Shown here one piece after another: positions 1 to 64,000 of a stretch of DNA of 64,000 nucleotides. The position numbers and the translations under genes were made by a program. Every line of letters begins with the position of its first letter. The stretch's first letter is position 1. The stretch spans positions 434,001 to 498,000 of the IMG/VR virus record IMGVR_UViG_3300027749_002876; one strand, 5' to 3'. The notes beneath the pieces are model-generated. The model made no database searches, was not told where the DNA came from, and was given only the letters and a program-made list of their open reading frames with translations.

Positions 1-102
1 AAAGAATCAACTACAAGTATGCGTGTGTTTGATTTAGAAAAGAATGAGTGGCGCAGTTTCACTCTTAAAAAAGTAAAACAAGTTAATATCTCTATACCAT
101 GA
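1..102 (+). CDS. 3' end of a WYL-like/SH3-fold phage protein (DUF2693-like), partial
   Basis: Frame 1 reads KESTTSMRVFDLEKNEWRSFTLKKVKQVNISIP*; VFDLEKxxWRSF is typical of this family; stop overlaps the next ATG (ATGA). Confidence 0.55.
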   Translation, partial: KESTTSMRVFDLEKNEWRSFTLKKVKQVNISIP

Positions 103-1427
103 ATGACTTTGAGCAAGGTAACATTCACTATATGGCTAAAGAATATTATGAAGCCACAGAATGTTATAAAAGATTTTTACAACAAGAGCCAGAAAATTAT
201 GTAGCATTACATAATCTTGGTATCGCTCTTTGTCAACTAGGACAGGATCAAGAAGCATTAGAATGTTTTGAATTACCTTGTAAACATGATTATGCAGAGA
301 GTTGGCTTAGTCGCGGTACCGCCTTGCGTAATCTGGGTAGATACAAAGAAGCATTAATTACCTTTGCACATACATTTGCATTGGATCCTAAACATCCCAC
401 TGCATACAGTAACTACGGGAATACATTACGTGAGTTTGGATTACCTGAACTTGCTGTACCATTCTTAAAAATAGCACAAGAACTAAAACCAAATGATGTA
501 AACTATGAATTGAATGAATCAGTGTGTCATTTGATGAAAGGTGATTTAGTTGAAGGTTGGAAAAAATACAATGCTCGTTGGTATTATCAAAGTGATATCA
601 GTTTTAAACCTAATTTACCCGGTCCCGAATATGATGGTTCACAAGACATTGTGAATAAAAGAGTATTGGTATATTATGAACAAGGGTTTGGTGATAGCAT
701 ACAATTTATTCGTTTCATTAACGTATTAAAACAAAAAGGTGCTATCGTTTTATTGATAACTAAACCTCAATTGTATGATTTGTTTAAGTTTAATTTTCCT
801 GATTTGTTAGTATTAAATGCAGATGAACACTTACCTGTATATAATTTTCATGTAGCACTGATGGATCTTCCCAAATGCTTTGGTACTACAATTAATACTA
901 TACCTAGTCCATCTGCATATTTGGATGTAGATGAAGGAATGAAACAAACATGGAAACAACTATTAGGCCCTAAAACAAAGAAACGTATTGGGTTACTATC
1001 TAGTCCAAATAAGGTTGCATTCATATCTCGTTTTCGTAGGATAGAGTTAGAAAAGTTATTGTCAATTGTAAGTGATGAATATGAATTCGTTAGTCTATCA
1101 TATGAAGTAGATGAACAAATATTAGAATTGTTAGCAAAATACAATGTTAAAACATTCCATGAAAATATATCAGGCTTCTACAATACAGCAGGATTGATTA
1201 GCCAATTAGATTTAGTGATATCAATTGATACCGTTATACCACACTTATCCGGAGCACTTGGTATACCCACATGGGTGATGTTAACTGATTACGGTTGTGA
1301 TTGGCGATGGTTTATGAACCGAAATGATAGCCCATTCTACAGTTGTATGAGGTTGTTCCGTCAAACAAATGGTACATGGGATACTGTACTAGAATCTATA
1401 AAACTAGAACTACAAAATTTTAGTTGA
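99..1427 (+). CDS. TPR-repeat protein fused to a GT-B (GT9-like) glycosyltransferase domain
   Basis: N-terminal TPR helices (ALHNLGIAL, AYSNYGNTL); C-terminal EQGFGDSIQFIRF, DLVISIDT-HLSGALG-PTWVML, DWRW motifs. Confidence 0.85.
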   Translation: MNDFEQGNIHYMAKEYYEATECYKRFLQQEPENYVALHNLGIALCQLGQDQEALECFELPCKHDYAESWLSRGTALRNLGRYKEALITFAHTFALDPKHPTAYSNYGNTLREFGLPELAVPFLKIAQELKPNDVNYELNESVCHLMKGDLVEGWKKYNARWYYQSDISFKPNLPGPEYDGSQDIVNKRVLVYYEQGFGDSIQFIRFINVLKQKGAIVLLITKPQLYDLFKFNFPDLLVLNADEHLPVYNFHVALMDLPKCFGTTINTIPSPSAYLDVDEGMKQTWKQLLGPKTKKRIGLLSSPNKVAFISRFRRIELEKLLSIVSDEYEFVSLSYEVDEQILELLAKYNVKTFHENISGFYNTAGLISQLDLVISIDTVIPHLSGALGIPTWVMLTDYGCDWRWFMNRNDSPFYSCMRLFRQTNGTWDTVLESIKLELQNFS

Positions 1428-1453
1428 CATAAATACGTTTCCTATGCTATAAT
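1424..1453 (+). promoter_or_regulatory. sigma70-type promoter, probably giving a leaderless mRNA
   Basis: TTGACA 1424-1429, 18-nt spacer, TATAAT 1448-1453; ATG at 1461. Confidence 0.75.
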
Positions 1454-1460
1454 ATGCATT

Positions 1461-1619
1461 ATGAAACGAAAAATCTTATCTTTTACTGTTGAACAGCCCA
1501 AACATCGGGCCCACAAAGTGTTGTTTTCTAGCAACACTCCGTTCAAACCTAAGGTCGTACAGTCCAAAAAAGGTCTGTACATTCGTAAACCCAAACATCC
1601 AAAACTCAACGAAATTTGA
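1461..1619 (+). CDS. ArfA-like (alternative ribosome-rescue factor) small basic protein, 52 aa, not in the ORF track
   Basis: Hand translation MKRKILSFTVEQPKHRAHKVLFSSNTPFKPKVVQSKKGLYIRKPKHPKLNEI; resembles the ArfA core LF-R-V-KKGKGSY-RK-KH. Confidence 0.55.
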   Translation: MKRKILSFTVEQPKHRAHKVLFSSNTPFKPKVVQSKKGLYIRKPKHPKLNEI

Positions 1620-1659
1620 CAACAAATGGTGTTGGGTATATAATAGAGTCTTATTCAGT
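1616..1659 (+). promoter_or_regulatory. early promoter-leader repeat copy
   Basis: TTGACA 1616-1621, 17 nt, TATAAT 1639-1644, leader AGAGTCTTATTCAGT. Confidence 0.85.
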
Positions 1660-1673
1660 CAAAAGGAGTTCAA

Positions 1674-1949
1674 ATGAACATCAAGCAAATTAATACTGCT
1701 ATCATGCAGGGTGACTTCACTAACGAAGAATTGAATAGCATCGGTGATGCAATGCGTTTTGCCCGTGCCCAACTAGTAGTACGAAACAAATCGGCATTGA
1801 CGATCGGTTCCAATGTGAAATTCACAAGTTCAACCCGTGGTACAATCTCCGGTGTTGTAAAGAAAATCAATCGTAAATTTATTATTGTAGATCAGCCGGG
1901 TCAGTTCCGTAGTTGGAAAGTGCCCGCTAACATGTTGGAGGTATTGTAA
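1674..1949 (+). CDS. hypothetical early protein (possible SH3-like C-terminus)
   Basis: 91 aa; AAGGAG RBS; own promoter. Confidence 0.75.
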   Translation: MNIKQINTAIMQGDFTNEELNSIGDAMRFARAQLVVRNKSALTIGSNVKFTSSTRGTISGVVKKINRKFIIVDQPGQFRSWKVPANMLEVL

Positions 1950-2122
1950 TGAGCAAGATGGCTAATCTGTATATGGAGATTGAGGAAATGCTTGACAAAG
2001 GCACACATCCTGCAACTATCTCCGCGGTGCTTGATGTACCGGTGATTTTTATCTATGATGTAGTAGAATCTATTGAAGGTCAGACTGAAGAATTTAGTCC
2101 TTTTAGGACAATAAATTCTTAA
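1949..2122 (+). CDS. hypothetical protein, 57 aa
   Basis: TAATG overlap with upstream stop; MSKMANLYMEIEEMLDKG... fills the gap to the next promoter. Confidence 0.6.
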   Translation: MSKMANLYMEIEEMLDKGTHPATISAVLDVPVIFIYDVVESIEGQTEEFSPFRTINS

Positions 2123-2127
2123 AAAGG

Positions 2128-2171
2128 TTGACAATAAATCGGTTTGGGTATACAATAGAATCTTAGACAGT
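2128..2171 (+). promoter_or_regulatory. early promoter-leader repeat copy
   Basis: TTGACA 2128-2133, 17 nt, TACAAT 2151-2156, leader AGAATCTTAGACAGT. Confidence 0.85.
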
Positions 2172-2188
2172 AAAGAAAAGGAATAGAA

Positions 2189-2320
2189 ATGTACAAAGCA
2201 AATGGTTATTTGTTTAGAAGTGTTGAAGCACTAGGTGAATACTTAAAGATTCATTCTGGCAAAGATATTGTTGTCACCTATGTCACCGAGTATTTTCTTG
2301 GTGACCCGATGGAACAATAA
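2189..2320 (+). CDS. hypothetical protein, 43 aa
   Basis: AAAGGA RBS; MYKANGYLFRSVEALGEYL...; lies exactly between two promoter copies. Confidence 0.55.
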   Translation: MYKANGYLFRSVEALGEYLKIHSGKDIVVTYVTEYFLGDPMEQ

Positions 2321-2321
2321 C

Positions 2322-2365
2322 TTGACAATAAATGGATTTGGTGTTATAATAGAATCTTAGACAGT
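2322..2365 (+). promoter_or_regulatory. early promoter-leader repeat copy
   Basis: TTGACA 2322-2327, 17 nt, TATAAT 2345-2350, leader AGAATCTTAGACAGT. Confidence 0.9.
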
Positions 2366-2382
2366 AAAGAAAAGGAAACAAA

Positions 2383-2799
2383 ATGGCTTATATGAATCAG
2401 GAACGCAAAGCAAAGATTACTAAAATGCTTAAGCCCATAATGGCTAAGTACAAAGTTAAAGGCTCACTGAGTGTCCGCAATCATAGTACTATTGTATTAA
2501 CGCTCAAATCGGGTGCTATTGACTTTATTGGCAACAGTAATCGGGTTTGCGGTAATGACTTTTATCAGGTACAACGTGGCTTCAAACCTACTACAAATGG
2601 TTACGATCAGGTGAATCCTTACTGGTTTCAGGATCACTATGATGGCAAGGCTAAATCTTTCTTAACTGAAGCATTCAAAGCATTGAAGTCGGCCGATTGG
2701 TATGACGAATCCGATGCAATGATTGACTATTTCAACACTGCCTACTATGTCGATGTTAACATTGGCAAATGGGACAAGCCCTATAGTTTGGAAAAATAA
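2383..2799 (+). CDS. conserved phage hypothetical protein
   Basis: 138 aa; RBS and own promoter; DWYDESD-MIDYF-AYY-VNIGKW motif. Confidence 0.8.
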   Translation: MAYMNQERKAKITKMLKPIMAKYKVKGSLSVRNHSTIVLTLKSGAIDFIGNSNRVCGNDFYQVQRGFKPTTNGYDQVNPYWFQDHYDGKAKSFLTEAFKALKSADWYDESDAMIDYFNTAYYVDVNIGKWDKPYSLEK

Positions 2800-2901
2800 A
2801 TGTTAGAAAAAATCTTTACATTTATTGGTACCCACGCTGAATCAATCGGCTGGCTATCGCTAGTCTTAATAGGTCTTTCACTATTGTGGAAGAACAACTA
2901 A
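2800..2901 (+). CDS. small membrane peptide, 33 aa
   Basis: MLEKIFTFIGTHAESIGWLSLVLIGLSLLWKNN abuts upstream stop. Confidence 0.4.
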   Translation: MLEKIFTFIGTHAESIGWLSLVLIGLSLLWKNN

Positions 2902-2919
2902 TAATGGGTAACACAATGG

Positions 2920-2948
2920 TTGACAACAATGTCCGTTTGTGTTATCAT
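2920..2948 (+). promoter_or_regulatory. sigma70-type promoter
   Basis: TTGACA 2920-2925, 17 nt, TATCAT 2943-2948. Confidence 0.7.
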
Positions 2949-3012
2949 TATAACAGTGCTGAGAAGTTATCGGCACATTTTTTAAACTTAGCTTTTATTT
3001 AAAGGAAACACA

Positions 3013-3393
3013 ATGGCTAATTCTAATCAAACTTTCAAAATCGCTGGTATTACTATTCACAATGGTAACGCTAAAGTTCGTTTCACAGATGACATGGTCC
3101 GTCGTATCAAGCAGTTCACTAAAGGTGGTGCTTCACGTGTGGACTTTGTTGAGCTACCTTCAGAAATGACTAAGGTAGAAGCATTGAAGTATCTTGCTAC
3201 ATTACCTGAGTTTGCTAGCGCAAGCGATCAGGCAACTATCAGTGATACACTAGAAGATAAAACTAAAGAGGCAAGTAAAGGTGAAGTTAAAGTAAAAGCT
3301 TCCAAAACAAAGCCAAGCATTGATGCAATTAAAGCACGTGCTAAAAAATCACAAGTGTCCGCAGAAGATGTATTGTCTGCTATTGCTGAATAA
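3013..3393 (+). CDS. hypothetical protein
   Basis: 126 aa; AAAGGA RBS. Confidence 0.75.
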   Translation: MANSNQTFKIAGITIHNGNAKVRFTDDMVRRIKQFTKGGASRVDFVELPSEMTKVEALKYLATLPEFASASDQATISDTLEDKTKEASKGEVKVKASKTKPSIDAIKARAKKSQVSAEDVLSAIAE

Positions 3394-3418
3394 TTAATAG
3401 GGCTTAGGCCCTCTTACT

Positions 3419-3631
3419 ATGAACATGAATTTATCTACATTTCGCCGCTCATTTAATCCTCGTAGAGAATTTAATCCAGCAAATAAAAAAGATTTGCTAG
3501 AATTTAAATACTTTAAACAGAAAGGCAAATGGAAGAATGGTTGTCCATTCTATTTAGAGGATCCATTCGTTGAGATTCCGGCAATGTGTGAAAACAAATT
3601 CACAACTTATATGCTAGAGAAGATGAAATAA
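3419..3631 (+). CDS. hypothetical protein
   Basis: 70 aa ORF ending at a terminator. Confidence 0.65.
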   Translation: MNMNLSTFRRSFNPRREFNPANKKDLLEFKYFKQKGKWKNGCPFYLEDPFVEIPAMCENKFTTYMLEKMK

Positions 3632-3657
3632 AAATGCCCCTTAATTGGGGCATTTTT
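3630..3657. terminator. bidirectional intrinsic terminator between convergent genes
   Basis: AAAAATGCCCC-TTAATT-GGGGCATTTTT perfect inverted repeat. Confidence 0.85.
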
Positions 3658-4492
3658 ATGGGTTATTAACTGATTTGATAATCCAGTAATCATCGCTCAT
3701 TGATGGACTGATGATATCAAATGGCATATAGAAATATCCATTATCACCCCAATTAGTTCCCCAACTGTTTCTTGCAATCAATACTTTTTTACTTTTATTG
3801 TATCCAACAATCAATACAGCATGACCACCTAATAGTACTTCACGTTTTGTATTTGGATAAGGCATGACACCTGTTCTAGCAACATTATTTGACATAAAAC
3901 TTGTATAGACATTGAAACCCATAATGATTGGATATCCATTTGACAATGCATCTATAAAGCCTTCTAAATCGGCTATACGTTCATAGCGAGTTACCTTACG
4001 ATTTAGTGCATCATTTTTTGCTTCAATGATTGGTTCATACCTGTATTTCTTAATATCATACGGCCAATAACTTTCTAAGCTTGCTCCATATTTATTAGTT
4101 GCTTTGATACCATCACGTATATAAGCACCGCTATCATAATTAACTGTACCTAATATTAATCGTTCATAATAGTATATGAACAGTCTACTGATATCCCTAT
4201 AGTTGCCATTGCGTTTGTTTAATAATTCTATTGCGCCGGCAATTGCCTGTCCAGTACAGCTTCCAAGACTACCTTGATTTTCGATTGGACTACAATAATT
4301 TCTTAAATCAATACTATTAGGACTTGTCTTTGTTGTTAGTTGGTATTTGTAATCTCTACTATCTAATTTATCAGGTACCCATTGCAAATTGAGTTTGTTT
4401 GCAAGTGTCCTAACTTTGATTTTTTTAGTGACAGGCTTATTAAAGGTATGATCCTCGTCCGTGTTTATAATCGTGCGAGGATCTTGCTTCAT
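3656..4492 (-). CDS. papain-family (C1) cysteine protease
   Basis: QGSLGSCTG (catalytic Cys), GGHAVLIVGY (His), RNSWG (Asn). Confidence 0.9.
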   Translation of the reverse strand: MKQDPRTIINTDEDHTFNKPVTKKIKVRTLANKLNLQWVPDKLDSRDYKYQLTTKTSPNSIDLRNYCSPIENQGSLGSCTGQAIAGAIELLNKRNGNYRDISRLFIYYYERLILGTVNYDSGAYIRDGIKATNKYGASLESYWPYDIKKYRYEPIIEAKNDALNRKVTRYERIADLEGFIDALSNGYPIIMGFNVYTSFMSNNVARTGVMPYPNTKREVLLGGHAVLIVGYNKSKKVLIARNSWGTNWGDNGYFYMPFDIISPSMSDDYWIIKSVNNP

Positions 4493-4495
4493 ATT

Positions 4496-5233
4496 TTATA
4501 AACCAAATCTTGCTTTGTTAGCATTCCAGCTGGTAGTAACTCCTGACTGACCAATAGCATTATCATATACTTTGACAATGGCCAATCGGCCGCCCCAGAA
4601 CCCACCTGAATCCCAACGAGTCATCAATCCATACCCGATTCCAGGGTTGGCAGCGGCACCGGGTGGAGCATTGGCCGTCTGTACCAGGGTGTTGTTTACA
4701 TACAAGTTGAGAGTAGTGCCATTAAATGTGCCCACAATCTGATACCAGGCACCGGGTGTTAGTGAGTACCCAGACGGAGTAGTTTGAAATCCCGCACTAT
4801 AATACCATGCCTGTAAATCAGTATCAGCACCGTTGGCACCCAGTCCAAGATTGATAGTGCCGCCGCCGTATGGGTATTCTGTGAATATGTTGGGGCCAGC
4901 AGAAGTATTAGTACCATCATAGTAATGCCACGCTTCAATACTCCAGTTAGCAAGTGTACCTAAGTTTGTAGGGCTGGCTGCATACTGTCCTGAACCAGGA
5001 TCGAACTGTATGTATCCACCGTTGGCACTGTTGTATGTGGGACCATTAACAAGAGTAAATGTCATTGATCCAATGGTGTCAGTCCAGGTAGAGTAGCCCC
5101 CTGCTCCAGGATAACTTGCAGGGTTGCCTGCATCTAAACTCAACAATAAGTTCGCAACAGGGCCTGCGCTACCTATGTCGATACCGCCCCCGATATCTAT
5201 TCCTTCGCCTATTCTTATTCCCGGTGCTACCAT
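4496..5233 (-). CDS. LamG/concanavalin-A-like domain protein with Gly-patterned N-terminal leader
   Basis: LLLSLDAGNPASYPG, WSIEAW, WYQIVGTFNGTTLNLYVNN, WNANKARFGL; N-term GIRIGEGIDIGGGIDIG. Confidence 0.85.
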   Translation of the reverse strand: MVAPGIRIGEGIDIGGGIDIGSAGPVANLLLSLDAGNPASYPGAGGYSTWTDTIGSMTFTLVNGPTYNSANGGYIQFDPGSGQYAASPTNLGTLANWSIEAWHYYDGTNTSAGPNIFTEYPYGGGTINLGLGANGADTDLQAWYYSAGFQTTPSGYSLTPGAWYQIVGTFNGTTLNLYVNNTLVQTANAPPGAAANPGIGYGLMTRWDSGGFWGGRLAIVKVYDNAIGQSGVTTSWNANKARFGL

Positions 5234-5270
5234 GTTATACCCTTTTGTCTATTTAACTTATAACTAACTT

Positions 5271-6776
5271 TTATAGTTTTGTATAACCATAACTAACAAC
5301 AGCGTTAGCACCGCTGTTGTTAGTGATACCAAATGTAAATACATTGGCTGTGTTGCCTGAGTAAGGTGCCGCATTGCTAATTACACCCTGTGTTCCAACA
5401 AACTGATTTGGTATTGATGTAAGTACTAATGCATTTCCTGCTAAATAATACCAACCATATTGTTCACCTAGCACTGGTACATTTGTATTTGTAACGACCG
5501 CAGTAGCAGTATATGTTATAATACCGTTTGGAATATTACCGTTAATCCAAATTGAGTAAGTGCCACTTGTTGGAACATTAATATTCGCTGTGTTAACTCC
5601 AGGTGTAAGTGTCCAATTACCTGTTGTTTGTGTAGGAATACCAGTAAGTTGACTTCCATTACCAATAAAGTTGTTAGCAGTCACATTCCCTGCAACGCTT
5701 ATTGTGTTACCGTATGTAACTTCTTTGCTAGTAGCATTGTAGAACATAACTTCAGCAATATTTGAAGTATCATTGCGGACTGGTGATACTGTGAATGTAT
5801 TGGCTGTTGTTTGATCCAACGGATTACCAGTAGCATTCAATATGATTGAATTGTTGCCTTGATTAACGTTACCAGCTTTTGCACCAATTGCTATAGATTG
5901 CTGACCTTGGCCTTGATTACCGGCCTTAAAGCCAATAGCTATTGCTTCAATACCTTGTATATTAGCTCCAGTGTCTGTACCAATGGCCACTGCGGCTTGG
6001 CCTTGACCATTACCACCAGCACCTGCTCCAATTGCTATTGAAATAAAACCCTGGTTGTTTTCGCCTGCGTCAATTCCAATTGCTACTGCACTATTGCCTT
6101 GCGTGTTTGAGCCAGCATTTTGACCTATAGCTAGTTTTGTAGGCCCATTAGTATTGTTAATATTACCAATATTAGCCCAGTCCGTGTTACCACCAAAGCC
6201 ACCTGTATAAGCAGTGGTTTGAACTGAACTATCAGGGAATGATATACTACCGTTAGCATTAAAGTCCCATAGATTAGGACCACTGTTGCCACCATTTTGT
6301 CCTACTGCTATTCTAACAATACCTGACCCTACTGTAGGATTGGTATATACTGCCGCTATGTTACTACTGCCGATACCGCCGATATTTTCTACCCAGAGAC
6401 TTGATGTACCACCGTTACTACCACTTGATATTGATAGTAATGGTAGATCAGGATTCGATTGTAATAATGCAACATTTGATCCAAATACACTAGTGTTGCC
6501 TGTTATTACAAGATTACCCGGGATAGTTAAGTTACCAGTATTGTCAAAACTCCAAGTGCTTGTATTAGCAGTAATTTGAGTTGTATTAGGAGAAGTAATA
6601 CTTACCGAAACATTACCTTGGAGCACGAGGCTAGTATCTTCATAAACTGATGAATCACCGGACCAAGTAATACTTTGAGATATGTTCATAGCATATACAT
6701 TTGCGATATTACCCGTAATGTTTCCTGCTGTAGTAAATCCACCGTCTGATGTGATTGGTATTAAATTTGCTGACAT
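5271..6776 (-). CDS. tail-fibre/adhesin-like protein with YadA-head-like 14-aa repeats
   Basis: G/N/T-rich; tandem AIAIG-xAG-xxQG repeats; WSFDNTGNLTIP motif shared with the next gene. Confidence 0.7.
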   Translation of the reverse strand: MSANLIPITSDGGFTTAGNITGNIANVYAMNISQSITWSGDSSVYEDTSLVLQGNVSVSITSPNTTQITANTSTWSFDNTGNLTIPGNLVITGNTSVFGSNVALLQSNPDLPLLSISSGSNGGTSSLWVENIGGIGSSNIAAVYTNPTVGSGIVRIAVGQNGGNSGPNLWDFNANGSISFPDSSVQTTAYTGGFGGNTDWANIGNINNTNGPTKLAIGQNAGSNTQGNSAVAIGIDAGENNQGFISIAIGAGAGGNGQGQAAVAIGTDTGANIQGIEAIAIGFKAGNQGQGQQSIAIGAKAGNVNQGNNSIILNATGNPLDQTTANTFTVSPVRNDTSNIAEVMFYNATSKEVTYGNTISVAGNVTANNFIGNGSQLTGIPTQTTGNWTLTPGVNTANINVPTSGTYSIWINGNIPNGIITYTATAVVTNTNVPVLGEQYGWYYLAGNALVLTSIPNQFVGTQGVISNAAPYSGNTANVFTFGITNNSGANAVVSYGYTKL

Positions 6777-6797
6777 TTTTATTTTTCCTTATTCTTA

Positions 6798-9700
6798 TTA
6801 ATCTTGTGGTATACCAAACTCTGTTGCATCGTATGTTATATAAGCTGGTTTAGAGCCTGAGTTAATTGTTAATGTAATCTGCATAACACCTGAACCATTC
6901 AAGTTAACCAACACAGTAGTATCTGTGATTGTAGGTGGCTTAAGTCTATTACTTACTGAGTAATAAGTATCACTACCTGTATAGGTCGCTGACACATCAA
7001 ACATCTCAATTCTGAATCCTGAGTGTTGAACTTGAACCGTTACTTTCATTGAAGTTATTGCACTACTAGTTGCAGTGTACACTACAGTTGGGTCCGGGAA
7101 AGCACTATTAATAATTGCGCTCCAATGGTATGGTGGAATAATCTTACGCTGACTACGGATTGTAGTCTGCTCGGTCAATCCAACATCTAATACAGTAACT
7201 GGTAAGGTCAAGTTACCATCTGCACCAAATGTCCAACCTTGAGTTGTTCCACCAGTATTAGCACTAATATACACATCTGTATTAGCATACAGTTGTATCG
7301 TGTCTTTCTGAAGGTACAAGGCTGTTGTATCATTATTAGTAGTACCAAGATATGCTGTGTTAGGGCCATCAGTAACCATATCAAGTCGAGAATACCCTGC
7401 TCCAACTATAGCTTTTGGTACAGTCAAGTTACCATCAGAAACAAAGTTCCATATATGGAATGTAGACGGGCTAACTGAAGTAATAGCTACATTAGCCGGT
7501 ATAGTAGTACCTACTACTGAAGGGAATACCCAATCACCTACTACAGTATTTCCATTACTATCACATGGTCGAAGTGAAAATGTATTTGGACTACCTGGGA
7601 ATTGTACATATACATAAGTGTTAAGTTGCGTGGTGCTACCATTAGACCATGTTGTAGCAACTATTGTTTCTGGCGCTATGCCGGCTGTAACTAATGCATT
7701 ATATAAAGTACTATCAGTAAATATAATTTTTGTAAATCCAGTATTGTTATATGTATTACCAACTATTGATCCAGGACTTGCTACCACTGCATTAGCTAAG
7801 TCACTAACTTGTATAGTAACTCCACCGTCGTAACTTACTTCTGCATTATTTTTTATAGTGCTGTTAGCTGGTAATGTTAAGTTACCATCCACACCAAATG
7901 TCCACTGTGCTGAGTTGCTGATGAAATCAGAAGTACCAATTTTTACGTTGCCGTCAGCTTCCAGTTTTACAAACTTGCTGTCGTCGCCAAAGTATTGATC
8001 GTAATAACGGTTGTTGCCCGTATCTAAATGTATGTGTGAAGCAACATCACCACCACGAACTCTTAAGTATTGTAGATTTGCTGTGCTGTCTAGTCCAGGA
8101 GCTAGATACAATCCGCCACTGCCATCATTGCTTCCGGTGCCTACTACCACTTGGTCGTCAAATGTCACATTACCTGTGTTAGCACCACCGCCTCCACCAT
8201 ATGGGCTACCATTAGCATAGTTGATGCTAGGAGTTCCTGTGGGTAATGTTAGATTACCATCTATGCCAAATTTCCACTCATTATCGGTTGATGTGTTATT
8301 ATTAAAATGCCGTATCGTAAATCCTACATTACTGGTATATGCCCAAGTATAATAATCACTACCATCGTAGGGATTACCATTTCCTATGTTGCCATTCCAA
8401 TATAATTGTGCAAATCTGGTGTTCCCACCGGCATTCAAACTTGCGACATTACTAGAGTCCGAAATAGTGGCATCATTTGGTAATGTTAAGTTACCATCTC
8501 CGCCAAATGTCCAAACACCACCTTGAGTATTAGTATTAACATCCCAAGACTGTATATAAACATTGCCGTCCCAACTTGTCATTACATTAGATTGCTCGTC
8601 TTTACCTAATATAAGATTTGCACTTGCGCTAGCAACAAGGTGAATGTCTGGACCAGATGATATGAAGATATCTAAATATGAACCAGCGTTAGCAGGATCT
8701 GGTTGTAAGTTTAAGTTACCTGTGCCAATGATATTAATGTCATTGAATGTGATATTACCTGTGTTAGCATTGCCACCACCGCCATATGGACTACCATTAG
8801 CGTAATTGATACTTGATGTATTACTTGGTAATGTTAGATTGCCGTCACCGCCAAATGTCCAAGCATTACCGTTTGAAATAATAGATGAATTGTTTGCTAT
8901 GGTTCCAATATAAAGTGCTTCAGCAAGTGTACCTGAATTTGCAACTTGTAGCAACAACTCTGTGCCCGGAATTAAAGTTAGTGGATCAGTACTTGGTGTA
9001 AAGTTACCAGTGTAAACTGCTGTACCAACAACATAACGCATATTTGTTATTAAACCAACGTACTGCGAATTTATACTTTCAGTACCTGTTGTACCATCTA
9101 CTGTTGGGCTACCGATGCTTAGGAAATAACCGTTTGCAGGATCGTAAGCAATATCATCTGGTATGGAAACAGAATTAAATGCTACACCGTCCTGATAGAT
9201 AGTTACTGTACCTGATGAACGAACTACAGCAATATGTTGCCAAACGTTTAATGTATTATTCCAACCAGAGAAGGGATTATAACCAGATTGTGTCTGTATT
9301 GCTATATTGTTAGAGCCACCTTCAAATAACCCCACTAACAAACTATTAATGTTACCACAGCAAATACCAAGACTGAATGGTCTTGGATATCCATGACCAT
9401 CGCTAGTTACATATTGATACCATTCAATGGTAAAGTCACCTGTGCCAGGAGCAAATCTTGCTTCATTGGGTACTACTAAGAAATGATTTAATTCGTCACC
9501 TGCGAATTCTAAACTACCACCACTACTTAATGGAGAAGCACTATTATAGGCAACGTTGCCTATATTGTTCATTGTGACAGATATATTTCCTGTAGTACTA
9601 GAATAAGGTAATGTTAGGTTACCATCTGTGCCAAATGCCCATTGATTGCTGTTAGTTCTGTCACTGACAACAAAATTATTATCACCATTTCCAAGAATAC

Positions 9701-11294
9701 CAAAATCCCATTGTTGGGTAGCATTGGATTGATCTTGCACTGACAAGTAAGCACTGCGTGGTGTGTTATAAAAAACGTTGTCTGCATATCCAGTTATTTG
9801 AATAGCGGGCCCAGCAACAATTCCAAAGTCAGTGCTTTCTACTCTAGGTGCAAGTATTTGCATGTAAGGTGAGTAATCAACCCGTTGTTGATATGCGTTA
9901 GTTCCATTCAATGTTGGCATTCCATTGCTGTCAAACTGTAGTGTACTATAGGTATCTCCGGGTGTGCCGCCTTGATTAGAGAAATTTCCTTGCCAGTTGA
10001 ACTGTGCTGCACCAGAACTTCCAGCCGGAGTACCTAATGGTACTTGTGTACCGTTGGCATAGTTAACAGCAAATGTATTAGCAGGTAATGTTAAGTTACC
10101 ATCAGCATCAAATGTCCATGTATGTGAGTTAGCACTATAATTTGTACCAATATATGCATTGCTAGCATCTACCCACATCCAAGTGTTTTCGGGGTTACCA
10201 CTGTTTGGACCAATTGTGATACCAGTATAATTTAACTCACCGGTACCAGGTACACCCCGTAGAGTTGATCCATTGATAATACTTTGATCGGGGAGATGAA
10301 GAACACCGTTTGTATCTAAGTTTAAGGTATAGTGTTGAGTAGGTTGAGTAAGATTTGTACTGTACAAGTTACTTGTACTGACTTGATTGTTGCTGTTAAG
10401 TACAAAACCATTGCCCAAAGCCATAATACCCGGTGTTGAGTTATTTGCAATGGGAACATTTTCACCTAATTGTACAGGATCACCGTTAGCATAATTGACA
10501 GCAAATGTATTGCTTGGCAATGTTAAATTACCACTAGCACTAAAATTCCATGTCTGTACATTTTGACTATTGCCAATATTACCTGCTAATAAAGTGATAT
10601 CGCCATATGTATTATATAATGATACTGCGTTACCGTCACCTTGTATAGGAATACTCATCCCTGCAGTTTGACCATTACCTAAATCTGAATTGTTTACAAC
10701 AACACCGCCGTTAGAATAAATGACATTGTTATCAAATCCTATGTTACCTAGACCAGGGCCACTTGAGACATTAGACCAAACTAATGCTCCTGAACCATTA
10801 GTACTTAACACTTGTCCATTTGTACCACCTTCAATGTGAACATTGGAAACATCACCTAAATTAGTAGCACCTATTACATTTAAATTGCCTGCACTTAAAT
10901 CACCATCATATGATGTTAAAAAGTCTGCAACATTACTATTACCATATGAATTATTATTTGTAACTTTGTAATTGTTAATTGTTTGATTGACAGCACTAAC
11001 AGAAATTTGTTTTTCAGTATTATATACTGTTACAATGTCATTGGAATCATTATTATTTGAAGATACAATAAACAGTTCAGTACCTGAACTAGCTTGTGTA
11101 GCTTGATTGTATGTTGTTGTATCTCCGGACGTTTTGGGAGCAATACCCCTAGTTACCGTACCACCAGTACTTGTTGCTGTACCATTAGCAGAAACTGTAG
11201 GGGGAGATGTTCTTGCTACTGAAGGTGTTTGATTTTCAAATGATTTTGCTAGTGCCGGATCAGCAGGTCCAACTAGTTTTGGTGATGTAGCCAT
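6798..11294 (-). CDS. large modular tail-fibre-like protein with embedded LamG domain
   Basis: 1498 aa; nine W-x-F-x-x-(D/S)-GNLT(L/V)P motifs separate unrelated modules; LamG segment FAPGTGDFTIEW...WQHIAVVRSSG. Confidence 0.8.
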   Translation of the reverse strand: MATSPKLVGPADPALAKSFENQTPSVARTSPPTVSANGTATSTGGTVTRGIAPKTSGDTTTYNQATQASSGTELFIVSSNNNDSNDIVTVYNTEKQISVSAVNQTINNYKVTNNNSYGNSNVADFLTSYDGDLSAGNLNVIGATNLGDVSNVHIEGGTNGQVLSTNGSGALVWSNVSSGPGLGNIGFDNNVIYSNGGVVVNNSDLGNGQTAGMSIPIQGDGNAVSLYNTYGDITLLAGNIGNSQNVQTWNFSASGNLTLPSNTFAVNYANGDPVQLGENVPIANNSTPGIMALGNGFVLNSNNQVSTSNLYSTNLTQPTQHYTLNLDTNGVLHLPDQSIINGSTLRGVPGTGELNYTGITIGPNSGNPENTWMWVDASNAYIGTNYSANSHTWTFDADGNLTLPANTFAVNYANGTQVPLGTPAGSSGAAQFNWQGNFSNQGGTPGDTYSTLQFDSNGMPTLNGTNAYQQRVDYSPYMQILAPRVESTDFGIVAGPAIQITGYADNVFYNTPRSAYLSVQDQSNATQQWDFGILGNGDNNFVVSDRTNSNQWAFGTDGNLTLPYSSTTGNISVTMNNIGNVAYNSASPLSSGGSLEFAGDELNHFLVVPNEARFAPGTGDFTIEWYQYVTSDGHGYPRPFSLGICCGNINSLLVGLFEGGSNNIAIQTQSGYNPFSGWNNTLNVWQHIAVVRSSGTVTIYQDGVAFNSVSIPDDIAYDPANGYFLSIGSPTVDGTTGTESINSQYVGLITNMRYVVGTAVYTGNFTPSTDPLTLIPGTELLLQVANSGTLAEALYIGTIANNSSIISNGNAWTFGGDGNLTLPSNTSSINYANGSPYGGGGNANTGNITFNDINIIGTGNLNLQPDPANAGSYLDIFISSGPDIHLVASASANLILGKDEQSNVMTSWDGNVYIQSWDVNTNTQGGVWTFGGDGNLTLPNDATISDSSNVASLNAGGNTRFAQLYWNGNIGNGNPYDGSDYYTWAYTSNVGFTIRHFNNNTSTDNEWKFGIDGNLTLPTGTPSINYANGSPYGGGGGANTGNVTFDDQVVVGTGSNDGSGGLYLAPGLDSTANLQYLRVRGGDVASHIHLDTGNNRYYDQYFGDDSKFVKLEADGNVKIGTSDFISNSAQWTFGVDGNLTLPANSTIKNNAEVSYDGGVTIQVSDLANAVVASPGSIVGNTYNNTGFTKIIFTDSTLYNALVTAGIAPETIVATTWSNGSTTQLNTYVYVQFPGSPNTFSLRPCDSNGNTVVGDWVFPSVVGTTIPANVAITSVSPSTFHIWNFVSDGNLTVPKAIVGAGYSRLDMVTDGPNTAYLGTTNNDTTALYLQKDTIQLYANTDVYISANTGGTTQGWTFGADGNLTLPVTVLDVGLTEQTTIRSQRKIIPPYHWSAIINSAFPDPTVVYTATSSAITSMKVTVQVQHSGFRIEMFDVSATYTGSDTYYSVSNRLKPPTITDTTVLVNLNGSGVMQITLTINSGSKPAYITYDATEFGIPQD

Positions 11295-11373
11295 TGAAGG
11301 GTCCTTTGTTATTATAGTAGTATTTAGTCTAACTATAATAAAGTTAGTCTGCTAATACTATAATAAAGACGGT

Positions 11374-13146
11374 TTATGCGAACACTGTGCCGTTATTTCC
11401 TATGCAGAACCATTTGCTATTTACATATTGTAGTGTACATGCACTACCCACAACACTGAAAGTCATTGTGCCAGCGCCACCCCATCCTGGATTGGTAACT
11501 GTAATAACCATATCCCCACCGTAGCCGTTCATCATAAATGTTTTAATTTGACCCGGTGCACCGGCAGCGAGTGTAGCGGTTTCAGCGGCTACTGTTGTAA
11601 AATAACTAGCTGTAACTAATAGATTTGCGGCTGCGGCATTTGCTAAATCTTCACCGCTGTTTAATAATAATATACCTGTAGTATTTAAATTACCACCGGT
11701 GATGTTACCAGTAGCAGTAATTACACCTGTACCAATGTTACCAACATTAGCATTACCTGATACACTTAAACTAGTTAATGTACCTGTACTTGTTATATTT
11801 GATTGTGCGGCTGTTGTTAATGAACCGGCTACTGTTGTAAACACACCTGCTGTTGCACCAATATTACCCACAGATATATTACCTGTAGTTGTAATTGTGT
11901 TACTTCCATAACTATTTAAAAATGTAGCAACTTGACTATTACCATACGCACCTGTAATATTACCGGCATTGATATTAGTTAACCCAGCACCGTTACCAAC
12001 AAATACACCACTAGTGGATGTAATGTTACCAGTAGCAACAATTAATCCACCGGTACCAATGTTACCTACGTTTGCATTACCAGTTACACTTAAACTGGTT
12101 AGTGTACCAACTGACGTTATATTAGCTTGAGCCGCTGTAGTTAATAAACCTGCAATATTGGTAGCACTTAGTGTATTGGTAGTTGTGTTAAATGTTAAAT
12201 TAGCACTAGCACCAAAATCATTTGCACTGTTAAATTGAATCTGTGTATTGGATCCTGCAGGTTGTTGCATATCTAATGGCGTACCATTAGCATAATAATA
12301 ATTATTAGTTTTGATTCCACCAACAACTGCATTGCCTGTAGTGATTAAATTACCACCAGTAATATTACCTGTTACTGATACAGTATTTGCTAAATCAACT
12401 GTTATAACACCAGACGATGTAATAGTTCCGCCCGTAACTGTTAATGTATTACTTGTAATTGTAATTCCAGTAACAGTACCGCCTGATGCTGTAGTAGAAA
12501 CAGTAACGTTGCCGTTACTACCGCTGACACTTATACCTGTACCGGCTGCAATTCTAGTAACACCCGTATTGGTAACAGTAATAGAACCTGCACTGGTAAT
12601 TGGACTATTGGTAACTAATATACCAGATCCAGGAGTAATACCTACACTTGTAACAGTTCCGGCAACTGTATTATTCGACACAGTAGTTACTCTACCGTAT
12701 GAATCTAATGTAACTGTGGGGTTAGTATAAGTACCAGGAGTGATTCCAGTTGCAGTAAGATTAAGAACAATATTACCTGCGCTTAATATAGGACTATTAC
12801 TAACTGTTAATGTGCTAGAAGAAACACCTACACTGCTTACTCCGCCCCCATTTCCACCACCGGTTGCAGTAATTAATATATTACCATTTGAACCAGTTAA
12901 GTTAATACTGCTATCACCTGCAGTTAAACTTAGTACACCGGTATTGGTAATAGTTATTGTATTAGTATTTGAATTGGTATTTGCGTCAATACCAGCATTG
13001 CCAATAAATGTGTTGTACGGGCTGGCACATGCAAATAATGTTGCAAAATTGTCTACTGTTTTATTGAATGCGGTGTATAATGAATCGCTGTTAGCGGATT
13101 CGTTTTGCAATCCCACCGCTATTATTTGTTGTCCGGAAATTGCCAT
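11374..13146 (-). CDS. fibre/baseplate-associated structural protein
   Basis: N-term QIIAVG-NESANSDSLYTAFNK--DNFATLF resembles the T4 gp9/gp10-type N-terminal motif; G/T/V-rich VTSVG repeats. Confidence 0.7.
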   Translation of the reverse strand: MAISGQQIIAVGLQNESANSDSLYTAFNKTVDNFATLFACASPYNTFIGNAGIDANTNSNTNTITITNTGVLSLTAGDSSINLTGSNGNILITATGGGNGGGVSSVGVSSSTLTVSNSPILSAGNIVLNLTATGITPGTYTNPTVTLDSYGRVTTVSNNTVAGTVTSVGITPGSGILVTNSPITSAGSITVTNTGVTRIAAGTGISVSGSNGNVTVSTTASGGTVTGITITSNTLTVTGGTITSSGVITVDLANTVSVTGNITGGNLITTGNAVVGGIKTNNYYYANGTPLDMQQPAGSNTQIQFNSANDFGASANLTFNTTTNTLSATNIAGLLTTAAQANITSVGTLTSLSVTGNANVGNIGTGGLIVATGNITSTSGVFVGNGAGLTNINAGNITGAYGNSQVATFLNSYGSNTITTTGNISVGNIGATAGVFTTVAGSLTTAAQSNITSTGTLTSLSVSGNANVGNIGTGVITATGNITGGNLNTTGILLLNSGEDLANAAAANLLVTASYFTTVAAETATLAAGAPGQIKTFMMNGYGGDMVITVTNPGWGGAGTMTFSVVGSACTLQYVNSKWFCIGNNGTVFA

Positions 13147-13170
13147 TTTTTAATCCTTATTGTGTATTTA

Positions 13171-13497
13171 TCAATTAGGACTAAAGGAACTCCCGCAACC
13201 ACAGGTTGTTGCCGCATTTGGGTTAGATATTTTAAACTGTGATCCAGATAAATCTTCAACATAATCAATATTTGCATTAGTTAAATATTGTGCGGAAATA
13301 CTATCAACTAGTACGCTCATTGAGCCAGCTGGTATTTCAAAATCATCTTCGTTCTGTTCTTCATCAATAGTGAAACCATATTGCATTCCACTACATCCAC
13401 CACCTTGAACAAATACACGTATTTTAGCTTTAGGATTGTTCTCCTCAGCTAAGATATCGGATATTTTTGTTGTTGCGTTTTCAGTTATTGTTATCAT
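13171..13497 (-). CDS. erpA: A-type Fe-S carrier protein (ErpA/IscA family)
   Basis: [16 protein letters not shown] and CGCGSSF motifs. Confidence 0.92.
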
Positions 13498-13502
13498 GTA
13501 GA

Positions 13503-13533
13503 TATTTATGCGTTTTCACAAAAAACATAAATA
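13503..13533. promoter_or_regulatory. divergent pair of late-promoter-like TAAATA motifs
   Basis: TATTTA 13503-13508 (minus strand, 5 nt from erpA ATG) and TAAATA 13528-13533 (plus strand, before endonuclease). Confidence 0.6.
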
Positions 13534-13560
13534 AATTATAAGGAGTAAAGTCTAACTATT

Positions 13561-14331
13561 ATGGATAAAAAGTATAAATTTAGGGGTGAAAGAATTTCTG
13601 AAGCCAAAAGAATGAAACAATCAGAATTTTTAGACAGAGCCATTGCAGTGCATGGAAGTATATATGATTATTCTAACTCATTTTATGTGAATGCACATAC
13701 CAAAATAAAAATTGGTTGTTCATACCACGGAATATTTGAACAACGTCCGCACGATCATGTTAAGGGTAAAAATGGATGTCCGGCATGCGGTACAATTAAT
13801 AGAAGAAAAAACCATTCAAAACAAGCATTTGATAAATTTTTAATATTGGCAAAAAAAATACATCAAAACAAATATCAATACATTACTGAATCATATACCG
13901 GAATAAAAGATTTGATGGAAATAGTTTGTCCAATACATGGCGTATTTAAACAAAGTGCGGATGTTCATAAAAGAGGAAATGGTTGCCAAAGATGTGGCTC
14001 TGGTCCTATTTCAAATATGTCACGCCGGTGGCTTGATTCTTTGAATGTAATAGATCGAGAATACTGGATAATAATTAATGGAAAAAGATATAAAGTGGAT
14101 GGGTATGATATTAATTCAAATACTATTTACGAATTTTTAGGTGATTATTGGCATGGAAATCCAAAAGTACATCATCCGGAAAAAATTAATTCTCATAATA
14201 AACATACCTTTAAGGAACTTTATGAAGGTACTATTCTAAGATTAGAAACTTTTAAAAAAGCAGGATATAATTTAATTTTTGTATGGGAGAATGATTATTT
14301 AAACCCGCCTAACAATTCTTCCCTTGGATAA
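13561..14331 (+). CDS. free-standing putative homing endonuclease (two Cys/His Zn-ribbon repeats plus Vsr/PD-(D/E)xK-like domain)
   Basis: Two HG-F-Q---H--G-GC--C repeats; C-term [20 protein letters not shown]; opposite strand to neighbours. Confidence 0.7.
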
Positions 14332-14514
14332 ATCATACGGTGAAAATTCTATTGAAACTGTATCACCTAATAGAATTTTAATGTCGTGCTGTCGCATTTT
14401 ACCCGAAATATAACCAGTGACTGTGGATCCACTATTTAATTTAACTCTAAAAACAGCATTAGGTAATACGTCTATTACCTTGCCATCTATTCTAATACCT
14501 TCTTCTTTTGCCAT
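14299..14514 (-). CDS. infA: translation initiation factor IF-1
   Basis: MAKEEGI---G-V---LPNA-FRV-L...[27 protein letters not shown]. Confidence 0.95.
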
Positions 14515-14515
14515 T

Positions 14516-14908
14516 CTACCTTCTCATTTTTGATATATCAATCGCTTCTTCTCTACTAAATACCGGAACTGCATTACTTTTATGTAATGTAGAAATCCCA
14601 ACAATGGCATTGCCTGTATATTGTGGAATATCTTTTGTGCGAACAGCACCTGAGTGACCTGTGTCACGGCTGGCAATACGTACAGCCTCACGACCTGCAG
14701 GTGCGGACAATGTATATTGTAATGGCTCAGCCGCTAGTGCCCGTTTACGCTTTTTGTCATCAGCGTCAACTTCCCATTTTTTCTGTAGTTCTTTCCAGTC
14801 AGCTTCAAGTTGCCTAGCTTTTTGTGCCTCTGCGCTATTGCGAAACTTAACTTTACCTTTGCGTTTGCCGCCAGTACTGAGCCAGGGGCCTTCTAAGTGC
14901 ATGGTCAT
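14516..14908 (-). CDS. conserved T4-like phage hypothetical protein
   Basis: C-term [30 protein letters not shown]. Confidence 0.75.
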
Positions 14909-14940
14909 AATGTGTATGTCATAGTTATTAAACAGTTTCT

Positions 14941-14969
14941 ATTATAGCAGAGTATCTATTATTTGTCAA
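14941..14969 (-). promoter_or_regulatory. sigma70-type promoter driving the 130-aa gene and infA
   Basis: Minus strand TTGACA 14969-14964, 17 nt, TATAAT 14946-14941. Confidence 0.85.
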
Positions 14970-14972
14970 ATT

Positions 14973-15449
14973 TTACTTCTTTAGTATTGACCAAACCTTC
15001 TCTTTTTCAATGATTTCTTGTTCTAATTCTTTATAGCGTTTGCCCAATTCTTTTAACTCATCCCACTTATCTTCTAGTTTAGGATTTGGGTGAAGAATTG
15101 CTAATCGTTCTTCAATCTTATCTAACATGTCAGTAAGGCTTTTGCCCTTGATAGTTACATCACCTTCAAAATCAGCATCACCTTTAACACTAAGTGTGCT
15201 TCCCTGTAAATCAGGATCAGCTAATGATATATTAGACCAACTGCCACCTGTTGTATTTGTAGTATATACTTGCCCAGAACTGCCGCTATTTACTCCCCAA
15301 TATATACCACTTGAACCGGTTGAAGTGCCGGATATATTACTAACAGTATATGTAGGTGAACTACTCGAACCGGTTAAGGTAATCGTATCTATGGAGTCGC
15401 TAGACATTATTGCGCTAGCCATCATTGTATCATTACTAGGAATTGTCAT
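14973..15449 (-). CDS. hypothetical protein, Ser/Thr-rich N-terminus and coiled-coil C-terminus
   Basis: 158 aa; ATGA-coupled to the AbrB-like gene. Confidence 0.7.
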   Translation of the reverse strand: MTIPSNDTMMASAIMSSDSIDTITLTGSSSSPTYTVSNISGTSTGSSGIYWGVNSGSSGQVYTTNTTGGSWSNISLADPDLQGSTLSVKGDADFEGDVTIKGKSLTDMLDKIEERLAILHPNPKLEDKWDELKELGKRYKELEQEIIEKEKVWSILKK

Positions 15450-15631
15450 AGTTTTTTAAGTATAATTCTGCCTTTATCATCAATTGAAAAGTCAATATCA
15501 TCTCCCTCTTTCCAACCCAATTGTTTTAATAAACTTGGTGGAATAGGTATAAGCATGTCGCCAGTGTCTGGATCTTCTTGTGTGATAACTTCATAGCTAT
15601 CATAACTCTGTGCTGGATTTTTTTTAGGCAT
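15446..15631 (-). CDS. AbrB/MazE/SpoVT-like DNA-binding protein
   Basis: IPIP--LLKQLGWKEGD-I-F-----RIILKK. Confidence 0.8.
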   Translation of the reverse strand: MPKKNPAQSYDSYEVITQEDPDTGDMLIPIPPSLLKQLGWKEGDDIDFSIDDKGRIILKKL

Positions 15632-15634
15632 ATA

Positions 15635-16195
15635 TTACTTATTCTGTAGATAGGGTCTGTAAATCTTTTCTAATTCATTAATGGTATGTTGCGTATTGCC
15701 ATCTTCATGTTTAACTGCAATACCACCTGCGTTACTCCAAAGATTCAAATACTTACCATAGTCATCTACCAATACATTTGGCTCACCATTACTCAATGCG
15801 TATTTGTGTTTATGTTGTGTAAAGATAGCATCACGTGTAGCACTAGGATTGTGTTCATCTAACCAGTCTTTTTTAGCCTCTACACTGGCTTTGGCATATG
15901 GTCCACGTAATGGTGCACTTAATACTGTATACGGAATGTTATTTTGATTTAACCATTGTACTACTTTGTTTCCACCTTCTAGAGGTTTAAGTTCTCTAAA
16001 AAACTTATATACTTCTTCAGGGCTACTCGTAGCTAACTCATTGATTGATGTTTCAGTATCAGGAATCTCTTTGTAATTACCAACATTATGTTTTGCCGCC
16101 CAAGCTCCAAAAAAGTCAGCCTGTACTCCATCCATATCTAAGTATAGATGTGGCATTTTTTTGTTTGTATCTTCCATCAATTCATTAAGTTTCAT
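15635..16195 (-). CDS. HAD-family 5'(3')-deoxyribonucleotidase
   Basis: LYLDMDGVQADF, VLSAP, LVDDYGKYL--W---GG-A. Confidence 0.85.
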   Translation of the reverse strand: MKLNELMEDTNKKMPHLYLDMDGVQADFFGAWAAKHNVGNYKEIPDTETSINELATSSPEEVYKFFRELKPLEGGNKVVQWLNQNNIPYTVLSAPLRGPYAKASVEAKKDWLDEHNPSATRDAIFTQHKHKYALSNGEPNVLVDDYGKYLNLWSNAGGIAVKHEDGNTQHTINELEKIYRPYLQNK

Positions 16196-16202
16196 TTAGT
16201 TA

Positions 16203-16739
16203 TTATATCACAAATGGTAGAATAAGCCAAATGCCTTGGGTCAATAGTATTGTTCCAAAAATACTAACACCAATGCTTCCCCAAAACATACGCTTACTCA
16301 CAGCCAGTATACTAGCGGAAAGTAATACAATAGCTAACTGAAATGCCATACCAGCAAATGTTAACCATGGTGTATGTTTTTTGGCATCATCACGTTCACT
16401 TTCAATCTGTAATGCTTTAGCCATTAATTCTTTCTTACCTTCACCTTTAGCAGGGTCACTTTCATAGCGGTCAATTTTAGCTTGTAATTGTTCTCTACGC
16501 TTTGAGTCTTTAGCATCTTCTAATTGCCCTTCAGCAATACTTTGCTTGATACTTTTAGCTTGATAAAAGTTCCAAGTGTCATTTGCTTTGATAGTATTGG
16601 TTAGTATCTTGCTACTATATCCATTGGCTACATATGTTGTTACTGCTAATAATAATGCTATGACAGTAATGACCCATCCTGCTCTATCTTTGATTTGTGC
16701 CTCACGTTCACTGCGTGACAGTGGTTTTACTTCTACCAT
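16203..16739 (-). CDS. DUF4337-like membrane protein
   Basis: Three hydrophobic segments; ANDTWNFYQAKSIKQ; FQLAIVLLSASIL. Confidence 0.75.
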   Translation of the reverse strand: MVEVKPLSRSEREAQIKDRAGWVITVIALLLAVTTYVANGYSSKILTNTIKANDTWNFYQAKSIKQSIAEGQLEDAKDSKRREQLQAKIDRYESDPAKGEGKKELMAKALQIESERDDAKKHTPWLTFAGMAFQLAIVLLSASILAVSKRMFWGSIGVSIFGTILLTQGIWLILPFVI

Positions 16740-16765
16740 TTTATTTCCTTTTGAATATTTATAGT

Positions 16766-17518
16766 TTATGGGTGCAAGGTGCTATAGGTAACTGCACCAG
16801 CGTTTGTAACTGTGAGAGCATTATTACTCGTATCAGTTATATAAGTACCAGCAGATGCAACTGCTAACAATAATTGAGTTGAAGTGCCTGTGATTGTCGC
16901 ACTAGGTGAACCGTTGATATTGGCGCTTTGTGTAGCAGTTAGAGGCGTAGTTGACGGTGTAAAGTTTGAAGTATAAACTGCCAGCCCCTTAACAATTCTC
17001 ATGCTGGTCATGTAACCATTGAATGGGTTATTGTTTTGATTGGCACTCCATCCAATTTCTAAACTTCTATTGGTGTTGGAATTATACACACTGGTAGAAG
17101 TCAATACCGAGATGCCACCCACATACACTGTGACTGTGCCACTGGCCCTAACCAAAGCAACATGTTGCCATATTCCTGCTGTGACAACTCCATCGGAACT
17201 ACCAGGGTATGCACTGCCACTATAATAATTGAGTTTGCCATTATTGTTGAGATCAAGATTGTCACTATTGGATCCAAACCACCATAATCTTTGACTTACA
17301 GTGACTGACGTAGGATTTATCCAAGTTTCTACGGTATAATCACCGGTGCCAAAAGCAAATGCAGACCCTGCTGTAACAGAAGAAATTACTAATTCATTAT
17401 TGGCACCTGCGTTAGTTCCATTAAAAAATAAACTGCCGGTAAATGAAGAAATACTATCAGTAGTTAATGAAATGCCTGGTCCAATGTTAATTCCTCCACC
17501 AATTTGTATTCCTGCCAT
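16766..17518 (-). CDS. stand-alone LamG-domain protein with Gly-patterned N-terminal leader
   Basis: FGTGDYTVETW, WQHVALVRASG, GLAVYTSNFTPSTTPLT; N-term GIQIGGGINIGPGISL. Confidence 0.85.
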   Translation of the reverse strand: MAGIQIGGGINIGPGISLTTDSISSFTGSLFFNGTNAGANNELVISSVTAGSAFAFGTGDYTVETWINPTSVTVSQRLWWFGSNSDNLDLNNNGKLNYYSGSAYPGSSDGVVTAGIWQHVALVRASGTVTVYVGGISVLTSTSVYNSNTNRSLEIGWSANQNNNPFNGYMTSMRIVKGLAVYTSNFTPSTTPLTATQSANINGSPSATITGTSTQLLLAVASAGTYITDTSNNALTVTNAGAVTYSTLHP

Positions 17519-17604
17519 TTTATTTCCTTTGTTATGACTTATGCTATTTGATTAAACTTAATCAATTAAATATATATTTATACACAATCAAAAGGAGCAT
17601 ACCA

Positions 17605-17766
17605 ATGAGTTGGTTCAAGCACAAACCCAGAACAAAAACACCCCCAAAATTACATGTATATCATACAAGTCCTATAGCAGAAAAACTATTAAAAGAGACA
17701 AAACTTGAAGTCACTGGTGTAAAAGCCAAGTTAGCAGAAGTAGAGAAAAAGAAAAATGAACGGTAG
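17605..17766 (+). CDS. small basic hypothetical protein, 53 aa
   Basis: AAAGGAG RBS before ATG 17605 (track start 17548 is likely too long). Confidence 0.55.
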   Translation: MSWFKHKPRTKTPPKLHVYHTSPIAEKLLKETKLEVTGVKAKLAEVEKKKNER

Positions 17767-17929
17767 AGAACTACAACAAATGTATCAACAATGGTGTCAA
17801 GGAAATGATGATTACAATTTTCGTTGGTTAGATTTTGTTGAGATGGCCGCAAGACAGTTTCAGCAACCTGAAAGTGAAGTCATTAGAGAGTTACAGAAAC
17901 ATTATTGGTTTGTAAAAAACAATAAGTAG
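17756..17929 (+). CDS. hypothetical protein, 57 aa, not in the ORF track
   Basis: MNGRELQQMYQQWCQGNDDYNFRWLDFVEMAARQF...; fills the gap. Confidence 0.55.
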   Translation: MNGRELQQMYQQWCQGNDDYNFRWLDFVEMAARQFQQPESEVIRELQKHYWFVKNNK

Positions 17930-17938
17930 ATTTATTGA

Positions 17939-17944
17939 TAAATA
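17939..17944 (+). promoter_or_regulatory. late-promoter-like TAAATA; further copies at 18904, 20136 and 20887 precede other genes of this cluster
   Basis: TAAATA in four successive intergenic gaps; resembles the T4 late promoter TATAAATA. Confidence 0.6.
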
Positions 17945-17968
17945 CTACTATATTATAGGATTAACATT

Positions 17969-18874
17969 ATGGAATTCAGTGGAATGACAATAAGTGGTGG
18001 GGTTTCTATTGTGCCTCCCCCTCCCTCAAATAAGGCTATATTTGGTTATGGTTATCCCACCTATTCAATAACTAACTTAGTATCAATCACAGGTGTAGTT
18101 GCTACTAATACAACTGGTGTTGGTACCGGTAGACATGGTTTAGCAGCCGCAACTTATGGTACTGATAAAGCTATATTTGGTTATGGTAATGACACTAATA
18201 TCAGGCTATCAATGACCAATCTTGTATCAAATACAGGTGTAGTTGCTACAGATACAACAGGTGTTGGTACTGCTAGAAATAATTTAGCAGCCACAGGTTA
18301 TGGCACTGATAAAGCTATTTTTGGTTATGGATATATTGGCTCAGCTACATCAATAACTAATCTAGTAAGTAATGCAGGTGTAGTAGCAACTGATACTGCA
18401 GGTGTTGGCACTGCTAGGTACGCAAGAGCAGCCACAACTTATGGCAGTTCTGGACAAGCTATATTTGGATATGGTAATGGTCCTGTATCAGTAACCAATC
18501 TAGTATCAAGTACAGGTATAGTAGCTACTGATACAACCGGTGTTGGTACCGCTAGATCCGACCTTGCTGCCGCAGGGTATGGTACCGATAAAGCTATTTT
18601 TGGATATGGCGCCACTAGCAGTAATACTGCAATAACTAATCTAGTAAGTAACACCGGCGTAGTCGCAACTGACACAACAGGTGTAGGCACTGCTAGGAGT
18701 AGTCTAGCAGCCGCGGGGTATAGTAGTGATAAAGCTATTTTTGGATATGGTGATAATTCAGGTGCTTTATCAATGACCAATCTAGTAAGTAATACCGGTG
18801 TTGTTGCTACTGATACTGCAGGTGTCGGTACTGCTAGATTGGCGTTAGCAGCCGCAAGTTACGGCCTCAGTTAA
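17969..18874 (+). CDS. six-blade Kelch-like beta-propeller repeat protein (paralog A)
   Basis: Six copies of (K/Q)AIFGYG-loop-xxTNLVSxxGxVATxTxGVGTxR-xx-xAAxxYG; ends with the closing strand LAAASYGLS. Confidence 0.75.
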   Translation: MEFSGMTISGGVSIVPPPPSNKAIFGYGYPTYSITNLVSITGVVATNTTGVGTGRHGLAAATYGTDKAIFGYGNDTNIRLSMTNLVSNTGVVATDTTGVGTARNNLAATGYGTDKAIFGYGYIGSATSITNLVSNAGVVATDTAGVGTARYARAATTYGSSGQAIFGYGNGPVSVTNLVSSTGIVATDTTGVGTARSDLAAAGYGTDKAIFGYGATSSNTAITNLVSNTGVVATDTTGVGTARSSLAAAGYSSDKAIFGYGDNSGALSMTNLVSNTGVVATDTAGVGTARLALAAASYGLS

Positions 18875-18931
18875 AAATACAATTAACTTATTAGAGTTAG
18901 AGATAAATACATTATCATAAAGGAGAATATA

Positions 18932-19147
18932 ATGATAGACTTAGAAAACATGCCTGCTCCAACACAAGAGCAAATCGCAGAAGCAAGAGAAAACGCATTC
19001 AATGCAGAGCATCCAGCATCATGGACATGGAATGAAGAAGCAACTTCATATGTTGCTCCAGTAAGTGTTCCAAATGATGGCTATCCTTATTTATGGGATG
19101 AAGCTACAACTAATTGGACACCATTTCCAGATTATCCTAGAGAGTAA
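18932..19147 (+). CDS. small Trp/Pro-rich protein (possible fibre-assembly accessory)
   Basis: HPASWTWNEE----VAP--VP-DG-PYLWDEATTNW; strong AAGGAG RBS. Confidence 0.7.
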   Translation: MIDLENMPAPTQEQIAEARENAFNAEHPASWTWNEEATSYVAPVSVPNDGYPYLWDEATTNWTPFPDYPRE

Positions 19148-19153
19148 TCTTTA

Positions 19154-20101
19154 ATGCAATTCAGTGGAATGACAATATCGGGTGGGATAACGGTAGTTTA
19201 TATCCCTCCTCCCTCAAACAAGGCTATATTTGGATACGGCGTCAATAATGCCGATAGTATGGTTTCAATTACAAACCTAGTATCAAACACTGGTGTTGTT
19301 GCGACTGATACTGCAGGTGTCGGTACTGGTAGGCGAAACCTAGGCGGTGCAGGTTATGGTACTGATAAAGCTATCTTTGGATATGGGCAAACTAGTAGTT
19401 TATTATTCTCACTGACCAATCTTGTAAGTAATACAGGAGTAGTTGCCACAGATACAGCAGGTGTTGGTACTGCTAGAAGTAATCTTGCGGCTGCTGGGTA
19501 TGGTGGTGATAAAGCTATATTTGGATATGGGGCAAATCTCAATCAAGATGTGATGTATTCATTAACTAATTTGGTATCAAACACTGGTGTAGTTGCTACA
19601 GATACTACAGGCGTTGGTACTAGTAGATTCCAACTGGCAGCCGCAGGTTATGGTACTGATAAAGCTATCTTTGGATATGGGTACAATAGTAGTTTTACTC
19701 CACTTTCAATTACTAACCTAATAAGTAATACCGGTGTAGTTGGTAATGATGTTACTGGTGTTGGAACTGCTAGAACTGCACTAGCGGCTACTGGATATGG
19801 CACTGATAAAGCTATTTTTGGATACGGATACGCAGGAGGCGTTCAATCAATAACTAACCTAGTATCAAATACAGGCGTAGTGGCCAGTAATACAACAGGT
19901 GTAGGTACTGCTAGATATAACCTTGCGGCCGCAGGTTATGGTGTTGATACTGCTATTTTTGGATATGGAGTTGGTCCTGCAAGTCCACCGTATCTATCAA
20001 TGACCAACCTAGTATCAAACACAGGGATAGTCGCAACAGATACCACAGGTGTAGGTACTGCTAGATACGGATTGGCAGCCGCTAGTTACGGGTTATCATA
20101 A
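19154..20101 (+). CDS. six-blade Kelch-like beta-propeller repeat protein (paralog B)
   Basis: Six copies of the same repeat; same N-terminal leader FSGMTISGG. Confidence 0.75.
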   Translation: MQFSGMTISGGITVVYIPPPSNKAIFGYGVNNADSMVSITNLVSNTGVVATDTAGVGTGRRNLGGAGYGTDKAIFGYGQTSSLLFSLTNLVSNTGVVATDTAGVGTARSNLAAAGYGGDKAIFGYGANLNQDVMYSLTNLVSNTGVVATDTTGVGTSRFQLAAAGYGTDKAIFGYGYNSSFTPLSITNLISNTGVVGNDVTGVGTARTALAATGYGTDKAIFGYGYAGGVQSITNLVSNTGVVASNTTGVGTARYNLAAAGYGVDTAIFGYGVGPASPPYLSMTNLVSNTGIVATDTTGVGTARYGLAAASYGLS

Positions 20102-20170
20102 ACCCTAAAAATTTTTACTCACACAAATTAGCTAATAAATATCTCTATACACAACCTATAGAGAGAAAAA

Positions 20171-20839
20171 ATGGCATCAAATCTAAATTCAGAATTTAAC
20201 TACCGTTACCAGGTGATCGGTTCAACACCCTGGGAAAAAATCAAAACACTTCAAGGCTTCTATGTAGGTCGCAAACGAGCGGCCGTACTAGAAGAAGTGG
20301 CTGAATTAAAATATCAAGCTAAACTTGAAGAACTAAAACATCTAAAAACAGTTCCAGCACTACCGCATATTATGCTTAATCTACAAGCAGAAATCATTGA
20401 GTTGGAATCACACTTGGATGACCAAAAACATGCTTTCGAACTTAATCGCAAAGAGATTAAAATATTAGAAAAATACATGGCTGAACTTTATGCTGAAGTT
20501 GAACCAACAAGACTTAAGCATCCAGATGGTACACCGTATACCGATGATGAGATGTTTGAAGCTAATGCTAACTATGAATTCACAGTCACAGTTGGTCGTG
20601 AGATTCAATCGGAAATCATTGCAATGGGTAGACCTAGTCCAGCTAAACTACTCAATGCTATGAGTAATCCACAAACATTAAATTCATTAATGCAAATTGG
20701 TCTTGTACCACAAGGTACTATATTACTAGAGCAGAAAGATATTATGTTAGAATTAACTAATCAATCAACTACAACAGTAATGGATGCACCAAAAGAATTA
20801 GAAAGTAACACTTCTAAGAAGAAAACAAAGAAAAAGTAA
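20171..20839 (+). CDS. coiled-coil hypothetical protein
   Basis: 222 aa, helical heptad pattern, basic C-terminal tail. Confidence 0.75.
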   Translation: MASNLNSEFNYRYQVIGSTPWEKIKTLQGFYVGRKRAAVLEEVAELKYQAKLEELKHLKTVPALPHIMLNLQAEIIELESHLDDQKHAFELNRKEIKILEKYMAELYAEVEPTRLKHPDGTPYTDDEMFEANANYEFTVTVGREIQSEIIAMGRPSPAKLLNAMSNPQTLNSLMQIGLVPQGTILLEQKDIMLELTNQSTTTVMDAPKELESNTSKKKTKKK

Positions 20840-20861
20840 TAGTATAATACTTACAGAAAAG

Positions 20862-20884
20862 AGGCTCACTATGAGCCTTTTTTT
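20862..20884 (+). terminator. intrinsic terminator
   Basis: AGGCTCA-CTA-TGAGCCT followed by a T run. Confidence 0.8.
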
Positions 20885-20911
20885 GATAAATAAGTTGAAG
20901 GAAGATATATT

Positions 20912-21283
20912 ATGTCAATAACGATAACAGGTGGTTTTACATTGGCTGGTGGTGGATGGACTGTTGCTCCCGCACCACCTACAGGTAATAAAGCTATCTT
21001 TGGATACGGTAGCAATGGATCTAATGTGTCAATGACTAACCTAGTAAGTAATGCAGGTATTGTTGCTGCTGACACTACTGGAGTAGGTACTGCTAGACGT
21101 TATCTAGCAGCCGCAGGTTATGGTACTGATAAAGCTATATTTGGTTATGGAACTATTGCTGGTAATCTTGGGGATACCTATTCACTAACTAACCTAGTAT
21201 CAAACACGGGTGTAGTAGCTACAAATACTGCTGGTGTAGGTACTGCCAGATACAGCCCTTCGGCTGCAGCCTACAGCTCATAA
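20912..21283 (+). CDS. two-blade Kelch-like repeat protein (paralog C)
   Basis: Two KAIFGYG repeats plus closing strand PSAAAYSS; own TAAATA upstream. Confidence 0.7.
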   Translation: MSITITGGFTLAGGGWTVAPAPPTGNKAIFGYGSNGSNVSMTNLVSNAGIVAADTTGVGTARRYLAAAGYGTDKAIFGYGTIAGNLGDTYSLTNLVSNTGVVATNTAGVGTARYSPSAAAYSS

Positions 21284-21357
21284 CCTAACAAACCAAAGGG
21301 TAAATCAAACTAGCATTTACCTACACATTCTGTTATAATCAAACGAATAGGATAAAA

Positions 21358-21672
21358 ATGAAATATCTACTACTCGCCGTATCCTTAGGAATAACAAACA
21401 TCTCCTATTCGCAAAAACTAGAACAAACAATAAAAGCTGAATTACCTTGTTATGATACAACAGAACTCTTTAAAAGTCTTAGAGAGAAATTCAAAGAACT
21501 ACCTTTACTAACAGGCAAAGCAGATGATGAAGCAAACTCAACAATGAGTCTTTGGTTGAATCCTGTTGATAACAATTGGACAATAATCGCAACTAAGAAA
21601 GAACTAAGTTGTGTTGTTGGAGCTGGAACTGATATGAAAATTATCTCAACCAGAAAAGGAACAAATGTATGA
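21358..21672 (+). CDS. secreted hypothetical protein
   Basis: Signal-peptide-like N-term; two Cys; extended -10 TGTTATAAT at 21331-21339; ATGA-coupled to the peptidase. Confidence 0.7.
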   Translation: MKYLLLAVSLGITNISYSQKLEQTIKAELPCYDTTELFKSLREKFKELPLLTGKADDEANSTMSLWLNPVDNNWTIIATKKELSCVVGAGTDMKIISTRKGTNV

Positions 21673-22406
21673 TTAAAAAACTGTTAGTAATATTAACACT
21701 GGTAACAAGTTCTGTATATGCTGACCAAACATTAACAGCACAAGCTTGGCTAGTAGCCGATCACAATGGAAAAATACTTGAAGGTTCCAACACAACAGAA
21801 ATTCGTAGTATAGCAAGTATCACTAAACTAATGACTTCAATGGTTGTACTAGATGCAGGACAATCACTCACAGAAATCATTCCAAAAAAATTATACAACA
21901 AGCAACTAACCAGAGAAACACTAATTGATTTGGCAATTGTAAAATCAGACAACAATGCTGCCAAACTATTATGTGATTACTATCCGGGAGGATATGACAG
22001 TTGTATCATAGCAATGAATAACAAAGCACATTCATTACAAATGAATCAATCAACATTTACTGATCCAACTGGCAGGATGCATACAAATGTAAGTACTGCG
22101 GAAGATTTGATTAAGTTAGTATTTGCGGCAAGTACATACCCACTCATAGTTCAAGCAAGTAATATGGATGCAGTACGTTGGAACGTCAATAAGAAGAAAA
22201 ATGTTGAGTTAAGAAACACTAACACTTTAGTAGGACATGGTTATAAATTCCTAGTCAGTAAGACAGGATTTATCAACAAAGCAGGTGGATGTATCGTTAT
22301 GATGATTGATACTGTATATGGTATCAGAACAGTTGTATTGTTAGGAAGTAAAAATACAAAGACCCGTATCCCTGAAGCACAGATGCTATCGCAGGTTATT
22401 CGATAA
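21669..22406 (+). CDS. D-alanyl-D-alanine carboxy/endopeptidase, S11 family (PBP7-like)
   Basis: Signal peptide; SITK (SxxK), SDN (SxN), KTG motifs. Confidence 0.9.
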   Translation: MIKKLLVILTLVTSSVYADQTLTAQAWLVADHNGKILEGSNTTEIRSIASITKLMTSMVVLDAGQSLTEIIPKKLYNKQLTRETLIDLAIVKSDNNAAKLLCDYYPGGYDSCIIAMNNKAHSLQMNQSTFTDPTGRMHTNVSTAEDLIKLVFAASTYPLIVQASNMDAVRWNVNKKKNVELRNTNTLVGHGYKFLVSKTGFINKAGGCIVMMIDTVYGIRTVVLLGSKNTKTRIPEAQMLSQVIR

Positions 22407-22665
22407 TCTTTTTGTATTGACTAGCATCACGCTTTGGGATGTAATCAACTCCGGGTACAGGACTGAAATCTCTCACAAGTTCTTGCTTCATCTCATCACC
22501 ATACTTCAATGTAATATAGCTGAATGACTGTTCATGCTTATCATTCATACCAATAATTAAATATTGATACCAACGGAATCTTTCATCAATTATTTTTTTG
22601 ACAATGGTATCATTGAGTATATCATCAAAGTTATTGTTTTCACGGTAAAAGGTATAGTATTTCAT
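22396..22665 (-). CDS. hypothetical protein
   Basis: ATGA-coupled start MKYYTF at 22665. Confidence 0.7.
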   Translation of the reverse strand: MKYYTFYRENNNFDDILNDTIVKKIIDERFRWYQYLIIGMNDKHEQSFSYITLKYGDEMKQELVRDFSPVPGVDYIPKRDASQYKKIIE

Positions 22666-22862
22666 TTTTTCCAAAGTATAAAGTTTATGTAATCGGATTC
22701 AGTTTCAAAATAGAAATCATATAATCCACCATCACGTCCAGCTGGTACTACACAATCATAGCCCCAATCATTAACACAGTTTCGCTGACACCAATCGATG
22801 ACGGGTTTTAGTTCCCCATAACCAATTGTGATTCTAGTCTTGTATTGAGTATTTGGTGACAT
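22662..22862 (-). CDS. small hypothetical protein (DWC...F-FETE-DY--F-L family)
   Basis: 66 aa; similar pattern in 63020-63271. Confidence 0.7.
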   Translation of the reverse strand: MSPNTQYKTRITIGYGELKPVIDWCQRNCVNDWGYDCVVPAGRDGGLYDFYFETESDYINFILWKK

Positions 22863-23334
22863 TCACACCGCCTTGTTCTAAAAATTCTAATCCTCTACTA
22901 TCTCTATATGCATCACGATAATAAATCTGTTTGATACCAGATTGATATATAGCTTTTGCACAATGGATACAAGGAGCATGTGTCACAAATAATGTAGCAC
23001 CATCACTAGATTCAGTACTTGCGGACACTTTTGAAATTACATTCATTTCTGCGTGGAGTACCTCATCCTTAGTAACTAGTCGATATCTACGATTACTTTC
23101 TACAGTAATATCATATTCTTCAAATGGATATAGTTGTCCGTCCCAATTATCACCGGGCATGTATTCTTTATATTCACATTCGTTAGTCCATCCAGTTGGC
23201 ATACCATTGTATCCTGTACCTAGAATTTTGTTACCTTTAACAATAACAGCACCGACATTTAATCTAATAGCACTACTTAACTTACTAGTTAGTTCAGCTA
23301 TATCCATGTAATAATTTATAAATTTTTGTTTCAT
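22834..23334 (-). CDS. dCMP deaminase
   Basis: [24 protein letters not shown] zinc motifs. Confidence 0.92.
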
Positions 23335-23660
23335 TCAATAATTTCAATGCGTTTGTTTGGTATACCATCATATTCACTTGCATCAGGTAATGGTGATTTC
23401 TTTTTAGTAATGACTGACCATTTATTACTAAGTCGTACATTAACATCGAACCAATATTGATTTTCAACTGGATCTTTAATATCTTCCTGTGCTACAATAG
23501 CATTGACCGGACATTCAGGGATGCATACTGCACAATCAATGCACTCATCAGGATTAATTACAAGGAAGTTAGGTCCTTCATAAAAACAATCTACTGGGCA
23601 AACATCAACACAGTCTGTGTGTTTACATTTGATACAATTCTCTGTAACTAAGTGTGTCAT
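23331..23660 (-). CDS. fdxA: 7Fe ferredoxin (FdxA-like)
   Basis: [47 protein letters not shown]. Confidence 0.93.
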
Positions 23661-23890
23661 TCTAAATACTGTTCCTCTATTAATTCTCTTGCTAAATCTT
23701 CATCAAATAAACATTTTAATACTGTGTCGTTGATATCAAATTTTTTACAAAAAGCTTTTCCAAATTTCACACCTCTGATATGTTCGAAAATATACTCTTT
23801 GCAAAAGATTTCATAATCAGTTTTACTTATTTTGTATTTAGGTGAATTCAAATTCTCTAACGTGTTAATCATACTGCTAAAACAATTCAT
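23657..23890 (-). CDS. hypothetical protein
   Basis: Likely start MNCFSS at 23890, abutting upstream stop; G--FG-AFC-KF motif. Confidence 0.6.
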
Positions 23891-23891
23891 C

Positions 23892-24431
23892 TTAATCCCA
23901 CAAACTTCTATAATACTTACCAAACAATTCGAGTCCTTCTTGAATTCGATCTTCATGTAGTTGATGCCCTTCACTATCATACCAATGTTTATCAGGGTTT
24001 TTATCAACCATTTTATATGTTGATTCTACTTTACCTGTTATAGGGTTGGGGAATGTTTTATCACTTTTAACCCAATCATACTCACTAGTACCATGATGAT
24101 ATTTGTTACTATAATCATCTACTGTAAGTTGTTGGAAACTCCAAATCATTTTATCTAGTATTTCATCCCACTTTTTTGATGCTATCTCCCAAGCTTCATC
24201 ATGTGTTTCTTTATAGAAATCAAAACTCTGCTGATCCACATAATCTTCACCACCTACATTTTCTACTATTCCACCTGGCACGCCATTCTTTGAAGCTTTA
24301 AGCTGTAGTAATCCTGGGTAAATGATATGAGCAAGAGTGTGGTCAAAACTCCATGTATCAAACTTATCAATTTGTATATCAATTTTTCTTCTATTGCCCT
24401 TTTTAGGAAAGGGCCCAATTTTAACTTTCAT
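23892..24431 (-). CDS. conserved phage hypothetical protein
   Basis: Likely start MKVKIG; DTWSFDHTLA-II-PGL-QLK, W--ILDKMIWSF, GLELFGKYY--LWD. Confidence 0.8.
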   Translation of the reverse strand: MKVKIGPFPKKGNRRKIDIQIDKFDTWSFDHTLAHIIYPGLLQLKASKNGVPGGIVENVGGEDYVDQQSFDFYKETHDEAWEIASKKWDEILDKMIWSFQQLTVDDYSNKYHHGTSEYDWVKSDKTFPNPITGKVESTYKMVDKNPDKHWYDSEGHQLHEDRIQEGLELFGKYYRSLWD

Positions 24432-24777
24432 TTTTTTCCTTAACACTACCATCAACAAATACTAACATTTCTTTATTATGTTCTACTATGGCGTATTGTA
24501 TGTTCTTATATTTTTGTGCCAATTTTGCCAACTCACCTAATGTTTTACCCTGACATATAAACGTATTTTTTTCATATTCATATAGATACATTATATCATT
24601 ATTATATTCAACAAACAGTTTATCAATAGTTGGCTTAGCTTCTTCATCTAAATCAATAAGAATACCTTGCAATTTAGCTTCCTTATAAATCAAATGACGT
24701 ATACGATATGCAAATATCGACTCACCTACATAAAAGCCAATAGCAAACACGACCAACAGTATAATAATTTCGAACAT
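24421..24777 (-). CDS. membrane-anchored hypothetical protein
   Basis: N-terminal transmembrane segment. Confidence 0.7.
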   Translation of the reverse strand: MFEIIILLVVFAIGFYVGESIFAYRIRHLIYKEAKLQGILIDLDEEAKPTIDKLFVEYNNDIMYLYEYEKNTFICQGKTLGELAKLAQKYKNIQYAIVEHNKEMLVFVDGSVKEKNES

Positions 24778-24780
24778 AGC

Positions 24781-25062
24781 TTATTTAGTAATAGTTAGAT
24801 TAGACCATTGTTTCAGTTTTTTAAACTTTGCTTTTTTGGCTTCTTTAAGACCCTGTGTAGTGACACCTACCTTATTATCAATAAGTAACTCAATCATTGC
24901 TTGCAAGTCTCCTATTTCTTTTTGTAATCGTTCCATATTAGTAACGTTCATGCCTTCCATCATTTGGTCTGGACCAAATCTAAAACATTTGCTAACCTCT
25001 ACAATAACCTCAGCACATTCTTCTTGTAGAATGGTTAGTATTTCTTTTGTGTCATCATTCAT
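24781..25062 (-). CDS. MazG-like NTP pyrophosphohydrolase
   Basis: LQEECAEVI and L-KEIGDL motifs. Confidence 0.8.
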   Translation of the reverse strand: MNDDTKEILTILQEECAEVIVEVSKCFRFGPDQMMEGMNVTNMERLQKEIGDLQAMIELLIDNKVGVTTQGLKEAKKAKFKKLKQWSNLTITK

Positions 25063-25063
25063 A

Positions 25064-25225
25064 TTAAACTCCTAACTTATCGGTTATATATAAAAAAACA
25101 ATTGCAAAATTAACTGCAAACACAATTCCGTCCATGTAATACATCCATTTTGGATTAAGTGTGTAATCTTTGGTAGCAAGTAAACGACCAAAAAATAACA
25201 CAACACCTATATTTATTAATATCAT
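25064..25225 (-). CDS. small two-TM membrane protein, 53 aa, not in the ORF track
   Basis: MILINIGVVLFFGRLL...GIVFAVNFAIVFLYI; ATGA-coupled. Confidence 0.55.
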   Translation of the reverse strand: MILINIGVVLFFGRLLATKDYTLNPKWMYYMDGIVFAVNFAIVFLYITDKLGV

Positions 25226-25737
25226 TTTTCTTTCCTAGTTGCTTTACTCATAACATATTTTTCGTGATAGGGTTTCCAATCAGTTAAGTAATGTTCGCTT
25301 TTAACCCAACGATCTCGTCCTGTTCTTGTTTTAGTCAAGAAACCCCATTCACGTTGTTGAGGTCCCATAAAAAACAATGTAGTAGCAGTAGTACCTTCTT
25401 CTAATTCAAGCCAATGATACTCACCTGCACTACGCTTGATGATACTACCAGGACCACGCCATGTTTGAAATTCAGTAATCATTTTACCATCATTGTCAAA
25501 CACTGGGGTATGCTCCCAATAACCACCACTCAATATAATTGTCATATAAGCCCAAGGATGATCGTGCATGATTGGATCATCACTGCGTACAATTTTATGT
25601 AGTGTGACATTGAATGGGAACCAAGTACGGTCTTTGAGAAATAAGTAGTATCGATGCATGTAATCTAGACCTGTTCTACGGTCGGGAATCAAACGATAAC
25701 GACCTAATTTATTCATAATTTTGTGAAATAAACTCAT
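25222..25737 (-). CDS. cupin-fold protein
   Basis: LHKI-RSD----HDHPW-Y-TIILSGGYWE. Confidence 0.75.
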   Translation of the reverse strand: MSLFHKIMNKLGRYRLIPDRRTGLDYMHRYYLFLKDRTWFPFNVTLHKIVRSDDPIMHDHPWAYMTIILSGGYWEHTPVFDNDGKMITEFQTWRGPGSIIKRSAGEYHWLELEEGTTATTLFFMGPQQREWGFLTKTRTGRDRWVKSEHYLTDWKPYHEKYVMSKATRKEK

Positions 25738-25804
25738 TGGAAACTCCTATTGCGATGTATCATTATAGCATACTATTGAATTAAATGCAAGATATAGATG
25801 TGGT

Positions 25805-25828
25805 AAAAGGGTGACGAATCACCCTTTT
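25805..25828 (-). terminator. intrinsic terminator (UUCG loop on the minus strand)
   Basis: AAAAGGGTGA-CGAA-TCACCCTTTT. Confidence 0.85.
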
Positions 25829-25849
25829 TGTTTTATCTCAATACAGAGA

Positions 25850-26110
25850 TTAAACTAGACCAAGTGCCATTGCACGATAGCCTGCGGCTACCACTGCACG
25901 TGCTGGTGTACCCAAACGATACTTAGTGAATGTCTCACCACGCTTGTTTGTACGCTTGTTAGCGTAAACAGCAAAACCACCGCGGATGCGAAGGTCGCTT
26001 ACGGTTGCTGTTGGATTAGCAATACCGAATCGTGCGGTGATTTGCTTTGCAGTGAGTTCTTCACCGTTCTTTAGTGCCTCGAGTAAGGCTGTTTGCTTAG
26101 TTACGTTCAT
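25850..26110 (-). CDS. helix-turn-helix DNA-binding protein
   Basis: Start MNVTKQ with AAGGA RBS; LLEAL--GEELTAKQI---FGI-NP-A-VSDLR. Confidence 0.75.
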   Translation of the reverse strand: MNVTKQTALLEALKNGEELTAKQITARFGIANPTATVSDLRIRGGFAVYANKRTNKRGETFTKYRLGTPARAVVAAGYRAMALGLV

Positions 26111-26206
26111 TTTATTTTCCTTAAAAATTTCGTTGTTCTCACAACGTGTATAGATTATACGATATATTCTACTATCGTACAAGATATTCTGGACACCTTG
26201 TTTCAT

Positions 26207-27049
26207 TTAGATGTCCAAAAACTTTAACTCAAACACATCGGCTTGAGGATCATGGCCCTTATAACCACGAGGATTACATACCACTCTGGTTGAGCCAATA
26301 GTATAATCAAATGGATCATGCATATGACCATGAGTCCATAATACAATCTCTGGATGATCCATAATAAATTCATCTAAGTCACTGCGATAACCACCATTCA
26401 TGTGTGTCTCGTATTGATATCTAGGATGTGTACTCTTTGCAGAAGGACCGTGATGGCCTACAAACACAACCTTCTTATCCTTCATGTCGGGCAATACTGC
26501 TTTGAGATAACTCATTGTTTGATGATGACGTTTTATTGTACTATCAGGATGCAATCTAGCAAACTCATGTTCATCGTTGCGAATAACACGATAATCATTC
26601 ATCATGCCATTCAATGTCAATATGGTTAATCTATCGTTTCTATTACAGTCAGTCCATAGTGTAGCACCAATAAAGGACACTTCATTGATAACCTTGATAT
26701 CACGTTCTAAAAAGTAAATATTTGGATATCTGTCACATTCAGTGCGTAGATGGTCTAAACTTTGGTTCCATCTGCCGTGATAGAATTCATGGTTACCCGC
26801 AACATAAACAACATGAGGAAACTCGTTACTTACTCTATTTAAAAAAGCACGGAACTTTTGTGCGGTTTTTTGTCGTTTACTCAATTCAGCATATGGAGCA
26901 TACGGATTTGTTACAGTAGGAGGATGACTATGTAAATCTGCCGCCAACATAATATCACCCGATAATATAAGGACCTCAGCACCTTCTGTATTTTTGAGGT
27001 TAATATCTTCAAATTCTAAATGCAGGTCACTACATAATGCTATTTTCAT
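26207..27049 (-). CDS. calcineurin-like metallophosphoesterase
   Basis: SDLH, GDI, GNHE, GHH, WTHGHMH all intact. Confidence 0.92.
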   Translation of the reverse strand: MKIALCSDLHLEFEDINLKNTEGAEVLILSGDIMLAADLHSHPPTVTNPYAPYAELSKRQKTAQKFRAFLNRVSNEFPHVVYVAGNHEFYHGRWNQSLDHLRTECDRYPNIYFLERDIKVINEVSFIGATLWTDCNRNDRLTILTLNGMMNDYRVIRNDEHEFARLHPDSTIKRHHQTMSYLKAVLPDMKDKKVVFVGHHGPSAKSTHPRYQYETHMNGGYRSDLDEFIMDHPEIVLWTHGHMHDPFDYTIGSTRVVCNPRGYKGHDPQADVFELKFLDI

Positions 27050-27054
27050 TTTAT

Positions 27055-27297
27055 TTAACTATGTTTCAAAACAAAGAATACCTCATCTGTATTGATTTGT
27101 ATTCTACTCAAAGAACCTTTTTTATCCAATATATATTCAATATCGTAATTGTATTTGTTCTTTAGTAAATTTTTTACTAGGGGTCTAAACTCTCCCTGAA
27201 TATACCTAGTATCTTTTGTTGCTTCTCCAATTAAATTACAAACAGCAATTGCAACATTTCCGTGTTTCCAAGGATCAGTCATGTCAATGTCAATCAT
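27055..27297 (-). CDS. hypothetical protein
   Basis: 80 aa, ATGA-coupled. Confidence 0.6.
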   Translation of the reverse strand: MIDIDMTDPWKHGNVAIAVCNLIGEATKDTRYIQGEFRPLVKNLLKNKYNYDIEYILDKKGSLSRIQINTDEVFFVLKHS

Positions 27298-27623
27298 ACT
27301 AACTCCGCAATATGTTTACATGTACCACGATACATGTAGCCGGGGCATGTACATGTTTTGTCTTCGGTATCGATGGAATAGACATTACCTTTACTACCGG
27401 ACACTTTAACGATTGTACTCTTTTCCTTAACTGCCTTGAAAGGATTGGGTTTTACTGTAGTAAACTTACGACCACGCTTGTCAATTGTGATCGGGGTTTT
27501 GAAATAGACAGGAGTAGTAGAACCAACCTTGATGTATGCAACCATTTTGGTTCCATCAAGTAAGTATGTGTGATTAGCAAGGTTGCTATCATTCCAAACA
27601 GTTGTTTCTACTACTGCTTCCAT
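27294..27623 (-). CDS. SWIM zinc-finger protein
   Basis: GSKGNVY-I------CTCPGY-YRG-CKHI. Confidence 0.8.
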   Translation of the reverse strand: MEAVVETTVWNDSNLANHTYLLDGTKMVAYIKVGSTTPVYFKTPITIDKRGRKFTTVKPNPFKAVKEKSTIVKVSGSKGNVYSIDTEDKTCTCPGYMYRGTCKHIAELV

Positions 27624-27624
27624 A

Positions 27625-28095
27625 TTAAGCTACCTCTAATTCTGCTTCTTTGGCAATTGCCTCTGTCAACAACTTAAAGTCTCCACCATGATCGGATACG
27701 AACCAAGTAGCAACACCATCGATGTTTCGCAAAAGATAATCGTATTCTTCTTCTTGACCATCAACTAAAAAATGTAGATAATCGTTATAGTATGTTGCAT
27801 CGGATTGGCCTTCACCACGATCACGACCATAGAATGTACACATGTCACGATACAGGTTAACGTATTCATCCTGTGTCATGTTTGCTTCAAACATACTGAA
27901 GGGATGTTTTGTACCAATTGTTGGGTGCAAGCTAGACAAGCTACCGAGGTCGATCAAATCACGCAAGATAAAGGGATTAGAATAATACTCTTGCAACATT
28001 TTACCGTTGTGAGACAAGTAACCATCCCAGTGACAATACACTTGACCGATAGTACCATCTGCAAATTCGAGAGCGATTGTTGAACGTGTAGCCAT
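27625..28095 (-). CDS. conserved phage hypothetical protein
   Basis: MATRS-I...VYCHWDGYL---G--L-E-Y; EEYDYL. Confidence 0.8.
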   Translation of the reverse strand: MATRSTIALEFADGTIGQVYCHWDGYLSHNGKMLQEYYSNPFILRDLIDLGSLSSLHPTIGTKHPFSMFEANMTQDEYVNLYRDMCTFYGRDRGEGQSDATYYNDYLHFLVDGQEEEYDYLLRNIDGVATWFVSDHGGDFKLLTEAIAKEAELEVA

Positions 28096-28110
28096 TTTGT
28101 TTATCCTATA

Positions 28111-28356
28111 TTAGAAAAAAATTACTTCTGTGGTAACAACAACTGTTAAGTCTGTTCTGGAAGTTTGATATGATGACATATGCCCGGGGGTACCGTATAC
28201 GTTCATGTATGAAGATTGGTGCTTTGCACGATTTTCTGTTGACAGTGATTTGACAATCTCAGGTACCTGAGATTTAATGTCAACACCATCAACCCATTTG
28301 TAAACTTCCCAACGATTGTCAGTCTTGCTAAGACCATAAGTGAAAAAATTGCTCAT
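28111..28356 (-). CDS. hypothetical early protein
   Basis: 81 aa; AGGAG RBS; own promoter copy. Confidence 0.7.
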   Translation of the reverse strand: MSNFFTYGLSKTDNRWEVYKWVDGVDIKSQVPEIVKSLSTENRAKHQSSYMNVYGTPGHMSSYQTSRTDLTVVVTTEVIFF

Positions 28357-28375
28357 TTATTTCTCCTGTTGTTTA

Positions 28376-28419
28376 ACTGTTTAAGATTCTATTATATACT
28401 CAAATCCATTTATTGTCAA
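28376..28419 (-). promoter_or_regulatory. early promoter-leader repeat copy
   Basis: TTGACA 28419-28414, 17 nt, TATAAT 28396-28391, leader AGAATCTTAAACAGT. Confidence 0.9.
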
Positions 28420-28422
28420 ATT

Positions 28423-28695
28423 TTACACCAAGTCAACTTGGACTTGTTTACCACGGATTGTATGACCTAGGCCTGTAGGAACTTCCTCATTTTTACGTTT
28501 TGCTTCATAACGCAAATAAGACAATTTAATTAGTGCATCCCAGCAAGTAGCACGGGCGTTTACCGTAGCAAACATTTCCGTCATTTGCTGGACCGTCATA
28601 TACATACCGATATCGTTTTCGGATCCGTCACCCTTGAAAATTACACGGAATTTTTGTGAGTTATTAAATCCGTCAATGATAGTTTTTGTACGCAT
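28423..28695 (-). CDS. hypothetical early protein
   Basis: 90 aa between two promoter copies. Confidence 0.75.
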   Translation of the reverse strand: MRTKTIIDGFNNSQKFRVIFKGDGSENDIGMYMTVQQMTEMFATVNARATCWDALIKLSYLRYEAKRKNEEVPTGLGHTIRGKQVQVDLV

Positions 28696-28711
28696 TTTCT
28701 AGTCCTTTTCT

Positions 28712-28933
28712 TTATTGTCTAGATTCTATTGTAACAGAAACACCATTTATTGTCAAGTTTTGGTCAAGTTTAAAGTCCTCAAAATCTATCTCATTTTCCA
28801 CATCGGAGATAACATTGCTAAGGTTGATGGACATGTCAAAAGCCTCGTCCGCATCACCAAATATTTCCTCAATGAGATCCTGAGCCTCGTTGAGCAAACT
28901 CAACAATTCCTGGAGGTTTTCAAATTTAGTCAT
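28712..28933 (-). CDS. acidic hypothetical protein
   Basis: 73 aa; AAGG RBS. Confidence 0.6.
   Translation of the reverse strand: MTKFENLQELLSLLNEAQDLIEEIFGDADEAFDMSINLSNVISDVENEIDFEDFKLDQNLTINGVSVTIESRQ
28714..28756 (-). promoter_or_regulatory. early promoter-leader repeat copy
   Basis: TTGACA 28756-28751, 17 nt, TACAAT 28733-28728; overlaps the 3' end of the upstream ORF. Confidence 0.85.
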
Positions 28934-28946
28934 TTAGTATTACCTT

Positions 28947-29168
28947 TTAGATATAGAATTCAGTATCAAAATTCAAAGCGGTATAGACACATTCACGGAC
29001 TTCTGTATCCATTGCTTCACCGAACAATTCATAGTCGCTGTCGGCCAAGTCACGCAAATTTTGATAGACAACGGGCCAAGTGCTTTTCTGCATTTTGTGG
29101 AATTCAATAATATCGGCAATTTGTTTGTTACCGTTTTCGCTAAACATTCCGTATGATACTGTAGTCAT
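28947..29168 (-). CDS. hypothetical early protein
   Basis: 73 aa; own promoter copy. Confidence 0.75.
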   Translation of the reverse strand: MTTVSYGMFSENGNKQIADIIEFHKMQKSTWPVVYQNLRDLADSDYELFGEAMDTEVRECVYTALNFDTEFYI

Positions 29169-29186
29169 TTCTAAGTCCTTTTCTTT

Positions 29187-29230
29187 ACTGTCTAAGATTC
29201 TATTATATACCCAAACCCATTTATTGTCAA
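29187..29230 (-). promoter_or_regulatory. early promoter-leader repeat copy
   Basis: TTGACA 29230-29225, 17 nt, TATAAT 29207-29202, leader AGAATCTTAGACAGT. Confidence 0.9.
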
Positions 29231-29234
29231 ATTT

Positions 29235-29495
29235 TTACATTGACCAATAAGTCTCTGTTGCAGGATTACAACAGTGTGGGGTGTCGGCATCAATTTCTAT
29301 TTCCTTACCGGACATGAGATTTTTAACTGTTTTCTTGGGGAAAACGAATCCAGGGTTAAGAACCTTGAAAGCTTCCAAAGTCTTAGCAGTTTGTGCTAAC
29401 GGGTTAGTTTCAATGAATTTAATCATTGACAGAAAAGTCATACCCAAAAATTCTGCGTCTTTTTGAATAACTTTGATTGCTGTAACTTGTTTCAT
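29235..29495 (-). CDS. hypothetical early protein
   Basis: 86 aa; C-term KNLMSGKE-EI--DTP-CC-PATETYWSM. Confidence 0.75.
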   Translation of the reverse strand: MKQVTAIKVIQKDAEFLGMTFLSMIKFIETNPLAQTAKTLEAFKVLNPGFVFPKKTVKNLMSGKEIEIDADTPHCCNPATETYWSM

Positions 29496-29511
29496 TTGTG
29501 TCCTTTAGTTG

Positions 29512-29555
29512 ACTGTCTAAGATTCTATTATATACCCAAAACCATTTATTGTCAA
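29512..29555 (-). promoter_or_regulatory. early promoter-leader repeat copy
   Basis: TTGACA 29555-29550, 17 nt, TATAAT 29532-29527; 29512-29562 matches 48952-49002 at 50 of 51 nt. Confidence 0.9.
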
Positions 29556-29559
29556 CCTT

Positions 29560-29850
29560 TTATCGTTTGTCGCAATACTCAAAAAGTATCCATTTTGCAC
29601 GATTGAGGGCTTGACGGGCATCTTCGGCTCGCATATAGTCAATTTCACCATATTCGGTGTTAATCATCTCTTGGGCATCACTCATCAAACTAGCGGCCAT
29701 CATTGCAGGACCCGAATGACGAAAAGTAATACTTTGTTCTACAGCCTCACGCATTTGGGCTTCTGTGCAACCATACATGCGGATCTCACGTTTTTCTTGC
29801 ATATCACGGTTAACAGCATTGACGATAGAAGAACGAAAATCAACTGTCAT
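29560..29850 (-). CDS. hypothetical early protein
   Basis: 96 aa; AAGGAG RBS; own promoter copy. Confidence 0.75.
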   Translation of the reverse strand: MTVDFRSSIVNAVNRDMQEKREIRMYGCTEAQMREAVEQSITFRHSGPAMMAASLMSDAQEMINTEYGEIDYMRAEDARQALNRAKWILFEYCDKR

Positions 29851-29867
29851 AAAAACTCCTTTAATTA

Positions 29868-29911
29868 ACTTACTAAGACTCTATTATATACCCAAAACTA
29901 TTTATTGTCAA
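29868..29911 (-). promoter_or_regulatory. early promoter-leader repeat copy
   Basis: TTGACA 29911-29906, 17 nt, TATAAT 29888-29883. Confidence 0.85.
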
Positions 29912-29925
29912 ATTTTGGTAACCGT

Positions 29926-29947
29926 AAAAAAGCCCCGTTTCCAGGGC
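29926..29947 (-). terminator. intrinsic terminator after clpP
   Basis: Minus strand GCCCU-GGAAAC-GGGGC then UUUUUU. Confidence 0.7.
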
Positions 29948-29962
29948 AAAACGTAATATTTT

Positions 29963-30550
29963 TTATTCTCGTTTTTCGATAATTTTATCAATCAATCCAT
30001 AGTCTAATGCTTGTTTGGCTGACATAAAGTTATCACGTTCCATATCAAGTGTAAGTTGTTCAAACGTTTTACCTGCACTGTTATGTTTGACATATATTTC
30101 AGTAAGGTTCTTTTTCATTGCTAGAATTTCTTCTACTTGAATCAACATATCAGTTGCCTGACCACGTGCGCCACCACTAGGTTGATGAATCATATGTCGT
30201 GCATTTGGCAACATAAAACGTTTGTCTTTGGCACCTGCTGTTGCCAATAGACTGCCCATACTACAAGCCTGACCCATAACGATTGTTTGCACATCAGGTT
30301 TGATGAATTGCATACAATCATAGATGGCCATACCAGCAGTTACGCTACCACCTGGACTATTGATATACATTGAGATATCTTTCTCACCCTCTGATTCTAA
30401 AAATAATAGCTGGGCAACGATTAGATTTGCCATTTGGTCGTGTACTTCACCTTCAAGCAAAATAACACGGTCACGCAATAGACGGCTGTAGATATCGTAA
30501 CTACGCTCGCCTTTAGCGGTTTGTTCAATAACGATTGGGACTAGACTCAT
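29963..30550 (-). CDS. clpP: ATP-dependent Clp protease proteolytic subunit
   Basis: [24 protein letters not shown] (Ser), MIHQP (His), ERDNF (Asp). Confidence 0.97.
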
Positions 30551-30578
30551 AAACTTCCTTTATAAAAATATTTCTATT

Positions 30579-30607
30579 ATTATAACAAGAGTTTATGCTG
30601 TTGTCAA
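30579..30607 (-). promoter_or_regulatory. sigma70-type promoter of clpP
   Basis: TTGACA 30607-30602, 17 nt, TATAAT 30584-30579. Confidence 0.85.
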
Positions 30608-30620
30608 ATGTTTTTGGTAA

Positions 30621-32189
30621 TTAACGTGTCTTACGTTTTTTACGACCTGCACCACCCGTATCAGTATCAACGGGTTCAATTGTTCTAGGTTCTTTCCTAC
30701 GTTTTGGATCAACAATATCAGCCGCCGCAACAGTTACGTCATCGCCGTATTCATCAGATTGAACTACATCACCTGTAGCACCATCTGGACCTGGATCTTC
30801 ATAGTCTTGTGCATTTCTACCCAATTTGAAACTGAACCCTGCACTACTTGGTTGTTTTGCACTAGATTTGTTTTCTAATGTAACAACACCTTCTAGCTTA
30901 GATGGCCATTGGGTTGCAAAGGTCAATTCACCGTTAGCATGATAATCAGTGTATTGTTGAATGAAGTTCATTTCCAAAACTTGTAAGATAGTATCAGCAA
31001 ACTCAGGTATTGCATTATCTTCATTCACCGCACGTGATATTGTTTTCTTAATTAGATATACTAATTTACCACCTTCTGTAGCAACCTCACTATTAACAGT
31101 TGCAAGTAAAGGTTGATATGATGCTGGTAATCTAGAGCCATTGTTTATACTATCAATACTTTGTTGTAATACTTTAGGTGATGTGGTTTCAAATGGTAAA
31201 AACTTATGCCATACTTTAGGAATGCTATTCGGATTTACTTTGAATAAAAAATCCATAATCTTAAATGCTTGAACGATAGTACTTGGCCCGGTTTCGTCTT
31301 TTCCTGCCTGACACAACTCAATAAGTTTAACTGCGTTTTTTAGTTTACCATTACGCTTGATATCATCACTAACCTTTAAGCCTGATACAGCAGGAGCCGC
31401 TCCTCCTCCGGTGCCTTTACTTGAAATGTTTAAGCTATGACTTGTTCCTGGATTAGTAATAGTAGCATAACTATCAGCAATATTATTGTTAGCCGCACTC
31501 GGAAAGTTTAATACTAGTGAACCCATATCACCGCCTAGCCATTCTAGGAATTGACGTTTTCTAGGGAAGCGAGTACGGTCATATAATAATGCTAGTACAC
31601 CTAAGTATTCACCGGCATAATCAACAATGGCCTTACGTTCTTTTTCTTTTTCTTTTGTTACGTAGTTTTCAGGTAGTTGAACATATTCACCTGACACAAT
31701 ATAAGTAGCAAGTTGTTGTACTACTTGTCCGTAATCTGTACTAGCTAATACTTGATTGTTCTCAATAGTATCGTATAAGTCTGATGCTGGGATATTTCTA
31801 TCTGTGATTTTAATCAATGATGGTTTTAATAAAACAGATTCTTTTGTACTACCACCAAATTCTTCATTCTTAGCTAACTGTGCCATTGGGATTTCTCTAC
31901 CATCTTTGGTTATAATAGTAATCTTTTCACCGATAAAATCACCTGAATCTTTAAGTTGAGTTAACCGATTTACTTCGCTAGCTTTGATATAAATATCTTC
32001 ACCGGTATAGTTATCAACAAATGGTTTATTAGTTTTTATTTTATTGATTAACAAATTCCATCTTTCAGGTTTTTTATTAATCTGTGTTGGAGTTAAACCG
32101 TTAGCAAACAAAGTAGAAGGAGCGTTAGGATCCTTCTTTTTAGCTTCATCCATAGCTAAGTTTTCAAGTAATGTTAATAAATCACGCAT
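30621..32189 (-). CDS. large hypothetical protein, possibly virion-internal with a nuclease-like segment
   Basis: 522 aa; TAAATA 6 nt before ATG; N-term MRDLLTLLE; ADSY...ISSKG segment. Confidence 0.7.
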   Translation of the reverse strand: MRDLLTLLENLAMDEAKKKDPNAPSTLFANGLTPTQINKKPERWNLLINKIKTNKPFVDNYTGEDIYIKASEVNRLTQLKDSGDFIGEKITIITKDGREIPMAQLAKNEEFGGSTKESVLLKPSLIKITDRNIPASDLYDTIENNQVLASTDYGQVVQQLATYIVSGEYVQLPENYVTKEKEKERKAIVDYAGEYLGVLALLYDRTRFPRKRQFLEWLGGDMGSLVLNFPSAANNNIADSYATITNPGTSHSLNISSKGTGGGAAPAVSGLKVSDDIKRNGKLKNAVKLIELCQAGKDETGPSTIVQAFKIMDFLFKVNPNSIPKVWHKFLPFETTSPKVLQQSIDSINNGSRLPASYQPLLATVNSEVATEGGKLVYLIKKTISRAVNEDNAIPEFADTILQVLEMNFIQQYTDYHANGELTFATQWPSKLEGVVTLENKSSAKQPSSAGFSFKLGRNAQDYEDPGPDGATGDVVQSDEYGDDVTVAAADIVDPKRRKEPRTIEPVDTDTGGAGRKKRKTR

Positions 32190-32250
32190 AATGAGTATTT
32201 ATGCTTTTAAACAGATTTTGATATTTAAACCATTGCCTAATAGGCAAGTG

Positions 32251-33390
32251 TTAACTCAACATGAGGTTAGCCTCACGGCTAACATAATTGTCATAGTCTT
32301 TTGCAAGTAATAACACCGTATCATGTGGTGTGTTAATATTCCTTGCTACACGGGCTCTAACATACTTGCTTACATTTTTTGCAAGTAACATCAATGTTTC
32401 AGGTGGAGTGCTTCGATTTGATGCTACATTCATTTGAACATCTACGACTGGGTCTTTTGCAAGTAACATCAATGTTTTAGGTGGGGTGCTTGGATTTGAT
32501 GCTACTAACTCTCTAACATCTATATCCTTATCTTTTGCTAGCAACATCAATTGTTCGGATGGAACTTCTTCCCGATCGGCAATTAATTTTTTTGTTTTTA
32601 ATGGCATTTTAGATACATCAATTTTAGAGAAGTCGTAATGTGCTCTAATAGCTGATTGTGTATCCAAATAACTGCTACTACGTAGACGATAGTTGCCTTC
32701 AGGACTATTAGAATTTGCAAACTTACAAAATTTATCAACTACTTCTCTAAAGCCAGCTACATTAGTTCCGTACGCATTATCTGGAAAAAGTACCATATGA
32801 TTTTTGTAATAATATGGCTTTATCAATATTCGAGCCAATGGGTTATCAATATTTTTATCATTTTCTCTAATCAAGTATGCAATGATTGCTCCGTTTTTAA
32901 TGTCTGCTGGTATATATTTATTATTAACAGTCGGACCGTCATCTAAATCCATACATGAAACCCAACCACGGTCTGTACTCATACCTGCAATATCAATCGG
33001 ATCTCTTGAAAACACCACCTCAAGTGGAGAAGCCTGCCGTGTCGCGGCCCTAATTGGGTCATTTGCAAATTTATTTAATAACTTTTTATCCTTGATTAAT
33101 TTTCCAATTTTTATTTTTTTACTTGGATCACTAGATTTTTTTGCCAATCCATGCTTATAGTCATCAATTTCATACCCAAGATTAGAAATTGCATTTTGTA
33201 GTTCTTTTTGAGTGGATGAAATTTCTTTACCTGAATCGGAAGATTGTACTTCTAGAGGTGCATAAATCCGAGATTTTCCATTAAACACATTATCGTGTAT
33301 ATTAGCATCGTACTCTGACCCTAAATCTTTGTATAATTTTGCAATTTGTTCAGGTGTTAGTGCTTCAATTAAAAATTCTGTGGCTCTCAT
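32251..33390 (-). CDS. protein with C-terminal leucine-rich-variant (LRV/HEAT-like) repeats
   Basis: About four 24-aa repeats L-LLAKD----VR--VA-N--TP; N-term MRATEFLIE; TAAGTA 5 nt before ATG. Confidence 0.8.
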   Translation of the reverse strand: MRATEFLIEALTPEQIAKLYKDLGSEYDANIHDNVFNGKSRIYAPLEVQSSDSGKEISSTQKELQNAISNLGYEIDDYKHGLAKKSSDPSKKIKIGKLIKDKKLLNKFANDPIRAATRQASPLEVVFSRDPIDIAGMSTDRGWVSCMDLDDGPTVNNKYIPADIKNGAIIAYLIRENDKNIDNPLARILIKPYYYKNHMVLFPDNAYGTNVAGFREVVDKFCKFANSNSPEGNYRLRSSSYLDTQSAIRAHYDFSKIDVSKMPLKTKKLIADREEVPSEQLMLLAKDKDIDVRELVASNPSTPPKTLMLLAKDPVVDVQMNVASNRSTPPETLMLLAKNVSKYVRARVARNINTPHDTVLLLAKDYDNYVSREANLMLS

Positions 33391-33398
33391 ATTAGTAC

Positions 33399-33890
33399 TT
33401 ATGCTTTAAACAAATCCTGGTGCTTAAACCACTTGCGCTTACTGTGAGCACCTTTTAATGAAATTCTATGTTTCTTTAATTTATCTCGGAATACAAAGAA
33501 GCTAGGACCATGACTCATTAGAGGTTGTTTACCTCGTTGAAGTCTTTCCATTCCTTGAATATCCCATTGATATTGATGGCACATTTCGTGTGCTAATACT
33601 GTGATAAGCCACTGCTTACAGTACCACTTGTCCATCACTCTTATTTTACAGTAGCTCTTAGTCCTACTAGGCATTTCTAATGAACCGTAACACATGCCCC
33701 AATATTTTCTACAACGTGGCATAACTTCAATCTCAGGCATTATTAGCTTGTTATTAAATATTGTTTTATTCAGCATCCTATAAAGTGATATAACTTCATC
33801 ACGGTTGGTTCTATAACAAAGACGTTTTTGATATGTGATTGGTGGCAATTCCTCACGCATAAGGTCGATAATAGAAGTTTTTTTGAACAT
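33399..33890 (-). CDS. SprT-like zinc metalloprotease
   Basis: VLAHEMCHQY (HExxH) and SHG-F motif. Confidence 0.85.
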   Translation of the reverse strand: MFKKTSIIDLMREELPPITYQKRLCYRTNRDEVISLYRMLNKTIFNNKLIMPEIEVMPRCRKYWGMCYGSLEMPSRTKSYCKIRVMDKWYCKQWLITVLAHEMCHQYQWDIQGMERLQRGKQPLMSHGPSFFVFRDKLKKHRISLKGAHSKRKWFKHQDLFKA

Positions 33891-33989
33891 AATGTATTTA
33901 TGATACTATTTAAATACGAATAATACACATATTACGGAAAAAATATATAACTTCTCTATCCGATTAAATATATGTTTAGGAGAAATCAA

Positions 33990-34310
33990 ATGGAAATTAT
34001 TATAGGATTGGTCATTTTGGCCGGAGTAGCTTGGTTCTTTTTCATGCGTAATGATAAGAAATCAGATGAGGTAGTCACATCTGCTACAGATAACGTCACT
34101 GCCCCGTACAAAGTACCAGAACCATCCGCTACTACACCAATACCGTTGGTCGCAGAAGTTATCCCAGCTGGTACGGAAGCTACAATGGCTGCACCAACTA
34201 AAGCTAAAGCACCAGCAAAGCCAAAGGCGCCGGCTAAGCCAAAAGCAACAACTGCTAAAGTTTCGGCAAAAGCTAAAGCACCTGCAAAGCCAAAAGCACC
34301 AAAAGCTTAA
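33990..34310 (+). CDS. membrane-anchored protein with histone-like AKAPAKPK repeats
   Basis: AGGAG RBS before ATG 33990; N-terminal TM; PAKPKA repeats. Confidence 0.7.
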   Translation: MEIIIGLVILAGVAWFFFMRNDKKSDEVVTSATDNVTAPYKVPEPSATTPIPLVAEVIPAGTEATMAAPTKAKAPAKPKAPAKPKATTAKVSAKAKAPAKPKAPKA

Positions 34311-35011
34311 TGAATATAGGGTTTGATGTTATTAGCGACCTTAATCTGGCCGCTGAAGATAGCTTTGATTGGGAAGATAAGGCAACAAGCCTATACCTAA
34401 TTATAGCAGGAAATATAAGCAATGATTTGCGAGTAATACATCAAACACTGGTTCATCTATCAAAATTTTATCAGGGTATCTTTTATATGCCCGGATCGTT
34501 AGAACACGATTCAATGCACCTTATAAAAAACAGATACAGAGAAATAGTAGAACTCTGTAGACCATTGAAAAAAGTAGCATGTCTATATAGATATGTAGTT
34601 ATCATCAATGGTGTTGCCGTTCTAGGAGCAAATGGATGGTACGGTAATAAAAATGATTTGACCGACTCTTTAGAGAAGCTACATCTACATTCACAGCAAG
34701 TAGAAGATGTAACTTATCTGGGTGCTAGTTTAGAAAGACTTCAACTACATCTGGACGTTAAGAAAATAATTGTAGTTACACATAGTTCCCCTAGTCCCGA
34801 GTTGTTCTTTAAAGAAAATCCACCCGATCTTGATGTTCAAATTCCAATGATGCAAGTATTAGGAAATGATTCAGAAAATAAAGTAGTTACTTGGGTTTAT
34901 GGTAGCTACAACAAAAATGTTGAAACTACTATCAATAACATAAATTATGTAAACAATTCATGTTATGATAAAAATCCTTATTGGCCTAAAAGAATTGATG
35001 TAGAAGTTTAA
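34310..35011 (+). CDS. degenerate calcineurin-like phosphoesterase fold protein
   Basis: SDLN, AGNI, GSLEH, VTHS, WVYGSYN occupy the positions of SDLH, GD, GNHE, H, HGH-H. Confidence 0.7.
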   Translation: MNIGFDVISDLNLAAEDSFDWEDKATSLYLIIAGNISNDLRVIHQTLVHLSKFYQGIFYMPGSLEHDSMHLIKNRYREIVELCRPLKKVACLYRYVVIINGVAVLGANGWYGNKNDLTDSLEKLHLHSQQVEDVTYLGASLERLQLHLDVKKIIVVTHSSPSPELFFKENPPDLDVQIPMMQVLGNDSENKVVTWVYGSYNKNVETTINNINYVNNSCYDKNPYWPKRIDVEV

Positions 35012-35316
35012 TTAACATCAGCTTCAACTTTAACCTGTAGAGGGAATCCCTGACTACGTGCATCAAGTGTAACTTCAATCCCGCGCTGTTCTGCAATCTC
35101 ATATGGTAATACAGCAACTATAGCACTACCCTGTTGATGAATATTTTCAGTTAGTGATGTAGCAGTATCTTGATTATAATTAAAATACCCGATTAAACTG
35201 TTAACCACAAAATTCATACTGGTAACTTCATCGTTCATATAAATGACTCTATAGAGTGGTGGTTCAGCAAGATTTATGTTTGGGCTGATTTTAATTTTAA
35301 TATCTGTTTTGGACAT
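35008..35316 (-). CDS. clpS: N-end-rule adaptor ClpS
   Basis: EPPLYRVI-MND--T-MNFVV; IH--G-AIV----YEIAE; FPLQV. Confidence 0.92.
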   Translation of the reverse strand: MSKTDIKIKISPNINLAEPPLYRVIYMNDEVTSMNFVVNSLIGYFNYNQDTATSLTENIHQQGSAIVAVLPYEIAEQRGIEVTLDARSQGFPLQVKVEADVN

Positions 35317-35333
35317 AGTGTTAAGTTAGTTAT

Positions 35334-35357
35334 ATGTGCGAGTGTTACCCCGCACAT
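35334..35357 (-). other. hairpin immediately downstream of a TAAATA motif (35364-35359) in the clpS leader
   Basis: ATGTGCG...CGCACAT inverted repeat. Confidence 0.5.
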
Positions 35358-35380
35358 TTATTTATATAAAATTTATTATA

Positions 35381-35830
35381 TTACTTAGTGTAATTTATTG
35401 CAATAGATTTCGGCTTCTTTTCTTCAGGAACTTTACGTTCTAAAAAGATAGAAAGAATTCCATTCTTTACTTCAGCATGTATAACCTCCACATGTTCAGC
35501 TAATGGGAATGTCTGTGTGAAATCTCTACTGCTTAGTCCTCGATGTAAATATTCATAATTAATTACTTCTTCACGTACCCTAGATCCAGATACAATTAGT
35601 GCATTGTTATCTAATTTAACATCTAATTCATCTTCACCAAACCCGGCTACTGCAATTTCAATGGTTACAGTTTCCTCACCTGTTTTAATTACATTGTGTG
35701 GTGGATAATTAGTATTAGTTTGTCCAGCTGTTAAACGCATTAGTTCGTCTAACATAGAATCAAATCCGATTCCAAATTTGTGTATAGATGGAATATCTAT
35801 AGCACGAAGGGTTAAAGTTTTTGTTGTCAT
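35381..35830 (-). CDS. ibpA: small heat-shock protein (Hsp20/IbpA family)
   Basis: IGFD, YPPHNVIK, IEIAVAGF, YLHRGLS-R-F---F-LAEHVEV--A---NGILSI-L. Confidence 0.95.
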   Translation of the reverse strand: MTTKTLTLRAIDIPSIHKFGIGFDSMLDELMRLTAGQTNTNYPPHNVIKTGEETVTIEIAVAGFGEDELDVKLDNNALIVSGSRVREEVINYEYLHRGLSSRDFTQTFPLAEHVEVIHAEVKNGILSIFLERKVPEEKKPKSIAINYTK

Positions 35831-35888
35831 GTTTTTCTCCTATTAAGCAAGTTTATGACTATCGGGCCCGCAGAATGCGGCACCCGAT
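35831..35888 (-). promoter_or_regulatory. ROSE-like RNA thermometer leader of hsp20
   Basis: mRNA: AUCGGGU-G-CCGCA-UUC-UGCGG-GCCCGAU hairpin, then CUU(G)CU-UAAU-AGGAG hairpin sequestering the SD. Confidence 0.7.
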
Positions 35889-35900
35889 TTTTTATCTAAT

Positions 35901-37796
35901 TTAATTAGATTCTTTTACTTCCGCATCAACTACATTGTCATTAGCATTCTTTGCTTCTGTAGCTTCTTTGGCTTTTTGTTCCTCATCATATTTGATTTTT
36001 GTGATGGGACTAATTGCTTCGTATAAGTCTTTGATTTTGTTTTCAATTTCTTCTACGTCTGTTCCAGCTAATGCAACTTCCAATGCATCAATGCTATTAG
36101 ATGCTTTTTCTTTTTCTTCTGCTGTAACACTATCTCCGTGCTTCTCGTAGTCTTTACGGAAACTGTTCAATGTTGATTCGCCGTTATTTTTTGCTTGAAT
36201 AAATTTAACTTGTTTGGCATCAGATTCAGCATTTGCTTCAGCATCATTAACCATTTGTTGAATTTCTCTTTCAGTTAGTCCTGAATCAGATTTGATAGTA
36301 ATCTTATTCTCTTTGCCTGTACCTTTATCTTTGGCACTTACATTAAGAATACCATTTGCATCAATATCTAACGTGACTTCAATTTGAGGAACACCACGCA
36401 TTGATGGAGGAATGCCCTCTAAATTAAATTCACCTAATATCTTATTGTATGTAAACAAATCACGTTCACCTTGTGCAACCTTAATAGTTACTGCAGGTTG
36501 ATTGTCTTCCGCTGTACTAAACACTTGACTATGCTTAGTTGGGATAGTTGTATTCTTCTTAATCAATTTAGTGAATACACCGCCACTTGTTTCAATACCC
36601 AAACTCAGTGGTGTCACATCCAATAACAATACGTCAGTGCGTTCACCGGCTAATACACTACCTTGAAGTGCCGCACCTGCCGCCACTGCTTCATCAGGAT
36701 TAACATCTTTGCGTGGTGCCTGACCAAACAACTTCTCAACTGTTTCTTGTACTTTGGGCATACGTGTCATACCACCAACAAGAATAACCTCATCAATGTC
36801 AGCAATTTTAACACCGGCATCTTGTATAGCTTGTTGACATGGTTTGATACTACGTTGAATCAATTCATCAACTAACAATTCTAATTTAGCACGACTTAAT
36901 TTAACATTTAAGTGTTTAGGTCCACTAACATCGGCTGTGATATATGGCAAGTTAACATCTGTTTGAGCACTACTACTTAACTCAATCTTTGCTTTCTCAG
37001 CCGCATCTTTCATCCGTTGCAATGCCAATACATCTTTGGTTAAGTCAATACCGTTGTCTTTCTTAAACTCATCAACTAAGAAGTCCATGATACGTTGGTC
37101 AAAGTCTTCGCCACCTAAGAACGTATCACCATTTGTTGATAATACTTCAATTTGTGTTTCACCATCAACATCTGCTAATTCAATAATACTTACATCAAAT
37201 GTACCACCACCTAAGTCATAAACAGCAATCTTACGGTCCGTTTTATCTTTTTTATCTACACCATATGCTAGTGCAGCCGCAGTAGGTTCGTTGATAATAC
37301 GCAATACTTCTAGTCCTGCAATACGTCCTGCGTCTTTAGTTGCTTGACGTTGGCTATCATTGAAGTAAGCTGGAACTGTAATAACTGCTTGAGTAACTGT
37401 TGTACCCAAATAGTCTTCAGCAGTCTTTTTCATCTTACGTAATACTTCAGCACTGATTTGCGGTGGTGCTAATTTTTGCCCATTAGACTCAACCCATGCA
37501 TCGCCATTGTCTGCCTTAATGATTTTGTATGGCATCAAGTCAATATCTTTTTGAACCGCTTGTTCTGTGAACTTACGACCAATCAATCGCTTGGCAGCAT
37601 AGATTGTATTCTTTGGGTTTGTAACTGATTGACGTTTGGCACTTGCACCTACTAATATCTCATCATTGGCATAGGCAACGATTGAGGGTGTAGTTCTTGC
37701 ACCTTCACTGTTTTCAATTATTTTGGGGATTCCGTTTTCAATAACGGCTACGCAGGAATTTGTGGTTCCGAGGTCTATTCCAATTACTTTGCTCAT
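35901..37796 (-). CDS. dnaK: chaperone DnaK (Hsp70)
   Basis: [41 protein letters not shown]; AAGGAG RBS supports the start at 37796 (631 aa). Confidence 0.98.
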
Positions 37797-37862
37797 TTTT
37801 TCTCCTTTATAAAGCAAGATTCTAATTTCAGACCCGATAATCGGCATCTGAGTACATATTTA
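37797..37862 (-). promoter_or_regulatory. TAAATA promoter plus ROSE-like RNA thermometer leader of dnaK
   Basis: TAAATA 37862-37857; mRNA UCAGAU-G-CCGA-UUA-UCGG-GUCUGA hairpin, then CUU(G)CUU-UAUA-AAGGAG. Confidence 0.7.
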
Positions 37863-37894
37863 TCATATTGATAATACGTAAAAAATTCTATTAT

Positions 37895-38110
37895 TTAAAA
37901 GTCTTTCTTAGGAAGACTTTGGTCTCTTAAAAATTTCTGCCACCTACGTTTAGCTTGACTTTTTGCTAGTTTACGTTTGATAGTAGGTTTTACGAATTCT
38001 TGACGGTCACGTACCTCTTGTAAGGTGCCGTAGTCTGCGATAACTTTTTTAAATTTCCGCAATGCTTTGTCTACGTTTCCATCCTGAACTAAAACTTTCC
38101 TACCTCTCAT
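37895..38110 (-). CDS. rpsU: 30S ribosomal protein bS21
   Basis: V-V---NVDKALRKFKK-----G-L-E-R-RQ-F-KPT-KRK; LPKKDF tail; ATGA-coupled to clpX. Confidence 0.9.
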   Translation of the reverse strand: MRGRKVLVQDGNVDKALRKFKKVIADYGTLQEVRDRQEFVKPTIKRKLAKSQAKRRWQKFLRDQSLPKKDF

Positions 38111-39309
38111 ACTATAACTGTTGGCTCCAAAATTTGTTTTCTATCTATATTTATGTTTAGTACATTATTATCACGGTACTTTTTAGTGTAGAACATGTGA
38201 GGCATCAATACACGCTCAATTTCAGTATGCAATCCACGTGCCCCTGTCTTAAGTGACAATGTATTCTCTGCTAATTGGTCTAGTGCATCTACCGTAAAGC
38301 TTAAATCAATGTTGTCCAAGCTTAACAAGTACTTGTATTGGTCAATATAGTTATTTTTGATTCCGGTCAATACTGTGATTAACTCATCTTTTGTCAAATC
38401 TTCCACATTGACTGTTGTAGTAAAACGACCAATGAACTCGGGAATCATACCAAATTTAACTAAGTCATCTGGACTAACATTACTTAAATTACCATCAGTG
38501 TTGGCGTTTTTAATTTGAGCGCCAAATCCAATACTTGTACCGTTTTCACGATTGCTAACAATACCCTTTAATCCAACAAATGCACCGCCAGCAATGAATA
38601 AGATATTCTTAGTATTGATTTCAATCATATCTCCACCGGGATGTTTACGTCCACCACCAGCTGGAATACGACAAACAGTACCTTCAACCAGTTTAAGTAA
38701 TGCTTGTTGAACACCTTCACCTGACACATCACGTGTGATATTAGCACTTTCACCTTTACGGGCAATCTTGTCAATCTCGTCAATGAATACAATGCCACGC
38801 TCGGCTAGTTTAACGTCACCACCTGCGGCATTGAGTAGCATACTAATCATTGATTCAACATCATCACCTACATAACCTGCTTCTGTAATACTTGTTGCAT
38901 CTGCTACGATGAAGGGCACTTTAAGATATTTTGCTACTGTTTTAGCAAGTAAGGTTTTACCTGAACCAGTTGGTCCTACTAGTAATACATTACCTTTAGA
39001 AATCTCTAAGTCTTTAGGTGGTTTGTTGATACGTTTATAGTGATTAGCAATAGCCACACTTAATACTTTTTTAGCATTGTGTTGACCAACTACATGAGTA
39101 TCAAGGAAATCTTTAATAGACTCTGGATCATATGATACTGCATCTTCTATTACAAATTCGTTCTTGGATTCATCGTCTACCATTAATGTATTGCATAATT
39201 CTACGCAATCACTACAGATAGCTACTTCTTCACTTACAATCAATTTTTTTACATTGTCTTTGTGGTTATCACAAAAGGAACAACGGTTGAGTTTATTTTC
39301 TGTTGACAT
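38107..39309 (-). CDS. clpX: ATP-dependent Clp protease ATPase subunit ClpX
   Basis: CSFC...CSDC zinc domain, [31 protein letters not shown] loop. Confidence 0.97.
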
Positions 39310-39346
39310 ATTAATACTTATCTACAATTTATTGTTTAAATGATTT

Positions 39347-40315
39347 TTATGGACAACTACTGTCATCTACTACTGACAACTCAATATTGTGAATATATTT
39401 TATTGCCTCTTCCATATTGGTTAGTCTTAATTCTATTAAGTTTTTTTCTGTTTGATTTCCGTATACTACTAGTGTAGAACCCAAATCATAAAAAGCTGGC
39501 TTCTTACCTACAACAGAATCTGGCACATAACATTGCTTAAACGTTATAGTATTCTTAAAATCTTTAATAGTTAACAAAATGTTAGGTTTATTTCTTTGCA
39601 TTTTATCTCTAATAGTCGATGTAATAATCATATCGTTAAACTTATATTGATTTTTACTACCAATAACCCAATCTTTAGGATCCTTTGCCATTACAGTAAC
39701 ATTGCTCGGGCTGGGTGTTAACAATCCATTACTGCCATCCTCTAATATCTTCAATGCTTCATTAAATGAAACAATGTAGTTATAGTTCCATTTCAATTCT
39801 AATGGAATTTCAATGATACCATTGCGATAGCTATCCACTTTAAATTGATGAACCCCTTGAGTAACAGTAAATGCTTTTTTGGGATAGTCATTTAATACTT
39901 GGTTTAACAATCTATCTGCGTTAGCTTTTACTTGTAGAAATGTTTTATATTGGTTAGAGTGTTTATCAGTATCAAAGTTTTTAACTTCTTTACCCACTCC
40001 TAATATTCTATCGGATAACTTACTACTGGCTACTTGAACATCAACAATAACTTGAATATGATTTCCCAATTTAAATGTGTTAATGATTTTGTAATCAGTT
40101 ACATAACCGGCACTATAAACTAAAATTTCATCTTTAACTAGTTTATAGTTGACAGATTCACGTTCTGTGGTTACGACTGAGCCAGCAACAATCTCAATCG
40201 CTGTTCTAAAAGCATTTAGTTTAGCTTCCTCGAACGTAGATCCTTGACCACTAACCTGCAATGCGTTAGCAAAAGGTGCTACCAGACATAATAACACTAA
40301 TAATAGTCTTTTCAT
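39347..40315 (-). CDS. secreted protein (LPP20/FlgT-N-like N-terminal domain)
   Basis: Signal peptide; G-G----EA--NA-R-AIE---GS-V. Confidence 0.65.
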   Translation of the reverse strand: MKRLLLVLLCLVAPFANALQVSGQGSTFEEAKLNAFRTAIEIVAGSVVTTERESVNYKLVKDEILVYSAGYVTDYKIINTFKLGNHIQVIVDVQVASSKLSDRILGVGKEVKNFDTDKHSNQYKTFLQVKANADRLLNQVLNDYPKKAFTVTQGVHQFKVDSYRNGIIEIPLELKWNYNYIVSFNEALKILEDGSNGLLTPSPSNVTVMAKDPKDWVIGSKNQYKFNDMIITSTIRDKMQRNKPNILLTIKDFKNTITFKQCYVPDSVVGKKPAFYDLGSTLVVYGNQTEKNLIELRLTNMEEAIKYIHNIELSVVDDSSCP

Positions 40316-40983
40316 TATTGACCAAAGCGTTTACGCATATACATTGCGGCACGTTCAGTATCATGGTCCCAACGAATAACTGCCTTAACAGTTTGTCTAT
40401 CTACGATTTCAGCATCTTTAAGTAATGCACCACGTAGTTTACCTTCAGCATTGTTACGAATGCTTTCACTCAGTGTACGAACAACCTCGTTATTGTTTTC
40501 ACGTACAGCAAAGTTTGTGTCTTTGCTTGCATCTTGGTCACTCATTTCAACTGCTTCATCGGCACTGATACGATTTTTAATACGATCCTGAGCCTTCTCT
40601 ACATTCTTTGTAACAGTATTAGAAAAGTTGTTTGAACTAACACCCTCATTCATAAAACGAATTAGTCTTGCCTTCGCATCCATCTCTGCGGCAATAAATG
40701 CACGTTCACGTAATGCTTCACTATTGCCAAAACTATTTGCATAGCCGGTAACTTCAATAGATTGGATTTCACCCTTGACACACAATGCATCAGTAACACC
40801 AAACATACCTGTGCCAAATGCACAAGACCATTCAATCTTGATACCCTGTCGTTTAAAACTAGAGGTAAGTTTTTGTGTATTAATTGCAGTAATGGGCGCA
40901 GATTCTACACTTGCTTTTTTACTGGTTGACGAACATCCAGCTAGCACCAATGCTACTGAAATTGCTACTAGTTTGAGTTTCAT
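40315..40983 (-). CDS. lipoprotein (LPP20-like)
   Basis: Lipobox LAGC in MKLKLVAISVALVLAGCSS; likely start 40983; upstream TTGACG-17-TATAAT at 41042-41014. Confidence 0.75.
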   Translation of the reverse strand: MKLKLVAISVALVLAGCSSTSKKASVESAPITAINTQKLTSSFKRQGIKIEWSCAFGTGMFGVTDALCVKGEIQSIEVTGYANSFGNSEALRERAFIAAEMDAKARLIRFMNEGVSSNNFSNTVTKNVEKAQDRIKNRISADEAVEMSDQDASKDTNFAVRENNNEVVRTLSESIRNNAEGKLRGALLKDAEIVDRQTVKAVIRWDHDTERAAMYMRKRFGQ

Positions 40984-41038
40984 ATATACTCCGATTTTGT
41001 TAAAGATGTGTTTATTATACACTACTTTTAACTAAACG

Positions 41039-42574
41039 TCAACTATTTTGGTTACCCTTTTGAATTTTAATGTAATCTTCAATTTGGTAACGCTCATTGT
41101 CTGACAACAATTCTGGGTCATACTCGCCCTTTGCAATCATATCAATAAGGTAATCAATGTATTTGGTATTGTACAAGTATGTATTGCTAGAAGTTTTGGC
41201 AATTTCAATCCAATTTTGTCCATCAAATTTGTAAACTTTATTGGGTAATACATCTACACGGGTGAACACATCACCTTTATCCGAGGAATCAGGAAACTTT
41301 GGTCCAAACCCACTGGTAATCTGTTTACCCGAATCTACTGAGATTTTTAAGAATTCCGGATGCATACTGAATAATGCTTCTTTTTGCATATGTTTACCTT
41401 CGTATGCAACATATCCGCCTGGTAATTCTTTAAACGGTAAATCCTGTTTTACCAACATAGTGTGATCCTCATCTGCTGTGAGTTCAACATCAGGTTCTTT
41501 TGTAGCAACCATTGGCTTAGTATCAAAATGAACGAATGGTTTATTCAAATATGGATGTTGTTTTAGTATTGATTCTTCTTCAAAAGGACCATCACTAACG
41601 TCACATAATTTATTTGGGCAAAATAGACCGATGCCAGTAGCATTTATCAATTCAGTACCACACATATAACAGTTGATTGGTTCATTAACCGATTCTTTAA
41701 TCTGTACAATTTGGCCATCTGTTAATGGCCCATCATCAGGTTCATATGCTGGTTCTGTGACAGTGGGAGTTGATACTGGTTCAGTCCCTAGAGGGCTGTC
41801 ACCCTCCTCATCCCATTCTTTACTTGCATTGGCAGCTAATACTAAAGCAATAGCTAAAGGATCAAATACAATAACAAGTAAAATAATAACCCAACGCACT
41901 GATGCCTCTAACATATTGGTATCAGCGTTGTCACCATATATCAACGCGGCAATGTATTTTATCGGACCGACTTCTGCCTCAACCTTGCGTACCTCGGAAG
42001 CAATAGGGGCTCGTTCTTCATTAAGTATTGTAATTTTTTTCTGTTCGGCTTCAATCTCAGCAAGGAGACGCCCACGTTCCTTTTGTTGACCCCTACGTAC
42101 AGCCACGGCCTTATCTGCACCCGTTTCTGTTGTACTTCGACCCATAATTTGGTCCACTGCCTCATCCATTTGTTTGAGAGCTTTGCGATTAACATCTATA
42201 TTTTCCTTTGATATTTTAATCTTCTCATCGTATAATGCAATCTTAGATTGTACATCACCTGAGGTAACACCTTGTTCCATGTGTGCTTTGCTTAAGAAGC
42301 CAAAGATACCCATGCTTGTTAATAGTGCAAGTGCAATAACAGCAGGTACAAGATATAGTTTAAGTAAGAAGCCGGCACGATTCCAATACTTACGTAGCCA
42401 AACAGTTGTGGTAATCTTACCTATTTCAAGGATACCGCCCATGATGATAACAGGAACAACCGCACCTGCAAAGATGGCGGTTAATCCAATGATACTATAC
42501 CAGGCTGCGACTGAGCTAAGTGCAAGAGCAACCAATAGTGTAAGATTTGAGAATGATAGAAATTTTAAGCGCAT
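41039..42574 (-). CDS. membrane protein with TM helices, coiled coil and C-terminal soluble domain
   Basis: Three N-terminal TMs, coiled coil, IILLVIVFDPLAIAL TM; TAAATA 4 nt before ATG. Confidence 0.75.
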   Translation of the reverse strand: MRLKFLSFSNLTLLVALALSSVAAWYSIIGLTAIFAGAVVPVIIMGGILEIGKITTTVWLRKYWNRAGFLLKLYLVPAVIALALLTSMGIFGFLSKAHMEQGVTSGDVQSKIALYDEKIKISKENIDVNRKALKQMDEAVDQIMGRSTTETGADKAVAVRRGQQKERGRLLAEIEAEQKKITILNEERAPIASEVRKVEAEVGPIKYIAALIYGDNADTNMLEASVRWVIILLVIVFDPLAIALVLAANASKEWDEEGDSPLGTEPVSTPTVTEPAYEPDDGPLTDGQIVQIKESVNEPINCYMCGTELINATGIGLFCPNKLCDVSDGPFEEESILKQHPYLNKPFVHFDTKPMVATKEPDVELTADEDHTMLVKQDLPFKELPGGYVAYEGKHMQKEALFSMHPEFLKISVDSGKQITSGFGPKFPDSSDKGDVFTRVDVLPNKVYKFDGQNWIEIAKTSSNTYLYNTKYIDYLIDMIAKGEYDPELLSDNERYQIEDYIKIQKGNQNS

Positions 42575-42581
42575 CTAATAT

Positions 42582-42788
42582 TTAGTCTTTAAATAGGTAG
42601 CCATAAGTGTTGATAAATTCCTCTACTCCCATTACATATCTGACAGGTATACCAGGTCCTGTTTTAGTCATATAAGTGACCCAGTATATCCCTTCATCAC
42701 GTAATTTAATTTGTGTGACAGTGATTGTAGCACCATCTTCAAATACAAAAGATTTACCAACTAGCTTTTCTAGTTCTGGTGGAATCAT
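42582..42788 (-). CDS. hypothetical protein
   Basis: 68 aa, ATGA-coupled. Confidence 0.65.
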   Translation of the reverse strand: MIPPELEKLVGKSFVFEDGATITVTQIKLRDEGIYWVTYMTKTGPGIPVRYVMGVEEFINTYGYLFKD

Positions 42789-44110
42789 TTTGCATTATGA
42801 TACACATCAAACTGTGACCACTGACCTCGCCAGTTTTCATGTTCACTATCCATACCTTCATCACCAAGTTCTTCACCATCATATACTAATCGTGTGACTA
42901 CGCTTGTGCCTTGAATATCCCAGTTGAATACTTTCAGTTTCTTAGGTTCAAATGCACCTTCAATACTTGTTTGAATACAACTGCCCTTACCACCTTGTGT
43001 CCACATCAACCAGTAACCTTTACCTAGATGTTCTGGATAGAGTTCTTCTACTTCTTCTGATGCTTCCCAACGGCTATCTTCTTCTCCGTGTGCGTCACTA
43101 AAGAATGATTCAATGTCGCCGTCATAGATTGTCTCGCCTGCACTATTTTCAATGGTCATACGGGTATCGTCTTGGTCAAAGCCCCAGAATGAATGTTTAC
43201 CTTGATACTCATAATAAGGCAAATCAAATCGTGCCGCCTTAGGAGTTTTGTTCTCATCGTAGTCATAATTCTCGTTAAGTGCATCACTCAAGTCATCTTC
43301 GTGATCCTCATTACTCCAGTAATCATATTGTTGTTTCTTAATCTTATGTACGCCAATCTCACGTGTACGACCCCAGATACGAATTGTATATGTATCTTCA
43401 GGATAAATTTCTTTTAATGAATCATCATCCTCAACTACAATATTTTCAAAGGGCCATTCAGCAGTTTCTACGAAATTACTATCTGGAGTGGGCCATTGTG
43501 TAGTAGGAGTATCCACTATTAATTTTTCAAACTCCAGTTTGAGTTCTTCTAATCCTGCTTCTAACTCAGCAGTATCTACATGTTCTTCTTCCTCTTCATC
43601 AAGGGCTTCTTTAGCCCAACGTGCTTCACGTTCTGCTTTTTCTTGTTCTTCTTTAACACCGGCTTCTGTTAATACGAGATTGCTATCACACATTGGACAA
43701 ATCTTAACAGCCTCATCTAATTGTTTGCCACCTTTATATACCCAAGACATTTCAGCATCATAACTTTGACCAACCCATTTACAATTACTACATTTGTGCG
43801 TGGGTTTTGGTGGCTCGGGTTCAACATGCCAACTAGATTTGTCACCTAATTCATATGTAACTTCGTAACCACCTTTGCGGTCAGTCCAACAGTCATCATA
43901 TTGAAATTCCCATTCAATGTCAACATCATTTTCGTTGGCATCGTCAAGCACTTCTTCATAATCAATTTCACCTGCCTCGAGGTCTGCGAGTTTTTGTGCA
44001 ATCTCATCTTCATCTAAGTCAGGATAGATTTCACTTAATAGTGCTTCATCAATTTCAATAGCATATTGTCTATCGTGTTGATGCCATTCATGTTTTACGA
44101 CTGTTACCAT
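42785..44110 (-). CDS. highly acidic hypothetical protein with a CxxC...CxxC motif
   Basis: 441 aa; CSNC and CPMC; AGGAGG RBS. Confidence 0.75.
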   Translation of the reverse strand: MVTVVKHEWHQHDRQYAIEIDEALLSEIYPDLDEDEIAQKLADLEAGEIDYEEVLDDANENDVDIEWEFQYDDCWTDRKGGYEVTYELGDKSSWHVEPEPPKPTHKCSNCKWVGQSYDAEMSWVYKGGKQLDEAVKICPMCDSNLVLTEAGVKEEQEKAEREARWAKEALDEEEEEHVDTAELEAGLEELKLEFEKLIVDTPTTQWPTPDSNFVETAEWPFENIVVEDDDSLKEIYPEDTYTIRIWGRTREIGVHKIKKQQYDYWSNEDHEDDLSDALNENYDYDENKTPKAARFDLPYYEYQGKHSFWGFDQDDTRMTIENSAGETIYDGDIESFFSDAHGEEDSRWEASEEVEELYPEHLGKGYWLMWTQGGKGSCIQTSIEGAFEPKKLKVFNWDIQGTSVVTRLVYDGEELGDEGMDSEHENWRGQWSQFDVYHNAK

Positions 44111-44237
44111 TTTGTGCCTCCTTAGCGTTCTGGTAAATTTTCTTTAATATATCTACTATTGGACGAACTATCCATCCACCCCAAACTATACCACAAATAA
44201 AATAAATCCATTCATTGAAAGTCATAATGTCATTGTA

Positions 44238-45572
44238 TCACTTATCGTCACGGAAACGAACAAATCTGGGGAAACGCAAACTATATGTACCATCTTGGTT
44301 CTGTGTAATTACATCACATAAGACTTCACAAGTGCGACCAATGACCAAATTACGGTTAGTGTAATAATCATCTCTATCAACATCACTAAAGCCACTACCC
44401 ACATTGACTGTAATTTCTTTCCCGTCGTCAACTCCATGACAAACCAGTGCTCCAAGTCTTCCCAAGTTTCTACCAGTACCTTCTTCAACACCTACGACCT
44501 CCAAATCTACAGTTAATGTTGGCTTCCATTTCATCCAATCAGTGCTACGTTTACAGATATATGGAGCTTCTAATTCTTTAATCATAATGCCTTCAAACCC
44601 TGCATTGACATTGTCCTTAGCATAACGCATCAATTGATCCTTACCTGCGGCTGTATCTAAGTCAACCATGATGTGTGGTAATAGTTCAACATTGGGCATA
44701 GTGTCAACCACGTGCCGAATGTGTTCAAGGATATCGATACGTTTACGCAGTTGACTATTCCAATGTCCTTCACGGAAATCACTCAATGGAATAATATCAA
44801 AGATATTAAACACACTGTCATCAGCCTGCACGTTGTCTTTTCTACGTGCTTGTCGCATCAGTTCTTGGAATGTATTACCGATCACTTCACCGTCTAATAC
44901 GAACCCGTTAATCAATGCGTTCTGATGTCCTCTAGCAATTTTAATCCAGTTCTCACGCACCTGTTCTTCAATGTGACCAAAGTTGTCAAACTGTTTGCCG
45001 TTACGACTGAAACAGATAGTAGTCACATCACCAAAGTCACTTGGGATAACCATTAGTAACACACGAACACCATCAAGCTTTGGCTCAAGACGTTTAACAC
45101 CTTTCATCTCAGGACGACCCTCGCTATTAGTTGCTAGTTGACAACCAAAGATTGGGATCTCGTAATCAGTTTTTTTACAGATTTTATTAACTGTCTTATC
45201 GCTGATACCTGCACGTAAGTCTCTACGCAATACAGGTGCTAAGAATGTATTCCATTCACTACTATCAAAACGCTCTGCCATTTCCTGAATAGCATCACGT
45301 GCGGCATGACCTGTCAATCTACGTTGGCTAAGTTGTAACATCAATTCATTAAACTCTTCCCAGGGATTTTCTGCATCACTAATACCTACTGTGTCTGGTA
45401 CTTGGCGAACACCAAACGTAACGTAAGGATTGTAACACGCTTTTACAAAAGACAAGAAATTGATAGCGTTTGTACTACCTAGGACACTTGCCTCTAATGC
45501 TTGTTTGATAACGTCTTCCTTGTGTAGGCGACTATCTGATTCGTTTAGTTTATTAATCCAACTTGCACTCAT
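44238..45572 (-). CDS. lig: ATP-dependent DNA ligase
   Basis: EPKLDGVR (KxDG), LDGEV, FEGIMIK, WMKWK, OB-fold VGSGF, LRFPRF---R-DK. Confidence 0.95.
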   Translation of the reverse strand: MSASWINKLNESDSRLHKEDVIKQALEASVLGSTNAINFLSFVKACYNPYVTFGVRQVPDTVGISDAENPWEEFNELMLQLSQRRLTGHAARDAIQEMAERFDSSEWNTFLAPVLRRDLRAGISDKTVNKICKKTDYEIPIFGCQLATNSEGRPEMKGVKRLEPKLDGVRVLLMVIPSDFGDVTTICFSRNGKQFDNFGHIEEQVRENWIKIARGHQNALINGFVLDGEVIGNTFQELMRQARRKDNVQADDSVFNIFDIIPLSDFREGHWNSQLRKRIDILEHIRHVVDTMPNVELLPHIMVDLDTAAGKDQLMRYAKDNVNAGFEGIMIKELEAPYICKRSTDWMKWKPTLTVDLEVVGVEEGTGRNLGRLGALVCHGVDDGKEITVNVGSGFSDVDRDDYYTNRNLVIGRTCEVLCDVITQNQDGTYSLRFPRFVRFRDDK

Positions 45573-45718
45573 TTTTCACTCCATTCACAGGTACAGTATT
45601 GAAACTCATGTCGGGTTTCATCTATAGGTAGATAATCAAACTCAGGGCAATAGTGTGCCTTCTCACCAGTCAATATCTTACCGTGTATTTGTAAGCAATC
45701 TTTTTCAAACTCGGTCAT
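45569..45718 (-). CDS. small Cys-containing protein, 49 aa, not in the ORF track
   Basis: MTEFEKDCLQIHGKILTG--AHYCPEFDYLPIDET...CTC; ATGA overlaps at both ends. Confidence 0.6.
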   Translation of the reverse strand: MTEFEKDCLQIHGKILTGEKAHYCPEFDYLPIDETRHEFQYCTCEWSEK

Positions 45719-46002
45719 TCTGTAACTCCAAAATGTTGTTTAATCAAATTCGAAGCAAGGAATGGTTCCGCAGTATCAGCAATCTCGGCGCATTTAAGAA
45801 CAATCAACTCAGCGAACTTTTCATATACTGTGTCGTCGGGCATTGTTACATATTTTACGCCCGCCTGTTCAAGTAGTTCTCTAATTCGTTCGTTCTTTTT
45901 AAGTTTTAGTTTAGGAGCATACGGACCTCTACTACAAACGTGTGCAACATCAAAGTCTGGGTAAGTGCCTGCACAATGCTGGCAAACAAATCGCTTATTC
46001 AT
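45715..46002 (-). CDS. FAELIV-family small protein with N-terminal Zn-ribbon-like motif
   Basis: CQHC...HVC; EKFAELIVLKCAEIA...IKQHFG. Confidence 0.7.
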   Translation of the reverse strand: MNKRFVCQHCAGTYPDFDVAHVCSRGPYAPKLKLKKNERIRELLEQAGVKYVTMPDDTVYEKFAELIVLKCAEIADTAEPFLASNLIKQHFGVTE

Positions 46003-46005
46003 ATA

Positions 46006-46491
46006 TTATCCTGAGAATGGCCACGCTGTCGTTGCGACAAAAGGTGGACGGGGTTTAAGTTCTATTGTTTCAATAGTCTCATTATACACGTCCTCGTCAA
46101 TTTTGTCAACAGTAAACGGACCCAAAATAGTAATAGTATCCTCTTCAACTTCCCAATTATGTTCACCATCATAGAGCCAACCTGCACCACCGTCTGCCCA
46201 AAGTTGTTCAATTTCTTCTTTTTCTTCTTCGGTGAAACTGTCATCAAACTCAAAATCTACTGCACAAAGGTCCTCAAGTTCACAGCCCCAACCAATAGTA
46301 GGATCGACACAATGGTATCTGTCATCACTAAAGGGTAGTTCATCTTCATCTTCTACAAATCCTTGACCCCAACGATATAGTTCAGTAACACTCCAACCAC
46401 GGATATTACCTTGTTCATCTTTGCTGTAAACATCATAGTATGCCTCAACGGATTTTTTATCTTGTGGTTTAATTCTGTATAGTATATTCAT
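46006..46491 (-). CDS. acidic hypothetical protein
   Basis: AAGGAG RBS before ATG 46491. Confidence 0.7.
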   Translation of the reverse strand: MNILYRIKPQDKKSVEAYYDVYSKDEQGNIRGWSVTELYRWGQGFVEDEDELPFSDDRYHCVDPTIGWGCELEDLCAVDFEFDDSFTEEEKEEIEQLWADGGAGWLYDGEHNWEVEEDTITILGPFTVDKIDEDVYNETIETIELKPRPPFVATTAWPFSG

Positions 46492-46909
46492 TATATTCTC
46501 CTTGTAAAAGCATATCAATATGCGCTGTTAAATTATCTACATCCAAACCATGTGCCAGATAACCTTCATATAAACAGTTATCATAACCCACACTTGGTGC
46601 AATTTCTGGACCTTTACTATTCATAATATAAGCCATAGCAACTGAACCATCAAGTAATACTACATCAATCTTATTATAATAATAAGGATAACCTTCTAAT
46701 CTATCTAATGATTTTTCACACTCAGGTGTAATCTCCCACAATACACCTTCCATTGCACTACCGGGAACAAGGTCAATATCGGCGTGGTGTCTAAACTTTA
46801 ACTCAAAGTTAGGCAATACACAACGACCGAGACTAACCGCTTTTGGACAACGATTATTCATCTCGGCAATATTTGTATTCATACCATATGCAAAATAATA
46901 TCTGTTCAT
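46469..46909 (-). CDS. gamma-glutamylcyclotransferase-like (AIG2) protein
   Basis: YFAYGMN, GVLWEI, LDRLEGYP--Y. Confidence 0.88.
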   Translation of the reverse strand: MNRYYFAYGMNTNIAEMNNRCPKAVSLGRCVLPNFELKFRHHADIDLVPGSAMEGVLWEITPECEKSLDRLEGYPYYYNKIDVVLLDGSVAMAYIMNSKGPEIAPSVGYDNCLYEGYLAHGLDVDNLTAHIDMLLQGEYNEYTIQN

Positions 46910-47337
46910 TACCAGCTACTGTTATAAAATACTTTCAATCCTAAGAACACTTCTGCCTTAGCGTTATTTACAAACTCAAGGTCTTGTTCATAGTAATGAC
47001 TGTCAGCGGGATTACCAAAGAAGAAACCTTGTGTATCTGGAAGTTGACTATGCCGAATCGCTCGTTCAAGTTCATCCAAATCATCCCAAGTTAGTTCAAG
47101 TTCAATGCCATTGAATGTAGCATCACTATTACCTGTACCGGGCATACCCTTGCTTCGCCAAAGACGTTCCATCCAACCATGCAAGTTAGGATGTTTACGC
47201 CAATAAGCAATTTCGTATGGCTTAGTAACAGTTGTACTTACAAATTCATTAACTGTTTTATCAAACTCGGCAGTTTCATAATAATCATTGTATTGCCCTT
47301 TCTTGTTGGCAACATATGCATACATATCTAGTCCCAT
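46909..47337 (-). CDS. conserved phage hypothetical protein
   Basis: MGLDMYAY, YWRKHPNLHGWM, LP-TQGFFFG. Confidence 0.8.
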   Translation of the reverse strand: MGLDMYAYVANKKGQYNDYYETAEFDKTVNEFVSTTVTKPYEIAYWRKHPNLHGWMERLWRSKGMPGTGNSDATFNGIELELTWDDLDELERAIRHSQLPDTQGFFFGNPADSHYYEQDLEFVNNAKAEVFLGLKVFYNSSW

Positions 47338-47366
47338 AATCTCCTCCACCTTTTTACGTTTATATT

Positions 47367-47495
47367 TCACTTTGTTTGTTCAATAGTCACTTCTTTAACC
47401 TTGTCTATGCTTTTATCAGCCATCTTAGCAATACCACTAAAGCCAACTGTTGAGACAACGATACCAAGAACAAAGCCTACTAATAAATTTATCAT
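47367..47495 (-). CDS. small membrane protein, 42 aa
   Basis: MINLLVGFVLGIVVSTVGFSGIA... Confidence 0.6.
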   Translation of the reverse strand: MINLLVGFVLGIVVSTVGFSGIAKMADKSIDKVKEVTIEQTK

Positions 47496-47497
47496 TT

Positions 47498-47731
47498 TCA
47501 AATCTCCGGAAATTCTAATTTTTGCCAATCTTCGGCATACTCTGTTTTTAACACAGTTGCCGCATCTGTATAGCCATGATTGACTAATGTTTGAATACAC
47601 TTTTCTACAATCAAACTAGCAAAAGCATCAGGATCAAAATCATATGTATATGTAGAACGATTACCTTCACCGTCTACTTCAACATAACCTTTGGCTTCTT
47701 TAAAAAGTTTTTCGATATCTTTATTCATCAT
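47498..47731 (-). CDS. FAELIV-family small protein
   Basis: I--LFKEA...DAFASLIVEKC. Confidence 0.65.
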   Translation of the reverse strand: MMNKDIEKLFKEAKGYVEVDGEGNRSTYTYDFDPDAFASLIVEKCIQTLVNHGYTDAATVLKTEYAEDWQKLEFPEI

Positions 47732-47927
47732 TCAACTCCACCATTCCAAAATGTATAAGTAAATCTCTACCCAATAACGGACCATGTTCCCATGCACTAC
47801 ATGCATAACGATTACATTCCTGAACAATCAACTCGGCAAACTTTTCCATATTATTCGGCAATCCAATTTCCAAAAAGTCTTTTGAGTAACCAGCCTGTTC
47901 AGCAAATTCTTTAAATAGAATGTTCAT
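47721..47927 (-). CDS. FAELIV-family small protein
   Basis: EKFAELIVQEC...LIHFG. Confidence 0.65.
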   Translation of the reverse strand: MNILFKEFAEQAGYSKDFLEIGLPNNMEKFAELIVQECNRYACSAWEHGPLLGRDLLIHFGMVELNDE

Positions 47928-48664
47928 ACAATAACCTTCACACGATTAAGTTGGGTACTATTGTCTCTATAACCTTTAACAGTACCATAAATGTCATACA
48001 TCTTTCCTACGTCTAATTCACTCTTGTAAGCAAAGAATACAACTTGGTCATCACTAGTGATACCAGTAATAAAATTTACATTGTAAGTTTGCGAATATGC
48101 CGATCTTAATACTTCAACACTCGTTGATATTTTATTACCAACTTGACCAATAAAACCACCAGTAGAAAAGTTAATACGCTGGTCTACTGTTTGACGTTTT
48201 ACACCACGCTCATAGCAACTTGGCAAACTTGCAATTACTGCCAAATCATAAGTACCAGTGATAACCTCACGATTGGCAATCAACATAGCATTGTTATCAA
48301 ACTCACTTAGTTGTTTACCTTGTAGTATTTTGAAAGTAAATGCCTGATAGAAAGCACGAACCTTTTTACCCTGTTCACGGTCTTCGTCAGTAATCAATGT
48401 AGTATCAACCAACAAACTTTCAACAATCTGACGATTGGATAGTTTGTTTTGGCTCTTGTCGTCCTCGGTCAATACACTCAGTTTAACATACGCACCATTT
48501 GTACGTTGTGCCTGACAGGCCGCGGCCCATACATCATCGGCATTAAGATTCAACACAACTTTTTTAGTGTTAGACCTTGCACGATATGGAGTAGTGTCAT
48601 CAGCATGACCCATGCGTTGGATCTGACGACTAGTCATATTTGATACGTTAGCAAATCCGTACAT
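47924..48664 (-). CDS. hypothetical protein with possible C-terminal OB fold
   Basis: 246 aa; AAGGAG RBS; ends TQLNRVKV. Confidence 0.7.
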   Translation of the reverse strand: MYGFANVSNMTSRQIQRMGHADDTTPYRARSNTKKVVLNLNADDVWAAACQAQRTNGAYVKLSVLTEDDKSQNKLSNRQIVESLLVDTTLITDEDREQGKKVRAFYQAFTFKILQGKQLSEFDNNAMLIANREVITGTYDLAVIASLPSCYERGVKRQTVDQRINFSTGGFIGQVGNKISTSVEVLRSAYSQTYNVNFITGITSDDQVVFFAYKSELDVGKMYDIYGTVKGYRDNSTQLNRVKVIV

Positions 48665-48674
48665 AATTGTCTCC

Positions 48675-48932
48675 TTAAACGAATTCGTAAAACTTAACAG
48701 ATGGGTCTAACTTTTGCAATTCTTTAGCCGCCATTGTCAATTCCTTGTAGCGTTTCTGAACCAGACTACGGGGCAGTTCACCATCACAAGTCAAATTCTC
48801 GGGACTCAAATCACTATCGATTGAATCGGCAATCTTTTGACGGTCAGTAGCATTGTCTAATGTAAGTTCTTTGGCACCAAAGATTGTAGCGTAAGCGTTC
48901 TTGCGAACCAGATATGTTTTTAATGCTGACAT
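48675..48932 (-). CDS. hypothetical early protein
   Basis: 85 aa; LSPENLTCDGEL; own promoter copy. Confidence 0.75.
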   Translation of the reverse strand: MSALKTYLVRKNAYATIFGAKELTLDNATDRQKIADSIDSDLSPENLTCDGELPRSLVQKRYKELTMAAKELQKLDPSVKFYEFV

Positions 48933-48951
48933 TTTTAACTCCTGTTGTTTA

Positions 48952-48995
48952 ACTGTTTAAGATTCTATTATATACCCAAAACCATTTATTGTCAA
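48952..48995 (-). promoter_or_regulatory. early promoter-leader repeat copy
   Basis: TTGACA 48995-48990, 17 nt, TATAAT 48972-48967. Confidence 0.9.
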
Positions 48996-48999
48996 CCTT

Positions 49000-49224
49000 T
49001 TAGCCACGAATTTCAAATGCAAATTCAGTGCCGGATCTAGTGACATAAATCTTACGGCCATAGACCGTGATATAACCCCACTCACCGTCTTGGTAAATGT
49101 CGTGCGGGTCCTTTTCAATAGTGACATTACGGACTATTTCACAGAAACCATTGCGCCATGTAGGCAGTTTCTGCTTAAAATACTTATCGTTGTCACGTTG
49201 AACAATGAAGATTTTTGATTTCAT
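49000..49224 (-). CDS. hypothetical early protein, probably leaderless
   Basis: ATG 49224 lies 6 nt after TATAAT 49236-49231 (TTGACA 49259-49254). Confidence 0.7.
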   Translation of the reverse strand: MKSKIFIVQRDNDKYFKQKLPTWRNGFCEIVRNVTIEKDPHDIYQDGEWGYITVYGRKIYVTRSGTEFAFEIRG

Positions 49225-49255
49225 AAATGTATTATACACCCAAATCCATTTATTG

Positions 49256-49522
49256 TCAAATTTTGTATGAGCAATAACCACGGATTTTGCTTTGCTTATT
49301 GGTAAAACTCTCATTGAATTTTACTTCATAACCCTTGGATTTAAGAGCCGTCATCAGTGTTGACAGGTCACAGTCTTCCTCAAGGAAAGCATTAGTACCA
49401 TTTTGGTAACTGTAAGGGGTGATTTTATCAGCGATACCAAGACTGACCAACTTAGCTTTGGGGAAGCGAGCCCAGGCGTGTCCGGGGTCACCAAATACTT
49501 TGATAGAGATTTTCTTTGTCAT
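49256..49522 (-). CDS. conserved hypothetical early protein
   Basis: DPGHAW, I---I--YSY-----AFLEEDCD. Confidence 0.8.
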   Translation of the reverse strand: MTKKISIKVFGDPGHAWARFPKAKLVSLGIADKITPYSYQNGTNAFLEEDCDLSTLMTALKSKGYEVKFNESFTNKQSKIRGYCSYKI

Positions 49523-49540
49523 TTCATAGTCCTTTATTTA

Positions 49541-49584
49541 ACTGTCTAAGACTCTATTATAGCACAGTGTCCATTTAATGTCAA
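49541..49584 (-). promoter_or_regulatory. early promoter-leader repeat copy
   Basis: TTGACA 49584-49579, 17 nt, TATAAT 49561-49556, leader AGAGTCTTAGACAGT. Confidence 0.85.
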
Positions 49585-49593
49585 ATTTTAGGT

Positions 49594-49617
49594 AAAAAAA
49601 GCCCCAAAAACAGGGGC
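49594..49617 (-). terminator. intrinsic terminator
   Basis: Minus strand GCCCC-7-GGGGC then UUUUUUU. Confidence 0.75.
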
Positions 49618-49637
49618 ATTTTTATGAACTAAAAGTA

Positions 49638-49907
49638 TTACTTTTTAGTAGTACCTTGGTTTACAAAACCGTACATCTTTTCAGCAGTTTCAAGGATCTT
49701 GTCTAGACCAGGAAACTCTGGCATGTTTACTTTGTTAACAATTTGTCCGGTCTTCTCATCACGTTCGGCACTGACTTCCCAGCCCATGTATTTGGCATGA
49801 TACTCTTGACCTACTAAGTCTTTAGCCATTGATAAAATATCGGTACGAATTTCGTAGCCATTTTTATTGAATTTAACTTCTGGTAGTTTTGGTGTAAAGT
49901 CTGTCAT
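49638..49907 (-). CDS. conserved hypothetical protein
   Basis: NGYEIRTDIL-MAKD; I---AEKMY-FV. Confidence 0.75.
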   Translation of the reverse strand: MTDFTPKLPEVKFNKNGYEIRTDILSMAKDLVGQEYHAKYMGWEVSAERDEKTGQIVNKVNMPEFPGLDKILETAEKMYGFVNQGTTKK

Positions 49908-49930
49908 TTTATTTCCTTAAAAAGTGTGTG

Positions 49931-50032
49931 TTAATTGTAGTTTGTTTTGACTGGAATGTCAACGGGTTTTGGTAATGTACCATGATTAACCCACTCCCAG
50001 TCTTCGTCAGTCATAGGTTGCCATTGATTCAT
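49931..50032 (-). CDS. micro-ORF, 33 aa
   Basis: MNQWQPMTDEDWEWVNHG...; ATGA-coupled. Confidence 0.55.
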   Translation of the reverse strand: MNQWQPMTDEDWEWVNHGTLPKPVDIPVKTNYN

Positions 50033-50127
50033 ATCCAACCTTTAAATTCATTGTCAATGATTGGATGTACTTCCCAACCTTCATTAGCCCATTTGAATAG
50101 CATGATTAGGTCGTTGATACATCTCAT
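50029..50127 (-). CDS. micro-ORF, 32 aa
   Basis: MRCINDLIMLFKWANEGWEVHPII...; ATGA overlaps at both ends. Confidence 0.55.
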   Translation of the reverse strand: MRCINDLIMLFKWANEGWEVHPIIDNEFKGWI

Positions 50128-50207
50128 TTTACTTTGCCCGCTTTGTATACTTTAAAGTCTCGGACTGTTTGTACTATTGATAATAGTAGTTGTTTGATTT
50201 TGTTCAT
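50124..50207 (-). CDS. micro-ORF, 27 aa
   Basis: MNKIKQLLLSIVQTVRDFKVYKAGKVK; ATGA overlaps at both ends. Confidence 0.55.
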   Translation of the reverse strand: MNKIKQLLLSIVQTVRDFKVYKAGKVK

Positions 50208-50398
50208 AGATACCTCTGTTGTGATTTTCTTTCAAATTCATTAGTCAACCGTTCAATATCACCAATATCCTTGGGATTTTTACTATTGATATATTGCTCC
50301 AATTGACTACCATATGATTGGTTAGATAGCAATCCCAATAAAGGAATTGCTATGCCAATCACAGTCATTGTAATGATTGTGAGTAATACTGATATCAT
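50204..50398 (-). CDS. small membrane-anchored protein
   Basis: Start MISVLL 1 nt after the upstream stop; LEQYI-SKNP----DIE. Confidence 0.65.
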   Translation of the reverse strand: MISVLLTIITMTVIGIAIPLLGLLSNQSYGSQLEQYINSKNPKDIGDIERLTNEFERKSQQRYL

Positions 50399-50399
50399 A

Positions 50400-50669
50400 T
50401 TACTTAGATTTTTTTGTATTGAAAGCAGGAACCATTGCTTTGAATTGGTCACTCATTTCTGTGTAGAAATCTTTGCTTGTGAAAATCATACCCAAAGCCA
50501 TCATAGATTGCATTCCTGCATCTGCGGCTTGTTTTGTATATTTTGATTGTGCATCAACAAATGTAATCATTGCTGATTTGATGCCGTCGTGTTGAACTGT
50601 TTGTTCTACGAATTTCTTTTTAAAGTCTGAAACGCCGTCAATAAAGGCGTAAGTTGCTGTGTTAAACAT
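50400..50669 (-). CDS. phasin-like amphipathic helical protein
   Basis: FID-V---KKKFVEQ-V----IK-AM--FVDAQ--YTK pattern; AGGAG RBS; product call tentative. Confidence 0.55.
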   Translation of the reverse strand: MFNTATYAFIDGVSDFKKKFVEQTVQHDGIKSAMITFVDAQSKYTKQAADAGMQSMMALGMIFTSKDFYTEMSDQFKAMVPAFNTKKSK

Positions 50670-50740
50670 TTTATATCTCCTATGTGTGTGTTTAAAATTG
50701 AGTTTTTATGAAGAACTCGTAACTTCATATATATTTATGC

Positions 50741-51046
50741 CTAGTCATATATTTCTCTATATTTCGACATAGCCATTTCTCTAGCCAGAAACAATCTTAA
50801 TTGTACATAATCACTTAATTCCTCATCGTCATGTAAAGACGTTTCAATCTTTAATATGATACGACGGGAATTAACTAATATGTCCTCATCATCAATTAGA
50901 ACCTGATTTGGATCAAGTCCCCAAGTCCTAATTGCTATGAGTCTATATGGATTACTTCTTAGGAGCTTCGGCTTTTTTATCTTCGGCTTTTGCTGGGGCT
51001 GGACTAGCAGGCTTTGCGTCACTTTTAGTGTCTGCCTTGGGAGCAT
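50741..51046 (-). CDS. hypothetical protein (start uncertain)
   Basis: Open frame fills 50741-50950; 5' part overlaps the next gene. Confidence 0.4.
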   Translation of the reverse strand: MLPRQTLKVTQSLLVQPQQKPKIKKPKLLRSNPYRLIAIRTWGLDPNQVLIDDEDILVNSRRIILKIETSLHDDEELSDYVQLRLFLAREMAMSKYREIYD

Positions 51047-51221
51047 CCTTTTTCTTAGCTAATTTCATTTCAGCTTTTGGAGCTTCTGTTTTAGCAGGTG
51101 CAGCCGGTGCTACTGCTGCCGGAGTAGTAGTTGCTGGGGCTGTAGTTGCTTTTGCTGGCTCAGCGGCAAAAGCTGTTGCTACTGATAATGTTGTGATTAG
51201 GGCGATTGCTAATGTTTTCAT
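50952..51221 (-). CDS. secreted Ala/Pro/Lys-rich low-complexity protein
   Basis: Signal peptide ending AFA; PA/AK repeats; AAAGGA RBS. Confidence 0.75.
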   Translation of the reverse strand: MKTLAIALITTLSVATAFAAEPAKATTAPATTTPAAVAPAAPAKTEAPKAEMKLAKKKDAPKADTKSDAKPASPAPAKAEDKKAEAPKK

Positions 51222-51312
51222 TTTAAGTTTCCTTTAAGTTAATGAAGTAGATTTATGTGTCTACATATATATAACGCAGTAGCTATTGATTCCGTTGACA
51301 TAAATACATATT

Positions 51313-51804
51313 ATGTTATATATATCTTATCAAGGAATCTACGATGGCCAAGACTATGAAAGTGCCAATACTCCCAAACAAATAAACAAAGCATTGGGTA
51401 AAGGCTATAGTTGTTTAATAGACGTTTGGAGAGTAGACAACAAATTGTATGTAGGAAATGGTCAACCGTTAATTGAAGTAACCGAGAAATATATACAGGG
51501 TAATAGATTTTGGATTAATGCTGTAAACACTGATATGCAAGATTGGATAGCTACACAATCAAGTACATTGTATCCAAACTACTTTAATTTTGCGGCAAGT
51601 ACCCCGCCCCCACCATATGCTACTGCTAGTAATGGGAAACTGATTACTCCCGGAACTGTACCTATCAATAGTAATAGTGTTATGTTTTTACCAGAGATAA
51701 ACGACCGTAGCTTATATACTATGGTTAAGGTAAAAAGCTACGGAATATGTAGCGGATTTTTAACCCTTATTAAACGTATGCGTAATGAAGGTGTTTGGTA
51801 TTAA
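51313..51804 (+). CDS. degenerate PLC/GDPD-like phosphodiesterase-fold protein
   Basis: ISYQG in place of IAHRG; N-P--I-KAL-KGY---IDVW; TAAATA 6 nt before ATG. Confidence 0.55.
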   Translation: MLYISYQGIYDGQDYESANTPKQINKALGKGYSCLIDVWRVDNKLYVGNGQPLIEVTEKYIQGNRFWINAVNTDMQDWIATQSSTLYPNYFNFAASTPPPPYATASNGKLITPGTVPINSNSVMFLPEINDRSLYTMVKVKSYGICSGFLTLIKRMRNEGVWY

Positions 51805-51965
51805 CCACCACGCCCAGTACGTCTAACTACGCTAGCACCACCAAATCCTTTGCTAGGTTTGGGTGATTTTTGTTCTGTTTTCTTTCCATTAATCATTGGT
51901 GCATTTTTCTTTTTAGCTTCATTGGCTAAATTAATGAATGGATTTGGGTTTTTCTTTTCTGTCAT
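51801..51965 (-). CDS. small basic protein, 54 aa, not in the ORF track
   Basis: MTEKKNPNPF...VRRTGRGG; ATGA-coupled; TTAA stop overlap with the convergent gene. Confidence 0.6.
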   Translation of the reverse strand: MTEKKNPNPFINLANEAKKKNAPMINGKKTEQKSPKPSKGFGGASVVRRTGRGG

Positions 51966-52366
51966 TTTCTTACCTTTATTGAATCTAAGTAACTTACTAT
52001 ATCACCATATAGTTCAATCATCATAGCAATTTTGCTATCATATAATCTTATGTATGGTTTCTTTTTCTTACCTTCAATCTTATTTACACCCAAGTAGAAG
52101 GGGCATTTGATTTTTTTATTAATCTCCATAACATAAGCATGTTCACTAGTTCCCTCTCTAAGTTTAAAATCAGATTGATAATATTCAATCTCTGCCATTC
52201 TAAAAATGAAATCTCCATATTCTGTTAGTCGTAATCCATCTTGTCTACCACTGATCCATATACGCATCATTAAATTATCCGCAGTGGAATCAATGCTTTT
52301 ATTAGCAGGTAGTTCGGCCAATACGGCTTCGGTTATAATTTGTTTGATTGACTTACGATTAGTCAT
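51962..52366 (-). CDS. conserved hypothetical protein
   Basis: GLRLTE-G...IKCPFYL...LY-SK-AM--ELYGD. Confidence 0.75.
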   Translation of the reverse strand: MTNRKSIKQIITEAVLAELPANKSIDSTADNLMMRIWISGRQDGLRLTEYGDFIFRMAEIEYYQSDFKLREGTSEHAYVMEINKKIKCPFYLGVNKIEGKKKKPYIRLYDSKIAMMIELYGDIVSYLDSIKVRK

Positions 52367-52652
52367 CTGGATAAACTTTTTGGCCGTTGTTCATAAAAAC
52401 GACACTAAATTTATCAGTTTTGAATTGTGCGTTTAATTTACGACACAGGTTCCTAGCGTGACCAGGATTGCTGAAGCTAGTTTTTTTATATTTTGGAGTT
52501 GCATCCGGATCTTGATAATGTTGGCTTTTTAAATTGATAGGTTGGTTATCATAGAAGACAGCCCAAATTCCTGCAGCCTCAACAATTTGATCGCACTTGT
52601 ATGTATTCTTATCTACGATTTCTAACAAAATCTTTGGTTGTGTCCTAGACAT
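52359..52652 (-). CDS. conserved hypothetical protein
   Basis: MSRTQPKILLE, KYKKTSFSNPGHA-NL. Confidence 0.8.
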   Translation of the reverse strand: MSRTQPKILLEIVDKNTYKCDQIVEAAGIWAVFYDNQPINLKSQHYQDPDATPKYKKTSFSNPGHARNLCRKLNAQFKTDKFSVVFMNNGQKVYPDD

Positions 52653-52846
52653 TAAAATCTACCGCCGTTAATTTCTAGTTGAATAACATTATCATCGGTT
52701 GCTTTTTTGGTATTAAGTAACTCATAATTTTCTGCTATTAACTTAGCTATCTCATCACGCAATGTTCTAGCCTCATCTATGGGCAAAACTAAATTAGTCC
52801 CCTTAGTGGCTGAAACCTTGTCAATGAAACGCTTTATAATAATCAT
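52652..52846 (-). CDS. hypothetical protein
   Basis: 64 aa; TAAATA 4 nt before ATG. Confidence 0.7.
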   Translation of the reverse strand: MIIIKRFIDKVSATKGTNLVLPIDEARTLRDEIAKLIAENYELLNTKKATDDNVIQLEINGGRF

Positions 52847-53310
52847 ACATTATTTATCAAGGCCTCAGCTTCTTCTTCAGTTTTAAACGGACCTTGATAC
52901 TGATAACGCTGGATAAAGATGTATTTAGGGCAAAAAATTGATTTTTCTTCACTACCTTGCTTAAATGTGTACCATCCTGCGGCATGATAGCACTTACTTT
53001 TGGGAGTTTTAGTAAACAAATGTAATTTGCGTTTGATATCTAATACTGAATTATATACCTTATTTGTTGTGGGATATTCATTGAATGGTACTTCTTTCTT
53101 ATCACTACTAAATTTACTGAAGGTTAGAAATTCAATATTTGCTATTTTTTTAATAGTTTTTGTATTTTTGTAATGTGTTTTATTTCCGTTAAGTTTTACC
53201 TCAAATCCAGATCCATCAGCAAGTACATTGCCGACTTTCTCTGTACCATCAGTAACAATCCAGAATTGATTTTTAACTACAGGTTTTGCAATTAATGTTT
53301 TATTAGTCAT
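52843..53310 (-). CDS. conserved hypothetical protein
   Basis: AKPVVKNQFWI, FCPKYIFIQRY-Y-GPFKT. Confidence 0.75.
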   Translation of the reverse strand: MTNKTLIAKPVVKNQFWIVTDGTEKVGNVLADGSGFEVKLNGNKTHYKNTKTIKKIANIEFLTFSKFSSDKKEVPFNEYPTTNKVYNSVLDIKRKLHLFTKTPKSKCYHAAGWYTFKQGSEEKSIFCPKYIFIQRYQYQGPFKTEEEAEALINNV

Positions 53311-53585
53311 TTTTTTCTTTTCTTTGTTTCAGGTTCATCGTCAAAATTTGTTAATCGTGTGACACCCTTATGCGTACATATTAACACATTTGTATATCTA
53401 TTGTCAACCTTTAAAGGTAAATCTAAATGAATATGTAATTCAGGACCTCGAACTTCACTAATTACAGTATCATTGCCCACACTACCTATCCAACGTATTT
53501 TACCATACATCCCGGTCACTCTAGCCATAAATTCATATTTAGGCTTATATCTATGTTGTTCGAAATATTCAGCTAGACTTGCCAT
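53307..53585 (-). CDS. hypothetical protein
   Basis: 92 aa in a coupled run. Confidence 0.7.
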   Translation of the reverse strand: MASLAEYFEQHRYKPKYEFMARVTGMYGKIRWIGSVGNDTVISEVRGPELHIHLDLPLKVDNRYTNVLICTHKGVTRLTNFDDEPETKKRKK

Positions 53586-53769
53586 TTTTTAATTCCATAA
53601 CAGGTGCAATATTATTATCAAAAATCTGAGCCATTGTCTTATACAATCCTTTACGCTCGTCCGGCGTCATTCCTGCTACCCAGGGAGGACCATTTGGATC
53701 TTTATCTAATCCATAATCATGTCGATATGTATAACACATATCAGTAATGACTTCTTCCCGTGATTTCAT
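53569..53769 (-). CDS. hypothetical protein
   Basis: 66 aa in a coupled run. Confidence 0.7.
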   Translation of the reverse strand: MKSREEVITDMCYTYRHDYGLDKDPNGPPWVAGMTPDERKGLYKTMAQIFDNNIAPVMELKNGKSS

Positions 53770-53966
53770 TATAGTTGAAACTTTTTCAAGTACTCTTTAG
53801 CCAAATTATAATCTTCTACAACTGGCTCATCTAACATTTTTCTGTATTCAATAATGATTTCCATAGCATAGGCCTGATCCTCATCTTCTAATGAGTACCA
53901 CCACTCTTGTAATTCTTCCGGTGTTTTGTTTAAAATATATTGTAAGTTGTTGTAATCTCTACTCAT
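53769..53966 (-). CDS. hypothetical protein
   Basis: 65 aa; AGGAG RBS. Confidence 0.7.
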   Translation of the reverse strand: MSRDYNNLQYILNKTPEELQEWWYSLEDEDQAYAMEIIIEYRKMLDEPVVEDYNLAKEYLKKFQL

Positions 53967-53975
53967 ATTATTCTC

Positions 53976-54170
53976 CTAGTTTTCCCAAGTTTCAAATCCA
54001 AAATGTTTTTTAATCAAATCATTAGCCTTGTACGGTTCTGCATTATCAGCAATATCAGCACATTCCTTGACAATTAACTCGGCTAACTTTCCTACATTGT
54101 CAACATTCATCCATTTGCCACTAACGTCGGTTCCCACTTGTGTAATCAATTCTTTAATTCGTTCACTCAT
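53976..54170 (-). CDS. FAELIV-family small protein
   Basis: ERIKEL...KLAELIVKECADIA...IKKHFG. Confidence 0.7.
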   Translation of the reverse strand: MSERIKELITQVGTDVSGKWMNVDNVGKLAELIVKECADIADNAEPYKANDLIKKHFGFETWEN

Positions 54171-55168
54171 ACTAAACTTCCCTTATATGGACTGTTCAAC
54201 CATTTCGAATATATTTCCGCTTGTGCGCTAATTTTTTGTAAATCATACTTGCCACAGAATTTTAGAAAGTGTAGACCCACTTGAGGAATAGTCTCAACTC
54301 GGACACTTTCACGAATACGTTGATCCACAGCATCTTTAATTTCTTGGGGCTGTGCAGTCAAGTCAATGAGGGTTTTGTTGCGCTCAAATGCATCTTTAAC
54401 TCGCACCTCAACATTATTGTGATCGACAAAACGTTGCAACATAAAATTATTATAATTAAAGCCCATTTTATTTCGATCCTCAAATGCTTCACGAATACCA
54501 ACTTTATTCTTAGTGCCTTTTTCTCTGGCCCCGGGGTACGCCGCAAATACGTTGTCGCTTGAATCACCTCTGACCAATTTTTTAAATAATCCGTACTCGG
54601 GATCTTCTAAGAGTTTTGGTTCTTTAGTTTTCTTATCAATGACTGGTTTACCATTTTCTTTGAGATATCCATTAGTAGTTACAAGTTCATTGCCTACGCC
54701 ATTATATCTAGAAACTTTGTCTGTAATGAGTTGGTCGTAATCCGTGTCTGTGGAAATTATGTAGTGCCGATCTGATGGATGCAATGCGATGAAGCGGGCA
54801 ATCATGTCATCTGCCTCAGCACGTTCGTGTCGCAGGACACTTACGTTGGTCTTGGATTGAATGTATTCTGTAAATTTTGAATACGTGTCCCAAAACATTT
54901 TTGATTCTTCAGCCTCTTCCTCAGTAATAGACATAGCATCTACTACACGATTTTTTTTATATGGAGCATATAAATCTTTGCGAAAGCTACGGCCTTCGAG
55001 ACAGAAAACGCAGTGGTCAATTCCAAAACGTTTTACTGCTTGATTCACACTTGCTAGTGTAAGGTGCAAGGCCATGCCTATCTTCTCTTCCAAGGTACTA
55101 GAACGTGATGCCACGTGTCTAGCACGGAAGAAAGTATTTGCAGTATCGATGAGAGCGTATTTTGTCAT
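54167..55168 (-). CDS. rnh: T4 RNase H-like 5'-3' exonuclease (FEN family)
   Basis: LIDTAN-FFR, EADDMIA, ISTDTDYDQL, GDSSDNV; TTGACA-17-TATAAT (55203-55175) ends 6 nt before ATG. Confidence 0.9.
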   Translation of the reverse strand: MTKYALIDTANTFFRARHVASRSSTLEEKIGMALHLTLASVNQAVKRFGIDHCVFCLEGRSFRKDLYAPYKKNRVVDAMSITEEEAEESKMFWDTYSKFTEYIQSKTNVSVLRHERAEADDMIARFIALHPSDRHYIISTDTDYDQLITDKVSRYNGVGNELVTTNGYLKENGKPVIDKKTKEPKLLEDPEYGLFKKLVRGDSSDNVFAAYPGAREKGTKNKVGIREAFEDRNKMGFNYNNFMLQRFVDHNNVEVRVKDAFERNKTLIDLTAQPQEIKDAVDQRIRESVRVETIPQVGLHFLKFCGKYDLQKISAQAEIYSKWLNSPYKGSLV

Positions 55169-55206
55169 GTGTCTATTATATACTACTATTTAGATGTTGT
55201 CAAGAT

Positions 55207-55638
55207 TTAAAACCCTTCAAGATACTTTTCTGGGTGCTTTAATGCGGTCTTCATAAAATCTTTAAGATTTGGTGTCTCTCTGGTTAATGGTAAATGTTTC
55301 TTTTTAACAATGAAGATACCAGGAATACGTGCGATTTTAGAACGATAATATTCTTCTAAAATATCCACTGTAATTCCAGTGTCCTTTATGCTAATGTATT
55401 CTGTGCGGTTGTAACCATTGAATTTAGAAAAGTGTTTTTTGAAGTAAGCTTTTCCATCTTCTTCTAGAGTACGAATCTTACCCTCAAGCCCGGGCCGTGC
55501 GATACATGCAAAGTGAATGATAACTTGATTACCTCCTTTTGAATATCCACCGATACGAGAACCAAAATCCTCTGTAATCCCGGGCTTTGAGTACAATTCT
55601 TTACCCTGCACTTCAGCAATGTAAAGTCCCTGTGTCAT
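55207..55638 (-). CDS. GIY-YIG-like nuclease-fold protein
   Basis: GLYIAE-----YSKPGIT-DF-SRI--Y; LEE later; TAATG-coupled to upstream gene. Confidence 0.55.
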   Translation of the reverse strand: MTQGLYIAEVQGKELYSKPGITEDFGSRIGGYSKGGNQVIIHFACIARPGLEGKIRTLEEDGKAYFKKHFSKFNGYNRTEYISIKDTGITVDILEEYYRSKIARIPGIFIVKKKHLPLTRETPNLKDFMKTALKHPEKYLEGF

Positions 55639-56939
55639 TATCCCACCAAATCTTGTGTTTCTTGGGGTAATGCATCAAACAATGTATAATCATTATCATC
55701 GTAGTCTTCCAAGAATGTCCTAGATATATTCTTAAATGTACCACCGTGTTTGTAATATATTTGCAATAACAGTGCTAAAGATGCATCAGCAGGTGTACTT
55801 GGTATCTTCTCATCTGGATTAGATTCCTTGTGCCAAGTTCTGAACGTGCCTTCAGCAAGTCGACGGAACTCTGCCGGAGAACCTGAAATGTTACGAATGA
55901 TATTACCTAATGACATTACAAATTCTTTAATATCTTTTGATTTCAAAGACTTGTTACCTTTGATTTTATTACGCAAGTTAATCATAGGAATAACTTCAAT
56001 AGAGTCAACACTCCGATAGTCCCAATTCCACTGATGAATTTGACACCACCAGTGTACTTCTTCGTCTGTCAAGTCTTTTAACAAGTCAACACGAACAAAC
56101 GCACCCGGCAAATCTTTATTGTCATCATCTTCTTCATGTACCGGGACAATGCCATATGATTCCATGATAATCTGTTTAGCAAATGCTTCTTCGTATAATT
56201 CCTTAGTAACAGTATTTGGATTGTCTTGTCGCTTACACAAAACATAGTTCTTCCATTTATCAAAGTAAACCAGTCTACGCTTGTCCTCGCCGTTAATACC
56301 CAAGAAGTGTTCACGTGCAAAAGTAAAATTGTGAAACTCAATCACTTGACATTTGATTTCAACATCAAGCCAATTGTCAGCAGAAATACCATCATCAGCA
56401 AAGTGACCCCATTTAGACAATACACCATATGATACTGCGGTATGTTGACCGTCAATGATGTAGTAATGATATTTGTTTTTAACTTTGATTTTAAGAATGT
56501 TAACGTATTGCACTTTCTTGGGATCAAAGTTCTCTACGATTTTCTTAATGTGACCATGAATTAATGGACGTTGAACAGCAAGTGCGCTCAACAACTCACG
56601 CAATGGTATTGCTTCATAGTACGGTAAATTCTTGTAAGAAACTACCTTCTTACTTGTATTACGTTTTGCAATACCTGAAAGTTTATCATTCATAAATCCT
56701 TCAACCAATGCTTCAACAGTTTTAGCATCATGTTCATTGGGCTTCTTATCTAAAACGTTTACAGCACGTTCAGATGGGCTAATTGTATGGATATCTGCAT
56801 CATCAAATGCAAACAAATCAATCGGTGTAGTGAGAATAGCCTTCATAAGTGCCTTTTTTACTTTCTTTGCGCTAGGTTTTCTTACTGGATCTTCTTTCGA
56901 AAGTTTTGCAGATTGTGTTTTTTTAGCTATAGTTACCAT
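55638..56939 (-). CDS. ParB/Srx-like domain protein (DGQH motif)
   Basis: VQRPL---HIKKI--NFD...YIIDGQHT. Confidence 0.7.
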   Translation of the reverse strand: MVTIAKKTQSAKLSKEDPVRKPSAKKVKKALMKAILTTPIDLFAFDDADIHTISPSERAVNVLDKKPNEHDAKTVEALVEGFMNDKLSGIAKRNTSKKVVSYKNLPYYEAIPLRELLSALAVQRPLIHGHIKKIVENFDPKKVQYVNILKIKVKNKYHYYIIDGQHTAVSYGVLSKWGHFADDGISADNWLDVEIKCQVIEFHNFTFAREHFLGINGEDKRRLVYFDKWKNYVLCKRQDNPNTVTKELYEEAFAKQIIMESYGIVPVHEEDDDNKDLPGAFVRVDLLKDLTDEEVHWWCQIHQWNWDYRSVDSIEVIPMINLRNKIKGNKSLKSKDIKEFVMSLGNIIRNISGSPAEFRRLAEGTFRTWHKESNPDEKIPSTPADASLALLLQIYYKHGGTFKNISRTFLEDYDDNDYTLFDALPQETQDLVG

Positions 56940-56958
56940 GAAAAATTCCTATGAGTCA

Positions 56959-57002
56959 AGTTGATAAGTCTCTATTATAGACCCAAACGGATTAATTGTC
57001 AA
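56959..57002 (-). promoter_or_regulatory. early promoter with variant leader
   Basis: TTGACA 57002-56997, 17 nt, TATAAT 56979-56974, leader AGAGACTTATCAACT. Confidence 0.8.
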
Positions 57003-58060
57003 GTTTTATCTAATTTGTATCCGGTTACAATAAGCCCATATTGTGAAAATTCACGGTAAAATGCATCGATATCATTACCATAATATAGGAAACATTGTCC
57101 TCGGGTATTTACACTACTTTTTTTACCATCTACTGCAATAAAACTAATTCTATGGTCAGTGAAGCAAAGAGCATTAGCTGTATCTGCTAGTTTTTTAAAC
57201 CAACCTGTGTCGGTTGAATTGTTACACAAAATGATAGCTTGTTCAAAATTAGATTTTTCTAGCTCGGTCAAAAACTTATTTACTGCTACTTTCATAAGAG
57301 GACCATATGGTGGATTTAACCATACTGATTTGGCATTCCAATCCTTTGAACACCCATCATCTTTTTCTGTGAATATTCTTGAGGCTTTTACAGTTTCGTT
57401 TGCTTTGACACTACTAAACGGGTCCAAATCAATAGTTCCACCAAATACGTTACGTGCAGAATTTGTGTATTTTTCAGGTGTGTACCAGCTATCGCTGTCT
57501 CTATCTTTAGTATATGCTACGGGTGAAGAACCTACATATGCAATATTAACTTTTTTAGTGACCTTTTTCATTTGATTATTTATCACTTGGTCAATTTTAG
57601 TACAAGTACCTTCATAATCAAGCGCAACAAATTTGTTGTTTTTTATGCGAGAGGCTTCTAAATTTATTGCTTCTATAATAAGTTTCCCTCGCTTTTCTTT
57701 CCAATGCTTACCCATAGTTGCACACAAGTATTCTTGAAATATGCTTTTATTAGCATGAAATAATACACCAAGCATTTTTTCATCAACACTACCCGGTACC
57801 TCTTGTGTTTTCACTTCAATCCCTAATAAGGGAACAGTACCTTTAAACAAACCAAAATCGATTCTTCCAGGAGCACCAAACCAATTAGTATATGGATATT
57901 GTTTAACTGCAACGATTTTATCTTTTGGAATTATAGAATTTTGAAATGCACTATATGATTCATAAATTGTAATTCCGCTTTTTATTAAATGAGCGGCAAC
58001 TAATGAATCCCCTGCTTTACCTGAATCCTGTGCCAATGTGCCCTGACTGTGTTTAATCAT
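56999..58060 (-). CDS. PD-(D/E)xK nuclease-like domain fused to phage Dam-type N6-adenine methyltransferase
   Basis: N-half RIDF-(12)-IEVKTQ---GSVDEK; C-half DSWYTP, IDLDPFSS, VWLNPPYG, TDTGWF. Confidence 0.8.
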   Translation of the reverse strand: MIKHSQGTLAQDSGKAGDSLVAAHLIKSGITIYESYSAFQNSIIPKDKIVAVKQYPYTNWFGAPGRIDFGLFKGTVPLLGIEVKTQEVPGSVDEKMLGVLFHANKSIFQEYLCATMGKHWKEKRGKLIIEAINLEASRIKNNKFVALDYEGTCTKIDQVINNQMKKVTKKVNIAYVGSSPVAYTKDRDSDSWYTPEKYTNSARNVFGGTIDLDPFSSVKANETVKASRIFTEKDDGCSKDWNAKSVWLNPPYGPLMKVAVNKFLTELEKSNFEQAIILCNNSTDTGWFKKLADTANALCFTDHRISFIAVDGKKSSVNTRGQCFLYYGNDIDAFYREFSQYGLIVTGYKLDKT

Positions 58061-58090
58061 TACTTGTGTCCTATAATATTTTTGAATAAA

Positions 58091-58510
58091 TTAACTAACC
58101 TCAGTACGGCCTTCGCCTAAGTTTTTAGTGCGTACCATTCGTAAGTCACGGTTCGTTGGATCGGCCTGTTGTTGTTCATAGACCTCGAGTGCAATATTTC
58201 TACAAATTGTTTGAAACCAACGATCTACTAACACGTTATCTGTATCAGTATCTTTTTGTTTATAACCTGCACGAATTAAATTTACAATAAACTTCTCATT
58301 CCAGTCAAGTTCAAATGCACCATTGTTAACATCATTGGGGTCAAGCTCCAAACTTAGAATGTTAATATACGGCTCACCTGCTGCCGTTGCTTTTTCTTTA
58401 GCAGTAAGTTCAGGTACTACTGGTGCAATTTTCTTTTCCTTAACTTTTTTAGGTTCGGGTTCAGATTTAACTTCTGGCTTTTTAAATAAATTCTTTATTT
58501 TTTCAAACAT
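58091..58510 (-). CDS. conserved hypothetical protein
   Basis: KEKATAAGEPY, GAFELDWNE-F, VDRWFQ-ICRN. Confidence 0.75.
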   Translation of the reverse strand: MFEKIKNLFKKPEVKSEPEPKKVKEKKIAPVVPELTAKEKATAAGEPYINILSLELDPNDVNNGAFELDWNEKFIVNLIRAGYKQKDTDTDNVLVDRWFQTICRNIALEVYEQQQADPTNRDLRMVRTKNLGEGRTEVS

Positions 58511-59520
58511 TTGTATCTCTCTAGTAATTTAAAGCTGGCTAAGTTTTTAGCTTTGCTTTCGCACATCATATCAAAATTATCAATGAATGTCAATGCCCAA
58601 TCGTTCACCGCTTCGTTCCAATAGTAATCACTATGTGCCCTAAGCTTCTGTTTACTGTATCCCGCTTCAATCAACGCACCATGAGAGGGTAATTGTGATC
58701 CGGAATGTCCGACAAGTACATCTTCACGGCTGACGGAGTAATGTAGAGTAGGCCTAACACCACGCCAGCTATCAATAACCATTTTAACACGGTCGTCAGT
58801 AGGTTGAATATATTCACCTTCCCTAATCCAATTATGGTGAATGTCCATGACCGTAGGTACGAGGTCAGATAATGATAAGCAGTCTGTAAGTCCATGTGTG
58901 TATTCCTCATTTTCTAGTGTTAGTGTGTTTCTTGCTTCGGGGCTGAGTCTTCCGTAGACTTCTCTGATTCCTTGGGGACCTCTTCGTCCTGAGATGTGGA
59001 CGTTGGTTTTAAAGTCCTGAAACTGTTTGCCGAAACCCATCCATCGAACCATGTCTGCATGATACTCAAACTCCTCTATACTCTTATTTACTACCTCATC
59101 ACGGTCACTTGCTAAAACTACAAACTGATCCGGATGAAATGATAACCGAACATCATTAGCTCTAGCTGTTTCACCGATAGGTGCAAACCATCGTTGTAAA
59201 CTATTTTGTACATCGGTTGATTGCCAAAATTCTTTGTAGCCATCCATAGTATAAAAACTAAGCATATCACTAGTAAGACGAACCATACGCAATTCGGGTT
59301 CTAATGTGGCAACACGCTTAACAAGTGCGTGAGTATTCATAATATTGCGTTTAGCAACATCCATAATCTTTTCTTCTACTACATTACGGTTATTACGCTT
59401 TGCCCACGCTTGTGTAGTACCACCTGTGTTAAGACCCTCGGCTGAAACAAGCTCACCTTTGTGATTGATTTCCGCCCATTTACAAGCAAAGCCGATGCGT
59501 TTGATAGATTGATTTGTCAA
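58495..59520 (-). CDS. uvsE: UV-damage endonuclease
   Basis: RIGFACK, RLSFHPDQFVVL-S, NVHI, TLENEE, MDIHH, HYS, AHSDY; TTG start. Confidence 0.92.
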   Translation of the reverse strand: MTNQSIKRIGFACKWAEINHKGELVSAEGLNTGGTTQAWAKRNNRNVVEEKIMDVAKRNIMNTHALVKRVATLEPELRMVRLTSDMLSFYTMDGYKEFWQSTDVQNSLQRWFAPIGETARANDVRLSFHPDQFVVLASDRDEVVNKSIEEFEYHADMVRWMGFGKQFQDFKTNVHISGRRGPQGIREVYGRLSPEARNTLTLENEEYTHGLTDCLSLSDLVPTVMDIHHNWIREGEYIQPTDDRVKMVIDSWRGVRPTLHYSVSREDVLVGHSGSQLPSHGALIEAGYSKQKLRAHSDYYWNEAVNDWALTFIDNFDMMCESKAKNLASFKLLERYKCLKK

Positions 59521-59600
59521 AGTAATAGTCCAAAGTGATAAATAATAAGATACAGTGTAACATATTTACGCAATAAAGTCAACTATTTACGGATACCACT

Positions 59601-60476
59601 ATGAGAATTAACGAATTTATAACAGAGTCTAGTAAGATTTGCCCACAATGTGGAATGAGAGGTTGCACGTGCAAACCTGGAAAATGTAATTGCAAACCAA
59701 AGCCTGGTTATCCAAAACAGGTTGATGAAGCCGCTAATCCAGCACAACAAGCCGCTATAGCTATTGCTATGAAAAAAGCTGGTAAAAAGCCAAAAAATAT
59801 GCATGAAGAAGATGAGGGTATGTTTGGTAGATCCAAAAACGATAAACGATATTTAGATAAATTTGATCCAACTGAAGTTATGAATATCAGTGATGATCCT
59901 AGTAAGGCACATAAAACAACGGGCAAGGGTTCATTAAGAACATCTAAGAAAGATTTAGAATTTGCATTTGGACCACCCGGAGAAGATGATACATGGGTTT
60001 TAGAATTTAAGAATGGTTTAATTGCCACTATATACCCACAATCTAACAGTGGTGGCATGGATTGGATCATAGGTGGTAATCATACAAACACTGAAGATTT
60101 TGTACATATGGCTTATTCAGCCGCACTTGATGAAAAACTTGAAGAGGATTGGAACAAGGTCAACCAGAAAGACAAAACATCTGGTATGAGCCGTAAGGCA
60201 GTAAAAGCATATCGTAGAGAAAATCCAGGTAGCAAATTACAAACAGCAGTTACTACTAAACCTAGTAAATTAAAGCCTGGATCAAAAGCTGCCAAACGCC
60301 GTAAGAGTTTTTGTGCTAGAATGAGTGGTAACAAAGGTCCTATGAAAAAGCCTAATGGTAAACCTACTCCCAAAGCATTAGCACTACGTAGATGGAATTG
60401 TGAGAGTGTAGAGCAAATGGAAGAATTGGTAATGTTAGCAGAACAATTTATCCGCAATCACAAGACTAAACTTTAA
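59601..60476 (+). CDS. modular basic protein, probable virion-internal (Cys-rich N-term; RKSFCARM...LRRWNC module)
   Basis: N-term MRINEFITE; CPQCGMRGCTCKPGKCNC; C-terminal module common in T4-like phages. Confidence 0.7.
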   Translation: MRINEFITESSKICPQCGMRGCTCKPGKCNCKPKPGYPKQVDEAANPAQQAAIAIAMKKAGKKPKNMHEEDEGMFGRSKNDKRYLDKFDPTEVMNISDDPSKAHKTTGKGSLRTSKKDLEFAFGPPGEDDTWVLEFKNGLIATIYPQSNSGGMDWIIGGNHTNTEDFVHMAYSAALDEKLEEDWNKVNQKDKTSGMSRKAVKAYRRENPGSKLQTAVTTKPSKLKPGSKAAKRRKSFCARMSGNKGPMKKPNGKPTPKALALRRWNCESVEQMEELVMLAEQFIRNHKTKL

Positions 60477-61293
60477 GTAGTTCTTCTAAAGTATATAAGT
60501 TCTTCATATAGGGTGATACATTTTCTAGTACACTACTAGCAATGTCGCCCTTCCTTCTTGGGCCGTATTTCACGTTGAAGCTAACATCATTGACTTTTTG
60601 AAACTCATCAACAATCTCACTAACAGTATATCCTACTCCGTGACCTAAACATTCTACACTATTGCTAGGTTTCTCAATAGCTTGTTTTAATGAATCACAT
60701 ATCTCATTTACGTGTACATAGTCACGTACACAAGTACCATCAGGTGATACATCATAATCATTACCAAAAATTGTAAACTCTTTTGATTGCATGGCCATTA
60801 TTAAATTATACATTAATCCATCGGGGTTAGTGGGAGCAAAGCCTTCGCTTCCAATAACATTATAAAATCTAAAGATTGTATATGGGGTTGCTCGATGGGT
60901 TGTACAATATTCTCTTACCACATCTTCTGCCGCACGTTTGCTGATACCATAAGCACTACAACAATCTTGTGCGGCACCGGTGCTTGCAAAGATAAAGTTC
61001 TTTGTCTTAATCTTATTCAATACATTCATTGTACCATTCAAGTTAGTTATATAATATTGAATAGGTTTCTGCTCACTTTCACCCACATTAACTAACGCGG
61101 CCAAATGAATAACACAATCAAACTCATCTTCTAAACTAAAAGGTCGATTGATATCACAATGATAGAATGTATGCGGCGACTCTTGTGGTTCTACTTTATC
61201 TAAACCATACACTTGATATTCACCCTTCAATATCTTAGTAAGATGTGAACCAATGTAACCGCTATTACCTGTTATTAAAACTTTTTTTACCAC
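60466..61293 (-). CDS. galE: UDP-glucose 4-epimerase-like NAD-dependent epimerase
   Basis: ITGNSGYIG, HLAA---VGES, YGISK (YxxxK), RFYNV, DGTCVRDYVHV; GTG start. Confidence 0.9.
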   Translation of the reverse strand: MVKKVLITGNSGYIGSHLTKILKGEYQVYGLDKVEPQESPHTFYHCDINRPFSLEDEFDCVIHLAALVNVGESEQKPIQYYITNLNGTMNVLNKIKTKNFIFASTGAAQDCCSAYGISKRAAEDVVREYCTTHRATPYTIFRFYNVIGSEGFAPTNPDGLMYNLIMAMQSKEFTIFGNDYDVSPDGTCVRDYVHVNEICDSLKQAIEKPSNSVECLGHGVGYTVSEIVDEFQKVNDVSFNVKYGPRRKGDIASSVLENVSPYMKNLYTLEELLKV

Positions 61294-62618
61294 TGAAATA
61301 ATTCCTCACTAGTTTCTAATGCTGGTTCAAAGATCGGATCTTTGGTTAAATATGTGTCATTGTCTGTATAGATAACTCTAAATTTATGTTTGTTAGTCAA
61401 CACACTGCGAACATCATCAATACAAATTACATTACGTCCTAAATTCTTAATGAAGTCAGTATGTGTAATAGTTGTTTCATTGCAAATTTTGGCTGTATTA
61501 GTGTTAGATTTTTTACTATCAAACTCATTAAAACAATTATTCCACTTATGAAACACAGTAGCTTCTTGTTCTTGTGCATGTTGTAATGATCCTAAGTTAT
61601 ACCATCTTTCTGCTTTTTCAAAAATATCATATAACTCTTTTGCTTTACTTGCCATGTCTTTCTTTGTGCATTTGTAAAAGAAATTATCATTGAAGTTTTT
61701 AGTCCAGCGTTGATTTTCTAATACCAGTGTGGGCAATTGAATATGTTGTTCATAGAAAGCCATACCATAACTCTCAACAACACTAGGATTAAACGCAATA
61801 CGACTAGACTTAATAAAATCTACTTTCTCTTGTCCAACAATACTAGCACGAACATCATACATGACTCCTAGTTTAGACAATCTATCTTCAAACTTCTTTA
61901 CACCATTAGGACTAGTCATAACCTTAACCGGTAGTTTAGTCTGCTCAATCAATTCAATAAACAACTCAGGATTCTTACCTTCTTCCCATCGACCAACAAA
62001 CAGTATCCCCTCACGTTCACCTGTGTACACAGTTAATAAGTCTGGTTCAGTAATAGGTATAGGAAGATGATAGGATGATTCATTTAAATGTAGTTGATTG
62101 AATTTACTTTGAGTTCCTATATCAATGTTTGTTGTGCTTAATTGTTGGCGCATCATCACATTGGTGTTGTGTAAGAATGGATTCTTAGTGTCTTTGAATA
62201 TCTGGCTTTCTAAGTGAGTGTAGGCAATGATTTGAATACAATCCTCAAGACCCATAGTACTAGCTACTTGCACAGTTTCATATGTATTACATACAAACGC
62301 ATCGTATAAGTTATTCTCTAACGCTTTGATAATACTATTACGGAAATTAGCCATGCGTTCATAACAGAATGTATCACCATACATAAAGATGTTGCTATGC
62401 TCAGTATAACGTAATGAATCAGCAGGCGATATGATATTAGCCGGAATAGATTTGATAAACTCATTATCTTGCGGTTCTTTGTCAGTAATGATATCAACTT
62501 TAACATTATGACTATCCATTAACTCACAAAAACTTTTTGTAAATTGTCCTATGCCACCATGTGGTATTAATGTTTGATAGCTTACTAAAAAGCCAATTCG
62601 TTTATCGTATGTTCTCAT
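61287..62618 (-). CDS. GT4-like (GT-B) glycosyltransferase
   Basis: HGGIGQF, LFVGRWEEGKNPE, FNPSVVESYGMAFYE. Confidence 0.85.
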   Translation of the reverse strand: MRTYDKRIGFLVSYQTLIPHGGIGQFTKSFCELMDSHNVKVDIITDKEPQDNEFIKSIPANIISPADSLRYTEHSNIFMYGDTFCYERMANFRNSIIKALENNLYDAFVCNTYETVQVASTMGLEDCIQIIAYTHLESQIFKDTKNPFLHNTNVMMRQQLSTTNIDIGTQSKFNQLHLNESSYHLPIPITEPDLLTVYTGEREGILFVGRWEEGKNPELFIELIEQTKLPVKVMTSPNGVKKFEDRLSKLGVMYDVRASIVGQEKVDFIKSSRIAFNPSVVESYGMAFYEQHIQLPTLVLENQRWTKNFNDNFFYKCTKKDMASKAKELYDIFEKAERWYNLGSLQHAQEQEATVFHKWNNCFNEFDSKKSNTNTAKICNETTITHTDFIKNLGRNVICIDDVRSVLTNKHKFRVIYTDNDTYLTKDPIFEPALETSEELFQW

Positions 62619-62788
62619 TTATCTTCTATAGTAGGTACATCTTGCCATTCAGTATATTCACGCTTTTTAGTAAAACTACCTTGAATAGTAGTTGTACTAT
62701 AATCAGTTACTTCAATTTGTGTTCTATATTGTAACACTTTTTCAGGTCCGTCCCAACCGCTTCGGACAAGATATCTTAATTCATACAT
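62615..62788 (-). CDS. hypothetical protein, 57 aa, not in the ORF track
   Basis: MYELRYLV...KVLQYR...EWQDVP; ATGA-coupled to the GT. Confidence 0.6.
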   Translation of the reverse strand: MYELRYLVRSGWDGPEKVLQYRTQIEVTDYSTTTIQGSFTKKREYTEWQDVPTIEDK

Positions 62789-62792
62789 ATAT

Positions 62793-63029
62793 TTACCTTT
62801 TTAACAACCACATAATATGGGCATTTTTATCGTGCCAACTGTGTTCTAAACTAATTTCACTTGGTCCAGCATAGATACTGGTTAGTCTATAAGCCCACTT
62901 TAACCAAATACATTTACCTGACAAATCACAAGTTTCAGGCAACCATGCAAACTTTAAATCTGCACCCAAGTATTTGTTACGATAGGAGTCATTGATACCC
63001 ATACTATCTAGTGGCATAACTATCTCCAT
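62793..63029 (-). CDS. hypothetical protein
   Basis: FAWLP--C-LSGK-IWLK-AY. Confidence 0.6.
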   Translation of the reverse strand: MEIVMPLDSMGINDSYRNKYLGADLKFAWLPETCDLSGKCIWLKWAYRLTSIYAGPSEISLEHSWHDKNAHIMWLLKR

Positions 63030-63271
63030 CGTAACATAAAATGAATATAATCTTTCTCATCTGTGAATTTGAACGTAGTTTCAAATCCATCATCTTGTGT
63101 ATCTTTATATTCATACGTCCACCTAGATTTTGTTCTACCAGGACCAAAAGTATCAACACACCAATCTAATGGATTATTTTTATCTCTTATAGAACCGTCT
63201 GGTCCCATATAGTGTTTCCAATAATCCCAAGATAATAAAGCAATGTGTTGATATTTTTTCATGTGCCCCAC
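63020..63271 (-). CDS. small hypothetical protein (DWC...F-FTDE-DY--F-LRW family)
   Basis: 83 aa; pattern shared with 22662-22862. Confidence 0.6.
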   Translation of the reverse strand: MGHMKKYQHIALLSWDYWKHYMGPDGSIRDKNNPLDWCVDTFGPGRTKSRWTYEYKDTQDDGFETTFKFTDEKDYIHFMLRWR

Positions 63272-64000
63272 TCGTTTTTGAAAAGAGGTACTTGAAGTCT
63301 ATCACTGTACCGATAACCACGATTCATTGCTTCAATAGCAACATTCTTAGCATTTAAGTTATACAATGATTCTACACCACCGCAAGGCATGAAGTATACA
63401 GGGCCTCTGAATCCACCATTACGAAATTCTAGTACAGCTTTGTCTGCTTCAATTGCATCTTCACTAGTAGCAATAACAAACTTAAGATACACAAAGCCAA
63501 TACTTTCATATTGACGAATGATGTTAGGACAAATTGCTTCACTCCACTTCTCGCCACTGATACTTAGTTTAGGACTAACACTAAATGTTAATGCATTCTT
63601 TTCTCTGTTAATCTTCCATTGTTGTAGATAGATTGATAGGTCTTGACTTAGTTCTTGTGTACCATTAGTTTCAAAAGTAATCTCTTTGAGACCTCTCATT
63701 TTTTCGTTTGAAAGTAATTCTGGATATGCTCTTTGCCATCCAAGAAGAGGTTCACCACCAGTGATAACAAGGTGCTCATCCATCCAGCGACCGTGAGGAA
63801 GGATAGTAAGAATAGAGTCAACAATAGAAACGGTACTGAGCATAGGACTAAGATGCTTAAATCTAGAGTCCCACGAGGCGTAGGAATCGCAACCTGTACT
63901 GACAAGCGGTAAGGATTTATAATCTGTATAATCTTGTGCTTTAATCGCAATAACATCTCTTTCACTACTCAATTCTCCTTTATTCATGCCGAAGCCACCA
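63259..64000 (-). CDS. queE: 7-carboxy-7-deazaguanine synthase (radical SAM), 5'-truncated by window edge
   Basis: GCDSYASW, HLVITGGEPLL, TFETNGT, SVSPKL, YLKFV, SDRLQV; frame stays open to the window end (GGFG before the track's Met). Confidence 0.88.
   Translation of the reverse strand, partial: GGFGMNKGELSSERDVIAIKAQDYTDYKSLPLVSTGCDSYASWDSRFKHLSPMLSTVSIVDSILTILPHGRWMDEHLVITGGEPLLGWQRAYPELLSNEKMRGLKEITFETNGTQELSQDLSIYLQQWKINREKNALTFSVSPKLSISGEKWSEAICPNIIRQYESIGFVYLKFVIATSEDAIEADKAVLEFRNGGFRGPVYFMPCGGVESLYNLNAKNVAIEAMNRGYRYSDRLQVPLFKNEWGT

What the first reader, a model, noticed from the sequence alone, without database searches (positions are those of the whole stretch)
55207..58060. Nuclease-Dam fusion, ParB-like DGQH protein and GIY-YIG-like gene form a three-gene island
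Seen: a PD-(D/E)xK-like domain (D-x12-EVK, GSVDEK) is fused to a phage Dam-type MTase (NPPY). It is followed by an early-promoter-driven ParB/Srx-like protein coupled to a GIY-YIG-like ORF, just upstream of rnh. Known: this MTase family is usually a stand-alone orphan; ParB/Srx and DGQHR (DndB-like) domains recur in defence and conflict loci. Inference: a phage-borne single-chain restriction-modification enzyme plus a nucleotide-sensing nuclease module, acting against host DNA or co-infecting phages.
Basis: partly seen in the sequence, partly recalled or inferred. Interest (0 to 1): 0.66.

Follow-up and report, generated by a model that had tools for sequence, protein, structure and literature searches.

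The report
Two separate nuclease modules, one slot

Summary
All three ORFs exist at the stated coordinates on the minus strand. Gene A (353 aa) is a restriction-endonuclease-fold domain (Pfam PDDEXK_11; model pLDDT 91.8; BstEII Z 10.5; invariant D68, E82-x-K84, D93-E94-K95) fused to a PF05869 Dam methylase with NPPY. In other phage contigs the same two domains are separate, overlapping genes, so A is a fused nuclease-methylase pair. Gene B (433 aa) has a ParB/sulfiredoxin fold (PadC Z 9.3) and is nearest to DUF6551. Gene C (143 aa) resembles T5orf172/GIY-YIG domains. B and C are translationally coupled (TAATG), sit behind a perfect sigma-70 promoter, and are predicted to bind (ipSAE 0.75, best control 0.01).

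The "three-gene island" is not supported. Of 80 IMG/VR loci with B, only two copies of this same phage carry A, and relatives with A at this site lack B-C. The site between a conserved 139-aa gene and rnh is a variable slot that elsewhere holds HNH, NUMOD3 or another methylase cassette. B-C alleles (32-90% identity) vary independently of their flanks (about 65%).

Best reading: a compact restriction-modification-like cassette beside an NTP-binding ParB-fold/GIY-YIG nuclease complex. No activity has been tested.

The parts
56999..58060 (-). Gene A, 353 aa: nuclease-Dam fusion
   Evidence: ORF. Pfam PDDEXK_11 plus Dam. It is the only PF20472 and the only PF05869 match in the record. Seven full-length fusion homologues at 49-98% identity.
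57551..58060 (-). A residues 1-170: PD-(D/E)xK restriction-endonuclease-fold domain (D68, E82-x-K84, D93-E94-K95)
   Evidence: Model m2e3a4dc710a3 has pLDDT 91.8 and pTM 0.84. VIA matches: BstEII Z 10.5 (138 aligned, rmsd 3.5), Can2 9.1, and BsoBI, PspGI, SgrAI, EcoRII-C, MunI, Bse634I and Cfr10I at 7.0-7.8. Foldseek match to BstEII at 1.3e-3. E82 is invariant, and Q86, G90, S91, E94 and K95 are at least 90% conserved, across 28 distant homologues.
57002..57511 (-). A residues 184-353: PF05869 Dam-type N6-adenine methylase domain (DLDPFSS, NPPY 249-252)
   Evidence: Pfam 2.8e-19. phrog_111 DNA methyltransferase 9.9e-35. PADLOC orphan MTase 7e-11. It is 60% identical to the stand-alone Dam of L016.
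56974..57002 (-). Perfect sigma-70-type promoter (TTGACA-17-TATAAT) in front of B. The TGA stop of A lies inside the -35 hexamer.
   Evidence: It fits the record's extended early-promoter consensus. Equivalent promoters stand in front of B in L008 and L006.
55638..56939 (-). Gene B, 433 aa: DUF6551-like ParB/Srx-fold protein with a long helical C-terminal domain
   Evidence: Model mbd75b347022f has pLDDT 84.5. More than 140 homologues. phrog_1033 ParB-like in 33 of 38 members. Weak DUF6551 in 30 of 38 members. Atlas DUF6551 clusters at TM 0.46/0.66 over 260 residues.
56292..56642 (-). B residues about 100-216: ParB/sulfiredoxin nucleotide-binding fold (QRP 123-125, DGQHT 163-167, FAREHFLGINGxDK 207-220)
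   Evidence: VIA matches: PadC Z 9.3 (94 aligned, rmsd 2.8), sulfiredoxin 8.7, KorB 7.7, pNOB8 ParB-N 7.5, serine kinase 7.4. Foldseek match to sulfiredoxin at 1.3e-3. Invariant columns.
55636..55640 (-). TAATG: the stop of B overlaps the start of C (translational coupling)
   Evidence: The same overlap or abutment occurs in relatives.
55207..55638 (-). Gene C, 143 aa: T5orf172/MUG113-type GIY-YIG-superfamily domain, predicted partner of B
   Evidence: Atlas feature search scores 0.94 with 181 shared features to T5orf172/GIY-YIG clusters. A 31%-identical homologue gives the same families. Invariant Y6, K18, G20, R28, E59, E80 and Y81. Predicted complex with B: ipSAE 0.75 against a best control of 0.01.
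55175..55203 (-). Perfect sigma-70-type promoter in front of rnh: the downstream border of the variable slot
   Evidence: Loose ends of contigs from related phages cluster at 55110-55195.
54167..55168 (-). rnh / 5'-3' exonuclease (flap endonuclease): conserved backbone gene downstream of the slot
   Evidence: PF02739 9e-17. 62-83% identity in 70 or more related loci.
58091..58510 (-). 139-aa conserved gene (p139): backbone gene upstream of the slot
   Evidence: phrog_13349 6e-10. 55-88% identity in related loci. Loose ends cluster at 58285-58325.

Best explanation
The region is a swap-prone slot between two backbone genes (the 139-aa gene and rnh) of a clade of freshwater T4-like jumbo phages. 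In this phage the slot holds two independent modules.

Module 1, gene A. A is a fusion of what are, elsewhere, two overlapping genes: a small PD-(D/E)xK nuclease and a PF05869 Dam methylase. I infer that it works as a compact restriction-modification-like enzyme. The Dam half would methylate adenines in the phage's own DNA, and the nuclease half would cut DNA that lacks the mark (host or rival phage DNA). Its patchy distribution suggests a selfish, mobile cassette.

Module 2, genes B-C. These are transcribed early from a consensus sigma-70 promoter and are translationally coupled. B is a DUF6551-like protein with a ParB/sulfiredoxin nucleotide-binding fold and a helical C-terminal domain that is predicted to hold C. 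C is a T5orf172-type GIY-YIG domain that keeps the Tyr/Arg/Glu catalytic pattern. I infer an NTP-regulated, two-subunit DNA nuclease. It would follow the logic of GmrSD/SspE-type enzymes (ParB-like NTPase plus nuclease), or of ParB-activated phage DNA enzymes. Its specificity would diversify by exchange of whole B-C alleles.

Shown: the folds, motifs, coupling, promoter, synteny, allele swapping and the predicted B-C interface.
Inferred: every enzymatic activity and the biological target.
For: Gene A:
- Pfam PDDEXK_11 plus Dam.
- Nuclease-domain model at pLDDT 91.8, matching BstEII at Z 10.5 and many type II enzymes.
- Invariant D68, E82, K84 and D93-E94-K95.
- Stand-alone homologues P0289 (45% identity) and P0292 (34%) are each followed by an overlapping stand-alone Dam gene. 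The L016 Dam is 60% identical to the C-terminal half of A and aligns from A residue 164. The junction there is GTGA.
- Another relative (L087) carries a D12 Dam (4.8e-21) beside a 285-aa unknown gene in the same slot.

Genes B-C:
- ParB/Srx fold and DUF6551-like whole-length shape.
- T5orf172/GIY-YIG features in two divergent members.
- TAATG overlap and a perfect promoter.
- C follows B in 72 of 80 loci by tblastn. Of the six loci with downstream DNA but no tblastn hit, the two inspected (L073, L087) hold a divergent, overlapping C.
- B and C identities move together (34/33%, 50/46%, 68/74%) while flanks stay at about 65% (r = -0.23).
- Predicted complex: ipSAE 0.75 against a best control of 0.01. 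That mark was reached by 58 of 80 solved complexes and 2 of 110 mismatched pairs. The runs agree in at least 82% of contacts, and partner pLDDT is at least 82.

Independence of the two modules.

The arrangement is real DNA: error-free contigs from other samples bridge A-B and p139-A.

Literature: phage DUF6551 proteins bind CTP or ATP (PMC12704722), and a phage ParB homologue activates a DNA dioxygenase on dsDNA (PMC13229309).
Against: - No activity has been measured.
- A has no separate target-recognition domain, and a roughly 130-residue nuclease core may be too small to be sequence-specific.
- The Pfam PDDEXK_11 score is only just above its cut-off.
- P0299, another stand-alone homologue, has no recognisable methylase next to it.
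- In this phage A lacks a promoter of its own.
- B has Thr where ParB, Srx and DndB have the phosphate-binding Arg (DGQHT), so NTP binding is not assured.
- C fails every Pfam model and its fold was not modelled on its own. T5orf172 was first described as a DNA-binding domain, so C may not cut.
- The complex score used my own alignments, so the calibration holds only roughly.
Confidence: 0.5

Rival explanations
1. One reading: the three genes are one co-functioning island, a single-chain restriction-modification enzyme whose action is coupled to a nucleotide-sensing ParB/GIY-YIG nuclease.
For: The genes are adjacent and on the same strand in this phage. The stop of A sits inside the -35 box of the B promoter. 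ParB domains are often fused to PF05869 Dam in other proteins (PF02195 plus PF05869 rows; PMC12704722; PMC4738411), so a ParB-Dam functional link exists in general.
Against: Of 80 B loci, only the two 100%-identical copies of this phage carry A. L012/L013, L014 and L015 carry A without B-C. P0004-type A sits in a tail-gene block. A second, related copy of the locus in the same record has neither.
Confidence: 0.07
2. A is a protective (anti-restriction) orphan methylase. Its PD-(D/E)xK domain would be a DNA-binding, nicking or repair-type accessory (like MutH or Vsr) rather than a restriction nuclease.
For: The PF05869 family is mostly made of stand-alone orphan methylases (PADLOC 'oMTase'). 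The record under-represents GATC (O/E 0.58) and avoids AGATCT, TGATCA and GGATCC, which suggests host restriction pressure that a Dam would relieve. PD-(D/E)xK folds also serve in repair and as Cas-associated effectors (Can2, Bax1 and SfsA).
Against: The full catalytic set is invariant over 28 homologues down to about 22% identity. The gene order and overlap of the split form (nuclease first, methylase second) is that of type II systems. The best structural matches are type II restriction enzymes.
Confidence: 0.25
3. B-C is not a nuclease. It would be a DNA-binding switch: a ParB-like clamp with a small DNA-binding partner, as in KorB-KorA or ParB-parS, that silences or organises DNA early in infection. 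Allele classes would then act as specificity or incompatibility types.
For: B aligns to KorB over 178 residues (Z 7.7). From my own knowledge, T5orf172 was first described as a DNA-binding domain of viral regulators. The gene pair has early expression, and its allelic classes are independent of the flanks.
Against: I found no multi-copy parS-like palindrome of 14 bases or longer in the record. The GIY-YIG-type Tyr, Arg and Glu of C are invariant down to 31% identity. No ParA-like gene is adjacent.
Confidence: 0.2
4. B-C, and perhaps A too, is a selfish homing cassette. A GIY-YIG endonuclease with a ParB-like DNA-binding helper would cut the empty or different allele in co-infecting relatives and be copied in.
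For: The slot holds homing-type genes in relatives: HNH_3 in L115 and a NUMOD3 gene in L015. B-C alleles are exchanged regardless of their flanks. In the same lake samples, contigs of relatives break off exactly at the slot borders.
Against: B-C is present in nearly all relatives rather than patchy, is kept intact with conserved motifs, and has a strong early promoter. Free-standing homing genes are usually sporadic.
Confidence: 0.15

Closest known systems
Type II / type IIC restriction-modification enzymes (nuclease and methylase in one chain, PD-(D/E)xK at the N-terminus)
   Same: A has an N-terminal PD-(D/E)xK domain with a D...ExK...E-type catalytic set and a C-terminal N6-adenine methylase with NPPY. 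The split form has the nuclease gene overlapping the methylase gene. The best fold matches are BstEII, PspGI, EcoRII-C, SgrAI and Cfr10I.
   Different: A is only 353 aa and has no separate target-recognition domain. Its methylase is the small phage Dam family PF05869, which is normally an orphan. Neither cleavage nor a shared target has been shown.
Phage orphan Dam methylases of Pfam PF05869 / TIGR01712 (T1, HP1 and 933W type, named from my own knowledge) and ParB-Dam fusions
   Same: The C-terminal half of A is a clear PF05869 member (69.8 bits). Many relatives are stand-alone proteins of 190-210 aa, or are fused to ParB_N.
   Different: A scores below the TIGR01712 equivalog cut-off (50.1 against 97.05). 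It carries a nuclease domain rather than ParB. Only 7 such fusions turned up among 5.8 billion clustered proteins.
DUF6551 / ParB-CTPase-fold proteins of phages (PMC12704722)
   Same: B has the ParB/Srx fold and its whole-length shape is like DUF6551 clusters. Phage DUF6551 proteins were shown to bind CTP or ATP.
   Different: B is below the Pfam threshold (13.3 against 26.8 bits), has DGQHT in place of an Arg-bearing P motif, and is tied to a T5orf172 partner that the survey does not describe.
GmrSD / BrxU / SspE-type enzymes (ParB-like DUF262 NTPase plus nuclease); GmrS/GmrD as two chains (named from my own knowledge)
   Same: The logic is the same: a ParB-fold nucleotide-binding part joined to a nuclease part. 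Structural matches to BrxU (Z 4.5) and SspE (Z 4.3) are weak.
   Different: The nuclease part here is a separate GIY-YIG/T5orf172 protein, not an HNH/DUF1524 domain. The module is phage-borne and early-expressed, and nothing shows dependence on DNA modification.
ParB-activated phage thymine dioxygenases (PMC13229309)
   Same: In both, a phage ParB homologue without an obvious DNA-binding domain is a specific partner of a DNA-acting enzyme encoded beside it.
   Different: The partner enzyme here is GIY-YIG-like, not a dioxygenase. Activation has not been tested.
T5orf172 / MUG113 domains (Pfam PF10544, PF13455; GIY-YIG clan)
   Same: C shares the pattern Y...K-x-G-I-T...R...E...E-Y and scores 0.94 to these clusters.
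   Different: No Pfam model reaches significance. C has a roughly 50-residue C-terminal extension that is predicted to touch B.

Membership tests
PD-(D/E)xK nuclease superfamily, Pfam PDDEXK_11 (PF20472): A residues 1-170 | Profile match above the curated cut-off | tested here: met
   23.9 bits against 23.7. 26.1 bits on the six-frame search. Precomputed PF20472 hits in 5 of 7 fusion homologues and in the stand-alone homologues looked up (P0289, P0292, P0299). The match is marginal for the window protein itself.
PD-(D/E)xK nuclease superfamily, Pfam PDDEXK_11 (PF20472): A residues 1-170 | Alpha-beta-beta-beta-alpha-beta core fold | tested here: met
   The model (pLDDT 91.8) has H6-27, E49-58, E64-73, E76-85, H92-105 and E110-116. 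BstEII Z 10.5, and many restriction enzymes at Z 7-8.
PD-(D/E)xK nuclease superfamily, Pfam PDDEXK_11 (PF20472): A residues 1-170 | Catalytic D ... (D/E)-x-K | tested here: met
   D68, E82 and K84 are invariant in 8 fusions. E82 is invariant across 28 distant homologues. Position 68 is mostly D or E, and position 84 mostly K or R, by inspection of the alignment.
PD-(D/E)xK nuclease superfamily, Pfam PDDEXK_11 (PF20472): A residues 1-170 | Metal-dependent DNA cleavage | not testable with these tools
   Needs an enzyme assay.
Phage Dam methylase, Pfam PF05869: A residues 184-353 | Profile match above the cut-off and the (D/N)PPY motif | tested here: met
   69.8 bits against 28.1. NPPY at 249-252 and DLDPFSS at 211-217 are invariant.
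Phage Dam methylase, NCBIfam TIGR01712 equivalog | Score above the equivalog cut-off | tested here: not met
   50.1 bits against 97.05. A is a family member by domain, not an equivalog.
Type II / IIC restriction-modification system | Nuclease and methylase encoded together | tested here: met
   Fused in A. Adjacent, overlapping genes in L016/L017 and L020.
Type II / IIC restriction-modification system | Both activities act on one target, and methylation blocks cleavage | not testable with these tools
   No methylome or cleavage data. Only contigs, not raw long reads, were on hand.
ParB/Srx (ParB-CTPase) fold: B residues about 100-216 | Fold | tested here: met
   PadC Z 9.3, sulfiredoxin 8.7, KorB 7.7 and pNOB8 ParB-N 7.5. 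Foldseek match to sulfiredoxin at 1.3e-3.
ParB/Srx (ParB-CTPase) fold: B residues about 100-216 | Pfam ParB_N or DUF6551 above the cut-off | tested here: not met
   DUF6551 at 13.3 bits against 26.8. It is weak in 30 of 38 members, with a best E-value of 3.1e-4. PF02195 was not hit.
ParB/Srx (ParB-CTPase) fold: B residues about 100-216 | Arg-bearing phosphate motif (GERR, GCHR or DGQHR) and NTP binding | tested here: inconclusive
   The motif is DGQHT with an invariant Thr167. His166, Arg124 and Arg209 are invariant. Binding was not testable.
DndB / DpdB (DGQHR) proteins | DndB profile, and a dnd or dpd gene context | tested here: not met
   PF14072 hit in 1 of 38 members at E 0.13. No TGT/DpdA in the record. 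No dnd genes nearby.
GIY-YIG superfamily, T5orf172 / MUG113: C | Profile match | tested here: not met
   No Pfam hit for the window protein. PF10544 in 2 of 28 members at E 0.059. No hit in the six-frame search.
GIY-YIG superfamily, T5orf172 / MUG113: C | Conserved Tyr, Arg and Glu of the active site, and family likeness by language-model features | tested here: inconclusive
   Y6, R28 and E80 are invariant. Score 0.94 with 180-181 shared features for two members that are 31% identical. The match of residues to catalytic roles rests on my reading of the motif. The fold was not modelled alone.
GmrSD / SspE-type ParB-NTPase-nuclease enzymes | DUF262 N-domain with a DUF1524/HNH nuclease | tested here: not met
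   Only weak structural matches (BrxU Z 4.5, SspE Z 4.3). The partner is GIY-YIG-like. This is a likeness of logic only.

The most novel reading that the evidence does not exclude
B-C is an undescribed class of phage two-subunit DNA enzyme. A DUF6551-like ParB-fold nucleotide switch would load or gate a T5orf172 GIY-YIG nuclease. It would be kept at one fixed early-gene locus in a whole clade of freshwater jumbo phages, but exchanged among at least three allele classes, as expected for a determinant of phage-against-phage or phage-against-host specificity. Beside it, the PDDEXK_11-Dam pair or fusion would be a new minimal restriction-modification type carried by phages.
Probability: 0.3. Interest if true: 0.75.

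Novelty: new variant of a known kind. Interest (0 to 1): 0.52.

Why it matters
Three points would matter if the inferences hold.

- **A possible minimal restriction-modification enzyme.** If A cuts unmethylated DNA, the small phage Dam family, usually filed as orphan methylases, would include members that are half of a minimal restriction-modification system of about 350 aa. This would be useful for understanding phage-phage exclusion, and as a compact enzyme.
- **An assayable partner for a ParB-fold protein.** B-C gives a ParB-fold protein of unknown role a concrete, testable partner. ParB-CTPase-fold proteins outside chromosome segregation are an open field (PMC12704722, PMC13229309), and a ParB-gated GIY-YIG nuclease would add a new output to that switch.
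- **A natural experiment in cassette exchange.** The slot has promoter-bounded cassettes and allele swapping that does not follow the flanks. That makes it a natural case of modular exchange in jumbo phages.

Tried and rejected
- **Cultured-phage homologues.** The INPHARED phage collection has no near-identical DNA and no protein match for B or C at 1e-5 or 1e-2. At E of 1 or less, B gave only 60-residue ParB-motif matches.
- **PDB sequence profiles.** Nothing for B and only noise for C.
- **PADLOC.** No defence-system model matched B or C.
- **B as a DpdB/DndB-type helper of 7-deazaguanine or phosphorothioate modification.** Rejected: there is no TGT/DpdA, QueC is only a sub-threshold hit, and there is no DndB profile match. 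PTPS is present twice.
- **parS-like sites.** No palindrome of 14 bases or longer occurs three or more times in the record.
- **Full-length model of A.** A mixed alignment misplaced the tails of the stand-alone homologues, so only the N-terminal domain was folded.
- **Literature.** No paper mentions PF20472. DUF6551 appears only in the ParB survey and one unrelated tool paper.
- **Reads.** Only Logan contigs were available, so there is no information on transcript starts, expression or methylation.


Full report
**Setting.** The window is bases 434001-498000 of a 524,565-base IMG/VR virus record. The record comes from freshwater metagenomes. Its neighbours include T4-like genes: UvdE, a 5'-3' exonuclease (rnh) and, in relatives, gp13, gp15 and sheath genes. 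All genes discussed here lie on the minus strand:
- p139: 58091-58510
- A: 56999-58060, 353 aa
- B: 55638-56939, 433 aa
- C: 55207-55638, 143 aa
- rnh: 54167-55168

**Gene A: what is shown.**
- Pfam gives Dam PF05869 (2.8e-19, residues 184-324) and PDDEXK_11 PF20472 (23.9 bits against a cut-off of 23.7, residues 11-128). PHROGs and PADLOC call the C-terminal half a DNA methylase or orphan methylase.
- A word-indexed search of 5.8 billion proteins found only seven full-length fusions (49-98% identity). Everything else was Dam alone or Dam fused to other domains, often ParB_N.
- In the eight fusions, D68, E82, K84, the run QEVPGSVDEK (86-95), DLDPFSS and NPPY are invariant.
- Because the nuclease call rested on a borderline profile score and on who its relatives are, I spent the one exhaustive search on residues 1-175. 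It found 25 proteins among 1.84 billion representatives. Nearly all are stand-alone proteins of 150-200 aa with the same motifs.
- Folded with that alignment, the domain gives a confident model (pLDDT 91.8, pTM 0.84).
- Its best matches are restriction enzymes: BstEII (Z 10.5, 138 aligned, rmsd 3.5), then Can2, BsoBI, PspGI, SgrAI, EcoRII-C, MunI, Bse634I and Cfr10I at Z 7-9. Foldseek agrees weakly (BstEII 1.3e-3).
- D93-E94-K95 opens the helix after the ExK strand. That is where Cfr10I-type enzymes place an extra catalytic Glu. This last point is my own knowledge, not a tool result.

**Gene A: the fusion event.**
- Two stand-alone homologues, P0289 (45% identity) and P0292 (34%), are each followed by an overlapping stand-alone PF05869 gene.
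- The L016 Dam is 60% identical to the C-terminal half of A. It aligns from A residue 164, so the linker of A is the old N-terminus of the methylase. The junction in L016 is GTGA, start over stop.
- A third homologue, P0299, has no recognisable methylase beside it.
- A is therefore a fused form of a nuclease-then-methylase gene pair, the arrangement of a type II restriction-modification operon. That it restricts is an inference.

**Gene B.**
- More than 140 homologues exist, none with a Pfam domain on record.
- The model (pLDDT 84.5) has a ParB/sulfiredoxin fold at residues about 100-216: PadC Z 9.3, sulfiredoxin 8.7, KorB 7.7, pNOB8 ParB-N 7.5 and serine kinase 7.4. Foldseek matches sulfiredoxin at 1.3e-3.
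- The helical C-terminal half has no clear solved relative.
- Weak but consistent profile hits support the call: DUF6551 in 30 of 38 members and phrog_1033 'ParB-like partition protein' in 33 of 38.
- Predicted-structure libraries give DUF6551 clusters over 260 residues (TM 0.46/0.66) and uncharacterised proteins of uncultured and cyanobacterial myoviruses.
- Invariant residues include Q123-R124, D163-G-Q-H-T167 and F207-A-R-E...N216-G-x-D-K220. The Arg of the GERR or DGQHR motif is a Thr here.

**Gene C.**
- No profile library recognises it.
- Its invariant pattern (Y6, K18-x-G20, R28, E59, E80-Y81) reads like T5orf172.
- The language-model search puts it next to T5orf172/MUG113/GIY-YIG clusters (0.94, 181 shared features). 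A homologue only 31% identical gives the same families (0.94, 180).
- I treat this as a supported lead, not as proof of the fold.

**B and C as a pair.**
- The TAA stop of B overlaps the ATG of C.
- A perfect TTGACA-17-TATAAT lies at 57002-56974, with the TGA stop of A inside the -35 box. The record has 54 such perfect sites with long shared flanks. My arithmetic from base composition expects about one. Relatives keep a promoter in front of B.
- In 80 IMG/VR loci with B, tblastn finds C directly after B in 72. Two loci are cut at the contig end. Six have downstream DNA but no hit, and the two of those I inspected hold a divergent, overlapping C.
- The complex prediction gave ipSAE 0.75 against a best control of 0.01. 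That mark was reached by 58 of 80 solved complexes and 2 of 110 mismatched pairs. The runs agree in at least 82% of contacts, and partner pLDDT is at least 82.
- The predicted interface joins B 32-49, 272-277, 351-361 and 425-431 to C 48-68, 104-106 and 133-143. This supports binding but does not show it, and my own alignments were used.

**There is no three-gene island.**
- The backbone p443 - epimerase - UvdE - p139 - [slot] - rnh is conserved across the clade.
- The slot holds different things in different phages:
  - B-C alone in most relatives, with extras in some: a 1.1-kb GC-rich insert in L006, a 193-aa gene in L010, and a 285-aa gene plus a D12 Dam (4.8e-21) in L087.
  - A alone in L012/L013 (85% identity) and L014 (73%), and A plus a NUMOD3 gene in L015 (50%).
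  - A with B-C only in this phage and its two 100%-identical copies, L021 and L022.
- P0004-type A (51% identity) sits among tail genes instead.
- A second, 75-90% similar copy of the whole region in the same record has a 194-aa gene, an HNH_3 gene and a 264-aa gene in the slot.
- B identity ranges from 32 to 90% and tracks C (34/33%, 50/46%, 68/74%), but not the flanks (about 65% throughout, r = -0.23). For example, L095 has p139 at 88% and p155 at 94%, but B at 34%. B-C is therefore exchanged as a unit among allele classes.
- In L012 and in the window, stop codons sit inside the next -35 box. This suggests that the repeated promoters are the cassette borders. That is an inference, and it recalls the promoter-stem-loop shuffling described for T4-type phages, which I cite from my own knowledge.
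- Contigs from four other lake samples bridge A-B and p139-A without a single difference, so the arrangement is real DNA. Contigs of co-occurring relatives break away at 55110-55195 and 58285-58325, which are the slot borders.

**Mechanism.**
- For A, I commit to a compact restriction-modification-like enzyme: self-protection by m6A and attack on unmarked DNA.
- For B-C, I commit to an NTP-binding ParB-fold subunit that holds and gates a GIY-YIG-type nuclease subunit made early in infection.
- Precedents: phage DUF6551 proteins bind CTP or ATP (PMC12704722). A phage ParB homologue activates its neighbouring DNA dioxygenase on dsDNA (PMC13229309). GmrSD/SspE-type enzymes join a ParB-like NTPase to a nuclease (my own knowledge; weak structural echoes).
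- The rivals are listed in their own section: A as a protective methylase with an accessory domain, B-C as a non-catalytic DNA switch, and B-C as a homing cassette.

**Novelty.**
- I found no paper on PF20472, and only the ParB survey on DUF6551.
- Both modules are built from known folds in arrangements I could not find described, so I rate them a new variant of a known kind.
- The island itself is not a real unit.

Noticed in passing
whole record G000 (the window is 434001-498000 of it): The 524,565-base record looks composite. Bases from about 18 to 170 kb are collinear, in inverted order, with about 511 to 360 kb at 75-90% nucleotide identity. Bases 172924-177012 repeat directly at 520477-524565 (99.6%). 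A genome of about 347.5 kb with a 4.1-kb terminal repeat, joined to 173 kb of a second related phage, would fit the 300-360 kb contigs of relatives.
   Followed up: partly
record-wide; in the window at 1424, 1616, 2322, 14969, 28419, 29230, 29555, 29911, 30607, 46109, 48995, 49259, 49584, 55203 and 57002: There are 54 perfect TTGACA-N16-18-TATAAT sites. Most share a consensus of about 60 nt (TTGACAATAAATGG..TTTGGGT.TATAATAGAATCTTAGACAGT.AAGAAAAGGA) in front of small genes. They may be early promoters that also serve as recombination borders of cassettes.
   Followed up: partly
whole record: Some palindromes are strongly avoided (observed / expected): TGCGCA 1/37.7, AGATCT 1/26.1, AGCGCT 1/21.1, TGATCA 19/88.7, GGATCC 37/136.9, ACGCGT 0/3.3 and TCGCGA 0/3.3. 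GATC has O/E 0.58 and CGCG 0.41. This is probably a footprint of host restriction systems.
   Followed up: no
L087:3594-5945: In a relative, the same slot holds, after B-C, a 93-aa gene, a 285-aa gene with a D...ELK motif, and a D12-class Dam (PF02086, 4.8e-21). This is a second, unrelated candidate restriction-modification pair at the same site.
   Followed up: partly
L115:2889-4941 (record bases 39388-41440): The second copy of the locus in the same record fills the slot with a 194-aa unknown gene, a Cys-rich 197-aa HNH_3 endonuclease (24.9 bits against 24.8) and a 264-aa unknown gene, behind its own perfect promoter.
   Followed up: partly
L015:1284-1874 and L015:3481-4077; L014: The UV-repair gene upstream is not fixed. 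UvdE is replaced by a faint Pyr_excise (endonuclease V-like) gene in L015 and is missing in L014. The gene after A in L015 carries a NUMOD3 motif, typical of homing endonucleases.
   Followed up: no
L006:4820-5940: A relative has a 1.1-kb, visibly GC-richer insert with several small ORFs and its own consensus promoter, exactly between p139 and the B promoter.
   Followed up: no
window 60466-63987; record 29629-30018 and 499614-500003: Upstream backbone genes suggest sugar or base chemistry: an NAD-dependent epimerase, a 443-aa protein with a weak glycosyltransferase-1 match, a weak radical-SAM match, and PTPS (QueD-like) in both halves of the record. There is no TGT/DpdA.
   Followed up: partly
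window 58061-58090: A has no early promoter of its own here. Its 85%-identical homologue in L012 has TTGACA-17-TAGAAT between p139 and A, with the stop of p139 inside the -35 box. The window looks as if that stretch was deleted.
   Followed up: partly
window 59601-60476 (+): This is the only plus-strand gene in the block. It is 291 aa with a Cys-rich N-terminus and a DUF6321 domain (1.4e-15). Relatives have a longer DUF6321 protein next to a GP88-like gene.
   Followed up: no
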